From: an uncultured Candidatus Poseidoniales archaeon
Lineage (GTDB): Archaea > Thermoplasmatota > Poseidoniia > Poseidoniales > Thalassarchaeaceae
Reading direction: 5' to 3'
DNA length: 64,000 nt
NCBI GenBank assembly: GCA_964003245.1
Contig: CAXFIU010000002.1
Coordinates: 7,177 to 71,176 of the forward strand
This document shows positions 1 through 64,000 of the stretch, piece by piece. Made by a program: the position numbers and the translations under genes. The notes beneath the pieces are model-generated. The model searched no databases. It was given only the letters and a program-made list of their open reading frames with translations, and was not told the DNA's origin. The first letter of the stretch is position 1; every line of letters starts with the position of its first letter.

Positions 1-438
1 CGCCCAATATTGGCAGCTACAGGATTGTCGGGCCATAACCCAGTTGATTTCCTATCAATTAGATTATCCCTTACTGCTAAAGCCCCAGGATTATTGAAAC
101 CCATCCTGTTAATCAAAGCATTTTCTTTATTTGCTCTGAACATTCTTGGTTTGGGATTACCATCTTGAGGGAACCTAGTAATTCCACCATATTCCATCCA
201 AGAAAACCCTATTGAAGGCCATGCAGATAATGCTTGAGCCTTTTTATCAAATCCTGCTGCGATACCTAATGGATGATTAAATGACATTCCGAAGACGTTT
301 GTAGGTAATTCTGGTGATTGGTATAAACTTTTTAGGAGATTCCTACCCAACGAACTTCTCTCTAACCTCTCTAATGATGAAAGACCTAGCCCATGAGCTT
401 TTTCGGAGTCTATTAGGCCCAATAAAGGCCTACCAAAC
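1..438 (-). CDS. pyrD: Dihydroorotate dehydrogenase, class 2 (quinone-dependent), N-terminal part; gene continues beyond window start
   Basis: Manual minus-strand translation gives MPYRMFGRPLLGL...NVFGMSFNHPLGIAAGFDKKAQAL...GFSWMEYGGITRFPQDGNPKPRMFRANKENALINRMGFNNPGAL. This matches the class-2 DHODH signatures (NP-GLAAGFDK, G-TvTp-PQ-GNP-PR-FR, NR-GFNN-G). Not in the ORF track because it is truncated by the window edge. Confidence 0.8.
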
Positions 439-468
439 ATTCGATACGGCATTCCCACGATAAAGCCG

Positions 469-918
469 GTGAACCGACACTCTTCAAGCGTTACGCACCT
501 TCCGAGAGGCATGGAGGGTTCTGACGGGGGTGCGGCCATCTCTGAATTAGCAAGAAGAATACTAAGATCGAGTGGTGTGAAAATCATACATGATGGTGGA
601 TTAGAACAAGAAATTGATTCTCTAGCCAAAGAATTATCCGATAATGCTCCGAAAATTATTTTTGGAATAGAGTCAGAAGTTACTGATTCGGCAGATATTT
701 ACTTCCTAAATATGAACTCTCAAAATGGAATTATTTCTCAGAAGCCTCCCCAGTCTTTAGAAACTGTCTGGATAAAAGGGGGTTCTGAAAAATGGAAACT
801 GCTCCAAAAGCAGATTGTAGAACTGGGTAGAGCAGGATATCCTGGTTGTATCGGTTGTGCAGGTCCAGCAGCCTCTGAACCATGGGATGAAGCTGTTTCG
901 AGGATGCGAGAAAAGTAA
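469..918 (+). CDS. Hypothetical protein with C-terminal CIGCAG cysteine pair
   Basis: 149-aa ORF divergent from pyrD with no recognisable family motif. A GC-rich hairpin follows the stop. Confidence 0.3.
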   Translation: MNRHSSSVTHLPRGMEGSDGGAAISELARRILRSSGVKIIHDGGLEQEIDSLAKELSDNAPKIIFGIESEVTDSADIYFLNMNSQNGIISQKPPQSLETVWIKGGSEKWKLLQKQIVELGRAGYPGCIGCAGPAASEPWDEAVSRMREK

Positions 919-920
919 TC

Positions 921-950
921 GGTCTCGCGCGCCTCACGTGCGCGCGCGCC
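921..950. terminator. GC-rich (CG)n hairpin immediately after stop codon of ORF 469..918
   Basis: ggtctCGCGCGCctcacgtGCGCGCGCgcc: self-complementary alternating CG arms flank a CACGTG core. It is by far the most GC-rich 30 nt in an AT-rich region. Confidence 0.3.
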
Positions 951-1041
951 TTGTAATCAAACTGTTCAGACTCAACTTTATACAGGTTGTATTGTGCGGC
1001 AGAGAATAACGGTCGATGCTAGGTAATTGACTAAGTGATGG

Positions 1042-3309
1042 TTGAGGAATATGAAACTAATGATTCTTGAGTCGGGTGCTAAGGCAAAGACTGTCAAGAA
1101 ATATTTAGGGAAGGGTTGGATTGTTCAAGCCTGCGGCGGGCATGTGCAAGATTTACCTTCAAAAGGGAGTAAAGGTTCTTCTAAATCTATGTGGAAATCG
1201 GAAAAAGATAAACTCCCAGATCCTCCTTGGGGATGGACTTCTGGTGCTGAAAAGAAAATTAAAGAAATGATTAAAAAAGCTAAAAAATCAAACGTTAATG
1301 AAATTTATATTGCGACTGACCCCGATAGAGAAGGTGAATTTATTGCATGGAGGCTGAGCATCATTTTTTCAGATTTTGATTCACAAAAAAGAGTTACATT
1401 TAATGAGATAACAGAAAAATCTGTTAATGATGCAATTAATCAAGCAAGAGATATAGATACTGCTTTAGTTAATTCAGCTAAAGTAAGAAGATTCATGGAT
1501 AGACTAGTGGGTTTTGAATGTTCTAGATTCTCTAGATCGTGGAAGTTAGCCTCTATGGGGAGGGTTCAAACACCAACCCTAGGATTCATTGTAGATAGAG
1601 AATTGTTGCGTGAAAAACATGTCCCAATCAATTATCATAGTGTTAATTTCAACTCAGATAATGTCAATTTCAAGATAAGATTTCATGAAAAGAATGACCC
1701 TAATGCATGGGTTGATGATGATGGGAAACACTTTCCAGACAGGACCTTTGACGAAAAATTAGCTAACGATTCGATCAAAATATTAAATGAAAATATGAAA
1801 ATTGAAATTGTATCTGTTAAAGAAGGAAAGAACAATAGAAGCCCTAAACCTCCTTTCACAACTGACACGATGTTACAAGCTGCGAGTTCGACTTTAGGTT
1901 GGTCAGTATCTAAAACAAGCTCAATTGCAGGAGAATTATACAACTCAGGTCATGTAACATATATTAGGACAGATTCTACTAGAACAAATAAAGATGCAAG
2001 AGATAGTATAAAGAAATTAATCAAAGATAAATATGGAGATAAATTTCTCGGAGAAGGAGTACTTGGACCTGATGCAAAAAAAGGTAGCAGCAATGTCCAA
2101 GATGCGCACGAGGCCATTAGACCAACTAGACCTGAGATTAGACAACTTTCAGAAGATGTTAATGATGACTTGAGAACATTATACAAATTAATATGGGCTC
2201 GATTTGCAGGTAGTCAAATGTCCAATTCAATTAGAGAAACTAGAAAAATTGAGGCTAAGACCAATGACCTCGAAAAGAAAATCACTGGCACTGCGACTTG
2301 GAGAACGCATCCAGGTTGGGAGATTGTTTACAACGATTACCAAAAAAATGTTATCGAAGAGCCACCTTCTTCTGAATTAAAGAATGGAGCAATATGGGAG
2401 ATAACTAATAATTCTGAAAGTCCGCAACTCGTTAGTGATGAAACTAAACCTCCTAGAAGATATTCTGAAAGTTCCATTGTTCAACAAATGAAAAAAGTGG
2501 GAATAGGCAGGCCATCTACTTATGTATCTACTATTCAAACATTGAATAAAAGAAAATATGTAGAAAATAGTAGTGGTTCACTAATTCCTACAGATGCTGG
2601 TAAAACTATGTGGTTAGAAGTTGTACCTTTCTACAGTGAAGAAGGAAATCAAGGATTATTTAATAGTGAATTTACAGCGAAAATGGAATCGAATCTAGAT
2701 ACAATAGAAGATAATACTCAATCAGCTCCTAAGATTTGGCATGACTTTGTAGAAGATTTTGGAAAGATGAATGAATCCGCAAAAACGAAGAAAAGAAGTA
2801 TACCATCAAAAAGACAAATTGAATTATTAAATAATCTAATCAAGAATATGAGTGATAATGAAATTACAGATTATCTTAATGGGAAAAAACCTCACGAGTT
2901 GACTGGAGATGAAATGAGAGAAACATTGGATTTAATCATCAAAGAGGGAGGGGATTTCCCTGCCAGTGATAAACAAATCAATCTAATCATTAAATTATCT
3001 GATCAATTAGGTTACAAATTGGAAGATATCTGTAAGATAGTTGATATTGATGATATAAATAATCTCACAGGCGGAAAGGATGGTACAGCAAGTAGAGTCA
3101 TTGATCAATTAATAACTGAAAGTCAATCATTACCCGCAACAGAATCTCAAGTTAAATTAATCAATAAGATTGCAACAAGGGAAGAAGTTCCGTTAAGTGA
3201 TATCCTTTCAATTGCAAATATAGTATCTATAGAAGAATTAACTAAAAAAGATGCTAGTAAAATAATAGATACCGTAATGAAGAAAAATAAAAAATCTCGC
3301 AAGAAATGA
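1042..3309 (+). CDS. topA: DNA topoisomerase IA (small Topo I/III-like) with C-terminal triple helical repeat instead of zinc ribbons
   Basis: N-terminal TOPRIM domain (MILESGAKAKTVKKYLG; IYIATDPDREGEFIAWRL). Contains the GRVQTPTLGFIVDRE motif and the active-site Tyr motif SGHVTYIRTDSTR. Three ~50-aa repeats lie in the last ~170 aa. Confidence 0.8.
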   Translation: MRNMKLMILESGAKAKTVKKYLGKGWIVQACGGHVQDLPSKGSKGSSKSMWKSEKDKLPDPPWGWTSGAEKKIKEMIKKAKKSNVNEIYIATDPDREGEFIAWRLSIIFSDFDSQKRVTFNEITEKSVNDAINQARDIDTALVNSAKVRRFMDRLVGFECSRFSRSWKLASMGRVQTPTLGFIVDRELLREKHVPINYHSVNFNSDNVNFKIRFHEKNDPNAWVDDDGKHFPDRTFDEKLANDSIKILNENMKIEIVSVKEGKNNRSPKPPFTTDTMLQAASSTLGWSVSKTSSIAGELYNSGHVTYIRTDSTRTNKDARDSIKKLIKDKYGDKFLGEGVLGPDAKKGSSNVQDAHEAIRPTRPEIRQLSEDVNDDLRTLYKLIWARFAGSQMSNSIRETRKIEAKTNDLEKKITGTATWRTHPGWEIVYNDYQKNVIEEPPSSELKNGAIWEITNNSESPQLVSDETKPPRRYSESSIVQQMKKVGIGRPSTYVSTIQTLNKRKYVENSSGSLIPTDAGKTMWLEVVPFYSEEGNQGLFNSEFTAKMESNLDTIEDNTQSAPKIWHDFVEDFGKMNESAKTKKRSIPSKRQIELLNNLIKNMSDNEITDYLNGKKPHELTGDEMRETLDLIIKEGGDFPASDKQINLIIKLSDQLGYKLEDICKIVDIDDINNLTGGKDGTASRVIDQLITESQSLPATESQVKLINKIATREEVPLSDILSIANIVSIEELTKKDASKIIDTVMKKNKKSRKK

Positions 3310-3355
3310 GATTAATTTTAGAAGATATCAATAAGGTATACCTGTTGAATAAACT

Positions 3356-4564
3356 ATGGATGAGTTCGACTATGATGCAATCATAGTTGGTGCGGGGCCG
3401 ATTGGAGGATATCTCGCACGAAAATTAGCTGAAGAGGAACTCAGTGTTCTTATTCTGGAAGAACATTCTGAGATTGGAAGACCATTTCAATGTGCAGGAC
3501 TAGTGAACCCCAAGGCCATGGCATCTGTTGGCTTACTAGATACTGTTTTAACGCCTATTTGGGGAGCCAGAATATACAGTCCAGAAGGAACATTAGTAGA
3601 AATTGGTCAAAAGGATAAAGTTAGGACTTGGTCAGTATGCAGGAAGTTATTCGATGAATCAGTAGTAATCCAGTCAATAAAATCTGGTGCAGATATTTGG
3701 TTATCTAGTAAACCAATTAATCTAAAGATTGAAGAAGATAGGGTGGAAATAGAAATTTCAACACCTGATGGAATTAAGAAACTAACTACAAAGGTCATTT
3801 GTGGCGCCGACGGAGCACATTCTTGGGTTAGAAGAACCTTGAAAATGGGAAGGCCAAAAGAAACAATGATTGGAATGCAAATAGAAGTGACAGGATATAA
3901 TGGGAAGAGTGGGAAACTTGATATGTATACTGGATCAGATATTTCACCTGGCTTTTTCGCTTGGGTGATTCCTTCGGGAGAGACAGCTAGGGTAGGTGTT
4001 TGGAGTCAAACAAAATATATTGGCGAAAAATCTTGTGAAGATTTGCTTAATGAATTGATGCGAAATAGTAGATGGGCACATAAATTCAAAGATTGTAAAG
4101 AAGTTGGAAGATTCGTTGGTTCTGTACCGAGTGGAATTTTGAAAAATACTACATCAACAAGAGTAGCACTTTTTGGAGATGCTGCAGGAATCTGTAAACC
4201 AACCACAGGTGGCGGAATAGGTCCGGGATTCGCTCACATCGATCTAATAGTCGATGATTTTGCTAATTTAATCAGAGATAACAAATTAGATGCTATAAAT
4301 TTATCAAAAATGGAAAAAAGTATTGATAAAATGAGGAAATCACAGTCTAGAGCAAGGGCATTAAGAGATGCTTTTCTTACCCATTCTAATGACAATGATC
4401 TTGAAGAAATATTCAAAGTTTGGGCCAAACCAGATGTTATTGAGATGATTAATGAAGTTGGGGAAATTGAAAATCCAATCCCATTAGGGACTAAAATGTT
4501 GAAAGAAATACCAGAATTCAGGAAACTTGCAGGAAGAGCTATTAAAGCCGTTTTATGGAGTTAA
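3356..4564 (+). CDS. Geranylgeranyl reductase family FAD-dependent oxidoreductase (archaeal lipid saturation)
   Basis: N-terminal FAD-binding Rossmann fold DAIIVGAGPIGGYLARKLA. The ~400-aa size and architecture are typical of GGR. Also has GADGAHSWVRR and GDAAG motifs. Confidence 0.65.
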   Translation: MDEFDYDAIIVGAGPIGGYLARKLAEEELSVLILEEHSEIGRPFQCAGLVNPKAMASVGLLDTVLTPIWGARIYSPEGTLVEIGQKDKVRTWSVCRKLFDESVVIQSIKSGADIWLSSKPINLKIEEDRVEIEISTPDGIKKLTTKVICGADGAHSWVRRTLKMGRPKETMIGMQIEVTGYNGKSGKLDMYTGSDISPGFFAWVIPSGETARVGVWSQTKYIGEKSCEDLLNELMRNSRWAHKFKDCKEVGRFVGSVPSGILKNTTSTRVALFGDAAGICKPTTGGGIGPGFAHIDLIVDDFANLIRDNKLDAINLSKMEKSIDKMRKSQSRARALRDAFLTHSNDNDLEEIFKVWAKPDVIEMINEVGEIENPIPLGTKMLKEIPEFRKLAGRAIKAVLWS

Positions 4565-4568
4565 TCAG

Positions 4569-5669
4569 ATGGAAAAATCAGTACAAAGGATACGTTATCC
4601 TCCTTTCGAACATTCTGATATGATCCCCAATGAGATACCCGTGATTGAAGTTATTCTAGAATCAGAGAATAAACCACCTCCAGCGTTTAAAATTGGAGAT
4701 GAAGAAGAATGGTTTGTTGAATGGAGAAAAGTAAATGAGGGGGATAAAAAACTCAAACTTATACAAGGACAAGTCTCTCAAGAAACTTTTCCCTTCTTAA
4801 TGCGAACAAGGAATGGTTGGTATATAGATCCAGATCCAATGCACTATAAAGCGAGGAAAATGATTGTTCCTGCTGTAATCATATTAATTTCAACATTATT
4901 TATGAGAGCCGTGACACCAGCATTAAGCGGTATCAATATTATTAGTCCATTATTGGATACATTAAATTATTCAATTAGAATAGGAGAATTAGATTATCCA
5001 TTATTTTTATTCGTAGCCTTCCCGATATTTATCTCTCCAATGATTTTTAGAATGATTGCAAATATGAGGGATATAAAGAGGCAAAATAATCTAATCAAAA
5101 ATCCAATAGATTCTCCAGATATTGAAATTGATAGAGGAGAAAATCAGATTGAGATTTCTATTAATAAAACTCCAAAGAACCTCGAAATTATTAGAGGAAG
5201 GTTACAAGTTGGAATTGCTGTCCCTGAGAGGAAAATGATTCTTGAATCCCAGGGTAAGAAAGAAGGAGACCAAACCATACCTGGGATGTCAACAGCACTG
5301 CCTGCAAGAAGGATTGCTTCGGGCGAAGAATTAGGCACAGGAGTAGGAGAATCAATACCTATGAATGTAGCAGATAGGAGAGTGATGATGTTAGAACCAA
5401 TGAGAGTATTAGAACCTGGAAAATGGGTTGAATTATCAGATAGAGAAGATGAGGAGAAAATTAACTTGCAAGGACCTGATGAATTATGGCCTGGTTCCAT
5501 ATATTCGGGATTAATAGCTGTACACTGGGAGTTAATTATTGATTTCTTAAAGAATGATGGGACAAGAATGAAATGGGTGAGACCAATAATAATGGATGAT
5601 TACCATCATAAGATAGAAATTAAACATCTACCAGTTAGGAGTGGGAGATTGGAACTTTCAAATTATTAA
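4569..5669 (+). CDS. Hypothetical membrane protein
   Basis: ORF 4527..5669; the likely start is the Met at 4569, just after the GGR stop. Several hydrophobic helices; no recognisable motif. Confidence 0.3.
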   Translation: MEKSVQRIRYPPFEHSDMIPNEIPVIEVILESENKPPPAFKIGDEEEWFVEWRKVNEGDKKLKLIQGQVSQETFPFLMRTRNGWYIDPDPMHYKARKMIVPAVIILISTLFMRAVTPALSGINIISPLLDTLNYSIRIGELDYPLFLFVAFPIFISPMIFRMIANMRDIKRQNNLIKNPIDSPDIEIDRGENQIEISINKTPKNLEIIRGRLQVGIAVPERKMILESQGKKEGDQTIPGMSTALPARRIASGEELGTGVGESIPMNVADRRVMMLEPMRVLEPGKWVELSDREDEEKINLQGPDELWPGSIYSGLIAVHWELIIDFLKNDGTRMKWVRPIIMDDYHHKIEIKHLPVRSGRLELSNY

Positions 5670-6841
5670 TCTTGAAGAGGAATTATTGCAATTAATTTAT
5701 TATCACTAAAAACTTCTGTTTCAAGATGATTATAGTCTGAATCTCTTTTCACAGGAGAAAAACCTGCTCTGATTATGGATGTTTGTAGTTCTTCCTCTTT
5801 GGCCAATGTTTTCTTTGTCCCAGAGGCAGAAACAACATTTTCCTCCATCATAGTAGATCCTGCATCATCAGCACCTGCTAAGATTGCCATTTGAGCAACT
5901 CCAAGGCCCATAGTTGGCCAAGATGCTTGGATGTGGTCAATATTATCGAAAAATAATCTAGATACAGAAATATGCCTTAGATATTCTACAGGACCTGCCC
6001 CTAATTCAATCCTATTCCTTCCACGATTCCTCTTTCCAAATACATTGTTTTCTAATTGAACCGGCCACGCTACAAATGATGTAAAGCCTACTCGTCCTTT
6101 GGAAATAGCTTCATCTTGTAAATCTCTAATTCGATCCATATGAAGTACACGATGATGTTCTGTTTCTCCAAAACCAAATACATTTGTCGCTGATGTTGTA
6201 AGTCCTAGTTCTTGGGCTTCTGACATAACTCTAAGCCAGTTTTCAGCAGACCCTTTCTTTGGAGAAATATCCAGCCTTACATCGTCAACTAACATCTCGG
6301 CGCCACCTCCTGGGAGGCCATGCATTCCTGATTCCTTTAATTTGGTTAAAACTTCAAATGTAGATAGATTACAAACGTCTGCAATACCTTCAATTTCGAT
6401 AGGAGAGAAACAATCCATTGAAATTTTTGGATGTTTTTCACGAATCTGAGATATGAGTTCAAGATACCAATCGAGATTTAAATCGGGATTTACACCTCCT
6501 TGCATTAAAATTCGAGACCCCCCAATATCTTCTAATTCAGAAATTCTTTGACTAATTTCTTCAAATGATTGAGTATATACTTCTGAATGCCCTGGAGGTC
6601 TGTAGAATGAACAGAATTGACAATTTATAGTACAAATATTAGTATAATTGATATTTCTATCAACTAAATATGTAACGATATTGCCAGGTACTTGTTTCTT
6701 TCTTCTTTCAAGTGATGCGTACATTAAATCATTAATATCTGCCTCTTCATAGAGTATTGTTGCATCTTCTACAGAAAGTCTATGTGGATTGTCAGATAAT
6801 TGTTCAGAAAGAATTGTTTTCCAACTACGCATATTTATCAC
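5666..6841 (-). CDS. Radical SAM enzyme of the MqnC/MqnE/CofG-CofH family (futalosine-pathway-like)
   Basis: CTINCQFCSF is a CxxxCxxC radical SAM cluster motif. GGVNPDLNLDWYLELISQIREKHP and the C-terminal region are typical of this subfamily. Confidence 0.55.
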   Translation of the reverse strand: MINMRSWKTILSEQLSDNPHRLSVEDATILYEEADINDLMYASLERRKKQVPGNIVTYLVDRNINYTNICTINCQFCSFYRPPGHSEVYTQSFEEISQRISELEDIGGSRILMQGGVNPDLNLDWYLELISQIREKHPKISMDCFSPIEIEGIADVCNLSTFEVLTKLKESGMHGLPGGGAEMLVDDVRLDISPKKGSAENWLRVMSEAQELGLTTSATNVFGFGETEHHRVLHMDRIRDLQDEAISKGRVGFTSFVAWPVQLENNVFGKRNRGRNRIELGAGPVEYLRHISVSRLFFDNIDHIQASWPTMGLGVAQMAILAGADDAGSTMMEENVVSASGTKKTLAKEEELQTSIIRAGFSPVKRDSDYNHLETEVFSDNKLIAIIPLQD

Positions 6842-8154
6842 TCAATCTTTTCACCGACTAAAGATTCAATTTCAGAAATCTCTTTCGGACAAGAAGAAGT
6901 AAGAATAACTGGCCCTTCATCAGTTACTAGAACATCATCTTCAATTCTAATGCCAATACCTGAATATTTCTCTGGAATATCAATATCTGTCCTCCAACTT
7001 CCAAAATAGAGTCCTGGTTCGACAGTTAAAATCATCCCTGGCAGAAGTAATCTCTCAGGGCCCTTGTCTCCCTGTCTGCCGCCTCCGACATCATGCACAT
7101 CTAAACCCAGCATATGACCAGTTCCATGCATGAAGAAGTTCCTATACGGGCCGTCATAATTCTCTCCCAAAGCTTCTGCAAGATTGCATTCGAGAATACC
7201 TAGATCAATCAATCCTTGTGCTAAAACCTTTGAACTGGCCTGATGCATTGAACTCCAAGAAGAACCAACAACACATGCCTCAATAGCTGCTTTCTCTGCA
7301 TCGAGAACTAGATTATAAATTTCTTTTTGTGCGTCGGAGAACTTACCATTAACTGGCCATGTTCTAGTAATATCGGAAGCATAACCTGAGATTTCACAAC
7401 CAGCATCTACTAGAACTAAATCTCCATCACTAATTTTCATATTATTCGAGTTATAATGCAAAATCGTAGCATTATCGCCACCTCCTACAATTGAACTATA
7501 ACTCGGACAACTTTGGTTCGCAGAGAAATGGGATTCGATAACAGACTGTATTGTCCACTCACCGATTCCAGGATATGTTTTCTTTATCGCTTCGATATGA
7601 GCATTAGAAGCAAGTATTGCTGCATCCTGCATAATTTTAATCTCTTCTTCAGATTTTATTACTCGTAAATCATCTAGGATTTTTTGAGCATCTAATATCT
7701 CTAAGTTAGATTTTTTAACTAGAATATCTAATTCTTTATTAAAACCTTCAATAGTAGAAATAGAATTAGAATTACTAATTTTATTCTGAATTATTTTATC
7801 CATATCATCAATTGAGTAAGCTTCATCGATTGGCCAAAATTCTAAGGCTCCTTCTATTCCAACTCTACGACCTTCCCATATCTCTGCACGTGTATCTCGG
7901 GGTCGAACAAAAAGACAACTTTTCCAAGACCCTGAATCTTGGAATCCCATGAAAATAGCTTCTGGCTCACTCCAACCACACAAATACAACATGTAAGAAT
8001 TAGCACGATAAGGGTAAGAGGTATCATTAGATCTAATTTGTACTGAGTTAGTAGGAATTAAAACTAATGTGTCTTCCTTGTTTTGAGATAGGAATCTGTC
8101 TTGCCGTAACCTATACTCTCCCATCGAGAACGGAAGGTCACCTATGACGCCCAT
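6838..8154 (-). CDS. pepP: Xaa-Pro aminopeptidase / M24B metallopeptidase
   Basis: Creatinase-like N-domain followed by an M24 catalytic domain with metal ligands DAGCEISGYASDITRT...HGTGHMLGLDVHD...TVEPGLY...RIEDDVLVT. Confidence 0.75.
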   Translation of the reverse strand: MGVIGDLPFSMGEYRLRQDRFLSQNKEDTLVLIPTNSVQIRSNDTSYPYRANSYMLYLCGWSEPEAIFMGFQDSGSWKSCLFVRPRDTRAEIWEGRRVGIEGALEFWPIDEAYSIDDMDKIIQNKISNSNSISTIEGFNKELDILVKKSNLEILDAQKILDDLRVIKSEEEIKIMQDAAILASNAHIEAIKKTYPGIGEWTIQSVIESHFSANQSCPSYSSIVGGGDNATILHYNSNNMKISDGDLVLVDAGCEISGYASDITRTWPVNGKFSDAQKEIYNLVLDAEKAAIEACVVGSSWSSMHQASSKVLAQGLIDLGILECNLAEALGENYDGPYRNFFMHGTGHMLGLDVHDVGGGRQGDKGPERLLLPGMILTVEPGLYFGSWRTDIDIPEKYSGIGIRIEDDVLVTDEGPVILTSSCPKEISEIESLVGEKIE

Positions 8155-8196
8155 ATGTTTTCGAGATGGCTTCCTCTTATTTATCTGTGTAATACA

Positions 8197-9744
8197 TTAT
8201 TTTCCTTTAGACCATTTTGGAATTGACGTATTTTCAGAATCTTTTCTAAATCTATAGAATATTGAAGAAATTAAGAATAGAAATGATATGAATAGTACAA
8301 TCAAAGGATATGGTAGTGGATCATTAACATTAGGATTAATTAATTTTACAGACTGGGATGAAAAATCACCATCGTCATCCATTACATCAAGCCTCAGAAC
8401 AAGTTCTTTCTCAGTTGTTTGATTCTCAGGCCAAATTAATTCTCGGTTTTCACAGCCTTCAAACATCACATTTCCATTAATTGACCAAATACATCTTAAT
8501 CCTTGTAAGTCATTTTCTGTATCTAAAGAATCTGATCCATCTAACAAAATTGGACCAAGGTCCTCAAGCTTTACTTCATCACCATCATTTACAGAAACAC
8601 CATTAATGATTAGTTTAGAAGAAGGTTCGAGATTGGATATAGAAAAATTATATTCAATAATTGAAGATAAACCACCTTGATCGACTACCTCTAACTTTAG
8701 ATTATAATACGCAGATATGCTACTATCTAACTCGAAAAGTTGTGCATCATATCCTTCATGAACTATGATGTTGTTATCTCGAGAATTGGTACAAGTCCAT
8801 ATAAAGTATAGATTTTCTTCGGACCAAATTGGATCCTCAGAAGAAGAAGCATCAATTACCATTGGGAATGATTCTTCTATAATATCAGATGGCGGATTGG
8901 GAATAGAAATTGTGGGGCTTAAATTATTTAATTTAAATGATAAGCAAGAATGAAAATCAATTATATTAGGTTCATTAGATTGAGGGATAATAATTACTAA
9001 CTCATACCATCCATCAGGTTTAGTATCCATTTCTAACTCATATGAAAAGAAATTGTCATCATTAAAGGTCAGAGAAACATCATTCTCAATATTAATTATC
9101 GGCTCTTCATTACATGTTTCAGTAAAAGTAACATAACGTTTGACATAAATCTGAGCCGATGAAGGATTTTCCCCTGTAATATCGCTAATCCTAGCCTCAA
9201 TCAGTAGGTTGCCATTAATCCAATCATTTTCTAACGGATTTTCTATAAGCATTGTATAGTTAGAATCGGAGGCATAATTTTCATTGGAAATAAAGAAAGG
9301 CATTGTTTCTTCCAAAATTATGTTAGAATCAAAACTAACACTTACCTTAAATTCACAAGAACAAGAATAATAGTCATTTGATTTAATTAACATTTCCCAG
9401 TCCATTGAGAAATAATCTCCACTTAAGGGAGTCATTTGCTCGGATTCACCATCGAATAAACCCCAATTATATTTGAATCCGGTAGAATTATAAATTTCCC
9501 AAGAAATCTCAATTTCTTCTTCAGAGCTAACAACAGTACCTGAAATGATTTTCTCATCATCAATTATTTCTCCGAATGAAAAATCAAATCCAATAGAAAC
9601 ATCTACTTCTTCCGATTCGGCCACTACAGAATCAATAGAGAAAAACACAAGAAATAGAGATAATACCCCAATTAGTAAGGCTCTCATATCAGCTCCGAGA
9701 ACTATTATAGTATTGAATCCAATCCTTGAATGGTTCAAAATCAT
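8197..9744 (-). CDS. Cell-surface protein (signal peptide, beta-rich ectodomain, C-terminal TM anchor)
   Basis: The likely start is the internal Met giving MRALLIGVLSLFLVFFSIDSVVA (near 9687). C-terminal hydrophobic anchor PLIVLFISFLFLISSIFYRFRKD. No enzymatic motif. Confidence 0.4.
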   Translation of the reverse strand: MILNHSRIGFNTIIVLGADMRALLIGVLSLFLVFFSIDSVVAESEEVDVSIGFDFSFGEIIDDEKIISGTVVSSEEEIEISWEIYNSTGFKYNWGLFDGESEQMTPLSGDYFSMDWEMLIKSNDYYSCSCEFKVSVSFDSNIILEETMPFFISNENYASDSNYTMLIENPLENDWINGNLLIEARISDITGENPSSAQIYVKRYVTFTETCNEEPIINIENDVSLTFNDDNFFSYELEMDTKPDGWYELVIIIPQSNEPNIIDFHSCLSFKLNNLSPTISIPNPPSDIIEESFPMVIDASSSEDPIWSEENLYFIWTCTNSRDNNIIVHEGYDAQLFELDSSISAYYNLKLEVVDQGGLSSIIEYNFSISNLEPSSKLIINGVSVNDGDEVKLEDLGPILLDGSDSLDTENDLQGLRCIWSINGNVMFEGCENRELIWPENQTTEKELVLRLDVMDDDGDFSSQSVKLINPNVNDPLPYPLIVLFISFLFLISSIFYRFRKDSENTSIPKWSKGK

Positions 9745-10847
9745 CTATCAGATATCTGCAATTGCCATAAAAGTTCATCTAACCATAATCCAAGTGTTTT
9801 TCGATTGACAAACTCATGGCTAGCTTGAGCAGAAAGAACGCATTCACATGCTGCTGCTGCAAGAACTACCGCAGAACTCATTGGAAAATTATTTCCAAGA
9901 GCAGCGGCGAGAGCTGTTGCCGCAGCATCATGTAATCCTATTTGTTGAGAAGGAGAGGGAGCAGAACATGGAATAAATTCTATACTTCCATCTGATTCAT
10001 AAAGTGTAACTCCATCAATTCCTCCGAGAACTATCATCGAATCCCAATTATATGTTTTAATCAAACTGAATGCTGCATCCTCGGCACTTTCGAGCATTAA
10101 TCTCCTTCTAAGTAAGTCAAGACCTCTGATCTCAAAAAGAGCAACCGTCGCTCCTCGACTCCTTTCAAGGCCTGTCAATTTAGGATCAACAATCGAAGGA
10201 ATTGAATGCTTTCTAGCACACTCAATAAGCTTTTGAGCGCCTACATCCGTAAGCACTCCTTTATCATAATCTGAAATTACCAATGCACAACTGTCAGGTA
10301 TTGATTCTAATGTCTTCTCAACTAACATATTACTGACTTCTATATCTAATTCATCTAAAGGTTCCCTATCTGCTTGTAATAGTATTTGAGATTTCTGAAG
10401 GAGGCTCTGGCGGCTTCCAAAAAATCTAATTTTAGTTAAAGTTTGACGATTTTTAACTGTCTCTATTCCATCGATTGAGATGCCATCTGAAAGAAATTGA
10501 TTTTTTATGAAATCACCTTCTCTGTCATCCCCCACAGATGAGAATACTGAAACATCAAGACCAAGCGAACTTAGACCTCTAGCAATATGTGCTGCAGCAC
10601 CTGGTGATTCCTCAGATCTTAGGATTTTAAGAACAGGTACTGGAGCTGTGGAAATTAGTCTGTTGGAGTATCCATGATGATATCGATCTAACATTATATC
10701 TCCTATTAGAGTGACTTTGGAAGATTCGATTTTATCCAATAGTTTTCTCAAATCTTTCAATATTTTCTTTCTTTCACTCTGCCCCTCGCTCATGTTATCA
10801 TATCTCCGAAGATGAACACATGAATGATATTTTGCAACCGTCGACAT
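9741..10847 (-). CDS. PfkB-family sugar kinase, RfaE/HldE domain-I-like
   Basis: VTLIGDIMLDRYHHGYSNRLISTAPVPVLKI closely matches the HldE kinase N-terminal motif. The C-terminal region has PfkB signature residues. Confidence 0.55.
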   Translation of the reverse strand: MSTVAKYHSCVHLRRYDNMSEGQSERKKILKDLRKLLDKIESSKVTLIGDIMLDRYHHGYSNRLISTAPVPVLKILRSEESPGAAAHIARGLSSLGLDVSVFSSVGDDREGDFIKNQFLSDGISIDGIETVKNRQTLTKIRFFGSRQSLLQKSQILLQADREPLDELDIEVSNMLVEKTLESIPDSCALVISDYDKGVLTDVGAQKLIECARKHSIPSIVDPKLTGLERSRGATVALFEIRGLDLLRRRLMLESAEDAAFSLIKTYNWDSMIVLGGIDGVTLYESDGSIEFIPCSAPSPSQQIGLHDAAATALAAALGNNFPMSSAVVLAAAACECVLSAQASHEFVNRKTLGLWLDELLWQLQISDR

Positions 10848-10873
10848 GAAAACAAGAAGCCCCTCGTAGACTC

Positions 10874-11884
10874 ATGGAACCATACAATGACTCATGGATT
10901 TATTCGGGTTCCGCTAAAGAAAGATTATGGAATAAATCAGCAATAGGGCAGAAAATAAATGAAAATGACCTATTATTAAGCTCCTCAGAAGTAATTTTTT
11001 GTCATGACCACAGACATTTAGATTGGCCAAGTGACGATTGGTTAAAGGAAGAAACAGGAAAAAATCCAAATTTGATAAACGAATCAATAATTTTGGAAGC
11101 TTTGAGAGTCCCCGGAAATAAAATTATATTGACAAAAAATTACAAAGGGAAAAATGATTTCATTTTCAATAAAGAAACATGGGGTCTAAGATGGAATTCA
11201 AATGATCACCCAAGAGATGGAGAACCAGAATCGGAGGTTAGATGGTTTCATTCATCAGAATATATTGAAATGAATGAATTATTAGCATGGGCAATTGACG
11301 CAAGGTCTAGGAATCGTATAGCAGAAGTATTGATTGTTGATAATGAACAAGCAGTTGTTACTTACAACATTACTTCAGAAAATCCAATAGGAGAAATATT
11401 ACCACCCAATGATAAAGACAGAACAGTCGTTTCAAAACTTAAAAAAATAAAAATTGAAAAAGGAAATTTATATTTAGGGTACAAAAAATGGCCTTTGGAA
11501 CAACTTGGTATTGACTATCAAGAAGGGAGAATAATTGACGAGATTACAGAAGAATACATTTCAAAAGATGAAAAAGACTTTTCTGAATCTACGGAAGTGT
11601 TTTCAGATTTATTGAAGAGGGGTCTACACCCAAGACCTGGCTTTAAATATGGAACAGAATGGAGATGTTATGATAAAAAAATAGGTATCGATCACGCTCC
11701 GTGGTTGGTCGTAAATCCTTCGAATAAAATAATGACATGGGAGAGCGCTTGTTTAGCATCAAGATTAGCAGCCGGAGTAAATAAAACATGGCTTCAACCT
11801 TTGAAAATAAACGGCATGTGGAAATATCTTGGGATAATTAGGCCACCTGCAAATTCAAGATGGACTAATCCAATTAAAAAATAA
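10874..11884 (+). CDS. endA: tRNA-splicing endonuclease (long, duplicated-domain form)
   Basis: C-terminal catalytic motif LLKRGLHPRPGFKYGTEWRCYDKKIGIDHAPWLVV matches EndA (RGY-VK-GFKFGADFRVY...H--YLV). The 336-aa size fits the fused alpha2-type enzyme. Confidence 0.55.
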   Translation: MEPYNDSWIYSGSAKERLWNKSAIGQKINENDLLLSSSEVIFCHDHRHLDWPSDDWLKEETGKNPNLINESIILEALRVPGNKIILTKNYKGKNDFIFNKETWGLRWNSNDHPRDGEPESEVRWFHSSEYIEMNELLAWAIDARSRNRIAEVLIVDNEQAVVTYNITSENPIGEILPPNDKDRTVVSKLKKIKIEKGNLYLGYKKWPLEQLGIDYQEGRIIDEITEEYISKDEKDFSESTEVFSDLLKRGLHPRPGFKYGTEWRCYDKKIGIDHAPWLVVNPSNKIMTWESACLASRLAAGVNKTWLQPLKINGMWKYLGIIRPPANSRWTNPIKK

Positions 11885-11888
11885 ATTT

Positions 11889-13886
11889 TCATTCGGATTC
11901 TTCATCAGAAGCTAGATTTTTATTATGATTAGATCCACCTGTTAATATTGATAAGGCGAGAAGAATGCTAACCATAAACAAGCCATTTCCGGGTTCTGCA
12001 AACCATGAAAAGATTGCATTACTATTGAACGTTGACTTCGCCTCAAGAATTATTGGAATTCTTAGTTCTATCCCAAAATTATCTACGAAAACTAATTCAC
12101 CTCTAGCTATCATCCCTGGAACTAATAACCCTTCGGGATTGACATGAACATCTATAGTGTCTCCAGGACTAATAGTTACACTGGACTCCAAACTTGCTAT
12201 TCTAGAAGCAGCCCCTTGTATCTCTAAATTATAGAATCTTGATTCTTCGCCTTCGAAATCCAGTTCGATGGGAAATGTGTTTTCCTTATCTGAATCTACT
12301 AATAAGAAAAAATCCTCTGAGATAATTCGATTACCAGCCTTATGCCATTTTAATTCTACTTCTCTCAGATTAGAATCACAGCCCAATATACCAATGATGT
12401 TGCCAGAGGAAGGGAAATTATCATCTATAGTCATTATCGGAACTATTGAAACACCCACAGGTAATTTTTCTATTGTTTGGTTAATATAATTCCCACTGTG
12501 CGTCATAATATCAATTGAAAAATTACAAGTTATTGCTGTATCAACTTCGACGAAAATAGATTCCCCATTCAGTAATTCTACAGGGCTTCGAGGCGTCAAA
12601 ACATCGAATACATTTGTTTCTACGACTGGCGAAATAGATATTAGATAATCTCCACCTTCGATAGATTCAACGGATGCAAACCAACTTACTAAACGGCCTC
12701 GATTATCAAAAATCAACATACCATCAGAAGGATTAGTATTTCCAAATATTGTGCCATGAGTGAAAACATCACCAGCACTTCCTGAATCTTTATTTCTAAC
12801 TAGAGCATCATCTCCATCTGCTTCAATTATTTTCAACCAAGCATTTTTTGAATCCGTGTTTACAAGATTACTGCTAGTATCTCCATTATTGATATCTTGG
12901 TACTCAACTAATATTCCATGACCAGGGAGTGAAGCATCAAATCCAAAATTACCTCGATTTGTGATTTTAATAAATTCCCCTGGCCCCGTCTCAATAGAAA
13001 GATAATTGCCACCATTAGAAATTGGGCTCAAAGTGAAATTACCACCAACGTTAGGATCTACAACTATACCTCTTTCTATACCAATTAACTCTAATGTTGA
13101 AGATGAAGGTAACGCAGGAAAATTGCCATTACCATTCCAATTTCCACTAGCCATAATTCCCCATTCACCAATTCCATTCCAATTACTTGTTGGAAGATTA
13201 CTGTGAACATCATACAAATCATATGCGCCCATTTGATGAAGCATCTCATGAACGACAGTCCCAACCCCTGACTTAGTTGAGGCGATAGTATAATGATTAA
13301 TTGACCATTCATTGAGAATAATTGGGTTGTCCAAGCCTGACATATGACTCCAAATCGAACTAGTGCCACCTCCGAGTTCTTGTGGATTTGCAGAATGAAG
13401 TATTAGTAACCGATCTATGATTCCATTTTTATCGAAATCCCAAGGAGATAGGTCCAAATCAGATAGAGTCTCTTTAACTGCATTTTCTACGAGATTATCT
13501 ACTCCGACACCATCAGTTCCTGAGTCTCTTTCTTCACTATCTTGACCCCAGAAATCGATATTATGACTAGAAACCCAAATCTCATCTAGAATTGTCGTAT
13601 TGAGAGTGGACTGCCCCGAACTAATCTGATTGATATAATCTCTAGCCGAGTTCTCGGAGTTAAGAATAATCTCAGCCCTATCAGAATTGAAAACATCTCC
13701 TTGGAAAGATACAGGAATAACTAGCCAGTTTTCATTTTCTTGGAGACCTACTAAGATTTCTTCATCATCTTCGCTGATATTATTGACCTTATCATCCAAC
13801 CAATCATCAATAACTTCGGAATAAATATTTGCCAATAAGCCAAAAGAAACTATCGCGAGAGAAAGGATTCCTCGCGTCTTGTTCAT
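11889..13886 (-). CDS. Secreted zinc metalloprotease (HExxH) with C-terminal membrane anchor
   Basis: N-terminal signal peptide. Zinc motif VHEMLHQMGAYDLYD (HExxH plus downstream D/E, M6/InhA-like). C-terminal TM followed by an acidic tail. Confidence 0.5.
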   Translation of the reverse strand: MNKTRGILSLAIVSFGLLANIYSEVIDDWLDDKVNNISEDDEEILVGLQENENWLVIPVSFQGDVFNSDRAEIILNSENSARDYINQISSGQSTLNTTILDEIWVSSHNIDFWGQDSEERDSGTDGVGVDNLVENAVKETLSDLDLSPWDFDKNGIIDRLLILHSANPQELGGGTSSIWSHMSGLDNPIILNEWSINHYTIASTKSGVGTVVHEMLHQMGAYDLYDVHSNLPTSNWNGIGEWGIMASGNWNGNGNFPALPSSSTLELIGIERGIVVDPNVGGNFTLSPISNGGNYLSIETGPGEFIKITNRGNFGFDASLPGHGILVEYQDINNGDTSSNLVNTDSKNAWLKIIEADGDDALVRNKDSGSAGDVFTHGTIFGNTNPSDGMLIFDNRGRLVSWFASVESIEGGDYLISISPVVETNVFDVLTPRSPVELLNGESIFVEVDTAITCNFSIDIMTHSGNYINQTIEKLPVGVSIVPIMTIDDNFPSSGNIIGILGCDSNLREVELKWHKAGNRIISEDFFLLVDSDKENTFPIELDFEGEESRFYNLEIQGAASRIASLESSVTISPGDTIDVHVNPEGLLVPGMIARGELVFVDNFGIELRIPIILEAKSTFNSNAIFSWFAEPGNGLFMVSILLALSILTGGSNHNKNLASDEESE

Positions 13887-13935
13887 ACATGTCGCTAAAC
13901 TAACTATGATTTGAATACGATGTTGAATTGTTCAA

Positions 13936-14670
13936 TTATTTTTCAAAAATAGGAGTGAGACGAGAAATCGAATCGGCAAAGAAAACTGTCAAAAGAGAAA
14001 TAATTATTCTTAATCCATCGTATGTCTTTGGAAGCGATAATAAGACTAAAGAAAAAGATATCAATAGTATACGAATCCTGATTCTAGATTCGTTATCTAC
14101 AACCATACCAAAAAATCTAGACATTGAAAGTACTAATGTAGTTAGAACCCCAATGACGAGAACCCATGAAAAGCCAATTCCTAAGCTAATTATTGAAACC
14201 GCATCATACCTAGCAGAAACTATATTCTCTCCGCCTTCAACCATACTATTTTCATCAAAATAATTTATTAGGAAAGGAATTACGAAAAACCATATTAGGT
14301 ATAATATTACAGGGATAATGACGCCACTAAAAAATAGAGAAAATGTGAACCATTTCTTCTCCCTGGGATATAATCCGGGTAATGCAAAACTTCTAATTTT
14401 CAATGTAGTATAAGGTAATATCATTGCAATTGAGAAGATTAGTAATAATGCCCACTTAGTATCAATCCAGTCATATGGACTATACACAGAGAATGAATAT
14501 TCCTCAGCCTCTAAAGAAAGGCCTTCTAACCAATTAGTCAAAATATCATCGATTAAAAATGAAAGAAAGAAAGAAATTATTACTACTCCAAAAGCACTGA
14601 CTCGAATTATTTTATATAACTCAGAAAAATGTTCTGAGAAAGCCATTTTTTCATTAGAATAAGGTTGCAT
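13936..14670 (-). CDS. tatC: Twin-arginine translocase subunit TatC
   Basis: Six TM segments. N-terminal HFSELYKIIRV matches the TatC HL-ELR-RL motif, and PGLYPREKK matches TatC PALYKHERR. The start is probably Met at index 9 (~14646). Confidence 0.65.
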   Translation of the reverse strand: MQPYSNEKMAFSEHFSELYKIIRVSAFGVVIISFFLSFLIDDILTNWLEGLSLEAEEYSFSVYSPYDWIDTKWALLLIFSIAMILPYTTLKIRSFALPGLYPREKKWFTFSLFFSGVIIPVILYLIWFFVIPFLINYFDENSMVEGGENIVSARYDAVSIISLGIGFSWVLVIGVLTTLVLSMSRFFGMVVDNESRIRIRILLISFSLVLLSLPKTYDGLRIIISLLTVFFADSISRLTPIFEK

Positions 14671-14671
14671 T

Positions 14672-15736
14672 TCAAAGTATATCCTTGACTTTAGGTTTGG
14701 CTCTTGCAGCTAATATTGTTCGGTAAAAGCAGTAAGCAAACCATCCACTAAGTAAGAATGTAAATCCAATTACAAAACTAGTAAGATCGGTTACATTTTG
14801 TGCCTCAGGATCTAGAACTGCTCTAGGAGGGAATTCTAGTACTGCATCTTCGGCTAGCCACCTAACTGCAATGACAAATGATACTAGGCTGAAGAATAAC
14901 TGTCTCAATGCTTGCGGATAAGCTAATTCTGCGGCTAAGTGATCAGGGCCATCATCATATTTTCTTTCTAATATCTCCCTTTGGACAAGCGCACCGATAA
15001 TTAATGCTGTTAGACTGAACCAATAGAACATACTACCTTGTTCATAAATCTTCATAGAAAGCGCTTCTTGTCTCTTAGCTTCTTTTTCAGCATCTGTTTC
15101 TTCAATAAGGAATAATGAATCATAATCTCCAACTGAAATTGTTCTTGTAGACAATGTTGCGTCATCTTCACCTTCTTCTATAGTTCCAGGTGGACTGATT
15201 GAGAATGCTAATAAATTCCAGTAATCTTCAGTATCCGGTATACCTCCACCATCTACTGAGTTTCCTGCTAGCCAGAAATTTACAGTTCCACTATCATTGG
15301 AAGGTGCAGTCCAAGTTACTATCCAGACACCGTCTGAATCTGTCTCGCTGTGAGAAATATCTGCCTCAGTATCAGCTGCAATGCGGATATCTTGATCATC
15401 GTTCCATGAAAAAATGCCAATGGAATCTGATGATAATAAAAATCCAGCCTTGGAATTACCATCACCTCCTGAAAGTGTCAAAGAATCTGCAACTTTGATG
15501 GTAAACTCATAGCTTTCACCTAATTCATACATAATTGGGACACTAGTAATCATCACAACGGCTCTCTCAGAGACCGCTCCATTATTGTGACAAGAGCAAC
15601 CATATTTCACAGTTGGATCGCCGTCTTGATTTAGGTATGGAGGCCCTCCACTGTTCCCTAAAGCAGGAATTGCAGCCATACCTATAATCAAAAGAACGAC
15701 TAAGGCTTTCGAGTTGATGCTCGTCATGCAGTACAC
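14672..15736 (-). CDS. Secreted CxCH-motif protein with C-terminal TM segments (paralog of 60458..61270)
   Basis: Signal peptide. Motifs GCSCHNNG and VNFWLAGNSVDGGG are shared with ORF 60458 (GCTCHAEE, VNFWIAGNTVNGD). An acidic linker and two C-terminal TM helices follow. Confidence 0.45.
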   Translation of the reverse strand: MYCMTSINSKALVVLLIIGMAAIPALGNSGGPPYLNQDGDPTVKYGCSCHNNGAVSERAVVMITSVPIMYELGESYEFTIKVADSLTLSGGDGNSKAGFLLSSDSIGIFSWNDDQDIRIAADTEADISHSETDSDGVWIVTWTAPSNDSGTVNFWLAGNSVDGGGIPDTEDYWNLLAFSISPPGTIEEGEDDATLSTRTISVGDYDSLFLIEETDAEKEAKRQEALSMKIYEQGSMFYWFSLTALIIGALVQREILERKYDDGPDHLAAELAYPQALRQLFFSLVSFVIAVRWLAEDAVLEFPPRAVLDPEAQNVTDLTSFVIGFTFLLSGWFAYCFYRTILAARAKPKVKDIL

Positions 15737-15801
15737 CTATGTTATTTCGAGTGTTGACTACCACATAACCGTTGCTTCACAATGACTGTTGAATTAATTG
15801 A

Positions 15802-17226
15802 TTATAACTCCTTAATTGCGCTGTTCAACTCATTCATCATCTTCTTCCCATCGCCAAATAACATCATAGTTTTATCTTCATAGAAAAGATCATTGTCTAC
15901 TCCAGCGTAACCGACTGAAAGACTCCTCTTGATAATGACAACTGTCCTTGCTTTATCGGCGTCAATAATTGGCATTCCCGCCAAAGGACCTTCTCCACTC
16001 CTAGCAGCAGGATTACAAGTATCATTTGCACCAATGACAACTGCCATATCACATTCAGGAAATTCAGGATTTATTTCTTCCATCTCAATAAGTTGGTCAT
16101 ATGGCACATTTGCCTCTGCAAGAAGGACATTCATGTGACCAGGCATACGGCCTGCAACAGGATGAATTGCATACTTAACCTCAGTTTGGAATCTGTCTTG
16201 GAGAATATCTGCAAATTCTTTGACTTGGTGTTGACACTGGCTAACAGCCATCCCATAACCTGGGACGATTATCACTTTCTGAGCACCGTCAACCATCATT
16301 GCAACTTCTTCTGCATCGGATCCTACCTTTGTTCTAGTAAGTGTTTCTTTTTCAGAACCACCAAATGATTTGAAAAGAACGTCAGGTAATGTTCTATTCA
16401 TGGCTTTACACATGATAAAAGTCAGTATCAATCCTGATGCACCGACTAATGAACCTGCTACAATAAGTACACTGTTTCCAATAATAAAGCCAGTAAATGC
16501 AGCTGCTATTCCAGAAAAGGAGTTCAGTAAAGAGACAACTACGGGCATATCTGCTCCACCAATTGGCAAAACAATAATTACACCTAAAATACTAGATATT
16601 ATTATAATTGCAAATAATATTTGTTGATCACGAGGATCGGAAATACTGAGATAAATTAATGCTATAACAGAAAATACCAACAAGACCTTGACATAATTTA
16701 GCCATGATGGCCCCCAAGTTGGTGTCCTAAACCATTTACCAAATATTTCTATTCCTCCCTTAAGTTTGAACATTGCTAGAATCGAACCCGTAAGAGTCAT
16801 CCAACCTACTAAAGCAGAGAGACCTGCTGCGACCATCAAAACTTCTAATTCTAATCCAGAAGGCAATAATAAGTCATCATTTTCTATGTATTTCCATGAT
16901 TCAGAGAGTGCGACCAATGCAGATGCTGCACCTCCAAATCCATTGAATAATGCTACTAACTCTGGCATACCTGTCATTTCAACTTTAACTGCCATAATGT
17001 AACCTATTACAGAACCCACTATTATACCAGAAATGATAAGAGTCCATTGTGCACCACCTTCAAGATGCATATCGGCTACAGTGGTTAAAACTGCGACAAG
17101 CATTCCCATTGCACCTAATTGGTTACCTGCTGGCGCAGTTCTCGGATGACCTAATTTTTTGAGACCAAGAATAAATAACGACGCAGATATCAAATAACCA
17201 ATTGAGATCCATTCACTAAAAATCAT
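15802..17226 (-). CDS. pntB: NAD(P) transhydrogenase subunit beta
   Basis: Polytopic N-terminal half. C-terminal NADP(H)-binding domain with GYGMAVSQCQH...MPGHMNVLLAEANVPYD. Confidence 0.85.
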   Translation of the reverse strand: MIFSEWISIGYLISASLFILGLKKLGHPRTAPAGNQLGAMGMLVAVLTTVADMHLEGGAQWTLIISGIIVGSVIGYIMAVKVEMTGMPELVALFNGFGGAASALVALSESWKYIENDDLLLPSGLELEVLMVAAGLSALVGWMTLTGSILAMFKLKGGIEIFGKWFRTPTWGPSWLNYVKVLLVFSVIALIYLSISDPRDQQILFAIIIISSILGVIIVLPIGGADMPVVVSLLNSFSGIAAAFTGFIIGNSVLIVAGSLVGASGLILTFIMCKAMNRTLPDVLFKSFGGSEKETLTRTKVGSDAEEVAMMVDGAQKVIIVPGYGMAVSQCQHQVKEFADILQDRFQTEVKYAIHPVAGRMPGHMNVLLAEANVPYDQLIEMEEINPEFPECDMAVVIGANDTCNPAARSGEGPLAGMPIIDADKARTVVIIKRSLSVGYAGVDNDLFYEDKTMMLFGDGKKMMNELNSAIKEL

Positions 17227-17228
17227 AA

Positions 17229-17543
17229 TTAGTCCTCCTTTCTCTTATTTTTACCGGCAATCATATTCAACATTCGGTTAGTTACAGCAAAACCACCTAT
17301 TACGTTGATCATTGCTAAAACTATAGCTATAAACGCCAAAAGTCCAGAAACCAAAGTTTCTCCGCCATCATAGGCAACATTTGCACCTATTAGGGCACCT
17401 ACAACACTGATTCCAGAGATTGCATTGGCTCCACTCATTAAAGGAGTATGAAGCATTGCTGGAACCTTGGTTATTAATTCGAAACCAAGGAATATTGAAA
17501 GAACGAATAGTGTAATTGACCCAATAAGTAATTCAGGAGTCAT
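17229..17543 (-). CDS. pntAB: NAD(P) transhydrogenase subunit alpha part 2 (membrane)
   Basis: 104-aa hydrophobic protein translationally coupled between pntAA and pntB. Confidence 0.75.
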   Translation of the reverse strand: MTPELLIGSITLFVLSIFLGFELITKVPAMLHTPLMSGANAISGISVVGALIGANVAYDGGETLVSGLLAFIAIVLAMINVIGGFAVTNRMLNMIAGKNKRKED

Positions 17544-18703
17544 CAGAGTACACCTCCTAATCGAGTTTGATTTTCATGTATTTTTCCATCCTTACAAATC
17601 AAAACTCCACCCATGCCTGGGACATGGAAATCAGAACCCTCGGGTGAACCAAATAATATATCATCATCATCTGAAATTATTAATTCTCCTTCACTAATTA
17701 TGGAACTAATAAAAGTTGTAAGATTGTTGGAAAAAAGCATGCTTGCAGTATTTGCAAGAGTACCAGGGAGGTTAGATGTTCCAACAATTATTACTCCGTT
17801 CTCAGTAGTATAAACTTCTCCAGGTTTTGTCAATTCACAATTGCCGCCAACATCAGCATTCATATCCACAATCACTGCCCCAGATTTGAAGGAAGAAACA
17901 GCTGTAGCAGGAATTGTAATTGGAGCAGGGCGTCCAAAAATTCTGGCAGTGGTCACGATAATATCCGATTCAGAAGCAACCTCACAAACTGTATCATTCA
18001 CTTTCTTTATAAATTCTGGAGTCAAAGGTTTAGCATAACCGGATTCATCCTCAAAATCATCCATACCTTCAACCTCAATAAAACGTCCTCCAACTGATTC
18101 TATTTGCTCTGCTGCAGATTTTCTAACATCGGAAGCATAAACAATTGCTCCTAGCCTCTTAGCAGTAGCGATGGCCTGAAGTCCTGCTACTCCACTCCCC
18201 ATTATTACAACTTTAGCAGGTTTTACAGTTCCAGCAGAGGTTGTCATCATTGGAATACCACGAGAAACATAAGATGCACCTAATAGTACAGCCTTGTAAC
18301 CCGCTAAGTTATCTTGACTTGAATTTACGTCCATCGATTGAGCCCGAGATAATCTTCTAGGAATCATATCCATTGAGAAAAGAGTCACGTTGGAATCAAT
18401 ACAAGATTTAATTTTCTCAGGATGACGGAACGGATCAGCGACGCAAACAAGATTCATTCCATCTCTTAATTCAGAAGATTCTAACATTCTAATTGACATA
18501 ATGATTTCACAAGAAAGTGCTTCATCTCTCGAACAGATATTCGCACCGGCATCAGAGTAATCAGAATCAGAATAATTTGATTTTTTACCTGCATTTTTCT
18601 CAACAAAAACTTCCAAACCTTTTTTCATTAATTTTTTCACAGAATTGGGTACAATAGCAACTCTATTTTCACCATCTGGCTCTGTCAAAACTCCTAACCT
18701 CAT
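17543..18703 (-). CDS. pntAA: NAD(P) transhydrogenase subunit alpha part 1 (NAD(H)-binding, AlaDH-like)
   Basis: AlaDH/PNT fold with Rossmann motif VVIMGSGVAGLQA. Its stop overlaps the pntAB start. Confidence 0.8.
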   Translation of the reverse strand: MRLGVLTEPDGENRVAIVPNSVKKLMKKGLEVFVEKNAGKKSNYSDSDYSDAGANICSRDEALSCEIIMSIRMLESSELRDGMNLVCVADPFRHPEKIKSCIDSNVTLFSMDMIPRRLSRAQSMDVNSSQDNLAGYKAVLLGASYVSRGIPMMTTSAGTVKPAKVVIMGSGVAGLQAIATAKRLGAIVYASDVRKSAAEQIESVGGRFIEVEGMDDFEDESGYAKPLTPEFIKKVNDTVCEVASESDIIVTTARIFGRPAPITIPATAVSSFKSGAVIVDMNADVGGNCELTKPGEVYTTENGVIIVGTSNLPGTLANTASMLFSNNLTTFISSIISEGELIISDDDDILFGSPEGSDFHVPGMGGVLICKDGKIHENQTRLGGVL

Positions 18704-18820
18704 AATACCACATCTACAAAATCAAGCCTAGGCTCATTGTTGCTGAACACAGCGAACGTAATCAGATTATTGAATGAAACGGGTTGCTGTCTTCAAAAAA
18801 TGTTTCATTGGAAAGATTCT

Positions 18821-19564
18821 TTAGAATAATATTGTATATCCAATACCGAATACTGCTATGTCGCAAATTGCATGTGAAAGCCAACATACCCAAATAGAAC
18901 GATATTTAAGATAAAGCCAAGACCAAATTGCTGCGGCGGATAAAAGACCGAAACAGGCGATTATTGTTTGCCACCAGATAAAACCGAACAAATGCAATGC
19001 TATTGCATGATGAAGAGTGAACATTGCTGCAGAAAAAATTATTCCGATTGAATTACTACCAAATAATTCAGCAGACTTTGTTGTGATGAACCATCTGAAA
19101 ACATATTCTTCAAGTAAGCTGTTAATAAATATCCAATAAATCATTCCAACAATGTATAAATTTAAGTTATCTAGGCCCTTAGATTGTAAAATTTCTACCA
19201 TCTCTAATATGTCCAATGTTTCATCGAATAAAAACCAAGTAATCATTATTATTAATGACATCGAAAGTCCCGTTATTAGGCCGAAAGTAATCCCCTCTTT
19301 AGTAGGGAAATTTTTTGAAATAGAACCCTCTTCTATCCTAAGATACCAAAATGTAGGGACTAAGAAAATCCATATTTTACACAAGGCGAAGAATATTTGT
19401 GAATAAAATTCATTTTCAATAATTTCAATGCCGAATATTACCGAAGCAGAAGGAATAAGTCCTACTAATAATATTGGAATAAGAGGTTTATTTTTCAACT
19501 CTACTTTCGAGATGGTGTTTTGAGTTGACATTGTTCCCTCTACCTTAATTGATGTAATGAACAT
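18821..19564 (-). CDS. CPBP (CAAX protease/Abi) family intramembrane metalloprotease
   Basis: EEYVFRWF and FTLHHAIALH motifs, typical of CPBP catalytic EExxxR and HxxxH, in a polytopic protein. Confidence 0.5.
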   Translation of the reverse strand: MFITSIKVEGTMSTQNTISKVELKNKPLIPILLVGLIPSASVIFGIEIIENEFYSQIFFALCKIWIFLVPTFWYLRIEEGSISKNFPTKEGITFGLITGLSMSLIIMITWFLFDETLDILEMVEILQSKGLDNLNLYIVGMIYWIFINSLLEEYVFRWFITTKSAELFGSNSIGIIFSAAMFTLHHAIALHLFGFIWWQTIIACFGLLSAAAIWSWLYLKYRSIWVCWLSHAICDIAVFGIGYTILF

Positions 19565-19604
19565 TCGCCCTGCAATTGAGTCTAACGTTCACTAAAGGCT
19601 AAGG

Positions 19605-20579
19605 ATGAGACACCCGCGGAAGGCGATTGAGGATGACTTCATGGCAAGAGAATCGAGAAAGATTGCAGTAATTGGCGCAGGGAATGTGGGTGCAACTTGC
19701 GCCTTTGTAATGGCTGAAAGAAAATTAGGAGAAATAGTACTGCTGGATATTTACGAAGGTTTTGCGAAAGGTAAAGCTCTTGATATGAGTCAAGGAGGAC
19801 AGGTTCTAAACTATGATGGGAAAATTACTGGCACCTCTAAATATGAAGATATTTCTGGAGCTGACGTCGTAGTAGTGACATCTGGTTTCCCAAGACAGCC
19901 GGGGATGAGTAGAGAAGATCTGATAGGGAAAAATGCCGAAATAATTTCACAAGTAGGCGCTGGAATCAGAGATTACGCTCCAGATTCAGTAGTAATAATG
20001 GTTACAAATCCATTAGATCTAATGACATACCATATGCAAAAAGTAACTGGTTTTGATCCAAAGAGAGTTATCGGGCAAGCAGGTATTCTCGATTCAGCAA
20101 GAATGACTCATTTTGTAGCGCAAGCAGTTGGATGCTCTAACGAAGACGTTCAAGCCATGGTCCTTGGAGGGCACGGAGACACAATGGTTCCATTACCAAG
20201 ATACACAACTGTTGGAGGGATACCTATTACTCAATTATTAGATAATGAAGAAATTGATGCTATATCCAAAAGAACTGCAAGTGGCGGAGGAGAAATAGTA
20301 AAATTATTAGAAAGAGGAAGTGCTTTCTATGCACCAGGGAGTGCCGCCGCCATAATGGCAGAATCTGTTCTAAATGATAGGAAAAGAATGTTACCTTGTA
20401 GCGCACTTTTGACTGGACAATACGGTTTAGAAGATGTTTACATAGGTGTACCTGTATTGTTAGGTAAAAATGGTGTAGAGAATATTGTTGAGTTAGAACT
20501 AGAAGATGATGAGTTGAATAGTCTGCAAAGTTCAGCTAATTTCTATAAATCACAATTAAGTGATATTCTTGGATATTAG
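19605..20579 (+). CDS. mdh: Malate/L-lactate dehydrogenase (LDH/MDH family)
   Basis: KIAVIGAGNVGATCAFVMA NAD-binding motif, GFPRQPGMSR substrate loop and LGGHGD catalytic region. Confidence 0.85.
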   Translation: MRHPRKAIEDDFMARESRKIAVIGAGNVGATCAFVMAERKLGEIVLLDIYEGFAKGKALDMSQGGQVLNYDGKITGTSKYEDISGADVVVVTSGFPRQPGMSREDLIGKNAEIISQVGAGIRDYAPDSVVIMVTNPLDLMTYHMQKVTGFDPKRVIGQAGILDSARMTHFVAQAVGCSNEDVQAMVLGGHGDTMVPLPRYTTVGGIPITQLLDNEEIDAISKRTASGGGEIVKLLERGSAFYAPGSAAAIMAESVLNDRKRMLPCSALLTGQYGLEDVYIGVPVLLGKNGVENIVELELEDDELNSLQSSANFYKSQLSDILGY

Positions 20580-20599
20580 AGATTAAAGAAGGCTCGAAA

Positions 20600-21355
20600 A
20601 TGAAAGAATATCTTTACCTCGAACATGATGGAAAGTTACTCTTAGTAAATAATGACGGCAAAGGCCCTGAAAAACCTGTAATGGGCAGGACTCATTTTGG
20701 AGATTCATTGATACGATTACCAACCATAGATGAAGTAAAAGATATGGGAATAAAATGGGAAAAAAAGAGAGAGAATTCTATCCATTTCGAAGATGATGGG
20801 GCTAAAGTAATAATTGCATCGCCAAGAATAGAATGGCCAGAAAATTGGGCATGGAAAGATTTTGTAATAAGTGATAATGCAGTTGATCCGATTGCAAGAG
20901 AATCAGTTTATCGAACAATTCATCGTGTTGTCTCAAAAGTCATAATAGAAAACGATCAAGGAATGATATTGATGGCCAAATCGAGTAGAGGATTTTTCAA
21001 TGGTTGTTGGACTCTACCTGGAGGATTTGTAGACTATGGTGAACATCCAAGACAGGCAGCTATCAGAGAGGCAAAAGAAGAATTAGGGATTGAAATTGAA
21101 ATTGCTGACCATTTAGGAGAATCAGGGAATCGGAAAAAAGGAAATGATGGCGCATTTATCCAAGAAAATATTTTCACATCAGAAGGGATTAATTGGCTGT
21201 CATTTACATACAGGGCAATATCCAATACTAATATTGAAAACATCATCCCTAAAAAAGGAGAAATTGAAGAAGCAAAATGGTTTACAAAAGAAAACGCACT
21301 TCGTAATTCAGTCAGTCTTTTCGATAAGGAAGCACTTTTAGCCCTTAACAAATAA
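20600..21355 (+). CDS. NUDIX hydrolase
   Basis: Nudix box GGFVDYGEHPRQAAIREAKEELGIEIE. Confidence 0.7.
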   Translation: MKEYLYLEHDGKLLLVNNDGKGPEKPVMGRTHFGDSLIRLPTIDEVKDMGIKWEKKRENSIHFEDDGAKVIIASPRIEWPENWAWKDFVISDNAVDPIARESVYRTIHRVVSKVIIENDQGMILMAKSSRGFFNGCWTLPGGFVDYGEHPRQAAIREAKEELGIEIEIADHLGESGNRKKGNDGAFIQENIFTSEGINWLSFTYRAISNTNIENIIPKKGEIEEAKWFTKENALRNSVSLFDKEALLALNK

Positions 21356-21378
21356 CCGAATCTAAAAGATTTGTTTAA

Positions 21379-21456
21379 TGGTGGGCCTGCCTGGATTTGA
21401 ACCAGAGTCTGTTCGTCCCAAACGAACAAGCATAGACCAGACTAACCCACAGGCCC
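21379..21456 (-). tRNA. tRNA-Pro (anticodon UGG), intron-less, CCA encoded
   Basis: Reverse complement reads GGGCCTGTGGGTTAGTCTGGTCTATGCTTGTTCGTTTGGGACGAACAGACTCTGGTTCAAATCCAGGCAGGCCCACCA. It has a 7-bp acceptor stem, a T-arm with TTCAAAT loop, and an anticodon stem GTTCG/CGAAC with loop TTTGGGA giving anticodon TGG. Confidence 0.75.
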
Positions 21457-21493
21457 TGTGAGTAATACGCCGAGAGAACTACCTGTCAAGAAC

Positions 21494-22015
21494 TTAACTC
21501 AGCCAATTCCATGTATTTTCATTGATTCGAATTAAGAAACCTTGAACTTCGGCTTGACCTATCAGATACTCACTTGATGAATCTTCCAAACCTTCTTCGG
21601 AAAGAAATTTATCTAAGGAAGACTTGGTCAAATTACCTTCTTTATCAGTGGCTTTCTTCAAAATTGATAAGCCTCCTAAGATAGTATCATTATTTGCCCT
21701 ACGTGTTTGAATTTTAGATTCTTTTTCTTTTATTTTGGATATTAATTCATGACTAATCTCATCGGGTATATTTGCAAAAGATATTGCCCTGGCCAATAGA
21801 TCAGCATTATCAAAACTTTCAATATATTTGAGATTGCTAGTAGAACCACATTTAGTGCAATAGTTATTTTGAGATTTGGTGGAGCCAAAGGAAAAGCCAC
21901 AGGAACATTTGATGAGATTGTAACGCATACTGATGATAATCTCAGAATGTGAAAGTACAAGAGTTTTCTGATGAGGGCTTTCACAATAATTCATGAATGA
22001 ATATGCTTGTCGCAA
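21494..22015 (-). CDS. Hypothetical zinc-ribbon protein with helical C-terminal domain
   Basis: CSCGFSF...CTKCGS four-Cys ribbon near the N-terminus. The likely start is the internal Met MRYNLIKCSCG. No family assignment. Confidence 0.35.
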   Translation of the reverse strand: MRQAYSFMNYCESPHQKTLVLSHSEIIISMRYNLIKCSCGFSFGSTKSQNNYCTKCGSTSNLKYIESFDNADLLARAISFANIPDEISHELISKIKEKESKIQTRRANNDTILGGLSILKKATDKEGNLTKSSLDKFLSEEGLEDSSSEYLIGQAEVQGFLIRINENTWNWLS

Positions 22016-22300
22016 TGCATGAACTGGGCGAGGGAAGCTGTTTCTTGGCTTTTAATCTCAATTCTAATCCTTCTGTCTGCAAAATTATTCATAGATTCTG
22101 AGGGAGAATCAGTATATTCTTGGGCTATCTTATTAATGATACCGATTCCATTATTTTTGATAATTACTTTTCAAACAAAGCAGCAAACATCTGGAAATGA
22201 TAATGCAGGAAGTATAGTTGAAGAAAATGATGAAATTAGTGAGATACAAAAAAAGGCCGAAGATCCTTTAGAAATAGGATTTGATATTCCTATTTTATAA

Positions 22301-24217
22301 TTACAATAATCTTAGTGTTTCTAAATTAGCTGGAGCGTAAGTTTGGACTCTAAATTTCTCACGAAGACCTTGGCGGAAGGCATTACAAGTTTGAGCGTCT
22401 CCATGATGACAAATAATTTTTCTAGGAGTAGGGTTCAATGCAGATACATAATCCATTAATTGATTCCTATCAGAATGACCACTGAAACCATCTATTTTCC
22501 TCATAGAACATCTCACATCTATCATCAAAGTTTGACCTTTGTCGATTAAAGGCACTGAAGAATGACCATCTCTGAGACGACTACCCAAAGTCCCTGAGGC
22601 TTGATATCCTACAAAACAGAGAGTATTATTTGGTTCAGGTGCCCAATGCTTGAAATATTCCACTATCGGCCCTCCTGTCATCATTCCACTTGTAGCTAAA
22701 ACAATACAGGGAGTAGGGTCTAAAAGTATAGATTCTCTTTGTTGATAAGATTCTACAGTTTTGAACCATTTAGAATGGAATGGATTATGCTCCCCTCCCT
22801 TGAGAAGTTTCTTCCTTAAGTCTCTATTCAAAAAATTAGGATGACTTGCATGAATAGCTGTGGCTTCTGAAATCATTCCATCTAGCCAAACTGTTACGGG
22901 AGAAACTTTTCCTGACTTGAATAATTCATCAATAGCTATCATTACTTCTTGGGAACGACCTACAGCGAATACTGGACAAAATATCTTTCCACCTCGACCA
23001 ATGACATCAATTATCATTTCCTGAAGTTCGTGACTAGCCGCATCTCTAGTTGGTTGGATATCTTGAGGGCCACCATAAGTAGATTCAACTACTAGAGTGT
23101 CTACTTTCGGGAATCTTACGGTTGCTGCGTCAAAAAGCCATGATTTCTCATACTTAATGTCTCCAGAAAACAATATCTTATGTTCATCATTTCCTTCGCC
23201 AATGTTCATGTAAACACTGGATGAACCAAGTATATGCCCTGCATTTTCCATTGTCATTTTGATGTCTGGGGCTATGTCAGTCTTTTCTCCCCAATTCACA
23301 TCAACAACATGCTTGATACATTCTTGAATATCTGCTTTGGAATAAGGAGGTTCATTTCCTTCGGCTTGACTAACTTTGACGTAATCAATTTGTAAAAGTG
23401 TCATTAAATCTCTGGTAGGAGGAGTGCAATATACTGGCCCCCTATAGCCATATCTGAATAAAACTGGAAGCATCGCTATGTGATCAACGTGAGCGTGGGT
23501 TATGACTATAGCATCGAGATTATCCAGTGGCATAAGCTCCGGAGCAGAAAAGAATGGTTGAACCTCATTCTTATTTGAGGTCGGTTTGGCACCACAATCA
23601 ACTAAAACCTTGGATTCGTTAGTTGTGATTAGGTGCATTGCTCTGCCTACTTCTCTATAAGAGCCGAGTGCTGTAATCCTAACCCATGGTTCTCCCGGTC
23701 GTTTTGTTCTATAAATTCGGGTACCAAACTTCCTTAGAAGAGATTTTCTTTCATCAGACATTTCTTTACGATACCGACGAATGTCGTGTTGTGTTCTACT
23801 CTCTATAGAGGGGGCCCTAACTACCTTAACTAACCAGCCTATTTTATCTCTAAGAGCTTGGATATTAGCTCCCTTCGGCCCAACTGCATCGGATGGATTG
23901 TCGCATTCTAAAATAACCTCACTCAGTGCTGGATCGAGCCAAATCTTTCTTATTTCGGCTTCAGGAGGAATAATTTCATTTACTGCATCGTGTACTTCTT
24001 TTTCATTGGAAAGGATATCGGGATGAGGTCTGATAACAATACGTCTTTTCACTTGTTTAGCGATTTTTACTGTAAGATTATCTGTAGAGCTGACAAATCT
24101 CTCAGGATGTTTAGTAATTACTGATATAGAACCGGCCTCAAGATCTATATCATAATCTATATCTTTAGGTATAATACCTGCTATTTTCTTCTTTAATTCG
24201 GCATAAGACAGTCTCAA
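22301..24217 (-). CDS. Archaeal CPSF1-type beta-CASP ribonuclease (KH-KH-MBL-beta-CASP; FttA-like termination factor)
   Basis: Two N-terminal KH domains, metallo-beta-lactamase motif ITHAHVDHIAMLP and beta-CASP region. The 638-aa size is typical of aCPSF1. Confidence 0.85.
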   Translation of the reverse strand: MRLSYAELKKKIAGIIPKDIDYDIDLEAGSISVITKHPERFVSSTDNLTVKIAKQVKRRIVIRPHPDILSNEKEVHDAVNEIIPPEAEIRKIWLDPALSEVILECDNPSDAVGPKGANIQALRDKIGWLVKVVRAPSIESRTQHDIRRYRKEMSDERKSLLRKFGTRIYRTKRPGEPWVRITALGSYREVGRAMHLITTNESKVLVDCGAKPTSNKNEVQPFFSAPELMPLDNLDAIVITHAHVDHIAMLPVLFRYGYRGPVYCTPPTRDLMTLLQIDYVKVSQAEGNEPPYSKADIQECIKHVVDVNWGEKTDIAPDIKMTMENAGHILGSSSVYMNIGEGNDEHKILFSGDIKYEKSWLFDAATVRFPKVDTLVVESTYGGPQDIQPTRDAASHELQEMIIDVIGRGGKIFCPVFAVGRSQEVMIAIDELFKSGKVSPVTVWLDGMISEATAIHASHPNFLNRDLRKKLLKGGEHNPFHSKWFKTVESYQQRESILLDPTPCIVLATSGMMTGGPIVEYFKHWAPEPNNTLCFVGYQASGTLGSRLRDGHSSVPLIDKGQTLMIDVRCSMRKIDGFSGHSDRNQLMDYVSALNPTPRKIICHHGDAQTCNAFRQGLREKFRVQTYAPANLETLRLL

Positions 24218-24292
24218 AATAACACCTCTTGGTTACCCACGCCATCGTCATTACTCCGAAAAATCGGAGAAGCGCGCTATGCGACGTGAGTA

Positions 24293-24919
24293 TTAAAGTG
24301 AAGAAAGAAGATTATCTACTTGTTCAACGGAAAGTTGTTCAAAGCCTTTCTCCGCAGTGATTACAGCCAAATCCATTCCATTACCACTTGCTGCATCTCT
24401 CTGAGCAGATGCAAGTAAGGCTTTTGCTGCAACTTTTAATGCAGATTTTTCATCCATTCCTTCTTGGAATTGATCTTCAAGAACCCCATACATGTAAGGT
24501 GAACCTGAACCTGTTGCACAATATACATCAGGTATTGAACCACCTGCTGAATCAATGCTGTAAACACTAGAACCTGAAGAATCGACCCCTACTATTAGTA
24601 GTTGGACATAATGAGGCCTTCCAACTAATATATTAGCAGTTAATGTAGCAGCTCCTTTAACAGTCATTGCATTACCTTCTTTTAATTCATAAAGCTTTAA
24701 TTCTGCCGCTAACGTCCTAGAAAGAGATTGAGCATGTCCTACCAAACCTGCAGTAGTAAGAGCAATACTATTAGAAATCTGGAATAACTTCTGGACACTC
24801 TTGTTAGCAATGAAATGGCCCATTGTAGCCCTGTGGTCTGCCCCAACAACAACTCCACCATCAAAGGTTATTCCAATAGTGCTTGTGCCTGTTTTTACTG
24901 CATCAGTTGTCGCGTGCAT
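24293..24919 (-). CDS. psmB: Proteasome subunit beta
   Basis: Short propeptide then the catalytic Thr in GTSTIGITFDGGVVVGADHRAT. Ntn-hydrolase proteasome beta fold motifs. Confidence 0.85.
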   Translation of the reverse strand: MHATTDAVKTGTSTIGITFDGGVVVGADHRATMGHFIANKSVQKLFQISNSIALTTAGLVGHAQSLSRTLAAELKLYELKEGNAMTVKGAATLTANILVGRPHYVQLLIVGVDSSGSSVYSIDSAGGSIPDVYCATGSGSPYMYGVLEDQFQEGMDEKSALKVAAKALLASAQRDAASGNGMDLAVITAEKGFEQLSVEQVDNLLSSL

Positions 24920-25087
24920 TTAATTCACCGCCGTAAGAGGAAGTCCCCTCAGCGTTATGGACTAAAATGAACCCCCTTATCAATGCGACGGAAAAGAGCC
25001 ATGAAATATATTCGAAAGGAGTGAAATTGGAATCTCCGATAATATTTCTATGGTATAAGTCAAGTATTACTACTACGGCGGGTTAAT

Positions 25088-25492
25088 GTGGCAAAACAGG
25101 ATTTGGATGAACCTAAATGGATTGAAATGCCAAGTTTACCAAATAATAGCATTAATTCAATTGATGTAGAGCAAGATTATCATGATCTTGGAGAGAGGTA
25201 TCCTCAAGCACCGGTACCAATACGCTCACAAGACACATTAATTCATAGAGCGAGTCTGGAAGATATCACAGGAATTCCTATGATAATGGATTGGGTAGCA
25301 GATGGAGACATTGTGATTTTGGAGATGAGTTCAATAATTGATCGAGAAATTGAGTTACAAACGGCAGTATCAAAATTACAAAAATTTATCGAAAATGAGA
25401 TTAAAGGGACTGTTTTTGGTTTAGGGCATAATCGTTTGTTACTCCTACCACCCGATTATGGTTCTAAAAATATAGAATCAAACTCGAACTGA
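25088..25492 (+). CDS. sepF: SepF-like cell division protein
   Basis: The C-terminal half (DGDIVILEMSSIIDREIELQTAVSKLQKFIENEIKGTVFGLGHNRLLLLPPDY) aligns with the SepF core of archaeal/bacterial SepF. Confidence 0.55.
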   Translation: MAKQDLDEPKWIEMPSLPNNSINSIDVEQDYHDLGERYPQAPVPIRSQDTLIHRASLEDITGIPMIMDWVADGDIVILEMSSIIDREIELQTAVSKLQKFIENEIKGTVFGLGHNRLLLLPPDYGSKNIESNSN

Positions 25493-25501
25493 GGTAAGAC
25501 T

Positions 25502-26095
25502 ATGGAAAGTACCGTAGAACAGCCTTGTCCAATATGCTTCTCTGAAGAAGGATTAACGATGATTGCTCATACTTCTGAAATTCCATACTTTGGAGAGCAT
25601 ACTCAATTGACTATATTGTGTCCTTCATGCGGATGGAAACATACTGACTTTATTCCTGCAGAAGGAAAAAAACCTGGCGCATGGAGTTTAGAAATCGACA
25701 GTTCGGAGATGTTATCTGTAAGAATAGTAAGATCTTCATCTTGTACAATAAGAATTGAAAAATTGGGATTAGAAGTTGACCCAGGAGGTGCTACAACAGG
25801 ATATGTATCAAATATTGAAGGAGTATTAAATAGATTTGAAGGAGCGATACAACTAATGTATAGGCAGTCTATAGCCTCTAAAGAACAAGAGATTGTCAAA
25901 AAATGTGAATTATTACTTAAAAAAATTGATTTAGTTAAGAGTGGTGATTTGGTCGTAGAAATGACACTTCTTGATCCTATGGGGCATAGTCAGATTTTAC
26001 ATAGTAATGCTATATCTAGGGATTTAACCAATGAAGAGTTAGAGAATCTAGAGGTGGGTCCCAGCATCCCAATTTTTAGTCCTGATGATGTTTGA
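25502..26095 (+). CDS. ZPR1-type zinc-finger protein
   Basis: CPICFSEEG...LTILCPSCGW is the C-x2-C...C-x2-C ZPR1 zinc finger. It is followed by a beta-rich ZPR1 A/B-like domain. Confidence 0.55.
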   Translation: MESTVEQPCPICFSEEGLTMIAHTSEIPYFGEHTQLTILCPSCGWKHTDFIPAEGKKPGAWSLEIDSSEMLSVRIVRSSSCTIRIEKLGLEVDPGGATTGYVSNIEGVLNRFEGAIQLMYRQSIASKEQEIVKKCELLLKKIDLVKSGDLVVEMTLLDPMGHSQILHSNAISRDLTNEELENLEVGPSIPIFSPDDV

Positions 26096-26098
26096 TAT

Positions 26099-27481
26099 TT
26101 ATCGAGAGTCATGGGATAAAAAATCATCAATTCTGTCAGACCATTGATTCCTTTTTTCGGATAAATCAGTTAACCACTCTGCGGCCCTATCAATACATAT
26201 TTGTTTAATTTCTCCTGCTAAGATTCTACCAGATTCATAATCTCGACCAATAGATTCTAATTCATTATCACTTTCTTCGAAAAAGTATTGTAAATATTGA
26301 TATGCAACATCTTTCGATAAATCGCCACCTAACCTTCTATGTTCTTCAACAGTTGCTTGCCCACCACTAAATGCCCTTTTGACCTTCTTAGACATTTCAT
26401 CTATAGAGTCGTGCATAAATATGGTAGTTTCAGGTTTAGAGGATGACATCTTGTCACCAGTCATACCTACTACAAAACGATGATATGTCGAGCAGGGAGG
26501 CATTAATCCCATTCCACCTATTTTCCGTTCAAGAGATAAAAGAGACAATTGTATCTTAGATTTGTCAAGAATTGTTGCACCGGGAATCTCTATAGTACCA
26601 TGTTTAGGATTCGATAAGATATCGGCAAATCCAAGTTTAGATAGAGAAGATTTTAGCTTATCAAATAACTGATTTCTTACATCACGGTTGACTCCTCCAT
26701 TATTGGAAACTCCCATCAAAGTTTTATTTTCTTCTTGAATTGATAAAGCGATTGTTAAACCTCCACTCTTACGAGACTTTACATTAAACCAATTAGTTTT
26801 ACTGACTAATCCTCTAGTAAGACGTATATGAGGGTCCTGATCAACTCCTACAGGGACTACAATAGGCCTTAACCCTCCATATTCATCTAACTGAGGGTGG
26901 ACGATATCTCCAGCTTGGACCAATGGGGCCTGAACATGAGCTAAGTTGGTTTCACCTGAAAAACCATAAATTGCCTCAAATTCTGAAATATTAGTTTTTT
27001 GCCCTAGTGTAAAACCTAGCCTTTGGACTACTGGCCTCATACTTTGAAAATAGACGTTGGTTTTTTCTGGATCAAGCCCCATTGCTGCATAGTTATTTAT
27101 GTATTCAGAAAGAGCAATTCTTCGCCCTTCTTCCAATGAAACATTTCTAGTTGCAAGGGCCTCTAAATCGGCAACTGTGACTGTTACATCGCCGCCCTGA
27201 TCTTGAAACCATTTAACCTGATTAATCACCATACTATGGCCAAGGTGCATTTTTCCACTTGGCATTAGTCCAGTTAAAACGCCAAAATTCTCACCAACAC
27301 TAATTCTGTTAAGGATTGTATCTAAATCTCTATGAGCAAAGATAATTCCTCTTCTATGTAAAAGATTAGGATTAGGAATCTTAGATATTTCAATATCGCT
27401 AAGACCGAAATTATCTCTAATTCTTTCATAGTCAGTAGACTGTTGAGATGACCAAGGGTCAATCCGAGAGTCACCTACCAT
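26099..27481 (-). CDS. trpS: Class I aminoacyl-tRNA synthetase of the Trp/Tyr subfamily, probably tryptophanyl-tRNA synthetase (archaeal/eukaryotic type with N-terminal extension)
   Basis: HIGH-type motif SGKMHLGH and KMSKS-type motif DKMSSSKPETTIFMHD. The 460-aa size and AAMGLDPEKT region favour TrpRS over TyrRS. Confidence 0.5.
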   Translation of the reverse strand: MVGDSRIDPWSSQQSTDYERIRDNFGLSDIEISKIPNPNLLHRRGIIFAHRDLDTILNRISVGENFGVLTGLMPSGKMHLGHSMVINQVKWFQDQGGDVTVTVADLEALATRNVSLEEGRRIALSEYINNYAAMGLDPEKTNVYFQSMRPVVQRLGFTLGQKTNISEFEAIYGFSGETNLAHVQAPLVQAGDIVHPQLDEYGGLRPIVVPVGVDQDPHIRLTRGLVSKTNWFNVKSRKSGGLTIALSIQEENKTLMGVSNNGGVNRDVRNQLFDKLKSSLSKLGFADILSNPKHGTIEIPGATILDKSKIQLSLLSLERKIGGMGLMPPCSTYHRFVVGMTGDKMSSSKPETTIFMHDSIDEMSKKVKRAFSGGQATVEEHRRLGGDLSKDVAYQYLQYFFEESDNELESIGRDYESGRILAGEIKQICIDRAAEWLTDLSEKRNQWSDRIDDFLSHDSR

Positions 27482-27579
27482 GCACGGTCGTGTGTAAACT
27501 CCTCAATCAAGGCTACGCATAAAACATTAGAAATAAGCCCATCTAGCATGCTAATCAATATTGGCAGGGATTTGGTAAA

Positions 27580-28635
27580 ATGACAGTCATACATTGTTTA
27601 GGATCAGGTCTTGTAGGTTCTTTTGTAATTAAAAAGTTATTAGATGAAAAAATGAAGATTAATCTTGTAGATATAGAAGAAAAAGAAATATTTAGTAGCA
27701 ATGATTTGTTAAAAATACATGTAACTGATGCAATAGAATATTGTAAAAATACTTCAAATGAAGATGAAATATTTGTTAATATGCTGCCCGGAAGCCTTGG
27801 TTTCAATGCTACAGAAATTCTAGTATCTAGAGGTAAGAAAGTTGTAGACCTAAGTTTTAGTGAGACCACACCCGATTCTCTCAATAAAAAGGCTATTGAT
27901 TCGGGAGCAAAAATCCTATGGGATGTTGGAATCGCACCCGGTTTCTCCAACATGCTAGTTTCATATGCCTCTAGATTAGGAGGAGGAGTATGTAATGTAG
28001 AAATTAGAGTGGGAGGAAATCCAATAGAAAGGGATGAAAAATGGAGTTATATGGCACCCTTCTCTCCTAAAGATGTAATTGCAGAATATACTCGCCCTGC
28101 AAGAATCATTAAATCAGGAAAATTAACGACTTTGCCAGCATTATCCGATATTCACAAAATAAATGTGCAACAAGTTGGAATCATGGAATCTTTCCTAACT
28201 GATGGACTTAGAAGTTTACTTAGTACAATATCATCAGAAGAAATGACGGAATATACAGTTAGATGGCCCGGACATATTCAGAGATATATTGATGAGAGAG
28301 ATGCTGGTATTCTAGATTATGAAAAATTAATTGAAGATTGGAAATTTGATAAAACACGTGATGAATTTACATGGATGGAAGTAAAAGTAGACTGTATGGA
28401 TGGTGAAAAAATGATCTGGACTGTGTTTGATCAAGGAAGAAATGGAGATTCATCTATGGCTAGAACTACTGGGTTAGTAACTGCATCATGTGTTAAACAA
28501 TGGATTTCTAATCCCGAATTAATTCAAGTTGGCGTCCATCCTCCAGAAAGTCTACCAAATGAAGTGATTGCTAATGTTTCACAATCACTTAAAGATGAAG
28601 GTGTTGAAATAAATGGCCCTGGAATTATACTATGA
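27580..28635 (+). CDS. Saccharopine dehydrogenase-like NAD(P)-binding oxidoreductase
   Basis: N-terminal Rossmann VIHCLGSGLVGSFVIKKL. The length and central region resemble saccharopine/homospermidine/carboxynorspermidine dehydrogenase-family proteins. Confidence 0.45.
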   Translation: MTVIHCLGSGLVGSFVIKKLLDEKMKINLVDIEEKEIFSSNDLLKIHVTDAIEYCKNTSNEDEIFVNMLPGSLGFNATEILVSRGKKVVDLSFSETTPDSLNKKAIDSGAKILWDVGIAPGFSNMLVSYASRLGGGVCNVEIRVGGNPIERDEKWSYMAPFSPKDVIAEYTRPARIIKSGKLTTLPALSDIHKINVQQVGIMESFLTDGLRSLLSTISSEEMTEYTVRWPGHIQRYIDERDAGILDYEKLIEDWKFDKTRDEFTWMEVKVDCMDGEKMIWTVFDQGRNGDSSMARTTGLVTASCVKQWISNPELIQVGVHPPESLPNEVIANVSQSLKDEGVEINGPGIIL

Positions 28636-29886
28636 TTCTCTTAATTTTTCATCTCTAGCAACAAGCCACTTTATGGTTAAAGGAGTTGCAATTAATACAC
28701 CAATTGCTATGATTGGAAGACGCCAGTCCATCTCTAATGCAGCCGGTCTCTCAATTAGCCATGTAAAAATTAGTGGGGAATCGTAGAAGTCGGATGCCCA
28801 TTCGTGAAGATTTTTTACATGATGCCCTACTACAGTAACGCTATGGTGTAAATCATTGAAAGTTTTCAAAGGATTATATGTGTATGACATATTTTCTTCG
28901 AAATTAATCACTACCTCATTCCCAGGATGAATTGAAAGAATTATCCCCTCATCAACTAATCTCCAACCTTCTTGTAAAGATTTTGAGTCTTCTGTAAGCA
29001 AAGGGAAATCATCCCCATTCCCATAATGAATAGTGGAAATAGGTGCATCTGTATTTATCATTAAGCTACCAGGTACTATCCAACTCGATTTGGAATCCTC
29101 AGGCAATTGCAAATTTATTGAAGAGTTAGATGACTCGACTAAGATTCTTGAACTAGATATGTTATGATTATACCATTCACCCCAAGTAGTATACCATACA
29201 TCTTGATCTTCTAAGAATTCAATCGCAGGTTTATCTTCTCTAACTTTAAGATCAAAAATTCTAGCTTCCCAATATATTGACACCAAAGAATCTTTCTCTG
29301 CCGACTCAAGCAAACTAATATCTGCTACATTTTTCTCTAGACTACCCCCATTTCTTTGAATTACAAAGAAATCGTCTGTTTCAGTATTCAAATTATCTCC
29401 AATAATTAAAAATCCTGATTCTTTTAATGAAGAAATTGTATCATTCGTAATGGTTTCTGGAACTCCGAATGAGATAGGTTCTTTACCCCATCGAGATGAA
29501 TTAGTATGATCTGATAAATAGTCTTTACAAGATTGAATGACAGAATTGTCATTATTGATATTTACTCCTTCATATCCATGGCAAGCAAATTCATCACCAT
29601 GTTCCAACCTTTCAGGCCCGATTAAGTTCCAGAGCCAATTATCGTCGTCCCAGTCCGCGATAACTGTCGGAGTTAATAACGGAGTAACAAAAATGACGAG
29701 AAGAAATACACCCACTCGCCTTACTTCCATGATATACCGAGTTAGAAATATGAGATTAACCCTTGTAATGCGTATAGAAAGCAATAAGTCTAATCGACTC
29801 CTCCGTTTGAAACAGATGTTATCTGATAAAAGCCTAGAATTAATTTCTAATGAAGTTGGTTTAGAGGGTGGGGGAACAGATTTCAA
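28630..29886 (-). CDS. Secreted hypothetical protein (signal peptide, C-terminal TM)
   Basis: The likely true start is the internal Met (about 29730) giving the signal peptide MEVRRVGVFLLVIFVTPLLTPTVIADW, which removes the apparent overlap with plsC. C-terminal anchor LPIIAIGVLIATPLTI. Confidence 0.4.
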   Translation of the reverse strand: MKSVPPPSKPTSLEINSRLLSDNICFKRRSRLDLLLSIRITRVNLIFLTRYIMEVRRVGVFLLVIFVTPLLTPTVIADWDDDNWLWNLIGPERLEHGDEFACHGYEGVNINNDNSVIQSCKDYLSDHTNSSRWGKEPISFGVPETITNDTISSLKESGFLIIGDNLNTETDDFFVIQRNGGSLEKNVADISLLESAEKDSLVSIYWEARIFDLKVREDKPAIEFLEDQDVWYTTWGEWYNHNISSSRILVESSNSSINLQLPEDSKSSWIVPGSLMINTDAPISTIHYGNGDDFPLLTEDSKSLQEGWRLVDEGIILSIHPGNEVVINFEENMSYTYNPLKTFNDLHHSVTVVGHHVKNLHEWASDFYDSPLIFTWLIERPAALEMDWRLPIIAIGVLIATPLTIKWLVARDEKLRES

Positions 29887-30586
29887 AACACCTTGGATGT
29901 ATAAATTTCTTCTATTCGTCCTACCAGTGCCATTCAGAGCAATAACTAATATTCACTACTATGGATTAGAGAAAATACCTAAAGATAGTCCTGCAATCTT
30001 TGTTGCTAACCACACATCCCACGTAGATCCTTTTCTGAAAATTGTTGCTGCAAAGAGGCCAGTTCATTATCTCGCAAAAAAAGAACATTTTGAATCTCAT
30101 GCGACTAAAGTGTTGATGGAAAGTACCGGACAGATAAGTACTGCAAGAGAAAATGGTTCTAGAGATGCATTGGAAAAGGCAGTTGATGTACTTGAATCAG
30201 GTTGTTCAATGGGAATATTTCCAGAAGGGACAAGGTCGAGGAAAACTCATGCCCCATTTTTGCAAACAGGAAAAACTGGAGCCGCAAGATTAGCAGCAAA
30301 GTTTCCCAAAATACCAATAGTCCCTATTTCAATAAATGGTGCAAGAGATTTTATGAAACCAGGTAGTTTAATTATTAAACCTTGGAAAAGGATTGATGTT
30401 TATATCGGCGATTCAATTACTTTTTCGGAATGGTTATCTGATACTGAGGGAGGAAATTATAATGACCAAGGGATCGAAGTAATTATTTCAAAAAATGAAA
30501 ATGAAAAGAGAGAAGATATGAAACAAATATATCGAAAATTTACTGATCAAATTATTGAAACTCTAAGACTTAATGGCGCACCTTAA
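29750..30586 (+). CDS. plsC: 1-acyl-sn-glycerol-3-phosphate acyltransferase (PlsC/LPLAT family)
   Basis: Acyltransferase motif I FVANHTSHVDPF (HxxxxD) and motif III FPEGTRS. The ORF-track start 29537 overlaps the upstream gene, so the Met at 29750 (or 29816) is proposed. Confidence 0.7.
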   Translation: MRLTLVMRIESNKSNRLLRLKQMLSDKSLELISNEVGLEGGGTDFKTPWMYKFLLFVLPVPFRAITNIHYYGLEKIPKDSPAIFVANHTSHVDPFLKIVAAKRPVHYLAKKEHFESHATKVLMESTGQISTARENGSRDALEKAVDVLESGCSMGIFPEGTRSRKTHAPFLQTGKTGAARLAAKFPKIPIVPISINGARDFMKPGSLIIKPWKRIDVYIGDSITFSEWLSDTEGGNYNDQGIEVIISKNENEKREDMKQIYRKFTDQIIETLRLNGAP

Positions 30587-30640
30587 GTGAATAATAGAGA
30601 GTATCATTCAAAGACTGTCACTCTAACCGCTAATATCAGA

Positions 30641-31435
30641 ATGAAGCAGTATCTAGATTTCCTTAGTCGAATTCTCGAGGAAGGAGGAAGTAAGGAGGAT
30701 CGAACTGGAACAGGAACTAAGTCTATTTTTGGACATCAAATGAGATTTGATTTGTCAGAAAGTTTTCCTGCAGTTACAACAAAAAAAATTCATTGGCCAA
30801 GTGTAATTCATGAGCTTTTATGGATGATTTCAGGAGAAACTAATGTTCGTTATCTTCAAGAAAATAAAGTAAGAATATGGAATGAATGGGCCGATGAAAA
30901 TGGAGATTTAGGACCCGTATATGGAAAACAATGGAGAAAGTGGGTTTCAAATGATGGAGAAATAATCGACCAAATTAAGAATGCTGTTGAGTTAATCAAA
31001 AAAAGTCCTGATTCGAGAAGGATTATTGTCTCAGCATGGAATGTGGGAGAGTTAGATAAAATGGCTTTAATGCCATGTCATGCATTTTTCCAGTTCTATG
31101 TGAGAAATGGGAAATTGTCATGTCAATTATATCAAAGAAGTGCAGACGCATTTTTAGGTGTCCCATTTAATATTTCATCATATAGCCTACTGACATGTAT
31201 GATGGCTCAGATTTGTAAACTTGAACCAGGAGAATTTATCTGGACAGGAGGGGATTGTCACCTCTATACAAATCATCTCGAGCAAGCGAAATTACAAATC
31301 TCAAGAAGTCCACTAAAGCTACCAAAATTGATTTTGAATCCAGAAATTGAAGATATTGATGATTTTAAGGCTGAAGACATTAAAATTGTAGATTATGAAC
31401 ATCACCCTCATATTTCTGCTCCAATTTCAATTTGA
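30641..31435 (+). CDS. thyA: Thymidylate synthase (ThyA type)
   Basis: [38 protein letters not shown] is near-identical to the bacterial ThyA N-terminus. The catalytic Cys is in [13 protein letters not shown]. The start Met is 18 codons inside ORF 30587..31435. Confidence 0.9.
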
Positions 31436-31444
31436 GGTAGTTAG

Positions 31445-31960
31445 ATGAAAATCATGATGATTGTAGCTATGGATGAACAAGGAATCATTGGTAAAGATGA
31501 AACGCTTCCTTGGAAATTATCTAATGATCTCCAGAGATTTAAAAAATTGACCGTTTCTGATGGATTTAATGCTGTTGTAATGGGAAGGAAAACGTGGGAA
31601 TCTCTACCTAATGGATTTAGACCTTTACCTGAAAGATTGAACATAGTAATGTCTAGAGATACAAAATGGTCTGATGACGGAGCAGAAATAGCGCTTTATC
31701 CTGGTAGAGCAATAGAAATTGCTTATGCTAACGGATGTGATGAATTATGGATTATAGGTGGATCACAAATATATGAATTGTACCTAACTCATGTCGAAGA
31801 AATTCATGTCACTAGAGTTCATACTAGAAATAGTGGAAATATTAGTTTTCCAGATTTAGATTGGTTGAATTGGACAGAAGAAATCATAGAAAAAATACCT
31901 AGAGATGGAAAAAATGAATATGATACAACATATTCTATATGGAGAAAGTCTGTAAAATAA
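31445..31960 (+). CDS. folA: Dihydrofolate reductase
   Basis: IVAMDEQGIIGKDETLPWKLSNDLQRFKKLT and GRKTWESLP are classic DHFR motifs. It lies 9 nt downstream of thyA. Confidence 0.85.
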   Translation: MKIMMIVAMDEQGIIGKDETLPWKLSNDLQRFKKLTVSDGFNAVVMGRKTWESLPNGFRPLPERLNIVMSRDTKWSDDGAEIALYPGRAIEIAYANGCDELWIIGGSQIYELYLTHVEEIHVTRVHTRNSGNISFPDLDWLNWTEEIIEKIPRDGKNEYDTTYSIWRKSVK

Positions 31961-31981
31961 GAAAACGTTTCAGTTAGAACT

Positions 31982-32755
31982 TTGCATAAATTTGAAGTAG
32001 ACTATTGTCAACCATTTACCATGAGAACTGACCATTTGCCTTTCCCTATGCCGGAAAGGAAACATTCTCTTAATCAGAATTGGAAAGGTCTTACTTTTAT
32101 GCATTGGGAAGTTGACCCTAATGTTCTTCGAAAACATATACCTGAAGATTTAGAAATTGAGCTCTTTGATGGCAAAGCATACATTGGCACTATCCCATTC
32201 AGGATGGAAAAAGTAAGACCCCGATTTCTCCCCTCAATATCTCTTATTTCGAATTTTCCAGAATTTAATATTAGGACTTATGTCAAGAAAAATGGAAAAA
32301 GTGGAGTATATTTCTTGACTCTTGATGCTCAAAGCCATATTACTTGCTTTTATGCTCCATTAGCATATGGCCTACCATATAGATATGCGAAATGTAAGTT
32401 TGAGAAAAATGAGGAAGGCGGTTATAATTGGCACTCAAAAAGAAAAGAAGACGGAGTATCTCTGAAAGGCGAATCAAGTTCCAGAGGACCTATTCTTCAA
32501 GCAGAAAAAAATAGTCTTGAGGAATTTCTTTTCGAGCGTTATTGTTTGTATGTTTATCACAAAGGCGAAACTTGTAGGGCATATACCTATCATGAGCCTT
32601 GGAAGTACAGAGTCGGAGAAGTTGAAATAATTGAAAACTCTCTGACAGACTCATATAATTTAGGAATAAAAGATATTTTTAATCCAGATCTTGTTCATGT
32701 TAGTGAAGGTGTTGAAGTATTAACTTGGAACATTAAACCAGTAGGTGAGGAATGA
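31982..32755 (+). CDS. DUF2071 (YqjF-like) family protein
   Basis: WKGLTFMHWEVDPNVLRKHIPEDLEIELFDGKAYIGTIPFRM resembles the DUF2071 consensus. Assigned from memory of the family pattern. Confidence 0.4.
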   Translation: MHKFEVDYCQPFTMRTDHLPFPMPERKHSLNQNWKGLTFMHWEVDPNVLRKHIPEDLEIELFDGKAYIGTIPFRMEKVRPRFLPSISLISNFPEFNIRTYVKKNGKSGVYFLTLDAQSHITCFYAPLAYGLPYRYAKCKFEKNEEGGYNWHSKRKEDGVSLKGESSSRGPILQAEKNSLEEFLFERYCLYVYHKGETCRAYTYHEPWKYRVGEVEIIENSLTDSYNLGIKDIFNPDLVHVSEGVEVLTWNIKPVGEE

Positions 32756-33151
32756 ATGGATAATGCAACATTGATTCTTGATGGAGATTGCGGTCTCTGT
32801 AATAGACTTGCCATATTCTTGAGCCCTAGATTACACAAAGGAAAAAAAATGTTATTCCTGACTAATGAAAGTGACAAAGGTAAAGAAATAATAAATAAAT
32901 TGCCTGCTGAGAAACAAAATGCAGATACTGTTTATTTGATTAAAAATGAAAAAACATACATAAGATCTGCAGCGACAATAAGATGTCTTCTATTTATGAA
33001 ATGGCATTACAAGATTCTTTATCCTTTTTGCTGGATTGTACCTCTTCCGATTAGAGATTTAGTATACGTCATTATCTCTAAAAATAGACACAAAATTTTT
33101 GCAACACCGGAAGTCTGTATGATTCCATCATTAAATGATCATGATGACTAA
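32756..33151 (+). CDS. Thiol-disulfide oxidoreductase DCC family (DUF393)
   Basis: N-terminal ILDGDCGLCNRLAIFL is the characteristic DCC (DxxCxxC) motif. ~130-aa size. Confidence 0.55.
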   Translation: MDNATLILDGDCGLCNRLAIFLSPRLHKGKKMLFLTNESDKGKEIINKLPAEKQNADTVYLIKNEKTYIRSAATIRCLLFMKWHYKILYPFCWIVPLPIRDLVYVIISKNRHKIFATPEVCMIPSLNDHDD

Positions 33152-34605
33152 TCATATTTCCAAGTAATATGCTCCGAATCAGGAAACTGATAATCATCGG
33201 ATTCCGGCCAATTAAGTTGTTTCGCAAGATAAATAATTGCTATTGTACTAGATAAATTTTCTGATATATTGATGTCTAGCAAACCATCACAACCATAAGC
33301 AAGACAGCCTATTGGAGCAAATGCATAATGTCCAGAATTATTGAATACAGCATAATTAATTATACTATCTCCCAATTGTAAAACAGTATTGTTTACTTGA
33401 GATATAGTTGTTGTTTCATCGGAATCACCAGTGAGAACTAACGTAGGTACAGAAACATTAGATATCCCATTATTGAGGACACTTGCATTCCAAGGAGAAA
33501 GCAATATAGTGGATTGAACTCTAGAATCAGGATTCGAAAATTCCAAGATTTCGGTATTGTTAAATATATTCAAAATTTCACAATTTAGCCCTGTGAAATC
33601 TGAATTATTGTCACTACAACCTGATTCTAAGTCGGGAGACAAAATTCTCGCACCTGAAATCATCATTGAGGTATATCCACCTGTAGATTGACCAATCATT
33701 GAGTATCCATCTTCAGGAACTATACAATTAAATAAATCACCATCGATATTGTTTTGACTTACTAACCAATCAAAACTTTCCATTATATCATCTGGACGTG
33801 AAAGAATATGAGTAGGAAGTTTATCTACATCAACATCAAATACCGTACCATACCTATGATTTGGAGCTATAGAGATGAAGCCGTGAGTTGCTAAACTTTC
33901 CATCATGAAGGCTGAACCCCATCGGATACTTGGAAATCCATGGCTGTAGATAGTTACAGGTCGAGGTTCAGAGCAGTCAGGCGTAGTATCATCTAATGCC
34001 ATACCAGGAAGTACATTATCATAAATTACCCTATCACCATTATTTTCTTTAGAAGGAAACCAAATTTGTAGAGTGACTTCATGCCCCCGAGGAGATGTAA
34101 AAACTACATCCATTGTTCCTGAAGTGAAAGGTCCATCTTCAAGTAAAGAAGTAACTGGTGATAAATCGAATTGATCTACTGAATCATTCCAACCATCACC
34201 ATCATCATCATTATCTACACCATTGGGTATTCCGTCAGAATCAGTATCCCATTTTTCATTGGAATCATAAGGATATTGATCTTCAAAATTTTCCACCCCA
34301 TCACCATCAATATCATCGTCTGAATTATCACCTATTCCATCACCATCTAAATCTGTGCTTTCATCTGAATCTAAAGGATGTGAATCATTTTCATCTAAAA
34401 AACCGTCATTATCATCATCTGAATCACATAAATCACCCATTTTATCTCCATCATAATCTAATTGAATAGGGTTAAAAATATCGGGGCAATTATCATCCTT
34501 ATCTGCAACATCATCTGAATCAACATCGGATTCACTTATACAACCGATTAATGAACTTGATAATAATAAAATAGATGCAAAAAAAGTGAAATCTCTTCTC
34601 AGCAC
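33148..34605 (-). CDS. Secreted alpha/beta-hydrolase (esterase/lipase-like) preceded by thrombospondin-type-3-like Ca-binding Asp repeats
   Basis: Signal peptide. ~130 aa of DxDxDG/DGD repeats (DLDGDGIGDNSDDDIDGDGVENFED...). Then a hydrolase domain with nucleophile elbow IGQSTGGY (GxSxG). Confidence 0.5.
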   Translation of the reverse strand: MLRRDFTFFASILLLSSSLIGCISESDVDSDDVADKDDNCPDIFNPIQLDYDGDKMGDLCDSDDDNDGFLDENDSHPLDSDESTDLDGDGIGDNSDDDIDGDGVENFEDQYPYDSNEKWDTDSDGIPNGVDNDDDGDGWNDSVDQFDLSPVTSLLEDGPFTSGTMDVVFTSPRGHEVTLQIWFPSKENNGDRVIYDNVLPGMALDDTTPDCSEPRPVTIYSHGFPSIRWGSAFMMESLATHGFISIAPNHRYGTVFDVDVDKLPTHILSRPDDIMESFDWLVSQNNIDGDLFNCIVPEDGYSMIGQSTGGYTSMMISGARILSPDLESGCSDNNSDFTGLNCEILNIFNNTEILEFSNPDSRVQSTILLSPWNASVLNNGISNVSVPTLVLTGDSDETTTISQVNNTVLQLGDSIINYAVFNNSGHYAFAPIGCLAYGCDGLLDINISENLSSTIAIIYLAKQLNWPESDDYQFPDSEHITWKYD

Positions 34606-34641
34606 AGTACTCTTTGAATATAACAGTAAATAAGTATATGT

Positions 34642-35040
34642 TTATTCTTTCTTATATTCAGTTACACGGATACCCAACTTAGTTTTGATAGCAGGCCTAT
34701 TCATTATTTTCTCCATTTTCATACAAAATTCATCATATAAATCAACCTTAAGTGCAAGTGAATGTCCTAAAATCAAAATAAGAATATCTGCTAATTCCTC
34801 TGCTGCTTCTTCTAGGGGTTTTTCTTTTGTTATAGCGGCTGCAAATTCCCCTAACTCTTCAACAGTTAGAGCTATTCTGTAACCCATATCATGCCCTTTA
34901 TTCTCTGGGTTATCGAAGTCAAATTTAGAATGAAATGAGGCTACCTTATGCATCATCATATTCCAAGATCTTTCGTCATTATTAAGATTCTCAATATTCA
35001 TCCAGTCCTCGACGCTAAGTGGTTTCATAAACAGACTCAA
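34642..35040 (-). CDS. MazG-like nucleotide pyrophosphohydrolase
   Basis: EELGEFAAAITKEK...EELADILILILGHS is the EExxE...ExxD MazG-type all-alpha NTP-PPase motif. Confidence 0.5.
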   Translation of the reverse strand: MSLFMKPLSVEDWMNIENLNNDERSWNMMMHKVASFHSKFDFDNPENKGHDMGYRIALTVEELGEFAAAITKEKPLEEAAEELADILILILGHSLALKVDLYDEFCMKMEKIMNRPAIKTKLGIRVTEYKKE

Positions 35041-35076
35041 AGGAGATTAGACATCAATATATTCCAAAAAGAATCT

Positions 35077-35835
35077 CTAAAATTTCTCTATTAAACCTTC
35101 AATACAGCTCATTACTTTCTCCCTCATAGACGAGGCCATAGAATCAACTTCGTTGTGGTCAATCTCGGCTTGAGGGTCGCCTGGAGTCCTTCCCGCAGCC
35201 CAGTTAGATGAACAGGCTAAAGCAACATGAGGAATATTTCTCTCAGAAACTAAACGTTGTTCTGGGCCTAAGGTCATTCCAACAACATCTGCTCCTAGCT
35301 TAACTAAAACATCAATTTCAGAAGGAGTCTCGAACTGAGGACCTATGCATTGAGCCACGATTAAATCTTTAATTACATGGCTTTGTATTTCATTAAGGAT
35401 ATTGTAGCAACAATCTATAGCCTTACTATCAAAAATACTAGTTCTATCAGAATGATGTACATTGTCATCATAGAATGTCCATGGGATTTGAGTTAGATCA
35501 ATTATGTCTTTTGAAATACCTATATCCCCCGGTGGGAAATCTTCTCTCATTGTGCCTACTGAATTAACACTCAATATAATGTCTGGATTACAACTTGAAA
35601 TTGCGAAAACATTTGCTCTATGTTCAATCATGTGAGGAGGTGTACGATTTCCAGATTTGGGATAGTGCCTATCTAAAATAAATAATCTATGTTCATTTTT
35701 CTCAACGACAAAAATCGGCACATCTCCCCATTTAGATTGAATTCTTAAATCAGATACATTATAACCAGATTTATTTCTAAAATCATTAGTTAATTCACTC
35801 ATACCAGTGCCACAAATCACAGCAACTCGAGTCAT
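35077..35835 (-). CDS. Purine nucleoside / 5'-methylthioadenosine phosphorylase (PNP/MTAP family)
   Basis: MTRVAVICGTGMSEL N-terminal phosphate-binding motif, ~250 aa, central VGMT region. Confidence 0.65.
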   Translation of the reverse strand: MTRVAVICGTGMSELTNDFRNKSGYNVSDLRIQSKWGDVPIFVVEKNEHRLFILDRHYPKSGNRTPPHMIEHRANVFAISSCNPDIILSVNSVGTMREDFPPGDIGISKDIIDLTQIPWTFYDDNVHHSDRTSIFDSKAIDCCYNILNEIQSHVIKDLIVAQCIGPQFETPSEIDVLVKLGADVVGMTLGPEQRLVSERNIPHVALACSSNWAAGRTPGDPQAEIDHNEVDSMASSMREKVMSCIEGLIEKF

Positions 35836-35879
35836 ATCTCCCCTCTCAATGAGAGGTTAATGTTTCTTGTTATTAACAA

Positions 35880-36758
35880 TCACTCATTCAGTCTGTCAAT
35901 TAATTCAGCCTTTTTACCTGAAACAGGTTTACCTGCAGCCTTCAGAAGTTCCTTTAATTCGCTGACTGTTAACGAAGAATAATCTACTTCCGCACTTTCA
36001 GAAGATTCTGCCTCTGCTACCTCTTCAGAAACTATTTCTTCATCAGTAATTTCCTCGCTTACCTCTTCAGTAACCTCGGAAGATTTTGCTTCTAATTCTT
36101 CTTTTTCTTGAGCATGAATCTCATCAAGAGTTGGCCCATCTTCTACCAAGACTCCTGATTGAATTAGTTGGGTGCGGCGAATTACAACAGTTCTAACAGG
36201 TTGGATTTTAGATACAGCCTCTTTGATTTTATTCTCAAGAGTTCCATCAAGTGTTGCTGTTTGTAAACTGAACCATGTTGATGTTGCTCCAGTAGTTAGG
36301 ATAATGTCTCTGGCAATTGTACGCATTTTCTGTTTCTGGCTGGACTTTATCCTAGCTCTTGAAATCATCAGCGGTTTGAAGCGAATATAATAACCATCTT
36401 CAGTTACAACATCGATTGTGTCATCAATTTTCCCACGATCTCTTCTTACCTGCCTGCGAACATGATCTTTCAAAAGTTCATGACCTACAAATTCTGTAAT
36501 TGCGTCGTTTCCAAGAACATCTGTAACTTTGAAAACAACTTTAACATGCATCTTAGAAAAATCACCATCTAATTCATTTTGAATAATTTCATAATTTCTT
36601 CCGATTAATTGAGAAGGTTCCTCTGCTAGAGTCTCTCCTATTACTCTAAATGACCAAGGAGTTCTAGGAGCCCTGATAGTATACCAACGCTTTGCCTTCC
36701 ACTTATCTCTCTGTTTACGTGCCGCTGCTCTTGCTGATGCTCCTTTTGCCATTTTCAA
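35880..36758 (-). CDS. rps3ae: 30S ribosomal protein S3Ae (eS1) with C-terminal acidic linker and SAP-like domain
   Basis: KQRDKWKAKRWYTIRAPRTPWSFRVIGETLAEEPSQLIGRNYEI is the S3Ae signature. The extra ~90 C-terminal aa end in LTVSELKELLKAAGKPVSGKKAELIDRLNE (SAP/HeH-like). Confidence 0.8.
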   Translation of the reverse strand: MKMAKGASARAAARKQRDKWKAKRWYTIRAPRTPWSFRVIGETLAEEPSQLIGRNYEIIQNELDGDFSKMHVKVVFKVTDVLGNDAITEFVGHELLKDHVRRQVRRDRGKIDDTIDVVTEDGYYIRFKPLMISRARIKSSQKQKMRTIARDIILTTGATSTWFSLQTATLDGTLENKIKEAVSKIQPVRTVVIRRTQLIQSGVLVEDGPTLDEIHAQEKEELEAKSSEVTEEVSEEITDEEIVSEEVAEAESSESAEVDYSSLTVSELKELLKAAGKPVSGKKAELIDRLNE

Positions 36759-36856
36759 CGACTCCGTATATACCGGGGGCTGCCCCGTTTGCGAGCCGTG
36801 CGACTTTCATGCAGTATATGAACGAGACGCTATAACCGTCCTTAGAAAAATAAGGA

Positions 36857-37327
36857 ATGCGTGGCATTCAATACTGTTATCCTTTAGGGAAGGGTATGGG
36901 CCTGCATAGCGTATCATGGAGAGTTAATGTTAGTGCACTAGATCAGATTAAATTGATTGAAGATTCATTAAAATGGATTGCTGGAGAAAAATCTTCTATT
37001 GAAATAACAAAAGACAAATCATTCCATGGTGCTGAACAATTCACCATTGTAGCAAAAAATATGAAGAAGAAAGATTCTCGGAAATCTCTAGAAAGACTAG
37101 GGAAGGATGTTCTGAAAGAACTATTAGAAAATAATATTCGACTAAGAATAGATGAAGATAAGAATTTTTACGTCAGATTAAAGTTGAGTGAACTTGTTAA
37201 AGGAGAAATAAGTTTAGCAGATAGAAATACAATTTCTTCTACGGTTAAGGGTAAATTCAAGATTGAATCATACCCTGGAGACTCAACTATCGATGTTATT
37301 TCAAACTTAATTAAGGAATTAATTTAG
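36857..37327 (+). CDS. Hypothetical protein
   Basis: ORF only; no recognisable family. The N-terminus overlaps a GC-rich upstream region, so the true start may be later. Confidence 0.3.
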   Translation: MRGIQYCYPLGKGMGLHSVSWRVNVSALDQIKLIEDSLKWIAGEKSSIEITKDKSFHGAEQFTIVAKNMKKKDSRKSLERLGKDVLKELLENNIRLRIDEDKNFYVRLKLSELVKGEISLADRNTISSTVKGKFKIESYPGDSTIDVISNLIKELI

Positions 37328-37406
37328 TCCGAAAAAGTTTAGGGGAACCTAAACAAATTTGTACGCAATACAAGGTTTCTTATGTGTAATTGATACATGA
37401 AGTAAC

Positions 37407-37679
37407 ATGACTCACGTGGTTACTGAAGCTTGTGTAATGCACAAATATCAAGATTGTGTTGCAGTTTGTCCAGTGGAAGCTTTTAGAGAACATGAAAATT
37501 ATCTTGTAATTGATCCCGATGAATGCATAGATTGTGCTGCATGTGTTCCTGAATGCCCCGTAGAAGCAATTTTCGCTGATACTGATTTACCTGACGATCA
37601 AGAACATTGGTTGGACAAGAATGAGAACGAAGCACCCGATCTCCCAATCGCTGAAGGGGATTCTCCAGTTTTAGCTTAA
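37407..37679 (+). CDS. fdxA: 7Fe ferredoxin (FdxA-type, [3Fe-4S][4Fe-4S])
   Basis: [18 protein letters not shown]...[24 protein letters not shown] closely matches the Azotobacter-type 7Fe ferredoxin cysteine spacing. Confidence 0.85.
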
Positions 37680-37738
37680 TCTTGATATGATTGATTAGTA
37701 TTTTATGAACATAAGTTCATCAAGGGTAACCATGACGA

Positions 37739-38734
37739 ATGCCCATGAGTACGAGGTTCAACTTCACTGACATGAGGCATGGCACTTCTTTGTTAAAGAG
37801 AGGATTTGCTAAAATGCAAGAAGGTGGCGTAATTATGGATGTAGTTACTCCAGAAGAGGCTCATATAGCTGAAGATGCAGGAGCAGTTTCTGTAATGGCT
37901 TTAGAAAGAGTTCCTGCAGATATTAGAGCTCAGGGCGGGGTTGCAAGAATGAGCCATCCAGATATGATTAAAGAAATTATTGAAACCACAAGTATTCCTG
38001 TAATGGCCAAAGCCAGAATAGGTCATGATGATGAGGCAAAAGTTTTGCAATCACTCGGAGTAGATATGGTTGATGAATCAGAAGTATTGACTCCAGCAGA
38101 TCCATTCTACCATATAGCAAAGAATGATTTTACAATACCATTTGTTTGTGGATGTACAAATCTTGGAGAAGCAATAAGAAGAGTTGCAGAAGGTGCTGCT
38201 ATGATTAGAACGAAGGGTGAAGCAGGAACTGGTAATGTAGTAAGTGCTGTTCAACATGCAAGATTGGTAAAGGAAGAAATACTCCATGCGAAGAATACTG
38301 ATTCAAGCGGAATAGAAGACATGGTCAATGTAATTATGAAAGGTTTTAACAGAATGCCTGATGTATCTGAATTTGATATTTCAATAAAAAATACACCTTT
38401 TGGAAGTTTTTCAGGACTAAAAAAAGAAGTAGAATCAATATTGCTTGAGGTAGTAGAAATGGAGAGGTTACCTGTAGTGACATTCTCGGCAGGAGGGATT
38501 GCGACACCAGCAGATGCTGCTTTGATGATGAATCATGGAATGGATGGCATATTTGTTGGTTCGGGAATTTTCAAAAGTTCAGATCCTAAAACAACAGCGG
38601 AGGCGATTGTCCTAGCAACGCATAGATTTCAAGATCCTGACTCTGTTGCGGAAGCAAGTAGAATGATTGGAGAGCCCATGCCAGGTTTAGAAATAGAAAC
38701 CCTAGATGTTAGAATGGAAAAAAGAGGATGGTAA
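37739..38734 (+). CDS. pdxS: Pyridoxal 5'-phosphate synthase subunit PdxS (Pdx1)
   Basis: [43 protein letters not shown] matches strongly across the full length. The start may be a later Met. Confidence 0.9.
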
Positions 38735-39772
38735 TTATTTCCTACCACGAGTTGTTCCGAGTTTTCTTGACTGCTTCTTACCCTTAATATTCTTAGTAAC
38801 AGGGGATTTTGAATCACCTGTTAAAACTCCACCGAGAGTTAATGATCCACTGTTGATTAATTGAGATGCCAAAGAATCAGCCATCCCCTCATCTTCACTT
38901 GGTAACTTTAGAGCATCTTTGACAGATTGATTATGATCTTTAATTACTTTCAAACGTTCTTCTTCAGCAGCTTTCATTTCGTCTCTAATCTCATTTACTT
39001 GACCAATTAACTCTTTCATATTCTCATGAACTTCATTAGCAGATTCTCTATGTGCGACATATGCTAAATGGAATCTATCAGCCTCCGCTCGCAGAAAGTC
39101 TCTTTCCGCTAGCATAGGTTTCACATCTTCCCAAATTAAATCTGCTTGCTTATGAAAATCAATCATTTCTTGGTGCGCTTTATCTGCTTCGGATTTTAGT
39201 AATTTGATAGAACCATCCATGTCTCCTATATCAATATTAATTGCCTCAAAGTCTTTTACTGCAGGCATTAATTTATCTCTCTTAGAGATTAAAACTTTTA
39301 ATTTCTTAAGTAATTTATTCTCGGTTTCTAAAATTAATCGGCCATCAGTCATCATAGTATTCTCGATTTTTTCTATTTCATTAATAGTCTCAGATAATTC
39401 TATGACAACAGACTTAGTACCTTTAGCCTCATCTTTACGACCCCTATTTTGATTAATCAGTTCTCTAATTTGATTTTGAATTTCATCTCTTCTTGCTTTA
39501 CATATTTGAGCCTGGTCTCTTACTTTTTTCTGTTCGTCTAATTTCTCTTTAATGGATTCTCTGATTTCCTTACTTTGTTCTTGTAAAGCATTTCTTGAAT
39601 CCGCAGCTCGACGAGCATCTTCATTAAATGAATTCCTTTGATCTTTCATTCTACGGATCTTTGTTTCCATAGCATGTAATCTTGTTCTAAGATCATCATC
39701 AGGTCCCTTCTGCTCATCTTTCACAAGGCTCGCGAGAGAGGGCCCCTTCTTCAATGAAACTACTTGATTCAT
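38735..39772 (-). CDS. Coiled-coil protein, family member 1 (basic KR-rich C-terminal tail)
   Basis: Heptad-rich, highly charged. C-terminal motif LINSGSLTLGGVLTGDS then KGKKQSRKLGTTRGRK, shared with the ORFs at 44810 and 45861. Confidence 0.45.
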   Translation of the reverse strand: MNQVVSLKKGPSLASLVKDEQKGPDDDLRTRLHAMETKIRRMKDQRNSFNEDARRAADSRNALQEQSKEIRESIKEKLDEQKKVRDQAQICKARRDEIQNQIRELINQNRGRKDEAKGTKSVVIELSETINEIEKIENTMMTDGRLILETENKLLKKLKVLISKRDKLMPAVKDFEAINIDIGDMDGSIKLLKSEADKAHQEMIDFHKQADLIWEDVKPMLAERDFLRAEADRFHLAYVAHRESANEVHENMKELIGQVNEIRDEMKAAEEERLKVIKDHNQSVKDALKLPSEDEGMADSLASQLINSGSLTLGGVLTGDSKSPVTKNIKGKKQSRKLGTTRGRK

Positions 39773-41334
39773 AGACCTAGAAGTGATGTAAAGAAAGGTA
39801 AAATTGGAGAAATAATGGCTAATCCAGCACCAATTAAGAATATTGCTCCGATTGAGACCCTTAATCTTGTGAATAAATCTGCCCTATTTTGTACGGTCAA
39901 TACTCTACCACTTAGTAAGTTGCCTTCTTCATCTTCTAATCTAACAGTTACAGTAGCCTCCCCTGGTTCTTCCGGTAATAGACTCTGCCAAACAATTTCT
40001 GTCGATTTTATAATCGAAGGTAATTTTTGTACAAAAGATTCGTTATCAATTTTACTTAATAGAGCATTACTAGAATTAACGCGAAGTTTGTAAACACATT
40101 CAGAAGGACGGAAATCAGGTGTTTGAATCTTTAAGATAAGGTTCACAGGTTCAGGGCCATTATTCAAAACATAAGCAAATAAATTTGCCTGGCCTACAAC
40201 AAGATTTTCCATATCTACATCAAACCAAATTTCATGATTGATTCCATTATCTATTTTCATTCTTAAACGATCATGGAGTCTAAAAAATGATGCACATCTA
40301 TCTTTAGCTCGAATTATTAGACGGTCCCAAGTCTCTTCACCAAGTTCTGGGTGTCGAAATAATTCGTCAATAATTTCTAAAGGCATCATTATTTCAAGTT
40401 CTGATCGGAAATCTTCTTCGTCTAAATATCCAGCTCTTCTTAGATGTAATAGATGAAGAAGCTTTTCTTGTAACTCAGATATATTATTGCCTTCATTAAC
40501 AGAATGTTGTATTGATCGAAGATATTCAGAAATACGAACTGAAAGTAAAGGATCTACATGTGCACTAATTACGTCGCTAAAGGGCCTTTTCAATAAAGCG
40601 GGATGGATAGGGGGGGAAAAGGAATCTAGCATACCCCAAGTTTCACAAGTGTTGAATCTCGATCTATCAGAGACCATGTGTACTCCATGTCCACATAAAA
40701 GAAAACCAGTTGAAAAGGATAGTAAAACAGAGTTGCCACTAACGATATCGGAAAATTGAAGGCTAGAAATTAAGAAGATCCCAGAAAGAAACATTAGAAA
40801 TGTCGTAGCAATCAGTTGTCTAAAAGAACCTTCTATAGTTTCTTTCATTTCAGCATATCCGTGAGCACTCCTGAAAGTTAAACCTGTCTTTGTGAGATAA
40901 TTAGATTGAATATTAAAAATTCTTCTTGTAACCGACAGTAATAGTAAAAGTAAACAAAGAAGCCCTAGATCTGCCACAATAAAGAAGAATGCCAGATAAT
41001 ATAACCCTACTTCGATAGTAATATCAAAAGGAATTACAGGTAAGACATGGTCAACCCACCAATCTGGCTCAGAACCAGTGAAGGATTCTGCGAATCCATA
41101 TAATATGATTACGAAAATTGGAATAACTAATACGAATCTAGCACCCCTGCTGATAAATAATCGATCTAACTTAACAAGATTCCTTTCATATTCCTGCAAC
41201 CTATCTATAGTTTTTTGATCATAATTTTTGTCATTACTAAACTTCTGATTCACATCATTAAACTCTGGTGCAGATGGAATTTCAATATCCTCTTCGGAAG
41301 AAAGAATATCGAAATCATCATTATTAATTGACAT
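39769..41334 (-). CDS. Polytopic membrane protein, hypothetical
   Basis: Multiple TM helices in the first ~230 aa and at the C-terminus, with a soluble ~250-aa domain between. No motif recognised. Confidence 0.35.
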   Translation of the reverse strand: MSINNDDFDILSSEEDIEIPSAPEFNDVNQKFSNDKNYDQKTIDRLQEYERNLVKLDRLFISRGARFVLVIPIFVIILYGFAESFTGSEPDWWVDHVLPVIPFDITIEVGLYYLAFFFIVADLGLLCLLLLLLSVTRRIFNIQSNYLTKTGLTFRSAHGYAEMKETIEGSFRQLIATTFLMFLSGIFLISSLQFSDIVSGNSVLLSFSTGFLLCGHGVHMVSDRSRFNTCETWGMLDSFSPPIHPALLKRPFSDVISAHVDPLLSVRISEYLRSIQHSVNEGNNISELQEKLLHLLHLRRAGYLDEEDFRSELEIMMPLEIIDELFRHPELGEETWDRLIIRAKDRCASFFRLHDRLRMKIDNGINHEIWFDVDMENLVVGQANLFAYVLNNGPEPVNLILKIQTPDFRPSECVYKLRVNSSNALLSKIDNESFVQKLPSIIKSTEIVWQSLLPEEPGEATVTVRLEDEEGNLLSGRVLTVQNRADLFTRLRVSIGAIFLIGAGLAIISPILPFFTSLLGL

Positions 41335-41343
41335 GAAAATACC

Positions 41344-41991
41344 TTATTCTACTCTGACTATGACTTTGAAACTCAATTCTCTTGAGAAGATGATTTCAGA
41401 ATCATCGCAATAAAATTTATCTGATTTTTTAATAATCTTGGAACCAATTTTCACACCCGCGTTTTCTAATGTTTTAATTGCAACACTGCTAGAATAAATT
41501 AGTTCAATTATTGAAGGTGTATCATCGGGTAGTGCAGATAAAGGTAAAAGTATATTTGACGTAGAAGTGATCATACTTCTATCGACAATTGGAATCATCC
41601 GCCCCTCTCTATTTCTCTCAGGATAACCCAACATTCTATCGATACATGCTTCTAATTCAACATCTATACCATGCTCAATCTTACAGGCAGCTGCATCAAC
41701 ATCTCCATCGAATCGAATCACATCAGATAATAAAATTTTCAACAACTCTTCTCTTCTCTTGATTCTAGATGCATGTGTAAATCCTTCAGAAGTTAGCCTG
41801 CACCCTTTGTAAGGAATATATGTCACATAATCTCTTCCTGCTAGTCTTTGAATCATTTCAGTTGTAGATGCTGGACTTACATCCATTAGTTCAGCTAATT
41901 TGGTAGTTCGAACGATTTCTCCAGGTTCTTCCGAATGTGCCTCGAAAATTCTTTTGAGATACATTTCTTCAAACTCACTCAATTTAGACAT
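41344..41991 (-). CDS. DtxR/MntR-family metal-dependent transcriptional regulator (wHTH + dimerisation + FeoA/SH3-like C-domain)
   Basis: TTKLAELMDVSPASTTEMIQRLAGRDYVTYIPYKGCRLTSEGFTHASRIKRREELLKILL matches the DtxR N-terminal HTH/dimerisation region. A FeoA-like C-terminal domain is present. Confidence 0.6.
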   Translation of the reverse strand: MSKLSEFEEMYLKRIFEAHSEEPGEIVRTTKLAELMDVSPASTTEMIQRLAGRDYVTYIPYKGCRLTSEGFTHASRIKRREELLKILLSDVIRFDGDVDAAACKIEHGIDVELEACIDRMLGYPERNREGRMIPIVDRSMITSTSNILLPLSALPDDTPSIIELIYSSSVAIKTLENAGVKIGSKIIKKSDKFYCDDSEIIFSRELSFKVIVRVE

Positions 41992-42000
41992 ACAAACACC

Positions 42001-43935
42001 TTAACCTATTTTTGCTATAAATTCAACTCTACAAGCAGGACAACGCGACCTGACAGGCCTCTTATCGAGTGCTACTCTAAGAGTTTGTTCACATTTTGGA
42101 CAAGCTAATAAATCAGTTAACGATGATGCCTCGGGTTCAGAAACAATAACTTCATTCTCTGATCCATCTATTTCTTCGTTATCTGATGTCTCACTCTCAA
42201 TTAAATTATTTTGAGAGAATTGCAAAGAGCAGGCAGGGCATTTAACAGAACCAAAGTGATCGATTGGAATATTCAATCTCTGACTACAAGAAGGACAAGA
42301 AACTTCCTTCTTTGATTCAGAATTATTATTACTTGAAGTTCTATTTGACAAATTACGCCTAAATAGAGTTGATTCTGTCGAAGGTGTACGTTGAGAAATT
42401 ACTCTATAAATTACCAAGCAAGTCATAACAATAGCTAGGCCGGATAGGGCTCCATAAATTGCAGCATAGATGCTAAAAGGTAGTGAGAAACTAGTGCCAC
42501 TCTCAGATTCAACGAGAACTGATGTTTGATTACTCACACTGATATCTCCCATGGACCAAATAAATTCAATATTAGTAGTTTGAGAATATTTCCATGAAGA
42601 AAATTCTACTGAACCTGAATATTTACCTCCACTACTTATCGAAGGTATTGATATTTCTGTAAATACTAGAGGCGGTTGGGCCACATCAACTATTCTCAAT
42701 AATCCAGGAGATGTTTCTGAAGCTCCAGTATTCTCTAAAGTGTATTCAATAGAGAAAGATTCGCCAGCAGATATAGGAGAAGGAGATGCGTCTGAAATAA
42801 TTATTGAGGGAATTACTAATGGAGGAGTTAATTCAACAACTACTTCTCCGTCTCCATTCAAAGGAAGCCAATAATTAGGGCTAACAATCACCTTTAGTCG
42901 ACTCGCATCAGGATGACCGAGTTTTAGGTTGATATTTCTAATTCCAGGATTCATTTGTAAGGTAAATGTTTGATATTCAGTGTATTCGTTACCTGATTTC
43001 ATTAATACTTCGAGATCTACGCTGCGATTCAGTCCTGAACTTAGATAAATTGAAACATCTAAATTGATACCGTCTTGAAAAGTCCAAGTAATTTCTTCTA
43101 ATTCGACATTAATATCCTGAGATTCTCTAACCTCTATATTCGAGCTACCGTTCAGAGAGATATCGACACCGCCATTCAAAGAAGATACCTTCCAATCAAT
43201 TACTAGAGAACCAGACAAAAGAGGGATGAAGTTAGCAGAAACTTCTCTACTAGAACCGGGAGAGATTACAATGAAATCTCCATTGACTAAAGTTGACCCA
43301 TCATCTTTAGTTAACTCTAGTCTAACAGAATCACTATTAGATCCTTTATTATGGACTAAAATTGAGGCAGTAAGTTGGTCTCCAACATGAACTGGTTGGC
43401 CAATAATAACAATCTCTTCAGAACCTGCAGATGAAAAATTAACAGGATTAGGACCTACTCGCATTTCAAGAATTTCAATTTCTTCAGTATTATCAACTTG
43501 CAACTTGCAAAGGATATAACCTTCACTAACTGGTCCGAAAGAAATGACGACATCGGTAGCAGATGCTGTGCCGTCTAATATCCCTGAATGCCCACCATAC
43601 CATTGTCCACCATAACCAAAACTAAAACTCCAAGATGAATTATCAGATGAAAGATTCGAATTGAATACTTGAATCTTCAGATCCACAAAATCCCCGTCAG
43701 AAGCAGAATCATTACCTGTTTTTTCCAGAGTACCACCGTCTAAATATTCAATAGACCATGTATTACTATCTGAAATGGTAAAATCGTCATCAGAGGCGGT
43801 AACATTATACGAAAAAATTATCATTAATATTGATAAATATAAAAAAACCTTCAAAGAAGAAACTGTAACTCTTCCGGTCATTAGATAATACTCGACAAGA
43901 ACAACCGTATGAATGAAACCCCTCTTCGGGGTCAC
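42001..43935 (-). CDS. Cell-surface protein with beta-rich ectodomain, single TM and cytoplasmic tail bearing two zinc ribbons
   Basis: Signal peptide (LKVFLYLSILMIIFSYNVTA). TM AIYGALSGLAIVMTCLVIY. Tail has CPSCSQ...CPACS and CPKCEQ...CPACR. Confidence 0.45.
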   Translation of the reverse strand: MTPKRGFIHTVVLVEYYLMTGRVTVSSLKVFLYLSILMIIFSYNVTASDDDFTISDSNTWSIEYLDGGTLEKTGNDSASDGDFVDLKIQVFNSNLSSDNSSWSFSFGYGGQWYGGHSGILDGTASATDVVISFGPVSEGYILCKLQVDNTEEIEILEMRVGPNPVNFSSAGSEEIVIIGQPVHVGDQLTASILVHNKGSNSDSVRLELTKDDGSTLVNGDFIVISPGSSREVSANFIPLLSGSLVIDWKVSSLNGGVDISLNGSSNIEVRESQDINVELEEITWTFQDGINLDVSIYLSSGLNRSVDLEVLMKSGNEYTEYQTFTLQMNPGIRNINLKLGHPDASRLKVIVSPNYWLPLNGDGEVVVELTPPLVIPSIIISDASPSPISAGESFSIEYTLENTGASETSPGLLRIVDVAQPPLVFTEISIPSISSGGKYSGSVEFSSWKYSQTTNIEFIWSMGDISVSNQTSVLVESESGTSFSLPFSIYAAIYGALSGLAIVMTCLVIYRVISQRTPSTESTLFRRNLSNRTSSNNNSESKKEVSCPSCSQRLNIPIDHFGSVKCPACSLQFSQNNLIESETSDNEEIDGSENEVIVSEPEASSLTDLLACPKCEQTLRVALDKRPVRSRCPACRVEFIAKIG

Positions 43936-43976
43936 ATAGTGACCTTTATTGATACCTTTCGTTAGCCCCGTGTAAT

Positions 43977-44813
43977 ATGAACACAGATGAGCTTCTCGCA
44001 GTCACGCCGGAAGAGATGGCTAAATCTCTACTAGCTCGTAGGGAATTGCTAAGGCAACAATTGCCTACTGTAATTAGAACATTAGAAGCTGATGAACAAA
44101 ATCTCGCACCTAAAGCGAAAAAAGCTGTTGAAATTAGTAAAAATATAAATTCTAAAGTTAGTGAATTAAAAGAAGAGAGAAACAAAGCTCAGAAAGAAGC
44201 AAATGAGTTACTGAAGATTGTTAAAGAAAGTAGAGAGAAACTAATTCAAAGTGATGGAATGATTAATCTTGATCCTTCTTGGAAGAAGGAAAAAATGTTT
44301 GAAGAAATAGAAGATATTGAGAAAAAAATAGAAACATCAGCTTTAGACCACAAAGCCGAAAGAAAGTTGTTAGATAAAAGAAAAAAACTGATTGAAGAAA
44401 ATGATAAATGGCTTAAACAAAGAAGAGACTTAAATCCCGAGATGGTTACATACATAGATGCAAGAAGAGAAATGAATAAACTTTACAGACTAGCAGATAA
44501 ATCACATAGAAAAATGCTTGATGGAGTAGAAAAAGCTCAACCACAACATGAAAAACAACAGAAAATTAGAGATGATTTGCGTGAAATCCGAAGACAACTA
44601 GACAGAGCTAGAGAATTACTATCACAGTCTGATCGAGCAATTGAGTATTGGGAAAGAAGACTAGACAAAGGATTTGGAGAATTAGGAGATGGTTTCAAAG
44701 ATCTATTATCGGCACAAAGAAAAGTCGCCGAGGGAGGAGATTCATCTTTTGCTAGAAAGAAGAAAATCAAAAAGGTAGAAAATATTTCTAAAAAGAAGGA
44801 GGAAGAGGAATGA
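43977..44813 (+). CDS. Coiled-coil protein, family member 2
   Basis: Charged heptad-rich sequence, KR/E-rich tail. Weaker C-terminal motif (AEGGDSSF). Confidence 0.4.
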   Translation: MNTDELLAVTPEEMAKSLLARRELLRQQLPTVIRTLEADEQNLAPKAKKAVEISKNINSKVSELKEERNKAQKEANELLKIVKESREKLIQSDGMINLDPSWKKEKMFEEIEDIEKKIETSALDHKAERKLLDKRKKLIEENDKWLKQRRDLNPEMVTYIDARREMNKLYRLADKSHRKMLDGVEKAQPQHEKQQKIRDDLREIRRQLDRARELLSQSDRAIEYWERRLDKGFGELGDGFKDLLSAQRKVAEGGDSSFARKKKIKKVENISKKKEEEE

Positions 44814-45790
44814 GTGATTCAGAACCTCAGAGTGGAATCTTTGCAGATTTAGAAGATATGTCTCACAAAGATGTTGAGTTATTATCCAAAAAAATAGAAC
44901 GGGAAATTAGAACTATTGAAGAGGAACATAGATCATTGAGGAATGAAAGGAAAAATCAAGTAGAAATTGTGAAATCATTACGTCAAGCAGTCGGTGAGAA
45001 CGAAGCTATCAGTGAAGAAAGAAGAGGACTATTAAGGAAATTTCATCAATCTAGGAAACAGGCAGAAGATGCAAGAAAGAAGAGAGATTCCGTCAATTCA
45101 TCAATCCCTCCTCCATCAGCCATTCTCGCAGAATGGATGGTTGAAACACACCAGAGATTAGTTACAATAGATAATGATTTGACGGCAGTGCCAACACTTC
45201 ACAGAGAAATTGACATGTTCAAGAGATTTTTTGAACTTCAGGCAGCATTTACAAGAAAGCAAGAATCGGAAAAATACCATGAAGAATATGTAAATTATAT
45301 CAAAGAAATCAGAGTCATTACCAAAGAATTAGATGCTACAAGGAAGGAATCTTCTCAAGAAAAGACCGGAGATTCTTCTTCAACAGAAGAAGAAATTAAT
45401 CCCAGTAATGTGAATCGCTCAGATGTTAGAAAAATTAGCAAAAGAATTAAGAAAATCGATTCTCAATTGGATAGGATATCTGAAGAAAGAAAGTCATTAA
45501 GAAAAGAAGCAAATCGTCTAAGGACATATCTTAGAGTTACTAGTAGCAGAGGAAAGCCGATAAAAATCTCCGAAGTTAAAGATAGGGCAACAAGTGGAGA
45601 TTCTCTAAATACACAGGAATTAGGCGCATTACTTCGAACTGGTGGCCTCGCAGAATTAACAAAAAGTAATTCAAAACAACCTAAGAAAAAGCAACCGAGG
45701 AAAAATAAAGGGAAAAAACAACATCGTAAGCTTGGGGTTGCCAGAGGAGGGGCACGATTGGGTTCACGAGTTTCTAAAAGAGATGATTGA
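44810..45790 (+). CDS. Coiled-coil protein, family member 3 (basic tail)
   Basis: C-terminal TSGDSLNTQELGALLRTGGL then a basic tail ending QHRKLGVARGGARLGSR. Start overlaps the previous stop by 4 nt. Confidence 0.45.
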   Translation: MSDSEPQSGIFADLEDMSHKDVELLSKKIEREIRTIEEEHRSLRNERKNQVEIVKSLRQAVGENEAISEERRGLLRKFHQSRKQAEDARKKRDSVNSSIPPPSAILAEWMVETHQRLVTIDNDLTAVPTLHREIDMFKRFFELQAAFTRKQESEKYHEEYVNYIKEIRVITKELDATRKESSQEKTGDSSSTEEEINPSNVNRSDVRKISKRIKKIDSQLDRISEERKSLRKEANRLRTYLRVTSSRGKPIKISEVKDRATSGDSLNTQELGALLRTGGLAELTKSNSKQPKKKQPRKNKGKKQHRKLGVARGGARLGSRVSKRDD

Positions 45791-45860
45791 GCAGTTGGCC
45801 ATTTTACATCCTTCCTATGCCCTTATATGATGACATTAACTCGGACATTATGACAGGTGC

Positions 45861-46736
45861 TTGCTAATGATGGATTTTGATGAGGTTAGAGGTGTTCTAA
45901 CACCTAAAAGTACTTCATTAGATGAGAAACTTTCTGAATTCAGAGAAGATAGAGATAACTGGAATGCTAAAGTCAAAAAATACTTGACGGAAAGAAACGA
46001 AATCAATAGACAAGTTAAGGAATTAATTACTGAAGTTCAAAATCAAAAAGTAATAAGAGATGAAGCTAATTCTAAAGTCAAAGATCTAAAAATTATTCGA
46101 GCAGAAAGGTCCTCTGTTCTAAAACAACTTCGAGCAGAATTACAGGAAAAAAGACCTGTTGAACAGAAAAAAGAAGAAAAGAGAGAGAAGAAGCGTAATG
46201 AAAGAACTATCCGAAATGATATTGAAAAAATGGATATGAAATTTAATTATGGACATTTTCAAGGTAAGGAAAGAAATTTTGAAAGACAAATGAAGAAGTT
46301 ATATCAAGAGTTGAAAGAAATTAAAAAGCAAAAGAAAGAAAATATTTTTTCCGAACTAGAATCACAAATAAGAAAAGCAGCAAAATCTCAAGAAGAAGCT
46401 CACAGACTTGTAGAAGATGCTGTTAATACCGCTCAAGAATCTCATGATTTAATGATAGAATTATCAGAGGAAGTAGATAGATTGAGGGCAAAGGCAAATA
46501 CATCTCAAGAAGGAGTAATACGTTCAAAAAGGGAAGCAGACTTGTTACATAACAAATATGTGGTTTCACTGAGAAGTATTCATTCTATTCAAGATTTATT
46601 CAAGGCGATGATTGCACAAGAGAAGGATGTTGAGGACGATGATGGTAGCAAGTTAGAGGTCACCGACTTGATGTCCAGATTGATGTCAGGAGACACTCTA
46701 TCGACAGAAGAACTGATGGCTTTACAAAGAAACTAA
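45861..46736 (+). CDS. Coiled-coil protein, family member 4
   Basis: Ends with MSGDTLSTEELMALQRN, the same SGD-x-L-[ST]-T-[EQ]-EL motif as members 1 and 3. Confidence 0.45.
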   Translation: MLMMDFDEVRGVLTPKSTSLDEKLSEFREDRDNWNAKVKKYLTERNEINRQVKELITEVQNQKVIRDEANSKVKDLKIIRAERSSVLKQLRAELQEKRPVEQKKEEKREKKRNERTIRNDIEKMDMKFNYGHFQGKERNFERQMKKLYQELKEIKKQKKENIFSELESQIRKAAKSQEEAHRLVEDAVNTAQESHDLMIELSEEVDRLRAKANTSQEGVIRSKREADLLHNKYVVSLRSIHSIQDLFKAMIAQEKDVEDDDGSKLEVTDLMSRLMSGDTLSTEELMALQRN

Positions 46737-46737
46737 G

Positions 46738-47679
46738 CTACAAATCGTAAGTCTTTCCATTCTGACTATGAAGTATTTTTTCTTCTCCATCCTCAAATAT
46801 TAATTTCCAGGCTGGGATTTGTGCAAACTGGAAATCAAAATTTAGTGAGGACAAGTCAACCCTCCACCATTCAAGCATCGTTGACTTAACTAATTCTGTA
46901 GCATCATTTGATTCTTCTTTCTTTCTGTAATCAAGCATTGGTTTAAGATTAGTTTTTAATTGATCTAATGAAAGCCAATTATTCTCTGAAGTTTTAATTT
47001 GCCGGAGATTAGGAGAGTTAAAGAAAATATGTTCTTCACTGAAAGGGAAAATCTTTTTCATCCAGGGATCCTCAATAAAAGCCCATTTTTTCCCATCCTT
47101 GATAGAATCAGGCCCTATCATTAAGCCCGAAATTTTCCATAGTTTAACTACTAAAAACACTGGCATGGAATTTAAAGAACCGGAAGGTTCCGTTTGAAGC
47201 CAATCTTCTAATTTAATTATTGGATTAAGAGTTATAGTCTCAGTTTCTCGATCATTGTTAATATCTTCAAAATTATTCCCCCCTACTGAAATCTCTTCAT
47301 TTGAAGGATTCTTAACAATTAAATCACCCCTTAAAACAGATTCGCCAATCCACCTAGATAATTTATCAGGCCCCCAAGTAATAACTCTGAAATCATCAGG
47401 TAGATCAACAAGAATATCTTCAGTAATTTTTCTTTCACTAAGTATCCAGTGTCGATCCCCTGGTGCATCAATTGACCATCTTTCAATTTCATTTTTAGAA
47501 ATAGGCAATATATCTGATTGGACATGCCAAATATATACTGATGAATCACTCATTTCATCAAAATCAAGTAATTTTTCTGCAACACCTAGACATTTGAATC
47601 CGTAAATATTGAAGCTTTTTCCTGTAGGCTCTAAACTAACTGTTCGAGAATTAAGAATGGCTCGAACAATTTCTTCCAT
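46738..47679 (-). CDS. Hypothetical protein
   Basis: 313-aa ORF just downstream of L30e in the RNAP operon direction. No recognisable motif. Confidence 0.3.
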   Translation of the reverse strand: MEEIVRAILNSRTVSLEPTGKSFNIYGFKCLGVAEKLLDFDEMSDSSVYIWHVQSDILPISKNEIERWSIDAPGDRHWILSERKITEDILVDLPDDFRVITWGPDKLSRWIGESVLRGDLIVKNPSNEEISVGGNNFEDINNDRETETITLNPIIKLEDWLQTEPSGSLNSMPVFLVVKLWKISGLMIGPDSIKDGKKWAFIEDPWMKKIFPFSEEHIFFNSPNLRQIKTSENNWLSLDQLKTNLKPMLDYRKKEESNDATELVKSTMLEWWRVDLSSLNFDFQFAQIPAWKLIFEDGEEKILHSQNGKTYDL

Positions 47680-47761
47680 GCCATCGGGTATGGCTACATC
47701 ACTTCAAAACAACTATCGAAATCTAACTAAGGTAGTTGAATTGTTGACTATCAGAGAACAT

Positions 47762-48058
47762 TCAAACATTCATTGAAAGAGAGAGTAATTCGCTCTGCCC
47801 TGGATCCAAAACACATACTGCGCTAACAGGGAATGGTTTGGCACATGCAGCACCAAGTTGCCTGTTGACTAAAGTAACCTGATGTAGTGTCACATCGGGA
47901 TGATTTTGTTTTATGTCAGAAATATATTCTTTAGGGCAATTTGCGGCCACTAAGACCATTCTAGCGTCACCTTTTGAACAGGCACTTTTTGTTTGACGTT
48001 GCCCGAAAAGTAAATTTCCTGTACTAATTCCTTGTTTTAATTGTCTTGCTAAATCCAT
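47762..48058 (-). CDS. rpl30e: 50S ribosomal protein L30e
   Basis: LKQGISTGNLLFGQRQT...LVAANCP...LGAACAKPFPVSAVCVLDPGQS matches the L30e/L7Ae-fold consensus. It sits in the canonical position after rpoA''. Confidence 0.7.
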   Translation of the reverse strand: MDLARQLKQGISTGNLLFGQRQTKSACSKGDARMVLVAANCPKEYISDIKQNHPDVTLHQVTLVNRQLGAACAKPFPVSAVCVLDPGQSELLSLSMNV

Positions 48059-48069
48059 AAAAAATCCCC

Positions 48070-49650
48070 CTATAAGTCCTCTGGTATGTAAAATAAGTCA
48101 ACGCTTCCTGTACCTAAGGCAACAGGTTGTCCGACAATAATATTTTCAGTGACACCTCTTAATTCATCTCTCTCACCGATTATTCCAGCTCTAAGAAGAT
48201 GAGTTACTGTTACTTCGAAAGCAGACCTTGCAAGTATACTGTGTTTAGTACCGCTAACTCCATGACGTCCAATAGCACGTACTTCACCCTCACTAGTCAT
48301 TACGTCTGAAACCATCAATAAATGTCTAACATCAACATCGAGACCTGCGCCTTCTAGTGTCAGAAGCATTTCATTAATTATTGCTTGACGTGCTGCTTCA
48401 ATTCCAAGATAGTCATGAATTTCAGTGATATTGTTTGTATAAGTTCTAGATCTGTCTACGCCAGCATATTCACTGACCTTAGATAGATTAGAACCGATTG
48501 TTGAGATATAATATTCTCCAGTTTCAGCATTCGGACCTTGTACGTTAGCCCTCATTATATCTGGAAGACCTTTGAGTCGCAATTTCTTAATTTTCTCCTC
48601 TAATTGGAGTAAAGCAGTATATGTTGGTGGATCAGTAGCAAGAGTTGCTAATTCTTCTTCCTTTGCAACACCTGGTATAATCTTCAAAGTTTTTGGCTTA
48701 TCATCGTTATCTGCTTGAACAAACAACCTTAGAGCACGAGATAATTTATCACGAACTTCTGCACCTGTCATTTTCTTAACGCGAAGATTAGCATTATTAA
48801 GTGAAAGAATAATGTGTCTTTGTGTAATATCTACGTCAATATTGGCTATATCACGTGTTGTTGTGGTTTCTAACCCTGCTGCAATCTCCTGCACCAACTT
48901 TTGGTTAGTTCGAAGAGGTTTGCCTTTTGCATTGTTTTCATCAAGATATATTCTCATTGTAGGAGTCTTAGGCACTTTTCTAGCATCTACAATCTCAATA
49001 ATACGTGGAAGCCCCTGTGTAACGTTTACTGTAGCCACACCAGCATAGTGGAATGTTCTCATAGTCATCTGTGTACCAGGTTCACCAATTGACTGAGCTG
49101 TAGTAATTCCAACAGCTTCGTGTGGATCGACTCTAGAACCTTTAAGATGATCATTAGCAGAACTTACTACTTTCTTTGCTTTCGCAGGAGTCAATTTAGT
49201 CTCACCTCTTGCAATTAGAGCATTTACCAAGTCGTTGGTGATTCTTGGAGACATTGATACATTCAATTTGACAGCTGCATCGGTCAATTGTGAATATAAT
49301 TCAGATTCGGAATCAACATCTCTAAGAATCTGAACCATTTTCGATTCTGTATCGTAAGACTGAATAGGTAGAGATGCTCTTTTAGAGCTTCTACTTCTTC
49401 TTGCAGCCTTTCTTCTCAACAATGTTTTGTCGATCCTAGCCGCTGCTCTCTGAGCAGCTTTTGATGAACCAGCCATTACTTCAAATATTTTTGTAGCCGT
49501 ACCTGAATCAGTACCACATATCTGGGCAATTTGAGAGGATGTTAATACCTTAACGTCATCCCATTTCTTATCATCTGCTAACTTATGAGCATATTCCTCT
49601 TCAATTCCTAAGTCCATCAACTTCTTCTTTGTTGCACTCTTTACTACCAT
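48070..49650 (-). CDS. rpoA2: DNA-directed RNA polymerase subunit A'' with ~100-aa N-terminal HhH-like extension
   Basis: Conserved [25 protein letters not shown] and downstream A'' core. N-terminal [27 protein letters not shown]... is homologous to the RpoH N-terminus. Confidence 0.85.
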
Positions 49651-52600
49651 CAGTTAGCACCTCCTAGCGCGTCATCAAGAACTTGATTAACATCGAATGG
49701 TTCACCTTTTCTACTCCTAGCAGGATCGACCTTGTCTTCACCGTATTCGAATTGAATAATTCTATCAGCAGTGTTCCTTACTGAACGCATATAATCGTCT
49801 GCTACCTTCAAATCATCCATTGCGTTAATCAATCTACGTTGCATGTATCCTGACTTAGAAGTACGAACTGCAGTATCAACTAAAGATTCTCTACCAGAAA
49901 CTGAAAGCATGAAGAACTCTGTAGGCTCGAGACCTCTCTTGAATGAAGATGATACGAAACCTTTCTCTTGAGCTCCTTTCACTCCTCTCATGAAGTGAGG
50001 TAATACTCTTTCTTGGTATCCTCTTTCTAGTCTTTTACCTCTAACCTTAGGTTGACCTATTGAGCCGGCCATCATAGCTAGGTTATCCATTGAACCTCTA
50101 GCTCCTGATGTAGCCATTAACACCGCAGAGTTATCGTCACCGAGGAATTCCTTTGCTACTTTTCCAGATTCCGCCTTACCAGAGTCTAATATATTCAGAA
50201 TATTCTCTTCCAATGTTTCTTCTGCAGTTCTACCAGGTCTTGTTTCATACCTGCGACCATCTTTACCAAACTTTTCTAGTTCGATATTTACATTATCACT
50301 TGCAGTTTTATTAATCTCTGCAATTGCTTCTTTTGCTTCAGGAGGTAAATCTTCATCATCTATACCTGTGGTAAAGCCCATGGCAGTACAAATTGCGATA
50401 GTCATCTTAGTCATTCTATTGATGAACTCAGCCCCCACATCTGGCCCATGGGTTTGAACAACGGCATCTAATAATCTACCATCTTCTGCCCCTATTCCTC
50501 TCTTATCTATTGTTCCAGTAACATTACCATCGCTCACTTGAACATGGTCGCCAGATCTACTCGTGTATTCTAGATTAAATCCTTCTGGAACGATTAGGCT
50601 GAGGACATCAGAACCAAGATATCCAGTAACACCGTCAATCTCTTTGATTTCTGGGAGTTCTCCATCCCAGCCAACAGCTCCTAAAATTTCAATTACCAAT
50701 TTTTCAGGGAGTAATTTTGTACCATGAGTAAGAAGATATGAACCTGATATGTGATCGTGGATTCCACCAATTACGGAACCACCATATCTTGGAGTAATGA
50801 TGTGTTCTTGGACCCGCATCAAAACTTTGGCCTCAGCTCTAGCTTCTTCAGACTGAATGACGTGAAGATTCATTTCATCTCCATCGAAATCTGCGTTGTA
50901 TGGTGTACAATCAGCCAAGTTAAATCTGAAGGTCTTACCTTCCATAACTCTAATTTCGTGGACCATCATCGACATTCTGTGCAAAGATGGTTGTCTATTG
51001 AATATAGTAACATCTCCATCAATCAAATGTCTTTCAATAACAACACCTGGCTTTGGATTACCGTCTCTGTCAAGAGTACTCAATCTATCTTCAACATCAG
51101 TACGATAGGATTCACCATATTCGTCCTCAACAGAAGGACTTCCGCAATGAGGACAGTTAACTTCTAAATGCTCAGGATAATCCTCATCAGGATTTGAATG
51201 CTCCCAAGCCCATCTACTGTGTATCAAAGCACGTGGATCATCAGAAGGAAGACTCTGACCTCTCATAGATCCTTCACTCTCTTCACCTCTTAGATTTGAT
51301 AATGTCTTTTCTAAATCAACACCCCACTCTTCTTCAAGTTCCCCAATGGAATTTCTCCTCATTTGTCTCTTTAGTTCTAAACCAGGAAGGAAATTAGGTG
51401 CTGGTAATACCTGATTCAAATCGGGCCTGTAGCCAGAATAAGGTTCATCATCGCTTCCGGAGTGACAATCAGGATTCATACATCTAAAACCAGCCCAAAT
51501 ATACTTCGTTCTATCAGTTATTCTTACCCTTAGAGTATCTCCACGAATAATATAGTTCACTCCAGGATGCACATCAGGCCCTCTGAGAATCATTTGTCTA
51601 AGCTGTTCCCTATTCCTATTTGTCACCCTCACAGGAACTGTCAATTCCTTAGCGGTTTTAACCGGAATTCCAACCTCATTAATACCCAAATTAGGATCTG
51701 GCGATATTACTGTTCTTGCACAGAAATTAACTCTCTTTCCAGATAAGTTAGAACGGAATCTACCTTCTTTACCCTTCAAACGCTGAGTTAAGGTCTTCAA
51801 TGGCCTTCCTGAACGATGCCTTGCAGGAGGTATACCACTGGTTTGATTATCGAAATAAGTAGTACAGTGATACTGTAATAATTCCCATAAGTCTTCAACA
51901 ATTAATTGAGGAGCTCCCGCGTCACGGTTTTCCCTTAATCTCTGATTAATTCTTAGTACATCAACCAATTTGTGTGTCAAATCATCCTCAGAACGGTCTC
52001 CACTATCTAGAGTAATAGATGGCCTAACTGTGATTGGAGGTACTGGAAGAACTTTCATGATTGTCCATTCAGGTCGACTTGAGTCTTTATCCATACCAAT
52101 AAACAATAAGTGTTCATCAGGGATTCTCTCTAACCATTCCCTAATGTCTCTGGCATTCAACTTATGTTCGCCTTTATTCTCTTTCTTTTCTTTGAAAGTT
52201 GAAGGCTTATCGAGAATAATTTTCCCTTGCTCAGAACCACAATGCATGCATATAGTTCTCTTTTTACTAGAACATTCTTTTTCTATATCTTTAATTATTT
52301 TCTTAAACTCCCTAGAGCCCACTCCGTGTTTAATCATAACATCCTTAACTCTGTCTTGATAATAATCTTGTTCGGATTTCTCGGGGTCAAGAGGGTGAGT
52401 ATTTGGTTGGTCGTGCAGCAGTATTTTGCTACATGAGTTACAGGTAGATTTCAGAGCCATCTTAATCAAATCGGTGAAACCGATATGCATAATTGGCAAT
52501 TCCAGTGCAATATGACCAAAATGACTAGGGCATTCTTCATGTTTATTACCACAAGTTTCACACCTAACACCAGGGTCAATAACACCCATCTTTGGATCCA

Positions 52601-52754
52601 TTAAACCTTGTTTGAAAGCATGTCCGTCATCGCGGTATGTATCAGCAGTCTTTACTTCAACAGCCGACATTTTACGGATTTCATTAGGTTCTAACAATCC
52701 AAATTTAATTGATTGAATCCTCTTAGGGATTTTAGCTGCGTCTCTAGCACTCAT
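49650..52754 (-). CDS. rpoA1: DNA-directed RNA polymerase subunit A' (with lineage-specific Cys-containing insertion)
   Basis: N-terminal zinc motifs ([17 protein letters not shown]). Catalytic [12 protein letters not shown]. 1034 aa including a ~130-aa insert with CMNPDC...CPHCG. Confidence 0.9.
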
Positions 52755-55700
52755 TTTCTATCCTCCAGTTCAAGCCTCATGGCCACCCCGAGACTTTTCA
52801 TTTCGTCCAGAAGTAACTTGAATGCATATGATGTTTGTACAGTATGAACATCCGATCTATCACCACAAACAGGGCAAGACGTAGTCCTGCGTTTCCAATC
52901 GAAATACGCTATGTGACCGCATCCTTTGGTGTTACAAACCATCAAATTCCAGCCATCAGATTCGTCAAGTAGACGATCTTTGATTACCATTGATGCTCCA
53001 TGAGAAATCAAACAATCACGCTCCATCTCTCCGAATCTCAATCCACCTTGACGTGCGCGTCCTTCAGTAGGTTGTCTTGTGAGAATTTGAACTCTACCAC
53101 GACTTCTAGCATGTAACTTACTGCTAACTAGATGATGTAATCTCTGGTAATATATTACTCCAACGAAAACATCGGCAGGGTATTCTTCACCGGTCTCACC
53201 ACTAATCATAGTCTCTCGGCCAGTGTGATTATACCCATTTCTTAGCAATCCTGCACGTAATGATTCTTCTTTTTCACCGGTAAATGCAGTACCATCTATT
53301 TGACGGCCTTCCATAGAACCTACTTTGCCACCAATCATCTCTAGAACATGAGCTACAGTCATTCTGGACGGAATAGCGTGAGGATTAATTAGAACATCAG
53401 GAACTACTCCATTAACTGTAAATGGCATATCTTCTTCATCAACTAATCTTCCAATAATTCCTTTCTGTCCGTGTCTAGAAGCAAACTTATCCCCTAACTC
53501 TGGAATTTTATTTGTCCTTAGTGTGATTCTTACTAGTCTTCCGGAATCCAAAGATTCAGTGACGAATACATTGTCTACCCAGCCATATTCGCCGTTTCTG
53601 ACCATCATTGAAGACTCGCGACGTTCCTGAGCCTGAAGGAAAGCACCCGCTGATTCCTCAAGGAATCTAGGTGGACTTGTTTTTCCAACTAAAACTTTAG
53701 AATCAGGCGATCCACTTGTCAAAAATTCCTCTGGAACAGGTAAACCGTCTCTTTCAAGATGGGAATAACTGTTGAATGATTTTAATCCTTTAATTTCATC
53801 CAGACCTGTCCCCGGAACTTCGATTCTTTCTTCTTGACCGCCAGGGAATCTTTTATTTTCTGCATTGTATGTTCTTATGAATGATGAACGTCCAAGAGAA
53901 CGTTCTACAGATGCACGATTCATGATTACTGCATCTTGCATATTATAACCATGGTGGCTCATAATAGCAACCACAAAATTTTGTCCGCCCGGTCTTTGTC
54001 TAAATCCGGTTGATTTCATTGCCCTAGTGCCAACAATTGACTGCTGAGGATAATGCATAATGTGAGCTCTTGTATCGGGACGAAGTCTGTAATTAGAACT
54101 AGGCAGACCAAGGCTCTGCTTAACCATAGCAGTCCCTCCAGTAACTCTAGGAGTAGAGTTATGCTCAGGATATGGGACTAAAGACGCACATACTCCTAGA
54201 ATCAGTTGAGGATCTATTTCGACGTGAGTATAAACTAGAACTTTGTTCTGCTTTGTTTGTTGTAGAGTTAATTTTTCAATGTCTTCTTGATAGTAATTCA
54301 AAGGAACTGAAAACTCTTCCGTAACTGTATCGCCGTTTGGTAACTGAATCTGGGCGCTTAATTTAGCTTCTTTCTTTTCACTCATATCGCCAAGATTCAA
54401 CCATTCTACTTTAGCAGGATTAATTGGACGAGAATGTTTCGGAGAAAATTCTGGCAAGTCAAATGGCCTAGGTGCTACAAGTAAATCTTCTTCTTCTTCA
54501 GCATCAATCCATTCAACAACTCCAGTATTCACTAAATCGTTAAACGAAAGATCTCCTGCTCTCAAACCATCTAGAGTTCTCTTAGTTAAAACTAAATTAC
54601 CATCTTCAAGTACTAATAGAGGTCTCAAAATTCTTCCCCTATCTGTGTTAATGAATACGTCTTTATTTTCTGAATCGTGACGAATACTAACTTCAGGACG
54701 AATTCTTCCCGAACGGCGGCGGCGTTTGAATTGAGAAACTAATTTATTCGGCCTCTTATGCAAACCAAAAATATCACCATTAACGTGAATTCTAGAACCA
54801 TCTGCCCAACCTGCAGGAGAATCGTCTACTCCCGCTTCTTTCAATAATTCTTTAACTTCGGATTCAGCAACTTCTTCGGAAACATCAATCATTTGTGCAG
54901 CATTTTTCACCAACCCACAGTTCTGACCCTCTGGAGTTTCATTTGGACATAATCTGCCCCAATGAGTAGGGTGAAGATCCCTTGCTTCGAAATGAGGTTG
55001 GCTCCTGACTAATGGGCTCGTAACACGCCTCATGTGAGATAGCGCTGCAAGATATGTAGTTCTATCCAATAATTGACTGACTCCTGAACGGCCACCTACC
55101 CAGTTACCAGTGGCTAATGCGTGCATTATTTTTGATGTTAGAACATCCGGCCTTAGGCACGCATTAATTTTTAAATCTCTTTTTCTGTTGTGGTGACGTT
55201 CGAGCTGATACTTTAAGTCACGTGCCAATTGTTGTAAACTAACACGGAATAAATCTTCAATTAGGTCTCCAGCGAGTCGAACTCTCTTGTTAGCATAATG
55301 ATCTTTGTCGTTAGGGTCTCTGTTTGTAATAGCCATTTCCAATACTTGACGTACAATTCTTCCAAGGAAAATTGCTTTCTTTTCCCTAGCATCTGATGTA
55401 GCACCGAGATGAGGCAATAATTCTTTATCAAGCATATTTTGAATTCTGGACTCACGATATTCTTTTTGTTGGCCGTGTGCAAACTTTTTCTCAAGCCAAG
55501 CAATTGCCTCTTCGGTGTTCTCAACACCATACTCTTCATTGTCTTTAACGTCATTAAGATTTGCAACAGTATATTTCATTGCTTCAACAGGCCCTGCAAT
55601 CGCAGCGAATATTTCTCTATCATTTTCCATCCCTAGAGCTCTCATCAAAAGTACCACTGGAATTGCGGCAGTACCTGCACTTGGAATTTTAACCATTAGC

Positions 55701-56473
55701 ATTCCATCTCTTCTCTTTTCAACATTCAGAGGTTTTCTAACACCATCTTTCTGAGAGAAGATTTTGGCAACTTCAGTTTCATGAGCATACTTCTTATTCT
55801 TTTCAACAGTAACTCTGTTAGGAGCTAGGTCTTCCATAGAAATCAGAACACGTTCGGTACCGTTGATAATAAAATATCCACCAGGATCCATTGGATCTTC
55901 GCCGAACTTTCTTAGAAGCGTCTCATGATATTCAGCATCATCTGCTGAAGTATGAGGAGATAATTTCCTAGGAGATTCTTGACTGCCTGCAATATGATCA
56001 GGGTGTAAATTACAACGAGCAGAGCGAACCATTATTGGAAGATTACCGATATGCACACTTGATTCTTCTATAGAACCATGAGTTTGCCCCGGTTCGGGAG
56101 GTATATCGTCACGATAAATCACGAAATCCATATAAATTGGAGAAAAGTATGTCAATTTACGGATTCTACATTCTAAAGGAGTGGCAGGATGCTCAGCACC
56201 ATTAGCCTCTCTGATAGTTGGATTACCTAATCGTAAGCCTTTCAACCGAACATAAATCTCTTTCTCAAGAACGTCAAGCTTGATAGCTCCTCCTCCATCT
56301 TTTCCACCAGGTATCTCCTCAACAGGTTCATCAGTACCTACGCGGATATTTCGAACAATTTTTTCCATACGGCTTTTACGGCCTTCGCCACCTAAAATTG
56401 TATCATTATACGACATTAATTGATGGTTAACTAGACTTCTTCTTTGAAAATAACTTTCTACAATTTCCTTCAT
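52751..56473 (-). CDS. rpoB: DNA-directed RNA polymerase subunit B (fused B''-B')
   Basis: 1240 aa with GEMERDCLISHGA and C-terminal zinc site CNTKGCGHIAYFDWKRRTTSCPVCGD. Overlaps the rpoA1 start by 4 nt. Confidence 0.9.
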   Translation of the reverse strand: MKEIVESYFQRRSLVNHQLMSYNDTILGGEGRKSRMEKIVRNIRVGTDEPVEEIPGGKDGGGAIKLDVLEKEIYVRLKGLRLGNPTIREANGAEHPATPLECRIRKLTYFSPIYMDFVIYRDDIPPEPGQTHGSIEESSVHIGNLPIMVRSARCNLHPDHIAGSQESPRKLSPHTSADDAEYHETLLRKFGEDPMDPGGYFIINGTERVLISMEDLAPNRVTVEKNKKYAHETEVAKIFSQKDGVRKPLNVEKRRDGMLMVKIPSAGTAAIPVVLLMRALGMENDREIFAAIAGPVEAMKYTVANLNDVKDNEEYGVENTEEAIAWLEKKFAHGQQKEYRESRIQNMLDKELLPHLGATSDAREKKAIFLGRIVRQVLEMAITNRDPNDKDHYANKRVRLAGDLIEDLFRVSLQQLARDLKYQLERHHNRKRDLKINACLRPDVLTSKIMHALATGNWVGGRSGVSQLLDRTTYLAALSHMRRVTSPLVRSQPHFEARDLHPTHWGRLCPNETPEGQNCGLVKNAAQMIDVSEEVAESEVKELLKEAGVDDSPAGWADGSRIHVNGDIFGLHKRPNKLVSQFKRRRRSGRIRPEVSIRHDSENKDVFINTDRGRILRPLLVLEDGNLVLTKRTLDGLRAGDLSFNDLVNTGVVEWIDAEEEEDLLVAPRPFDLPEFSPKHSRPINPAKVEWLNLGDMSEKKEAKLSAQIQLPNGDTVTEEFSVPLNYYQEDIEKLTLQQTKQNKVLVYTHVEIDPQLILGVCASLVPYPEHNSTPRVTGGTAMVKQSLGLPSSNYRLRPDTRAHIMHYPQQSIVGTRAMKSTGFRQRPGGQNFVVAIMSHHGYNMQDAVIMNRASVERSLGRSSFIRTYNAENKRFPGGQEERIEVPGTGLDEIKGLKSFNSYSHLERDGLPVPEEFLTSGSPDSKVLVGKTSPPRFLEESAGAFLQAQERRESSMMVRNGEYGWVDNVFVTESLDSGRLVRITLRTNKIPELGDKFASRHGQKGIIGRLVDEEDMPFTVNGVVPDVLINPHAIPSRMTVAHVLEMIGGKVGSMEGRQIDGTAFTGEKEESLRAGLLRNGYNHTGRETMISGETGEEYPADVFVGVIYYQRLHHLVSSKLHARSRGRVQILTRQPTEGRARQGGLRFGEMERDCLISHGASMVIKDRLLDESDGWNLMVCNTKGCGHIAYFDWKRRTTSCPVCGDRSDVHTVQTSYAFKLLLDEMKSLGVAMRLELEDRK

Positions 56474-56485
56474 AATATCAACTCC

Positions 56486-57088
56486 TCAAGTACTCTCCAC
56501 AATTAATCGGAATGCAGTACTAGATCCAGCAGACCTACTATATCTGACTATTTTCACAATCCTGTTAGTTAGCCAACCAGCAGGAAGTTCCGAATTATTT
56601 GATTCTTCAACCTCTTTAATAGCTTGAATCGCAGGATCTGTAATTAGAACTTTGGGGAGTAATTCCTTTGCCAATCTAGTGCTTCCATCAAAATCAGTTT
56701 GGAGCATATCCCATGGAGCAAGTTGTGCTTCCTCTTGATCAACAGGAACTAATTCATGATGAGGTACTAAGAAATGATTCAGAACATTGAATCTATCTTC
56801 GCCTTGAGGTATGTCATCATCAAGAATTGATTTTCGAGAAATTGTAATTCTTCCACTTCGGCTCCTCTTCCTTGAGGCCATTTGTTCACGAATTATTCCC
56901 ATGATATTTTCGAGTTCATCATCACCAGTTTCCAAACCTACTTTCTTAGCTACTTGATCGACGGTCATTCTCTTGATTGCATCCATGTTTGCATCGTCTG
57001 CAAGTCTGTGGGCATGTTCTTCCGAGACACCCAGTTCCATTAATCTCTTTTTCGTCGAACTTTTTACTGCCAAATTAAACACCACCAT
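56486..57088 (-). CDS. rpoH: DNA-directed RNA polymerase subunit H (Rpb5 homolog) with ~110-aa N-terminal HhH-like extension
   Basis: C-terminal HFLVPHHELVPVDQEEA...LPKVLITDPAIQ...IVKIVRYSRSAGSSTAFRLIV is the RpoH signature. The N-terminus KSSTKKRLMELGVSEEHAHRLADD...VAKKVGLETGDDELENIM contains two helix-hairpin-helix-like motifs. Confidence 0.8.
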   Translation of the reverse strand: MVVFNLAVKSSTKKRLMELGVSEEHAHRLADDANMDAIKRMTVDQVAKKVGLETGDDELENIMGIIREQMASRKRSRSGRITISRKSILDDDIPQGEDRFNVLNHFLVPHHELVPVDQEEAQLAPWDMLQTDFDGSTRLAKELLPKVLITDPAIQAIKEVEESNNSELPAGWLTNRIVKIVRYSRSAGSSTAFRLIVEST

Positions 57089-57169
57089 CCAACAAAAAAC
57101 ATGGGCTTGCGAGCCAGAAATGGACTTTTAGACTGGAAATATTTGTATTATTTCGAGATGATCCTTAAC

Positions 57170-57320
57170 TATGCCGCAGGCCCATAGCATATGCTGGGCT
57201 GTCCTCGGACTGAGGGGGTATTTATCAATCTGATGGTAGAGGCATGGCTACCACTGGACAGGGGGTGCAGGTTAGGAGTTCCCAATCGGCATGCCTAAAG
57301 CAGGGTGGTCAGACATAAAC
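57170..57320. ncRNA. Candidate structured small RNA in GC-rich intergenic island between divergent rpoH and the methyltransferase-BirA gene
   Basis: ~150 nt of markedly elevated GC within a 245-nt AT-rich intergenic gap. It contains the perfect palindrome AGCATATGCT flanked by GCCC/GGGC, and long-range complementarity GGCATGG...CCAATCGGCATGCC. Strand and class are unknown. Confidence 0.25.
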
Positions 57321-57333
57321 GTTTTGAAAAAAT

Positions 57334-58731
57334 ATGCAAAAAAAGGAGGTCATTTGTATGGATTTAGGTGAAAAAGAAAATCCAATTACAGATGTTCAAG
57401 TAATGGATTTCGAATTGGGAAATGGAGAGATCATATCTCTAGAAATTCCTAAAACTGTTTATCCACCTAGGGAAGATTCAGCGTTGCTAATTGATGTCCT
57501 TAGAGATCTAAAAGGCGATGGTTTGGCAATGGAAATTGGTTGTGGATCGGGAATCATTAGTATCATTATGGCTCTGAATAATTGGGTTGTTGAAGCATGT
57601 GACATTAATCCTTATGCAATCGCTGCGGCAAAGGAAAATTCTGTAAAAGCGTGTGTGAATGGAAAAATTAATTTCAAAGAAGGAGGATTTGGAGATGAAA
57701 ACTTCTCGATACCCAATAATACCAAACTAATATTCTGGAATTTACCATATCTAAATCCACCATCGCCAGGCGAACCGAGACTAGGGTGGATAGAAGAAGC
57801 ATCGATGTCAGATTTGGGAGAGAAAGGCTGGGGTCATCATTTAGTAGATTATTTAGAAGAAAATAAAGAGAATTTAGAACCTGATTTGTTAGTAATTCTA
57901 TTACAAAGAAAATATCCAGAGAGCCCTAGCAGTACCAATTATTGGATAAAGCTTGGATGGTCTCATAGAGTGATAAAATCATTATGGATTCATAATGAAA
58001 AAATAGAAGTCGTAGCATACTGGATGCCAGGGCAAGGAGTTCCTGCAACTATTCTAGAAGAGTGTAACTCAACTATGGATGAGGCAAAAAAATTATCTAA
58101 AAATGGATGGCAGAGAATACGTACTGAAAAACAGATTGAGGGAAGAGGTCGAAGAGATTCAAACTGGTCCTCAGACAATAAAGATCTACTCGCCACATGG
58201 AACATTAGTAAAACAATTTTAGAAACAATTAGACCGGGGATTATACAAACCATAGTTGGTACGAGAATTGCAAAATTATTGCAACAATATAACAAATGGC
58301 CTAACGACATTTATGATAAAAAAGGAAAAAAAATAGGAGGGGTTTTGATAGAGATGGATAATCAAGATGAATGCCTAAGAATCGGAGTTGGAATCAATTA
58401 TTCGAATAAAAAAATCGAGGGAGGAGATGCGGTGGGATGGAGCGAAAAAATGCCTGAAACTTCTAAAATAAGTCTTTTCAACATGATTGATGCGACTTTA
58501 TCTACGTTATTTGAGGAGCACAAATTGTTAGATAATAATTTGGCATCGAATAGTATAAAAACGGAATCTTGGAGAGGAATCTCGAAATTATTATCGAGAG
58601 GATACTCGTTACGAATAAAGGATGAAAAGACGAGAGTTGTTGGCATGAATGATGACGGGGAATTAATCACATTATCTGGAAAACGAGAGAACAATACTGG
58701 GAATCTCGATAAAATATATTGGCTATTTTAG
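57334..58731 (+). CDS. Fusion protein: N-terminal HemK/Mtq2-like SAM-dependent methyltransferase + C-terminal BirA-like biotin-protein ligase catalytic domain
   Basis: MTase motif I EIGCGSGIISIIM and motif IV IFWNLPYL (NPPY-type). The BPL region has IEGRGRRDSNWSS (GRGRxGRxW), KWPNDIY and GGVLIEMD...IGVGIN, matching BirA. Confidence 0.65.
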   Translation: MQKKEVICMDLGEKENPITDVQVMDFELGNGEIISLEIPKTVYPPREDSALLIDVLRDLKGDGLAMEIGCGSGIISIIMALNNWVVEACDINPYAIAAAKENSVKACVNGKINFKEGGFGDENFSIPNNTKLIFWNLPYLNPPSPGEPRLGWIEEASMSDLGEKGWGHHLVDYLEENKENLEPDLLVILLQRKYPESPSSTNYWIKLGWSHRVIKSLWIHNEKIEVVAYWMPGQGVPATILEECNSTMDEAKKLSKNGWQRIRTEKQIEGRGRRDSNWSSDNKDLLATWNISKTILETIRPGIIQTIVGTRIAKLLQQYNKWPNDIYDKKGKKIGGVLIEMDNQDECLRIGVGINYSNKKIEGGDAVGWSEKMPETSKISLFNMIDATLSTLFEEHKLLDNNLASNSIKTESWRGISKLLSRGYSLRIKDEKTRVVGMNDDGELITLSGKRENNTGNLDKIYWLF

Positions 58732-59016
58732 ACCCATCCTTTCACGAACTAATTTTATTTTTCCAGATGAAGTAATTGTCTTAGATTTATTTTGCTGGTT
58801 AATTATATTTTTAGCATCCGTGTAGGATTCTAAAGGAATCTTAAGAATGCCATTAGATACATCGTCTATAATCTTGAAATCAAATAACTTCCAAGAAATA
58901 TTATCTAAAATTTTAGAAAAGAAATCTTCACATTTTTCCCTAGAGTTATATCGAATATCTAAATGGAAACCTATCCATCGATGCTTGCCTCTGGCGGACT
59001 TATTGACTTTAGGCAC
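58723..59016 (-). CDS. RNase P protein subunit Pop5-like
   Basis: ARGKHRWIGFHLDI...GILKIP...SSGKIKLVRERM follows the Pop5 pattern (KxRYIAFxV...GIIRC...GTIKRLKRK). Weak. Confidence 0.4.
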   Translation of the reverse strand: MPKVNKSARGKHRWIGFHLDIRYNSREKCEDFFSKILDNISWKLFDFKIIDDVSNGILKIPLESYTDAKNIINQQNKSKTITSSGKIKLVRERMGLK

Positions 59017-59054
59017 GACACATGGGATAAGTCATAGTTAACCAATGAAACGGT

Positions 59055-59969
59055 TCAAGGATTTCCTAAACCACTAACTACAGCTACTAATCTAATACGT
59101 CCAATCATTTCATCACTAGATCGAGCACCAAGAAGAACTTGGCAATCAGAATCTAGCAATGAAACAAATTCTTCTGTGACTTTATTCAGATGATAAATAG
59201 TCATATCAGGCCCACCTTCAACTTGAATCCAGCAACCTTTGGCGCCATCTACTTCAAGATTAGAAAGAGGAGACTGGAGAGCATTTTTCACTATTTCTGA
59301 TAATGAATTTGTAGAACCAGAACCGACAAGAATAGTGGCTTCGCCCGAATGTTCTACAATGGTTTTGAAATCCATCAAATCGAGATTTATTTTGCCTACC
59401 TTGGCAAGTGTTGAGAGTAGCCCCTCAACCAATTCTTCTATCCAACCTGCACCTTTTTTCCAGTCAAGTTTTCTTTCCTTAGATTGCCAAGACAATCTCT
59501 CAAGACTAACTTTTATACACACATTAGAATTATTATATAATTCGGGAAAATATTCTTCGGCTAATTGGTACCTAATTGGCTGTTCCGCGAAAGGGAAACC
59601 CACTATTGAAACGACCATACACCCTGACTCTCTAGCCAGTCTGGCAAATTCTGATGCTGCACCAGAGCCAACCCCTCCACCTAAACAAGTCAAAACCACT
59701 ACGAGTTCGGCTTTATCTAGCAAAGGCTGTATTTCTTTGACTCCTTCATTTAACCTATGTTTGGCTAACATTGGTAACGCTGCTGCACCTCTTGCTTCCC
59801 CTGAGGCATCGAGATGTAAGCAATGTGCTTCTGGACTTCCATTGAATGTATTTTCGTCAGCATCAATTAGTAAAAGATCGGAAAATCTAGAACATCGTAA
59901 ATGTGATCTTTCGGCCCAAAGAGAACCCAAACCCCCTACGCCAACAATTAACAGAGCGCCTTGATCCAT
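59055..59969 (-). CDS. Divergent, short FtsZ/tubulin-superfamily GTPase
   Basis: LLIVGVGGLGS (FtsZ VIGVGGGG-like) and LTCLGGGVGSGAASEFARLARESGCMVVSIVGFPFAEQ (the GGGTG[ST]G tubulin/FtsZ signature region). Only 304 aa. Confidence 0.5.
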   Translation of the reverse strand: MDQGALLIVGVGGLGSLWAERSHLRCSRFSDLLLIDADENTFNGSPEAHCLHLDASGEARGAAALPMLAKHRLNEGVKEIQPLLDKAELVVVLTCLGGGVGSGAASEFARLARESGCMVVSIVGFPFAEQPIRYQLAEEYFPELYNNSNVCIKVSLERLSWQSKERKLDWKKGAGWIEELVEGLLSTLAKVGKINLDLMDFKTIVEHSGEATILVGSGSTNSLSEIVKNALQSPLSNLEVDGAKGCWIQVEGGPDMTIYHLNKVTEEFVSLLDSDCQVLLGARSSDEMIGRIRLVAVVSGLGNP

Positions 59970-60004
59970 AGTATTCAGAACGATAACTAGTGTTTAGACA
60001 TACT

Positions 60005-60310
60005 TCAATCATAAGACAAATATCGACTATATTTACGCCTTTCATCTCTTGCCCATGCATTATCTGGCTCAATATCTAAAACTAAATTATAGAATTTTAT
60101 TGCATTCTCAAAATCGGATAAATGTCTGCCATACATATGCGCTAGTACGTTCAATACTGGTACACAATTAGGATCTTCTCTATTCATTTCCAAAAGAAGA
60201 TTTTCAGCTTTAGTCAAATCCATCATTTCTATCAAATCTTCAGCTTTGTCAAGATTAGTCAATTGTTCATCTGAAAGATCATAAATATTCTCCCAAGAGT
60301 GTTTAGTCAT
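60005..60310 (-). CDS. Small TPR-repeat protein
   Basis: LNVLAHMYGRHLSDFENAIKFYNLVLDIEPDNAWA is a TPR-like helical repeat. Confidence 0.35.
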   Translation of the reverse strand: MTKHSWENIYDLSDEQLTNLDKAEDLIEMMDLTKAENLLLEMNREDPNCVPVLNVLAHMYGRHLSDFENAIKFYNLVLDIEPDNAWARDERRKYSRYLSYD

Positions 60311-60457
60311 ATGTATCTCGGAGCACTACTTTTGGTTTGAGTGTTGTTAATGTTTGATAGTCAAAAATCAATATTAAATCGTGCTACTAAGAAGGCATCA
60401 AACTGGAAGGTTAATATCCCTCATTCAGGTGGCGAGGCATGTCCATAGGTGTGAGAT

Positions 60458-61270
60458 ATGAACAACATCAATCGCGTTAGCCGTCGGACCTTGGTTTTAG
60501 TAGTATTAGCGCTATTTTTAGCAACTACAACTCAAGCGTACCATACAGGTATAGGAGGAGATTCTGATGGTGAAGGTGATGTTGCACTTGCGGGTTGTAC
60601 ATGCCATGCAGAAGAGCCAGATAATTCTGTCACTGTAGTACTAAATGATGTCCCATTCCATTATGAAGCTGGGAAGTCTTACGCTATGACTCTTCAACTA
60701 ATTGGAGGAGCAGAAATAGGCGGAGCACAAACAGGAGGTTTTTCAATGAGAGTAACTCAAGGAATTCTTTCAGCAGGGATTGGTTCTGAAACACACGTAG
60801 AAAATTGGGAAGATGAAGAAAACACTTTGACCCATACAGATTCTGGATCTAAGACAGAAGATAGGACTTGGCATTTGATTTGGACCGCCCCCGAATCAGG
60901 AAGTGGCCCCGTAAATTTCTGGATTGCTGGAAATACTGTTAATGGCGATGCAATTCCTTCAGCTTTAGACAGATGGAATAGACTTACCGTAACATTGGAT
61001 GAAGGAGCAGATAATGGCAAGACTCGAATGTTATTCTCAGGGAACGGAGAGATTGAACCTCCTGCACCTAAGGAAACTCATGTGGATTTGCACCACATGG
61101 GTGCAGCACTTAGAGCGCATTGGCTTGGACTTCTAGGATTCTTTGCCGTAATTATAGTAATCATCTTCTGCGGATTCTTCTTGAGATATGGGTTCTCACG
61201 AAACTACAAAGGTAGATCGAATCTGCTAAGGCTAAGAATCAAGCATGAAAGGAGGGGTGATCAAATATGA
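60458..61270 (+). CDS. Secreted CxCH-motif protein with C-terminal TM anchor (paralog of 14672..15736), first gene of the Rieske/cytochrome b cluster
   Basis: Signal peptide. AGCTCHAEE and VNFWIAGNTVNGDAIP are shared with ORF 14672. C-terminal TM LGLLGFFAVIIVIIFCGFFL. Confidence 0.45.
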   Translation: MNNINRVSRRTLVLVVLALFLATTTQAYHTGIGGDSDGEGDVALAGCTCHAEEPDNSVTVVLNDVPFHYEAGKSYAMTLQLIGGAEIGGAQTGGFSMRVTQGILSAGIGSETHVENWEDEENTLTHTDSGSKTEDRTWHLIWTAPESGSGPVNFWIAGNTVNGDAIPSALDRWNRLTVTLDEGADNGKTRMLFSGNGEIEPPAPKETHVDLHHMGAALRAHWLGLLGFFAVIIVIIFCGFFLRYGFSRNYKGRSNLLRLRIKHERRGDQI

Positions 61271-61716
61271 GAGAAGATGTAGTGCTAGAATTGCTTAAGC
61301 AAGTCAAGTCAGGAAAAGTCTCTATAGAAGATGCACGTACAGCATTAGATGGCATTGAACTTTCAGAAGAGACTTATATTTCAGCAGTAGACCATGGTGT
61401 TTTCAATGAACCAACCCCTGGAACTATAGTAAGGTCTAGTATTTCACCAGCTGGCGATTCGATTATCATCTTACTTCTAGGAATATGGGGTCTAGTGTGG
61501 ACGCTTTTTTGGGCCGGTTCCCTAAGTTACGGATTATACAACCACTGGGATCAACAATTGTTATCCTTGTTTTTAGCAATGACATTGACCACACTAATAA
61601 TCATGGGAATAGTCTACCTAAGATTTGTAATGCCGGATTTAGTAATTATAAAACATAGAAGAAATAAATATATTACTCCAAATGATTCAGAAGGATGGAA
61701 AAAATACGAGGTGTGA
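61267..61716 (+). CDS. Small membrane protein (soluble N-terminal helix-hairpin domain + 3 TM), hypothetical
   Basis: Translationally coupled between the CxCH protein and the Rieske gene. No recognisable motif. Confidence 0.35.
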   Translation: MREDVVLELLKQVKSGKVSIEDARTALDGIELSEETYISAVDHGVFNEPTPGTIVRSSISPAGDSIIILLLGIWGLVWTLFWAGSLSYGLYNHWDQQLLSLFLAMTLTTLIIMGIVYLRFVMPDLVIIKHRRNKYITPNDSEGWKKYEV

Positions 61717-62564
61717 TTATGAGTAGAAAATTTAGATTACGCCCCTTATCAGGATATGATGTTCCCACTAAAGAAGAATCTAAATTAATTGACAGGAGAG
61801 AATTTCTTAGGTATTCATTTAATACAGCAGCAGGAGGGATCACCTTGGCAAGTCTTGGAAGCATAGGTTTTGCATCATTATTAATGGGGCAAGCAGATGC
61901 AGGAGGAGGAGATACTGCTGTCAGATTTTGGGTCCCTACAGGTGCGGAAGATACTGTATGGTATGGAGACAGTCACCTTGAAGCCATGAGTTACGATGCT
62001 TTCGTACAAGCAGCAGCGAGCAGCAACACAGGAATGGCTGGGGCGCAAGGAGTTTGGTCAGGCATGCCTGTGAACGTAGTATATGTCCCACACGAAGAGA
62101 ATAAAAATTCGGCAGCGGCATCAAACAAACCGAGATTCCAATATCTAGACGGCTATAGTTCTGGAGGGAAATATATCGGTTCGGGATATGAAGTGGATGA
62201 AAAAGCAGAATATTCTTCGCTGTCAATTCATGATAATCTGATTATTGTATTCTCTAGATGTCCGCACCTATGTTGCATCCCTGGGTGGCAACTAGTAGCA
62301 AACGATTACACTAACGATAGTTGGGAGGCAGGTGGCACTGAATCAGGAGGGAATAAACTATTCTGCATTTGTCATTCTAGCAGATTTGACCCTACTGCCA
62401 TAGAGAAAAATAGTATGGGTAGAGGGACACCTTTCAATTACATAGGGATAAGAAAAGTAGGAGGCCCGTCCCCAAACGGAATGCCATTAATACCATTCGT
62501 TCTAAATGGAGATATGATTGAAGCATTACCAGACTTTGTAGACTGGTATGCATATTGCGCGTGA
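61695..62564 (+). CDS. Rieske [2Fe-2S] iron-sulfur protein with Tat signal
   Basis: Twin-arginine motif DRREFLRYS followed by a TM. Rieske boxes CPHLCC and CICHSSRFD. Confidence 0.8.
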   Translation: MEKIRGVIMSRKFRLRPLSGYDVPTKEESKLIDRREFLRYSFNTAAGGITLASLGSIGFASLLMGQADAGGGDTAVRFWVPTGAEDTVWYGDSHLEAMSYDAFVQAAASSNTGMAGAQGVWSGMPVNVVYVPHEENKNSAAASNKPRFQYLDGYSSGGKYIGSGYEVDEKAEYSSLSIHDNLIIVFSRCPHLCCIPGWQLVANDYTNDSWEAGGTESGGNKLFCICHSSRFDPTAIEKNSMGRGTPFNYIGIRKVGGPSPNGMPLIPFVLNGDMIEALPDFVDWYAYCA

Positions 62565-63441
62565 GGTAAAAAATATGATACAATTCTGGTTTTTGTGGTT
62601 TTTTATAGCAATAGTAGTCGTCCTAGTGGCCTTTACTCTCCGTAAAGAAAGAGACGATATGCCTAGGAAAGATATTCTTAGAGCAGTGGAAACTAATGCC
62701 TCAGGTATGGGTCTAGCTGAAAAAGCGTTTTTATGGGCCTTTTCTTGGTTAGACACGAGATTCAGAATCCAAGATTACTGGGGAATGAGTAAAAATGCTT
62801 ACCACAGCATGCACAGACAAATGCCATTAACTCATGCTGAAAAATATAAATTGAGGATTATCTGGTATTGGTATCCTCTTTACTGCCTAGGAGGGATTTC
62901 ATTCCTTGCATTTGTAATATTAGTAATTACAGGGACCGTTCTTGGCCTATACTATGTCCCAGGAGGTGAAGGAGATCCTACGCCAGCATACTCATCAATG
63001 GAATTCATCATGACTCAGTTACCATTTGGTTATATCATCAGATCAATTCATCATTGGACAACTCATTTTATGGTTGCTGCAGTTTTCTTACACATGTGTA
63101 GAGTATACTTTACTGGAGCTTATAGGAATCCTAGAGAACTAAATTGGCTAATTGGTGTGGCACTAATGTTCTTCACGATTTTCTTTGGATATTCAGGCTA
63201 CCTATTACCATGGGATAGTTTAGCATTTGGAGCTGCTACAATCGGGATAAATATGGCTACATCGACTCCACTCATCGGAGGATGGGTTGCTAAGGCATTA
63301 TTTGCAGGGACATCATTATCAGGCCAAACCGTAACAAGAATGTATTTCCTCCATGTATTTATCTTACCAGTAATCGTAACTACTCTAATTATTGCCCATC
63401 TGTTTATTGTCTGGGTTCAAGGAATTGCAGAGCCACATTAG
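62548..63441 (+). CDS. Cytochrome b, N-terminal (b6-like, heme-binding) subunit
   Basis: RSIHHWTTHFMVAAVFLHMCRVYFTGAY...ELNWLIGVALMFFTIFFGYSGYLLPWDSLAFGA holds the conserved heme His pairs and the PW region of cytochrome b/b6. Confidence 0.85.
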   Translation: MHIAREVKNMIQFWFLWFFIAIVVVLVAFTLRKERDDMPRKDILRAVETNASGMGLAEKAFLWAFSWLDTRFRIQDYWGMSKNAYHSMHRQMPLTHAEKYKLRIIWYWYPLYCLGGISFLAFVILVITGTVLGLYYVPGGEGDPTPAYSSMEFIMTQLPFGYIIRSIHHWTTHFMVAAVFLHMCRVYFTGAYRNPRELNWLIGVALMFFTIFFGYSGYLLPWDSLAFGAATIGINMATSTPLIGGWVAKALFAGTSLSGQTVTRMYFLHVFILPVIVTTLIIAHLFIVWVQGIAEPH

Positions 63442-63453
63442 GAGATTTTTTGA

Positions 63454-64000
63454 ATGGGAATAATAGAAAGATTTGGTAGAATCGCAGACGTTTATGTCAG
63501 CGAAAGAGACAATCTAGTCGAAGGTGATCAAGAAAGAAGGAGGCCACACATGGGTCACCCTTTTTGGCCATCCGAAGTACTTAGAGATACCATTATTTTC
63601 GCTTCAATGATTGCAACGCTAGCCTACTATTGTTGGTTAATCCCACCACCACTTCACAGCGCGGCAGACCCTTTTGCTCAAGCCGGCTTCGTTTTCCCAG
63701 ACTGGTATGTATTATTTTCTTATGGATATTTGAGATGGGGAGAGTATCTTCCATCTTACACTATACCTGCTGGTCCAATTGGAGCATTTTTTGGTGCAGA
63801 ATACATATTTTGGAACGCTGCATGGTGGGGCGCTGCAATTACAGGAATACCTGTAGGGATCCTTGCATTACCTCCATTCTTACCTGGAAGAGAGAAAAGA
63901 GGCGTAGAAGACCCTTGGTTTGCAACGGCAGGTGCAGTATATCTTGCTCACGTATGGTTTATTTCCGTATTTTCGATTAATATATTCTTAGAACTATATG
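63454..64000 (+). CDS. Cytochrome b C-terminal domain / subunit IV-like (split cytochrome b), continues past window end
   Basis: Manual translation from the ATG at 63454 gives MGIIERFGRIADVYVSERD...HMGHPFWPSEVLRDTIIF...FPDWYVLFSYGYLRWGEY... The PEWY-like PDWY motif of the cytochrome b C-terminal half is present. Absent from the ORF track because no stop falls inside the window. Confidence 0.75.
   Translation, partial: MGIIERFGRIADVYVSERDNLVEGDQERRRPHMGHPFWPSEVLRDTIIFASMIATLAYYCWLIPPPLHSAADPFAQAGFVFPDWYVLFSYGYLRWGEYLPSYTIPAGPIGAFFGAEYIFWNAAWWGAAITGIPVGILALPPFLPGREKRGVEDPWFATAGAVYLAHVWFISVFSINIFLELY

Follow-up and report, generated by a model that had tools for sequence, protein, structure and literature searches.

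The window analyzed here, a 64-kb stretch of DNA from an uncultured Candidatus Poseidoniales archaeon, contains a reading frame that appears to place two enzymes in one chain, a HemK2/Mtq2-type methyltransferase and a BirA-type biotin protein ligase (BPL). The original prediction, made from the sequence alone, called this arrangement unusual and put forward either coupled post-translational modification of one shared target or a moonlighting regulatory role. The locus raises the questions of whether the fusion is genuine, what each half does, and whether the two activities depend on each other.

Reading frame, start site and upstream signals

The maximal open reading frame at 57334..58731 on the forward strand is uninterrupted over 465 codons, as seen both in the ORF list and in the sequence itself. 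Its continuity, the sequence profiles of its halves and AF2 fold comparison together bear out the prediction that a single frame joins the two enzyme types. The motifs quoted in support also lie where they had been placed (EIGCGSG at aa 67-73, NLPY at 136-139, GRGRRDSNW at 270-278, KWPNDIY at 321-327, GGVLIE at 335-340 and GVGIN at 351-355; residues are numbered from 57334).

Translation probably begins at the second ATG, 57358 (M9), since homologues are mostly 457 aa long, the frame from the upstream ATG terminates at a TAA in the closest relative (L001), and a GGAGG lies 8 nt 5' of ATG 57358. The first two observations speak against the upstream ATG at 57334, and the probable fusion coding sequence is 57358..58731 (+), with 457 aa and a stop codon. 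A conserved internal start at the domain border was also rejected because M231 is found in this window alone, the family consensus there being W-K/R-P-G. Candidate expression signals span 57315..57349 (+) and consist of the block ATAAACGTTT at 57315-57324, a putative promoter element, and the GGAGG at 57345-57349, a putative Shine-Dalgarno sequence. Within the block, ATAAA.GTTT is invariant across relatives and lies ~25-45 nt before the start (alignment A2; intergenic sequences of 70 loci). We considered a riboswitch or non-coding RNA in the 5' intergenic region and rejected it, as the region gave no Rfam match and the block adjoins a tRNA-Lys gene found in relatives.

Distribution and conservation of the fusion

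The fusion architecture occurs in at least 334 species-level genomes, which answers the call for a search of related genomes. The best 80 of these are all in Poseidoniales contexts, represent both families and share identical synteny; the fusion frame is uninterrupted in 77 of the 80, which derive from many projects and include single-cell genomes (SAGs) and long-read MAGs. It also recurs in hundreds of protein clusters. Among 1.84 billion representative proteins, ~60 clusters have the fusion architecture, and the next matches, at abruptly lower scores, are archaeal Mtq2s and BPLs of one domain. Every relative retrieved from Poseidoniales has the fusion and none was found elsewhere; the arrangement is thus unusual outside Poseidoniales, but not among the relatives retrieved from the order.

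The original prediction had asked for confirmation that no frameshift or chimeric assembly merges two adjacent genes. The fusion recurs across independent genomes by the hundred, single-cell and long-read assemblies among them, which refutes such an artefact and leaves it a vanishingly small likelihood. Nothing speaks for it beyond one relative (L081, protein P0194), a 694-nt metagenome contig with an in-frame TAA exactly at the domain border, in place of the Lys that follows W230 in the family. That stop codon could equally reflect a real fission or a sequencing error.

Both halves are under purifying selection, with dN/dS of ~0.1 (0.115 for the methyltransferase half and 0.094 for the BPL half, relative to L001). 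Mean pairwise identity is 43% in the methyltransferase half versus 31% in the BPL half. The gene shares 84-89% nucleotide identity with L001, compared with 92-96% in its flanks. Recent recombination was considered as the cause of this faster divergence; the dip in identity is modest and mostly non-synonymous.

The methyltransferase half

NCBIfam, Pfam, Foldseek and AF2 place a HemK2/Mtq2-type class I SAM methyltransferase domain at 57391..58023 (+; aa ~20-230). Mtq2 is the Trm112-activated N5-glutamine methyltransferase of (a/e)RF1. The NCBIfam model for an archaeal putative methyltransferase, PRK14968, matches this half at 4e-23, aligning aa 34-230 with positions 8-195 of its 198, and the HemK2/MTQ2 model TIGR00537 matches at 2e-16. 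The two scores, 81.8 (PRK14968.1-3) and 60.0, fall under the curated cut-offs of 162 (equivalog) and 87, respectively; the sole N-half model above its cut-off is Pfam MTS (PF05175; 26.6 against a gathering score of 23). The AF2 model shows a class I Rossmann-like fold that Foldseek matches to N6AMT1/HEMK2/KMT9 with TMt of 0.70-0.75 and prob 1.0. The nearest standalone relatives, from Asgard, Methanosphaera and Aenigmarchaeota, belong to what NCBI names the HemK2/MTQ2 family.

VYPPRED, at 57457..57477 (+; aa 42-48), is the counterpart of the Mtq2 motif VYxPxEDS/T before motif I, and with the following residue the whole VYPPREDS (aa 42-49) agrees with the N-terminal VYxPxED(S/T) of Mtq2. Alignment A1 shows no variation at V42, Y43, P44, P45 and D48, VYxP is present in 72 of 77 genomes, and the standalone archaeal Mtq2s P0227, P0240 and P0262 read VYEPxEDS/T. 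SAM-binding motif I, EIGCGSG at 57532..57552 (+; aa 67-73), is present in all 77 full-length orthologues, and the DxNP after beta2 (D90, N92 and P93) is conserved at 95% or more. Motif IV, at 57739..57750 (+; aa 136-139), reads NLPY, a variant of the catalytic NPPY tetrapeptide. All 77 orthologues have N-x-P-Y, with N, P and Y invariant and the second residue varying among L, I, M, T and P (NLPY in 62, the canonical NPPY in 6, NIPY in 4, NMPY in 4 and NTPY in 1).

The fusion thus shares with archaeal and eukaryotic Mtq2 (HemK2, N6AMT1/KMT9) the class I fold, a length of ~200 aa and the full set of N-terminal hairpin with VYxPxED, motif I, DxNP after beta2 and N-x-P-Y. It differs in continuing into a BPL, in having mostly NLPY as motif IV and in scoring under the equivalog cut-offs. 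These features point to a divergent Mtq2/HemK2 methyltransferase of archaeal type in the N-terminal half; orthology to Mtq2 is the best fit, and with NCBIfam scores under the curated equivalog cut-offs it falls short of proof.

KMT9/N6AMT1 methylates lysine, at histone H4K12, and an active N-methyltransferase of HemK2 fold could have a substrate other than aRF1, such as a lysine, a ribosomal protein or guanine-N2 in RNA. We regard such a different methyl acceptor as possible but unlikely. The low scores against the Mtq2 models and the atypical NLPY are compatible with it, as are the presence of KMT9 among the closest fold matches and the identity of the best single-sequence PDB match over the SAM-binding part, the aminoglycoside N-methyltransferase GenN. 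The archaeal Mtq2 models nevertheless match over their full length, the Mtq2-specific VYxPxED and DxNP are kept, NPPY is kept in six lineages, and the protein is without an RNA-binding domain, all of which argue against a different acceptor.

The biotin ligase half

A group-I BPL domain without an N-terminal winged helix-turn-helix occupies 58039..58728 (+; aa ~236-465). The NCBIfam model birA_ligase (TIGR00121) matches at 9e-20 over aa 241-450 and ends at profile position 222 of 235, with a score of 71.3 that lies below the curated cut-off of 83.1; every NCBIfam score is thus under its curated equivalog cut-off, which marks both halves as divergent. The domain matches themselves are far stronger than chance would give. 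Pfam BPL_LplA_LipB (PF03099) passes, at 25.9 against a gathering score of 21, and PDB profile searches match BPLs at 1e-17. Foldseek agrees with the profiles in confirming the predicted identity of this half, aligning it to the P. horikoshii BPL at TMt 0.70-0.75 and to the P. horikoshii (PH0147), A. aeolicus and M. jannaschii BPLs as a set (including 2EJ9 and 2EAY) at TMt 0.66-0.75 over ~240-250 columns.

An alignment of this half with 2EJ9 and 2EAY shows where the catalytic elements lie. The biotin-binding loop GRGRRDSNW at 58141..58167 (+; aa 270-278) aligns to GKGRWGRVW and GRGRLGRKW of solved BPLs; G270, G272 and W278 show conservation of 95% or more, and the window retains the Arg at the fourth position. 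The AF2 model gives this loop a low pLDDT of 69, which fits the disorder of the loop in apo BPL structures. KWPND with its putative catalytic lysine, at 58294..58308 (+; aa 321-325), aligns to KFPND and KWPND of solved BPLs and is present in 74 of 77 orthologues, the other three having RWPND or HWPND. The adenylate-site motifs GGVLIE and GVGIN fall within 58336..58398 (+), and G336, E340, G351, G353 and N355 are conserved at 95% or more. An SH3-like C-terminal subdomain at 58600..58728 (+; aa ~423-465) is indicated by the five strands that AF2 places within aa 425-464, by the reach of TIGR00121 and by whole-chain superposition on 235-aa BPLs.

Like the group-I BPLs (P. horikoshii PH0147, M. 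jannaschii and A. aeolicus), the fusion has catalytic and SH3-like domains with the GRGR...W loop, KWPND, GGxLxE and GxGxN, and no DNA-binding domain. Unlike them, it carries an N-terminal methyltransferase of 230 aa that is predicted to be catalytically equipped, its loop reads GRGRRDSNW rather than GRGRxGRxW, and it evolves fast, its BPL half averaging 31% pairwise identity within one order. The class II BirA proteins (E. coli and S. aureus), with their winged-helix repressor domain, and the class III eukaryotic holocarboxylase synthetases, with their large N-terminal extension, share with it a homologous core and an additional N-terminal module or extension. In the fusion, however, the added part is itself enzymatic in type, its SAM and substrate motifs intact, and not a DNA-binding or recognition domain. 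A class II ligase/repressor was therefore rejected: Pfam and NCBIfam find no helix-turn-helix at the N-terminus, and the BirA repressor models match the catalytic part only. Nothing in the fusion suggests a repressor function, and we found no evidence for the moonlighting regulator, which is best treated as speculation.

Domain junction and possible dependence between the halves

The halves meet at aa ~230-236 (nt ~58023-58040), downstream of the border near aa ~190-200 (nt 57900-57960) given by the original prediction, and no linker separates them. AF2 models the protein as a single rigid two-domain body (pTM 0.88) with pLDDT above 90 across the junction. Values below 50 are confined to the N-terminal tail (residues 1-16), and other dips, to ~64-72, fall in the loop after NLPY and in the biotin-binding loop. 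If modeled correctly, a linker-less fusion with a fixed interface that is kept throughout the order could mean that the halves depend on each other beyond their independent activities.

Trm112 is a small protein that serves Mtq2 in eukaryotes and many archaea, and the BPL half, with or without a ligase role of its own, might be a built-in partner that stabilizes or activates the Mtq2 half as Trm112 does. We consider this quite unlikely. The rigid, linker-less junction is compatible with it, as is the better conservation of the methyltransferase half, with its invariant motifs. The BPL motifs have drifted in a small number of lineages (GRGQ, GRGY or GRGH in the loop; RWPND or HWPND at the catalytic lysine) while those of the methyltransferase stay invariant and the BPL domain is still kept, which would fit a partly structural role. 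Most genomes, however, retain intact BPL motifs, and purifying selection acts on this half. Class I methyltransferases have the strand order 3-2-1-4-5-7-6, with Trm112 bound at the beta3 edge; from this general topology the BPL half, which follows beta7, would lie at the opposite edge of the sheet. Absence of Trm112 has a precedent in some archaeal orders, where the partner methyltransferases have been proposed to act alone (PMC6144793), and the core-genome table of Marine Group II (MGII, the Poseidoniales) has no string Trm112 (PMC6336850, supplement file 12), which is likewise compatible with such a role.

Proposed function

On balance, we favor the interpretation that the locus encodes a genuine, vertically inherited bifunctional housekeeping enzyme of Poseidoniales, with an Mtq2 acting on aRF1 and a BPL acting on a carboxylase carrier at independent sites. 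The N-terminal half would bind SAM and most probably N5-methylate the glutamine of the GGQ motif in release factor aRF1. The C-terminal half would form biotinoyl-5'-AMP and then biotinylate the lysine of the carrier in the lineage's core acyl-CoA carboxylase. The two active sites most likely work independently, on different substrates, so that the main consequences of the fusion would be co-expression and mutual folding stability. The same core-genome table lists accC, pccB, ETF1 (aRF1) and birA and has no string hemK, N6AMT1 or prmC; both accC and pccB reportedly occur in >93% of MGII genomes (PMC6336850, supplement). A motif scan found no recognizable biotinyl domain within the 64-kb window.

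Functional coupling, either through a shared target or complex or through regulation of one half by SAM/SAH, biotin or biotinoyl-AMP bound for the other, seems to us highly improbable. It draws on the retention of the fusion in all retrieved relatives, on its rigid body and on the general principle that fusions often unite functionally linked proteins (PMC11237513). Set against this, no second, independent fusion of the Mtq2 and BPL families was found among the top 150 of 52,019 matches, the closest standalone BPLs have no methyltransferase neighbor, and the conserved neighbors of the fusion (RNA polymerase, a tRNA and a small basic protein) are unrelated to biotin enzymes and release factors. 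Literature searches found nothing that connects GGQ methylation biochemically with biotinylation. With no shared substrate, linked conserved neighbor or recurrent fusion found, the coupled modification of a shared target put forward by the original prediction is likewise speculation.

A very unlikely further reading is an obligate fusion that links the two marks, in which the BPL replaces Trm112 or the HemK2-type half methylates a component of the biotin system. In the latter variant, the target of the NLPY half could be, for instance, an amide or a lysine of the carboxylase or of the biotin carboxyl carrier; this would amount to cross-talk of two post-translational marks and a fourth architectural class of BPL.

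We found no description of the fusion in literature searches and paper supplements, although both halves are already named by automated pipelines. It would be the only recognizable birA-type gene of MGII and possibly its only Mtq2. If the halves are independent, the fusion is mainly a warning to annotators that pipelines assigning one label per protein hide one function, as in the MGII core table, where birA is listed and a release-factor methyltransferase is not. If they are interdependent, it would provide a natural route to Mtq2 activity without Trm112 and the first BPL with an active enzyme as its N-terminal extension. The rigid, linker-less body of two enzymes is also a compact candidate for structural work.

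Neighboring genes and origin of the fusion

The 97-aa neighbor was considered as RNase P Pop5, and a PDB profile search gave no match for this identity. We also sought signs that the fusion derives from an operon, looking for an Mtq2 beside the closest standalone BPLs, P0210 and P0231, and for a BPL beside the standalone Mtq2 P0240. From reading the translations by eye, the adjacent genes at these loci are aminotransferase-like, a nadC-like/coaX-like pair and a GTPase; with Mtq2-BPL adjacency absent at all three, an operon origin was rejected.

A single origin of the fusion in the ancestor of the order is probable, after which it would have been kept as a rigid two-domain protein. The event probably took place in a lineage rich in gene fusions, since Ca. 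Poseidoniia reportedly show an enrichment of high-confidence fusions (PMC11237513). BPL and Mtq2 both seem prone to fusing with housekeeping enzymes, as in the PycA-BirA fusion of Methanocella (PMC11237513) and in a KsgA/Dim1-Mtq2 fusion that we observed (P0226). PycA-BirA unites an enzyme with the ligase that modifies it, and KsgA-Mtq2 pairs two methyltransferases linked to translation; for Mtq2-BPL, no such pathway logic is obvious.

Structure of the fusion gene

The open reading frame at 57334–58731 on the forward strand is uninterrupted over 465 codons and joins an N-terminal HemK2/Mtq2-type methyltransferase (MTase) to a C-terminal BirA-type biotin protein ligase (BPL). We take 57358 (M9; residues are numbered here from 57334) as the probable start codon, since homologues found by protein searches are mostly 457 aa long and begin at the M9 equivalent, a GGAGG lies upstream at 57345–57349 on the forward strand, and in the nearest relative (locus L001) the upstream ATG runs in frame into a TAA, with the conserved ATG in a different frame. 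A word-indexed protein search with the fusion returned 714 significant matches; the 120 listed are 400–515 aa long and cover at least 86% of the query at identities down to 38%, and nearly all of them have both domains annotated. The single continuous frame of the original prediction is upheld by the intact ORF and by a scan of one genome per GTDB species, in which at least 334 loci encode a relative of the fusion. An origin by sequencing frameshift or misassembly is excluded with near certainty.

Pfam identifies MTS (aa 49–110) and BPL_LplA_LipB (aa 264–354), both above the gathering score. Among NCBIfam models, PRK14968 (archaeal putative methyltransferase) aligns with aa 34–230 over model positions 8–195 of 198 (4e-23), TIGR00537 (HemK2/MTQ2 family) matches the N-terminal half at 2e-16, and birA_ligase TIGR00121 aligns with aa 241–450 over positions 5–222 of 235 (9e-20), all scoring below their curated equivalog cut-offs. 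A profile of 31 fusion family members matched solved BPLs in the PDB at 1e-17 to 1e-13 and HemK/N6AMT1 chains at ∼1e-9. The AlphaFold2 model built on the 31-member alignment has a mean pLDDT of 87 and a pTM of 0.88; values below 50 are confined to residues 1–16, with lesser dips in the loop after NLPY (aa 141–160; 72 and 64) and in the biotin-binding loop (aa 271–280; 69), which is disordered in apo BPL structures. Foldseek comparison with the PDB recovered group-I BPLs of Pyrococcus horikoshii, Aquifex aeolicus and Methanocaldococcus jannaschii (target-normalised TM-scores of 0.66–0.75) and N6AMT1/HEMK2/KMT9 (0.70–0.75, likewise normalised). Each half is a member or close divergent relative of a well-known family, and both predicted identities are borne out, the BPL-type fold by profile searches and Foldseek and the HemK/Mtq2-type methyltransferase by NCBIfam, the PDB profile and Foldseek. 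In the model the MTase ends in a beta6–beta7 hairpin at W230 and the first BPL strand begins at aa 239; because the intervening segment of ∼8 residues has pLDDT >90, the two halves are predicted to lack a flexible linker.

Conservation of the catalytic motifs

The N-terminal half contains VYPPRED (aa 42–48), SAM motif I EIGCGSG (aa 67–73), DINP (aa 90–93) and motif IV NLPY (aa 136–139), the same order in which standalone archaeal Mtq2-like proteins have VYEPxEDS/T, DINP and NPPY. The C-terminal half has S246-T247, the biotin-binding loop GRGRRDSNW (aa 270–278), KWPND (aa 321–325), GGVLIE (aa 335–340) and GVGIN (aa 351–355), motifs that line up position by position with 2EJ9 and 2EAY. Among 77 full-length orthologues, each from a different species, motif I and N-x-P-Y are universal (77/77 each; NLPY in 62, NPPY in 6, NIPY and NMPY in 4 each, NTPY in 1), KWPND is found in 74, with RWPND or HWPND in the other three, and the loop opens with GRGR in 52, the others having GRGQ, GHGR, GKGR, GRGY and similar. 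The sub-threshold family scores and NLPY would allow the N-terminal half to act on a different methyl acceptor, although it matches Mtq2 over the full length and keeps the motifs specific to that family, which makes this unlikely.

Mean pairwise identity across the 77 orthologues is 43% for the MTase half and 31% for the BPL half. Measured against the closest relative, the MTase half has a dN/dS of 0.115 and the BPL half one of 0.094, at an unsaturated dS of 0.57–0.66, which indicates that both halves are kept by selection, the MTase under somewhat tighter constraint. The BPL half could alternatively be a structural partner of the methyltransferase that functionally replaces Trm112, as might be suggested by the rigid junction in the AlphaFold2 model, by an MTase half that is the better conserved of the two, and by a few clades in which the BPL motifs have drifted although the domain is kept. 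However, the BPL motifs are intact in most genomes and, as inferred from topology, the BPL follows beta7, at the sheet edge opposite the Trm112-binding beta3, so that we regard this role as quite improbable.

Some Poseidoniales lineages (loci L054, L063 and L079; also L043–L053) have altered BPL motifs, with RWPND/HWPND for KWPND and GRGQ/GRGY/GRGH for GRGR, and intact MTase motifs. The ligase in these lineages may be weakened or repurposed.

Taxonomic range

Closest to the window are metagenome-assembled genomes that go under the names Euryarchaeota archaeon UBA439, Candidatus Thalassarchaeum and Candidatus Poseidoniales; the organism is accordingly a Marine Group II archaeon, probably a member of the Thalassarchaeaceae. 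Nearly all of the best 80 loci are titled Poseidoniales, Thalassarchaeaceae, Poseidoniaceae or generic 'Euryarchaeota/Methanobacteriota archaeon'; two bins with bacterial names share the archaeal gene order and are therefore taken as mislabelled. When 1.84 billion cluster representatives were searched exhaustively with HMMER, 79 proteins matched at E ≤1e-30, ∼60 of them full-length fusions and the remainder fragments. Below ∼166 bits the matches fall off to single-domain BPLs (∼240–260 aa) and Mtq2-like proteins (∼190–220 aa), at ≤100 bits, the named members of these clusters being 'HemK2/MTQ2 family protein methyltransferase' from Asgard archaea and methyltransferases from Methanosphaera and Aenigmarchaeota. 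No second methyltransferase–BPL fusion occurs among the top 150 matches, where the multi-stretch matches are a KsgA+Mtq2 fusion, a double BPL and a repeat protein. This range, with the absence from other top-150 matches, suggests on present evidence that the architecture is a synapomorphy of Poseidoniales.

BPL classes are set by the N-terminus, which may bear no added module, a winged-helix repressor domain or a long eukaryotic extension; the fusion differs in its predicted N-terminal methyltransferase, and to our knowledge an active methyltransferase in this position is not among the described classes. Automated pipelines name the protein 'biotin-(acetyl-CoA carboxylase) ligase/methylase of polypeptide subunit release factors' and the literature searched gives no description of it; the fusion is thus present in databases and, as far as we found, undiscussed.

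Two related sequences were also seen. P0226, a 476-aa protein from the representative search, has a KsgA/Dim1 rRNA adenine dimethylase domain (aa 21–253) followed by an Mtq2-like domain (aa ∼283–471) with VYVPSDDT and NPPY. The family member at 54–686 of a 694-nt metagenome contig (L081), which stops 8 nt further on, is interrupted precisely at the domain border by an in-frame TAA (..CLW*PWP, W-K-P-G in the family); this reflects either a sequencing error or a split or pseudogene form of the gene.

Probable function

Mtq2/HemK2 enzymes use an NPPY pocket for N5-methylation of the GGQ glutamine of class I release factors, and group-I BPLs adenylate biotin and pass it to the carrier lysine of biotin-dependent carboxylases. 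By family analogy, the MTase half would methylate the release factor GGQ glutamine and the BPL half would adenylate biotin and transfer it to a carboxylase carrier lysine; the fusion is probably a housekeeping enzyme with two functions, whose active sites work independently of each other. Coupled action of both halves on a shared target, as first proposed, gained no positive evidence and seems very unlikely.

N5-methylation of the release factor GGQ glutamine has been shown for the Haloferax Mtq2–Trm112 complex (PMC6144793). The core-genome table of Marine Group II (MGII, Poseidoniales; PMC6336850, supplement file 12) gives two fractions per function, read as MGIIa and MGIIb from their order and matching genome counts: 0.96/0.95 for accC, 0.93/0.98 for pccB, 0.91/0.85 for ETF1 (aRF1) and 0.79/0.88 for birA, which is split over many gene clusters, as expected of a fast-evolving family. 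hemK, N6AMT1, prmC and Trm112 have zero occurrences in this table. It fits with both presumed substrates existing in the lineage, and with the fusion being labelled birA while one-KO-per-protein annotation hides the methyltransferase; separate Mtq2 or BPL proteins may exist as well. Ca. Poseidoniia are among the lineages most enriched in high-confidence fusions in a survey of archaeal fusions (PMC11237513), which makes a mechanistically neutral fusion plausible.

Gene neighbourhood and upstream spacer

An rpoH-like gene (56486–57088, reverse strand), first in the rpoB/rpoA cluster, is divergent from the fusion; on the other side lies a 97-codon gene (58723–59016, reverse strand), which is convergent and overlaps the fusion stop by 9 nt. 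As far as contigs reach, all of the best 80 loci share the order rpoA1-rpoB-rpoH (−), fusion (+), 97-aa gene (−), FtsZ-like (−), TPR protein (−) and three forward-strand genes. The fusion and 97-aa genes (57358–59016) are the fastest-evolving in the neighbourhood compared with L001, at 87–88% amino acid identity versus 96–99% for all flanking genes, and 84–89% nucleotide identity versus 92–96% in the flanks.

The 97-aa protein is basic, lies beside the fusion wherever the contig reaches it, and has diverged at about the same rate. The motifs GKxRWxG, close to its N-terminus, and SGKIxLVRERxGL, at its C-terminus, may resemble those of the RNase P protein Pop5, an identity unsupported by Pfam and PDB profile searches. 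The RpoH/Rpb5-like protein has 200 aa, with Rpb5_C limited to aa 100–196, and shares an N-terminal module of ∼50 aa (50% identity, E 3e-14) with a 526-aa protein downstream of rpoA1 (48070–49650, reverse strand), probably RpoA''; it is unusual for two RNA polymerase subunits to carry the same extra module. The FtsZ/tubulin-family protein (59055–59969, reverse strand) is short (304 aa) and divergent (Pfam Tubulin 1.7e-14, FtsZ_C 8e-16), and nearly every locus that extends far enough has it conserved downstream.

The window has 37% G+C, and the 245-nt spacer 5' of the fusion ORF is G+C-rich (0.45–0.6), with no Rfam match. Most Poseidoniales relatives have a reverse-strand tRNA-Lys(UUU) gene between rpoH and the fusion (for example L009 9693–9768, L012 9787–9862 and L064 9632–9706); none was detected in this spacer in the window (57089–57357) or in the two closest relatives scanned, L001 and L004, where, as in the window, an AT-rich stretch replaces the tRNA body. 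What is left in all three is the first ∼7 nt (CAGGCCC) and the adjoining GC-rich conserved block (∼57185–57330; CAGGCCCATAGCATATGCTGGGCT..CGGAC.GAGGGGG). An ATAAA(C/G)GTTT block ∼25–45 nt 5' of the start codon is invariant in the alignment of this intergenic region across relatives, and may be a promoter element of the fusion gene.
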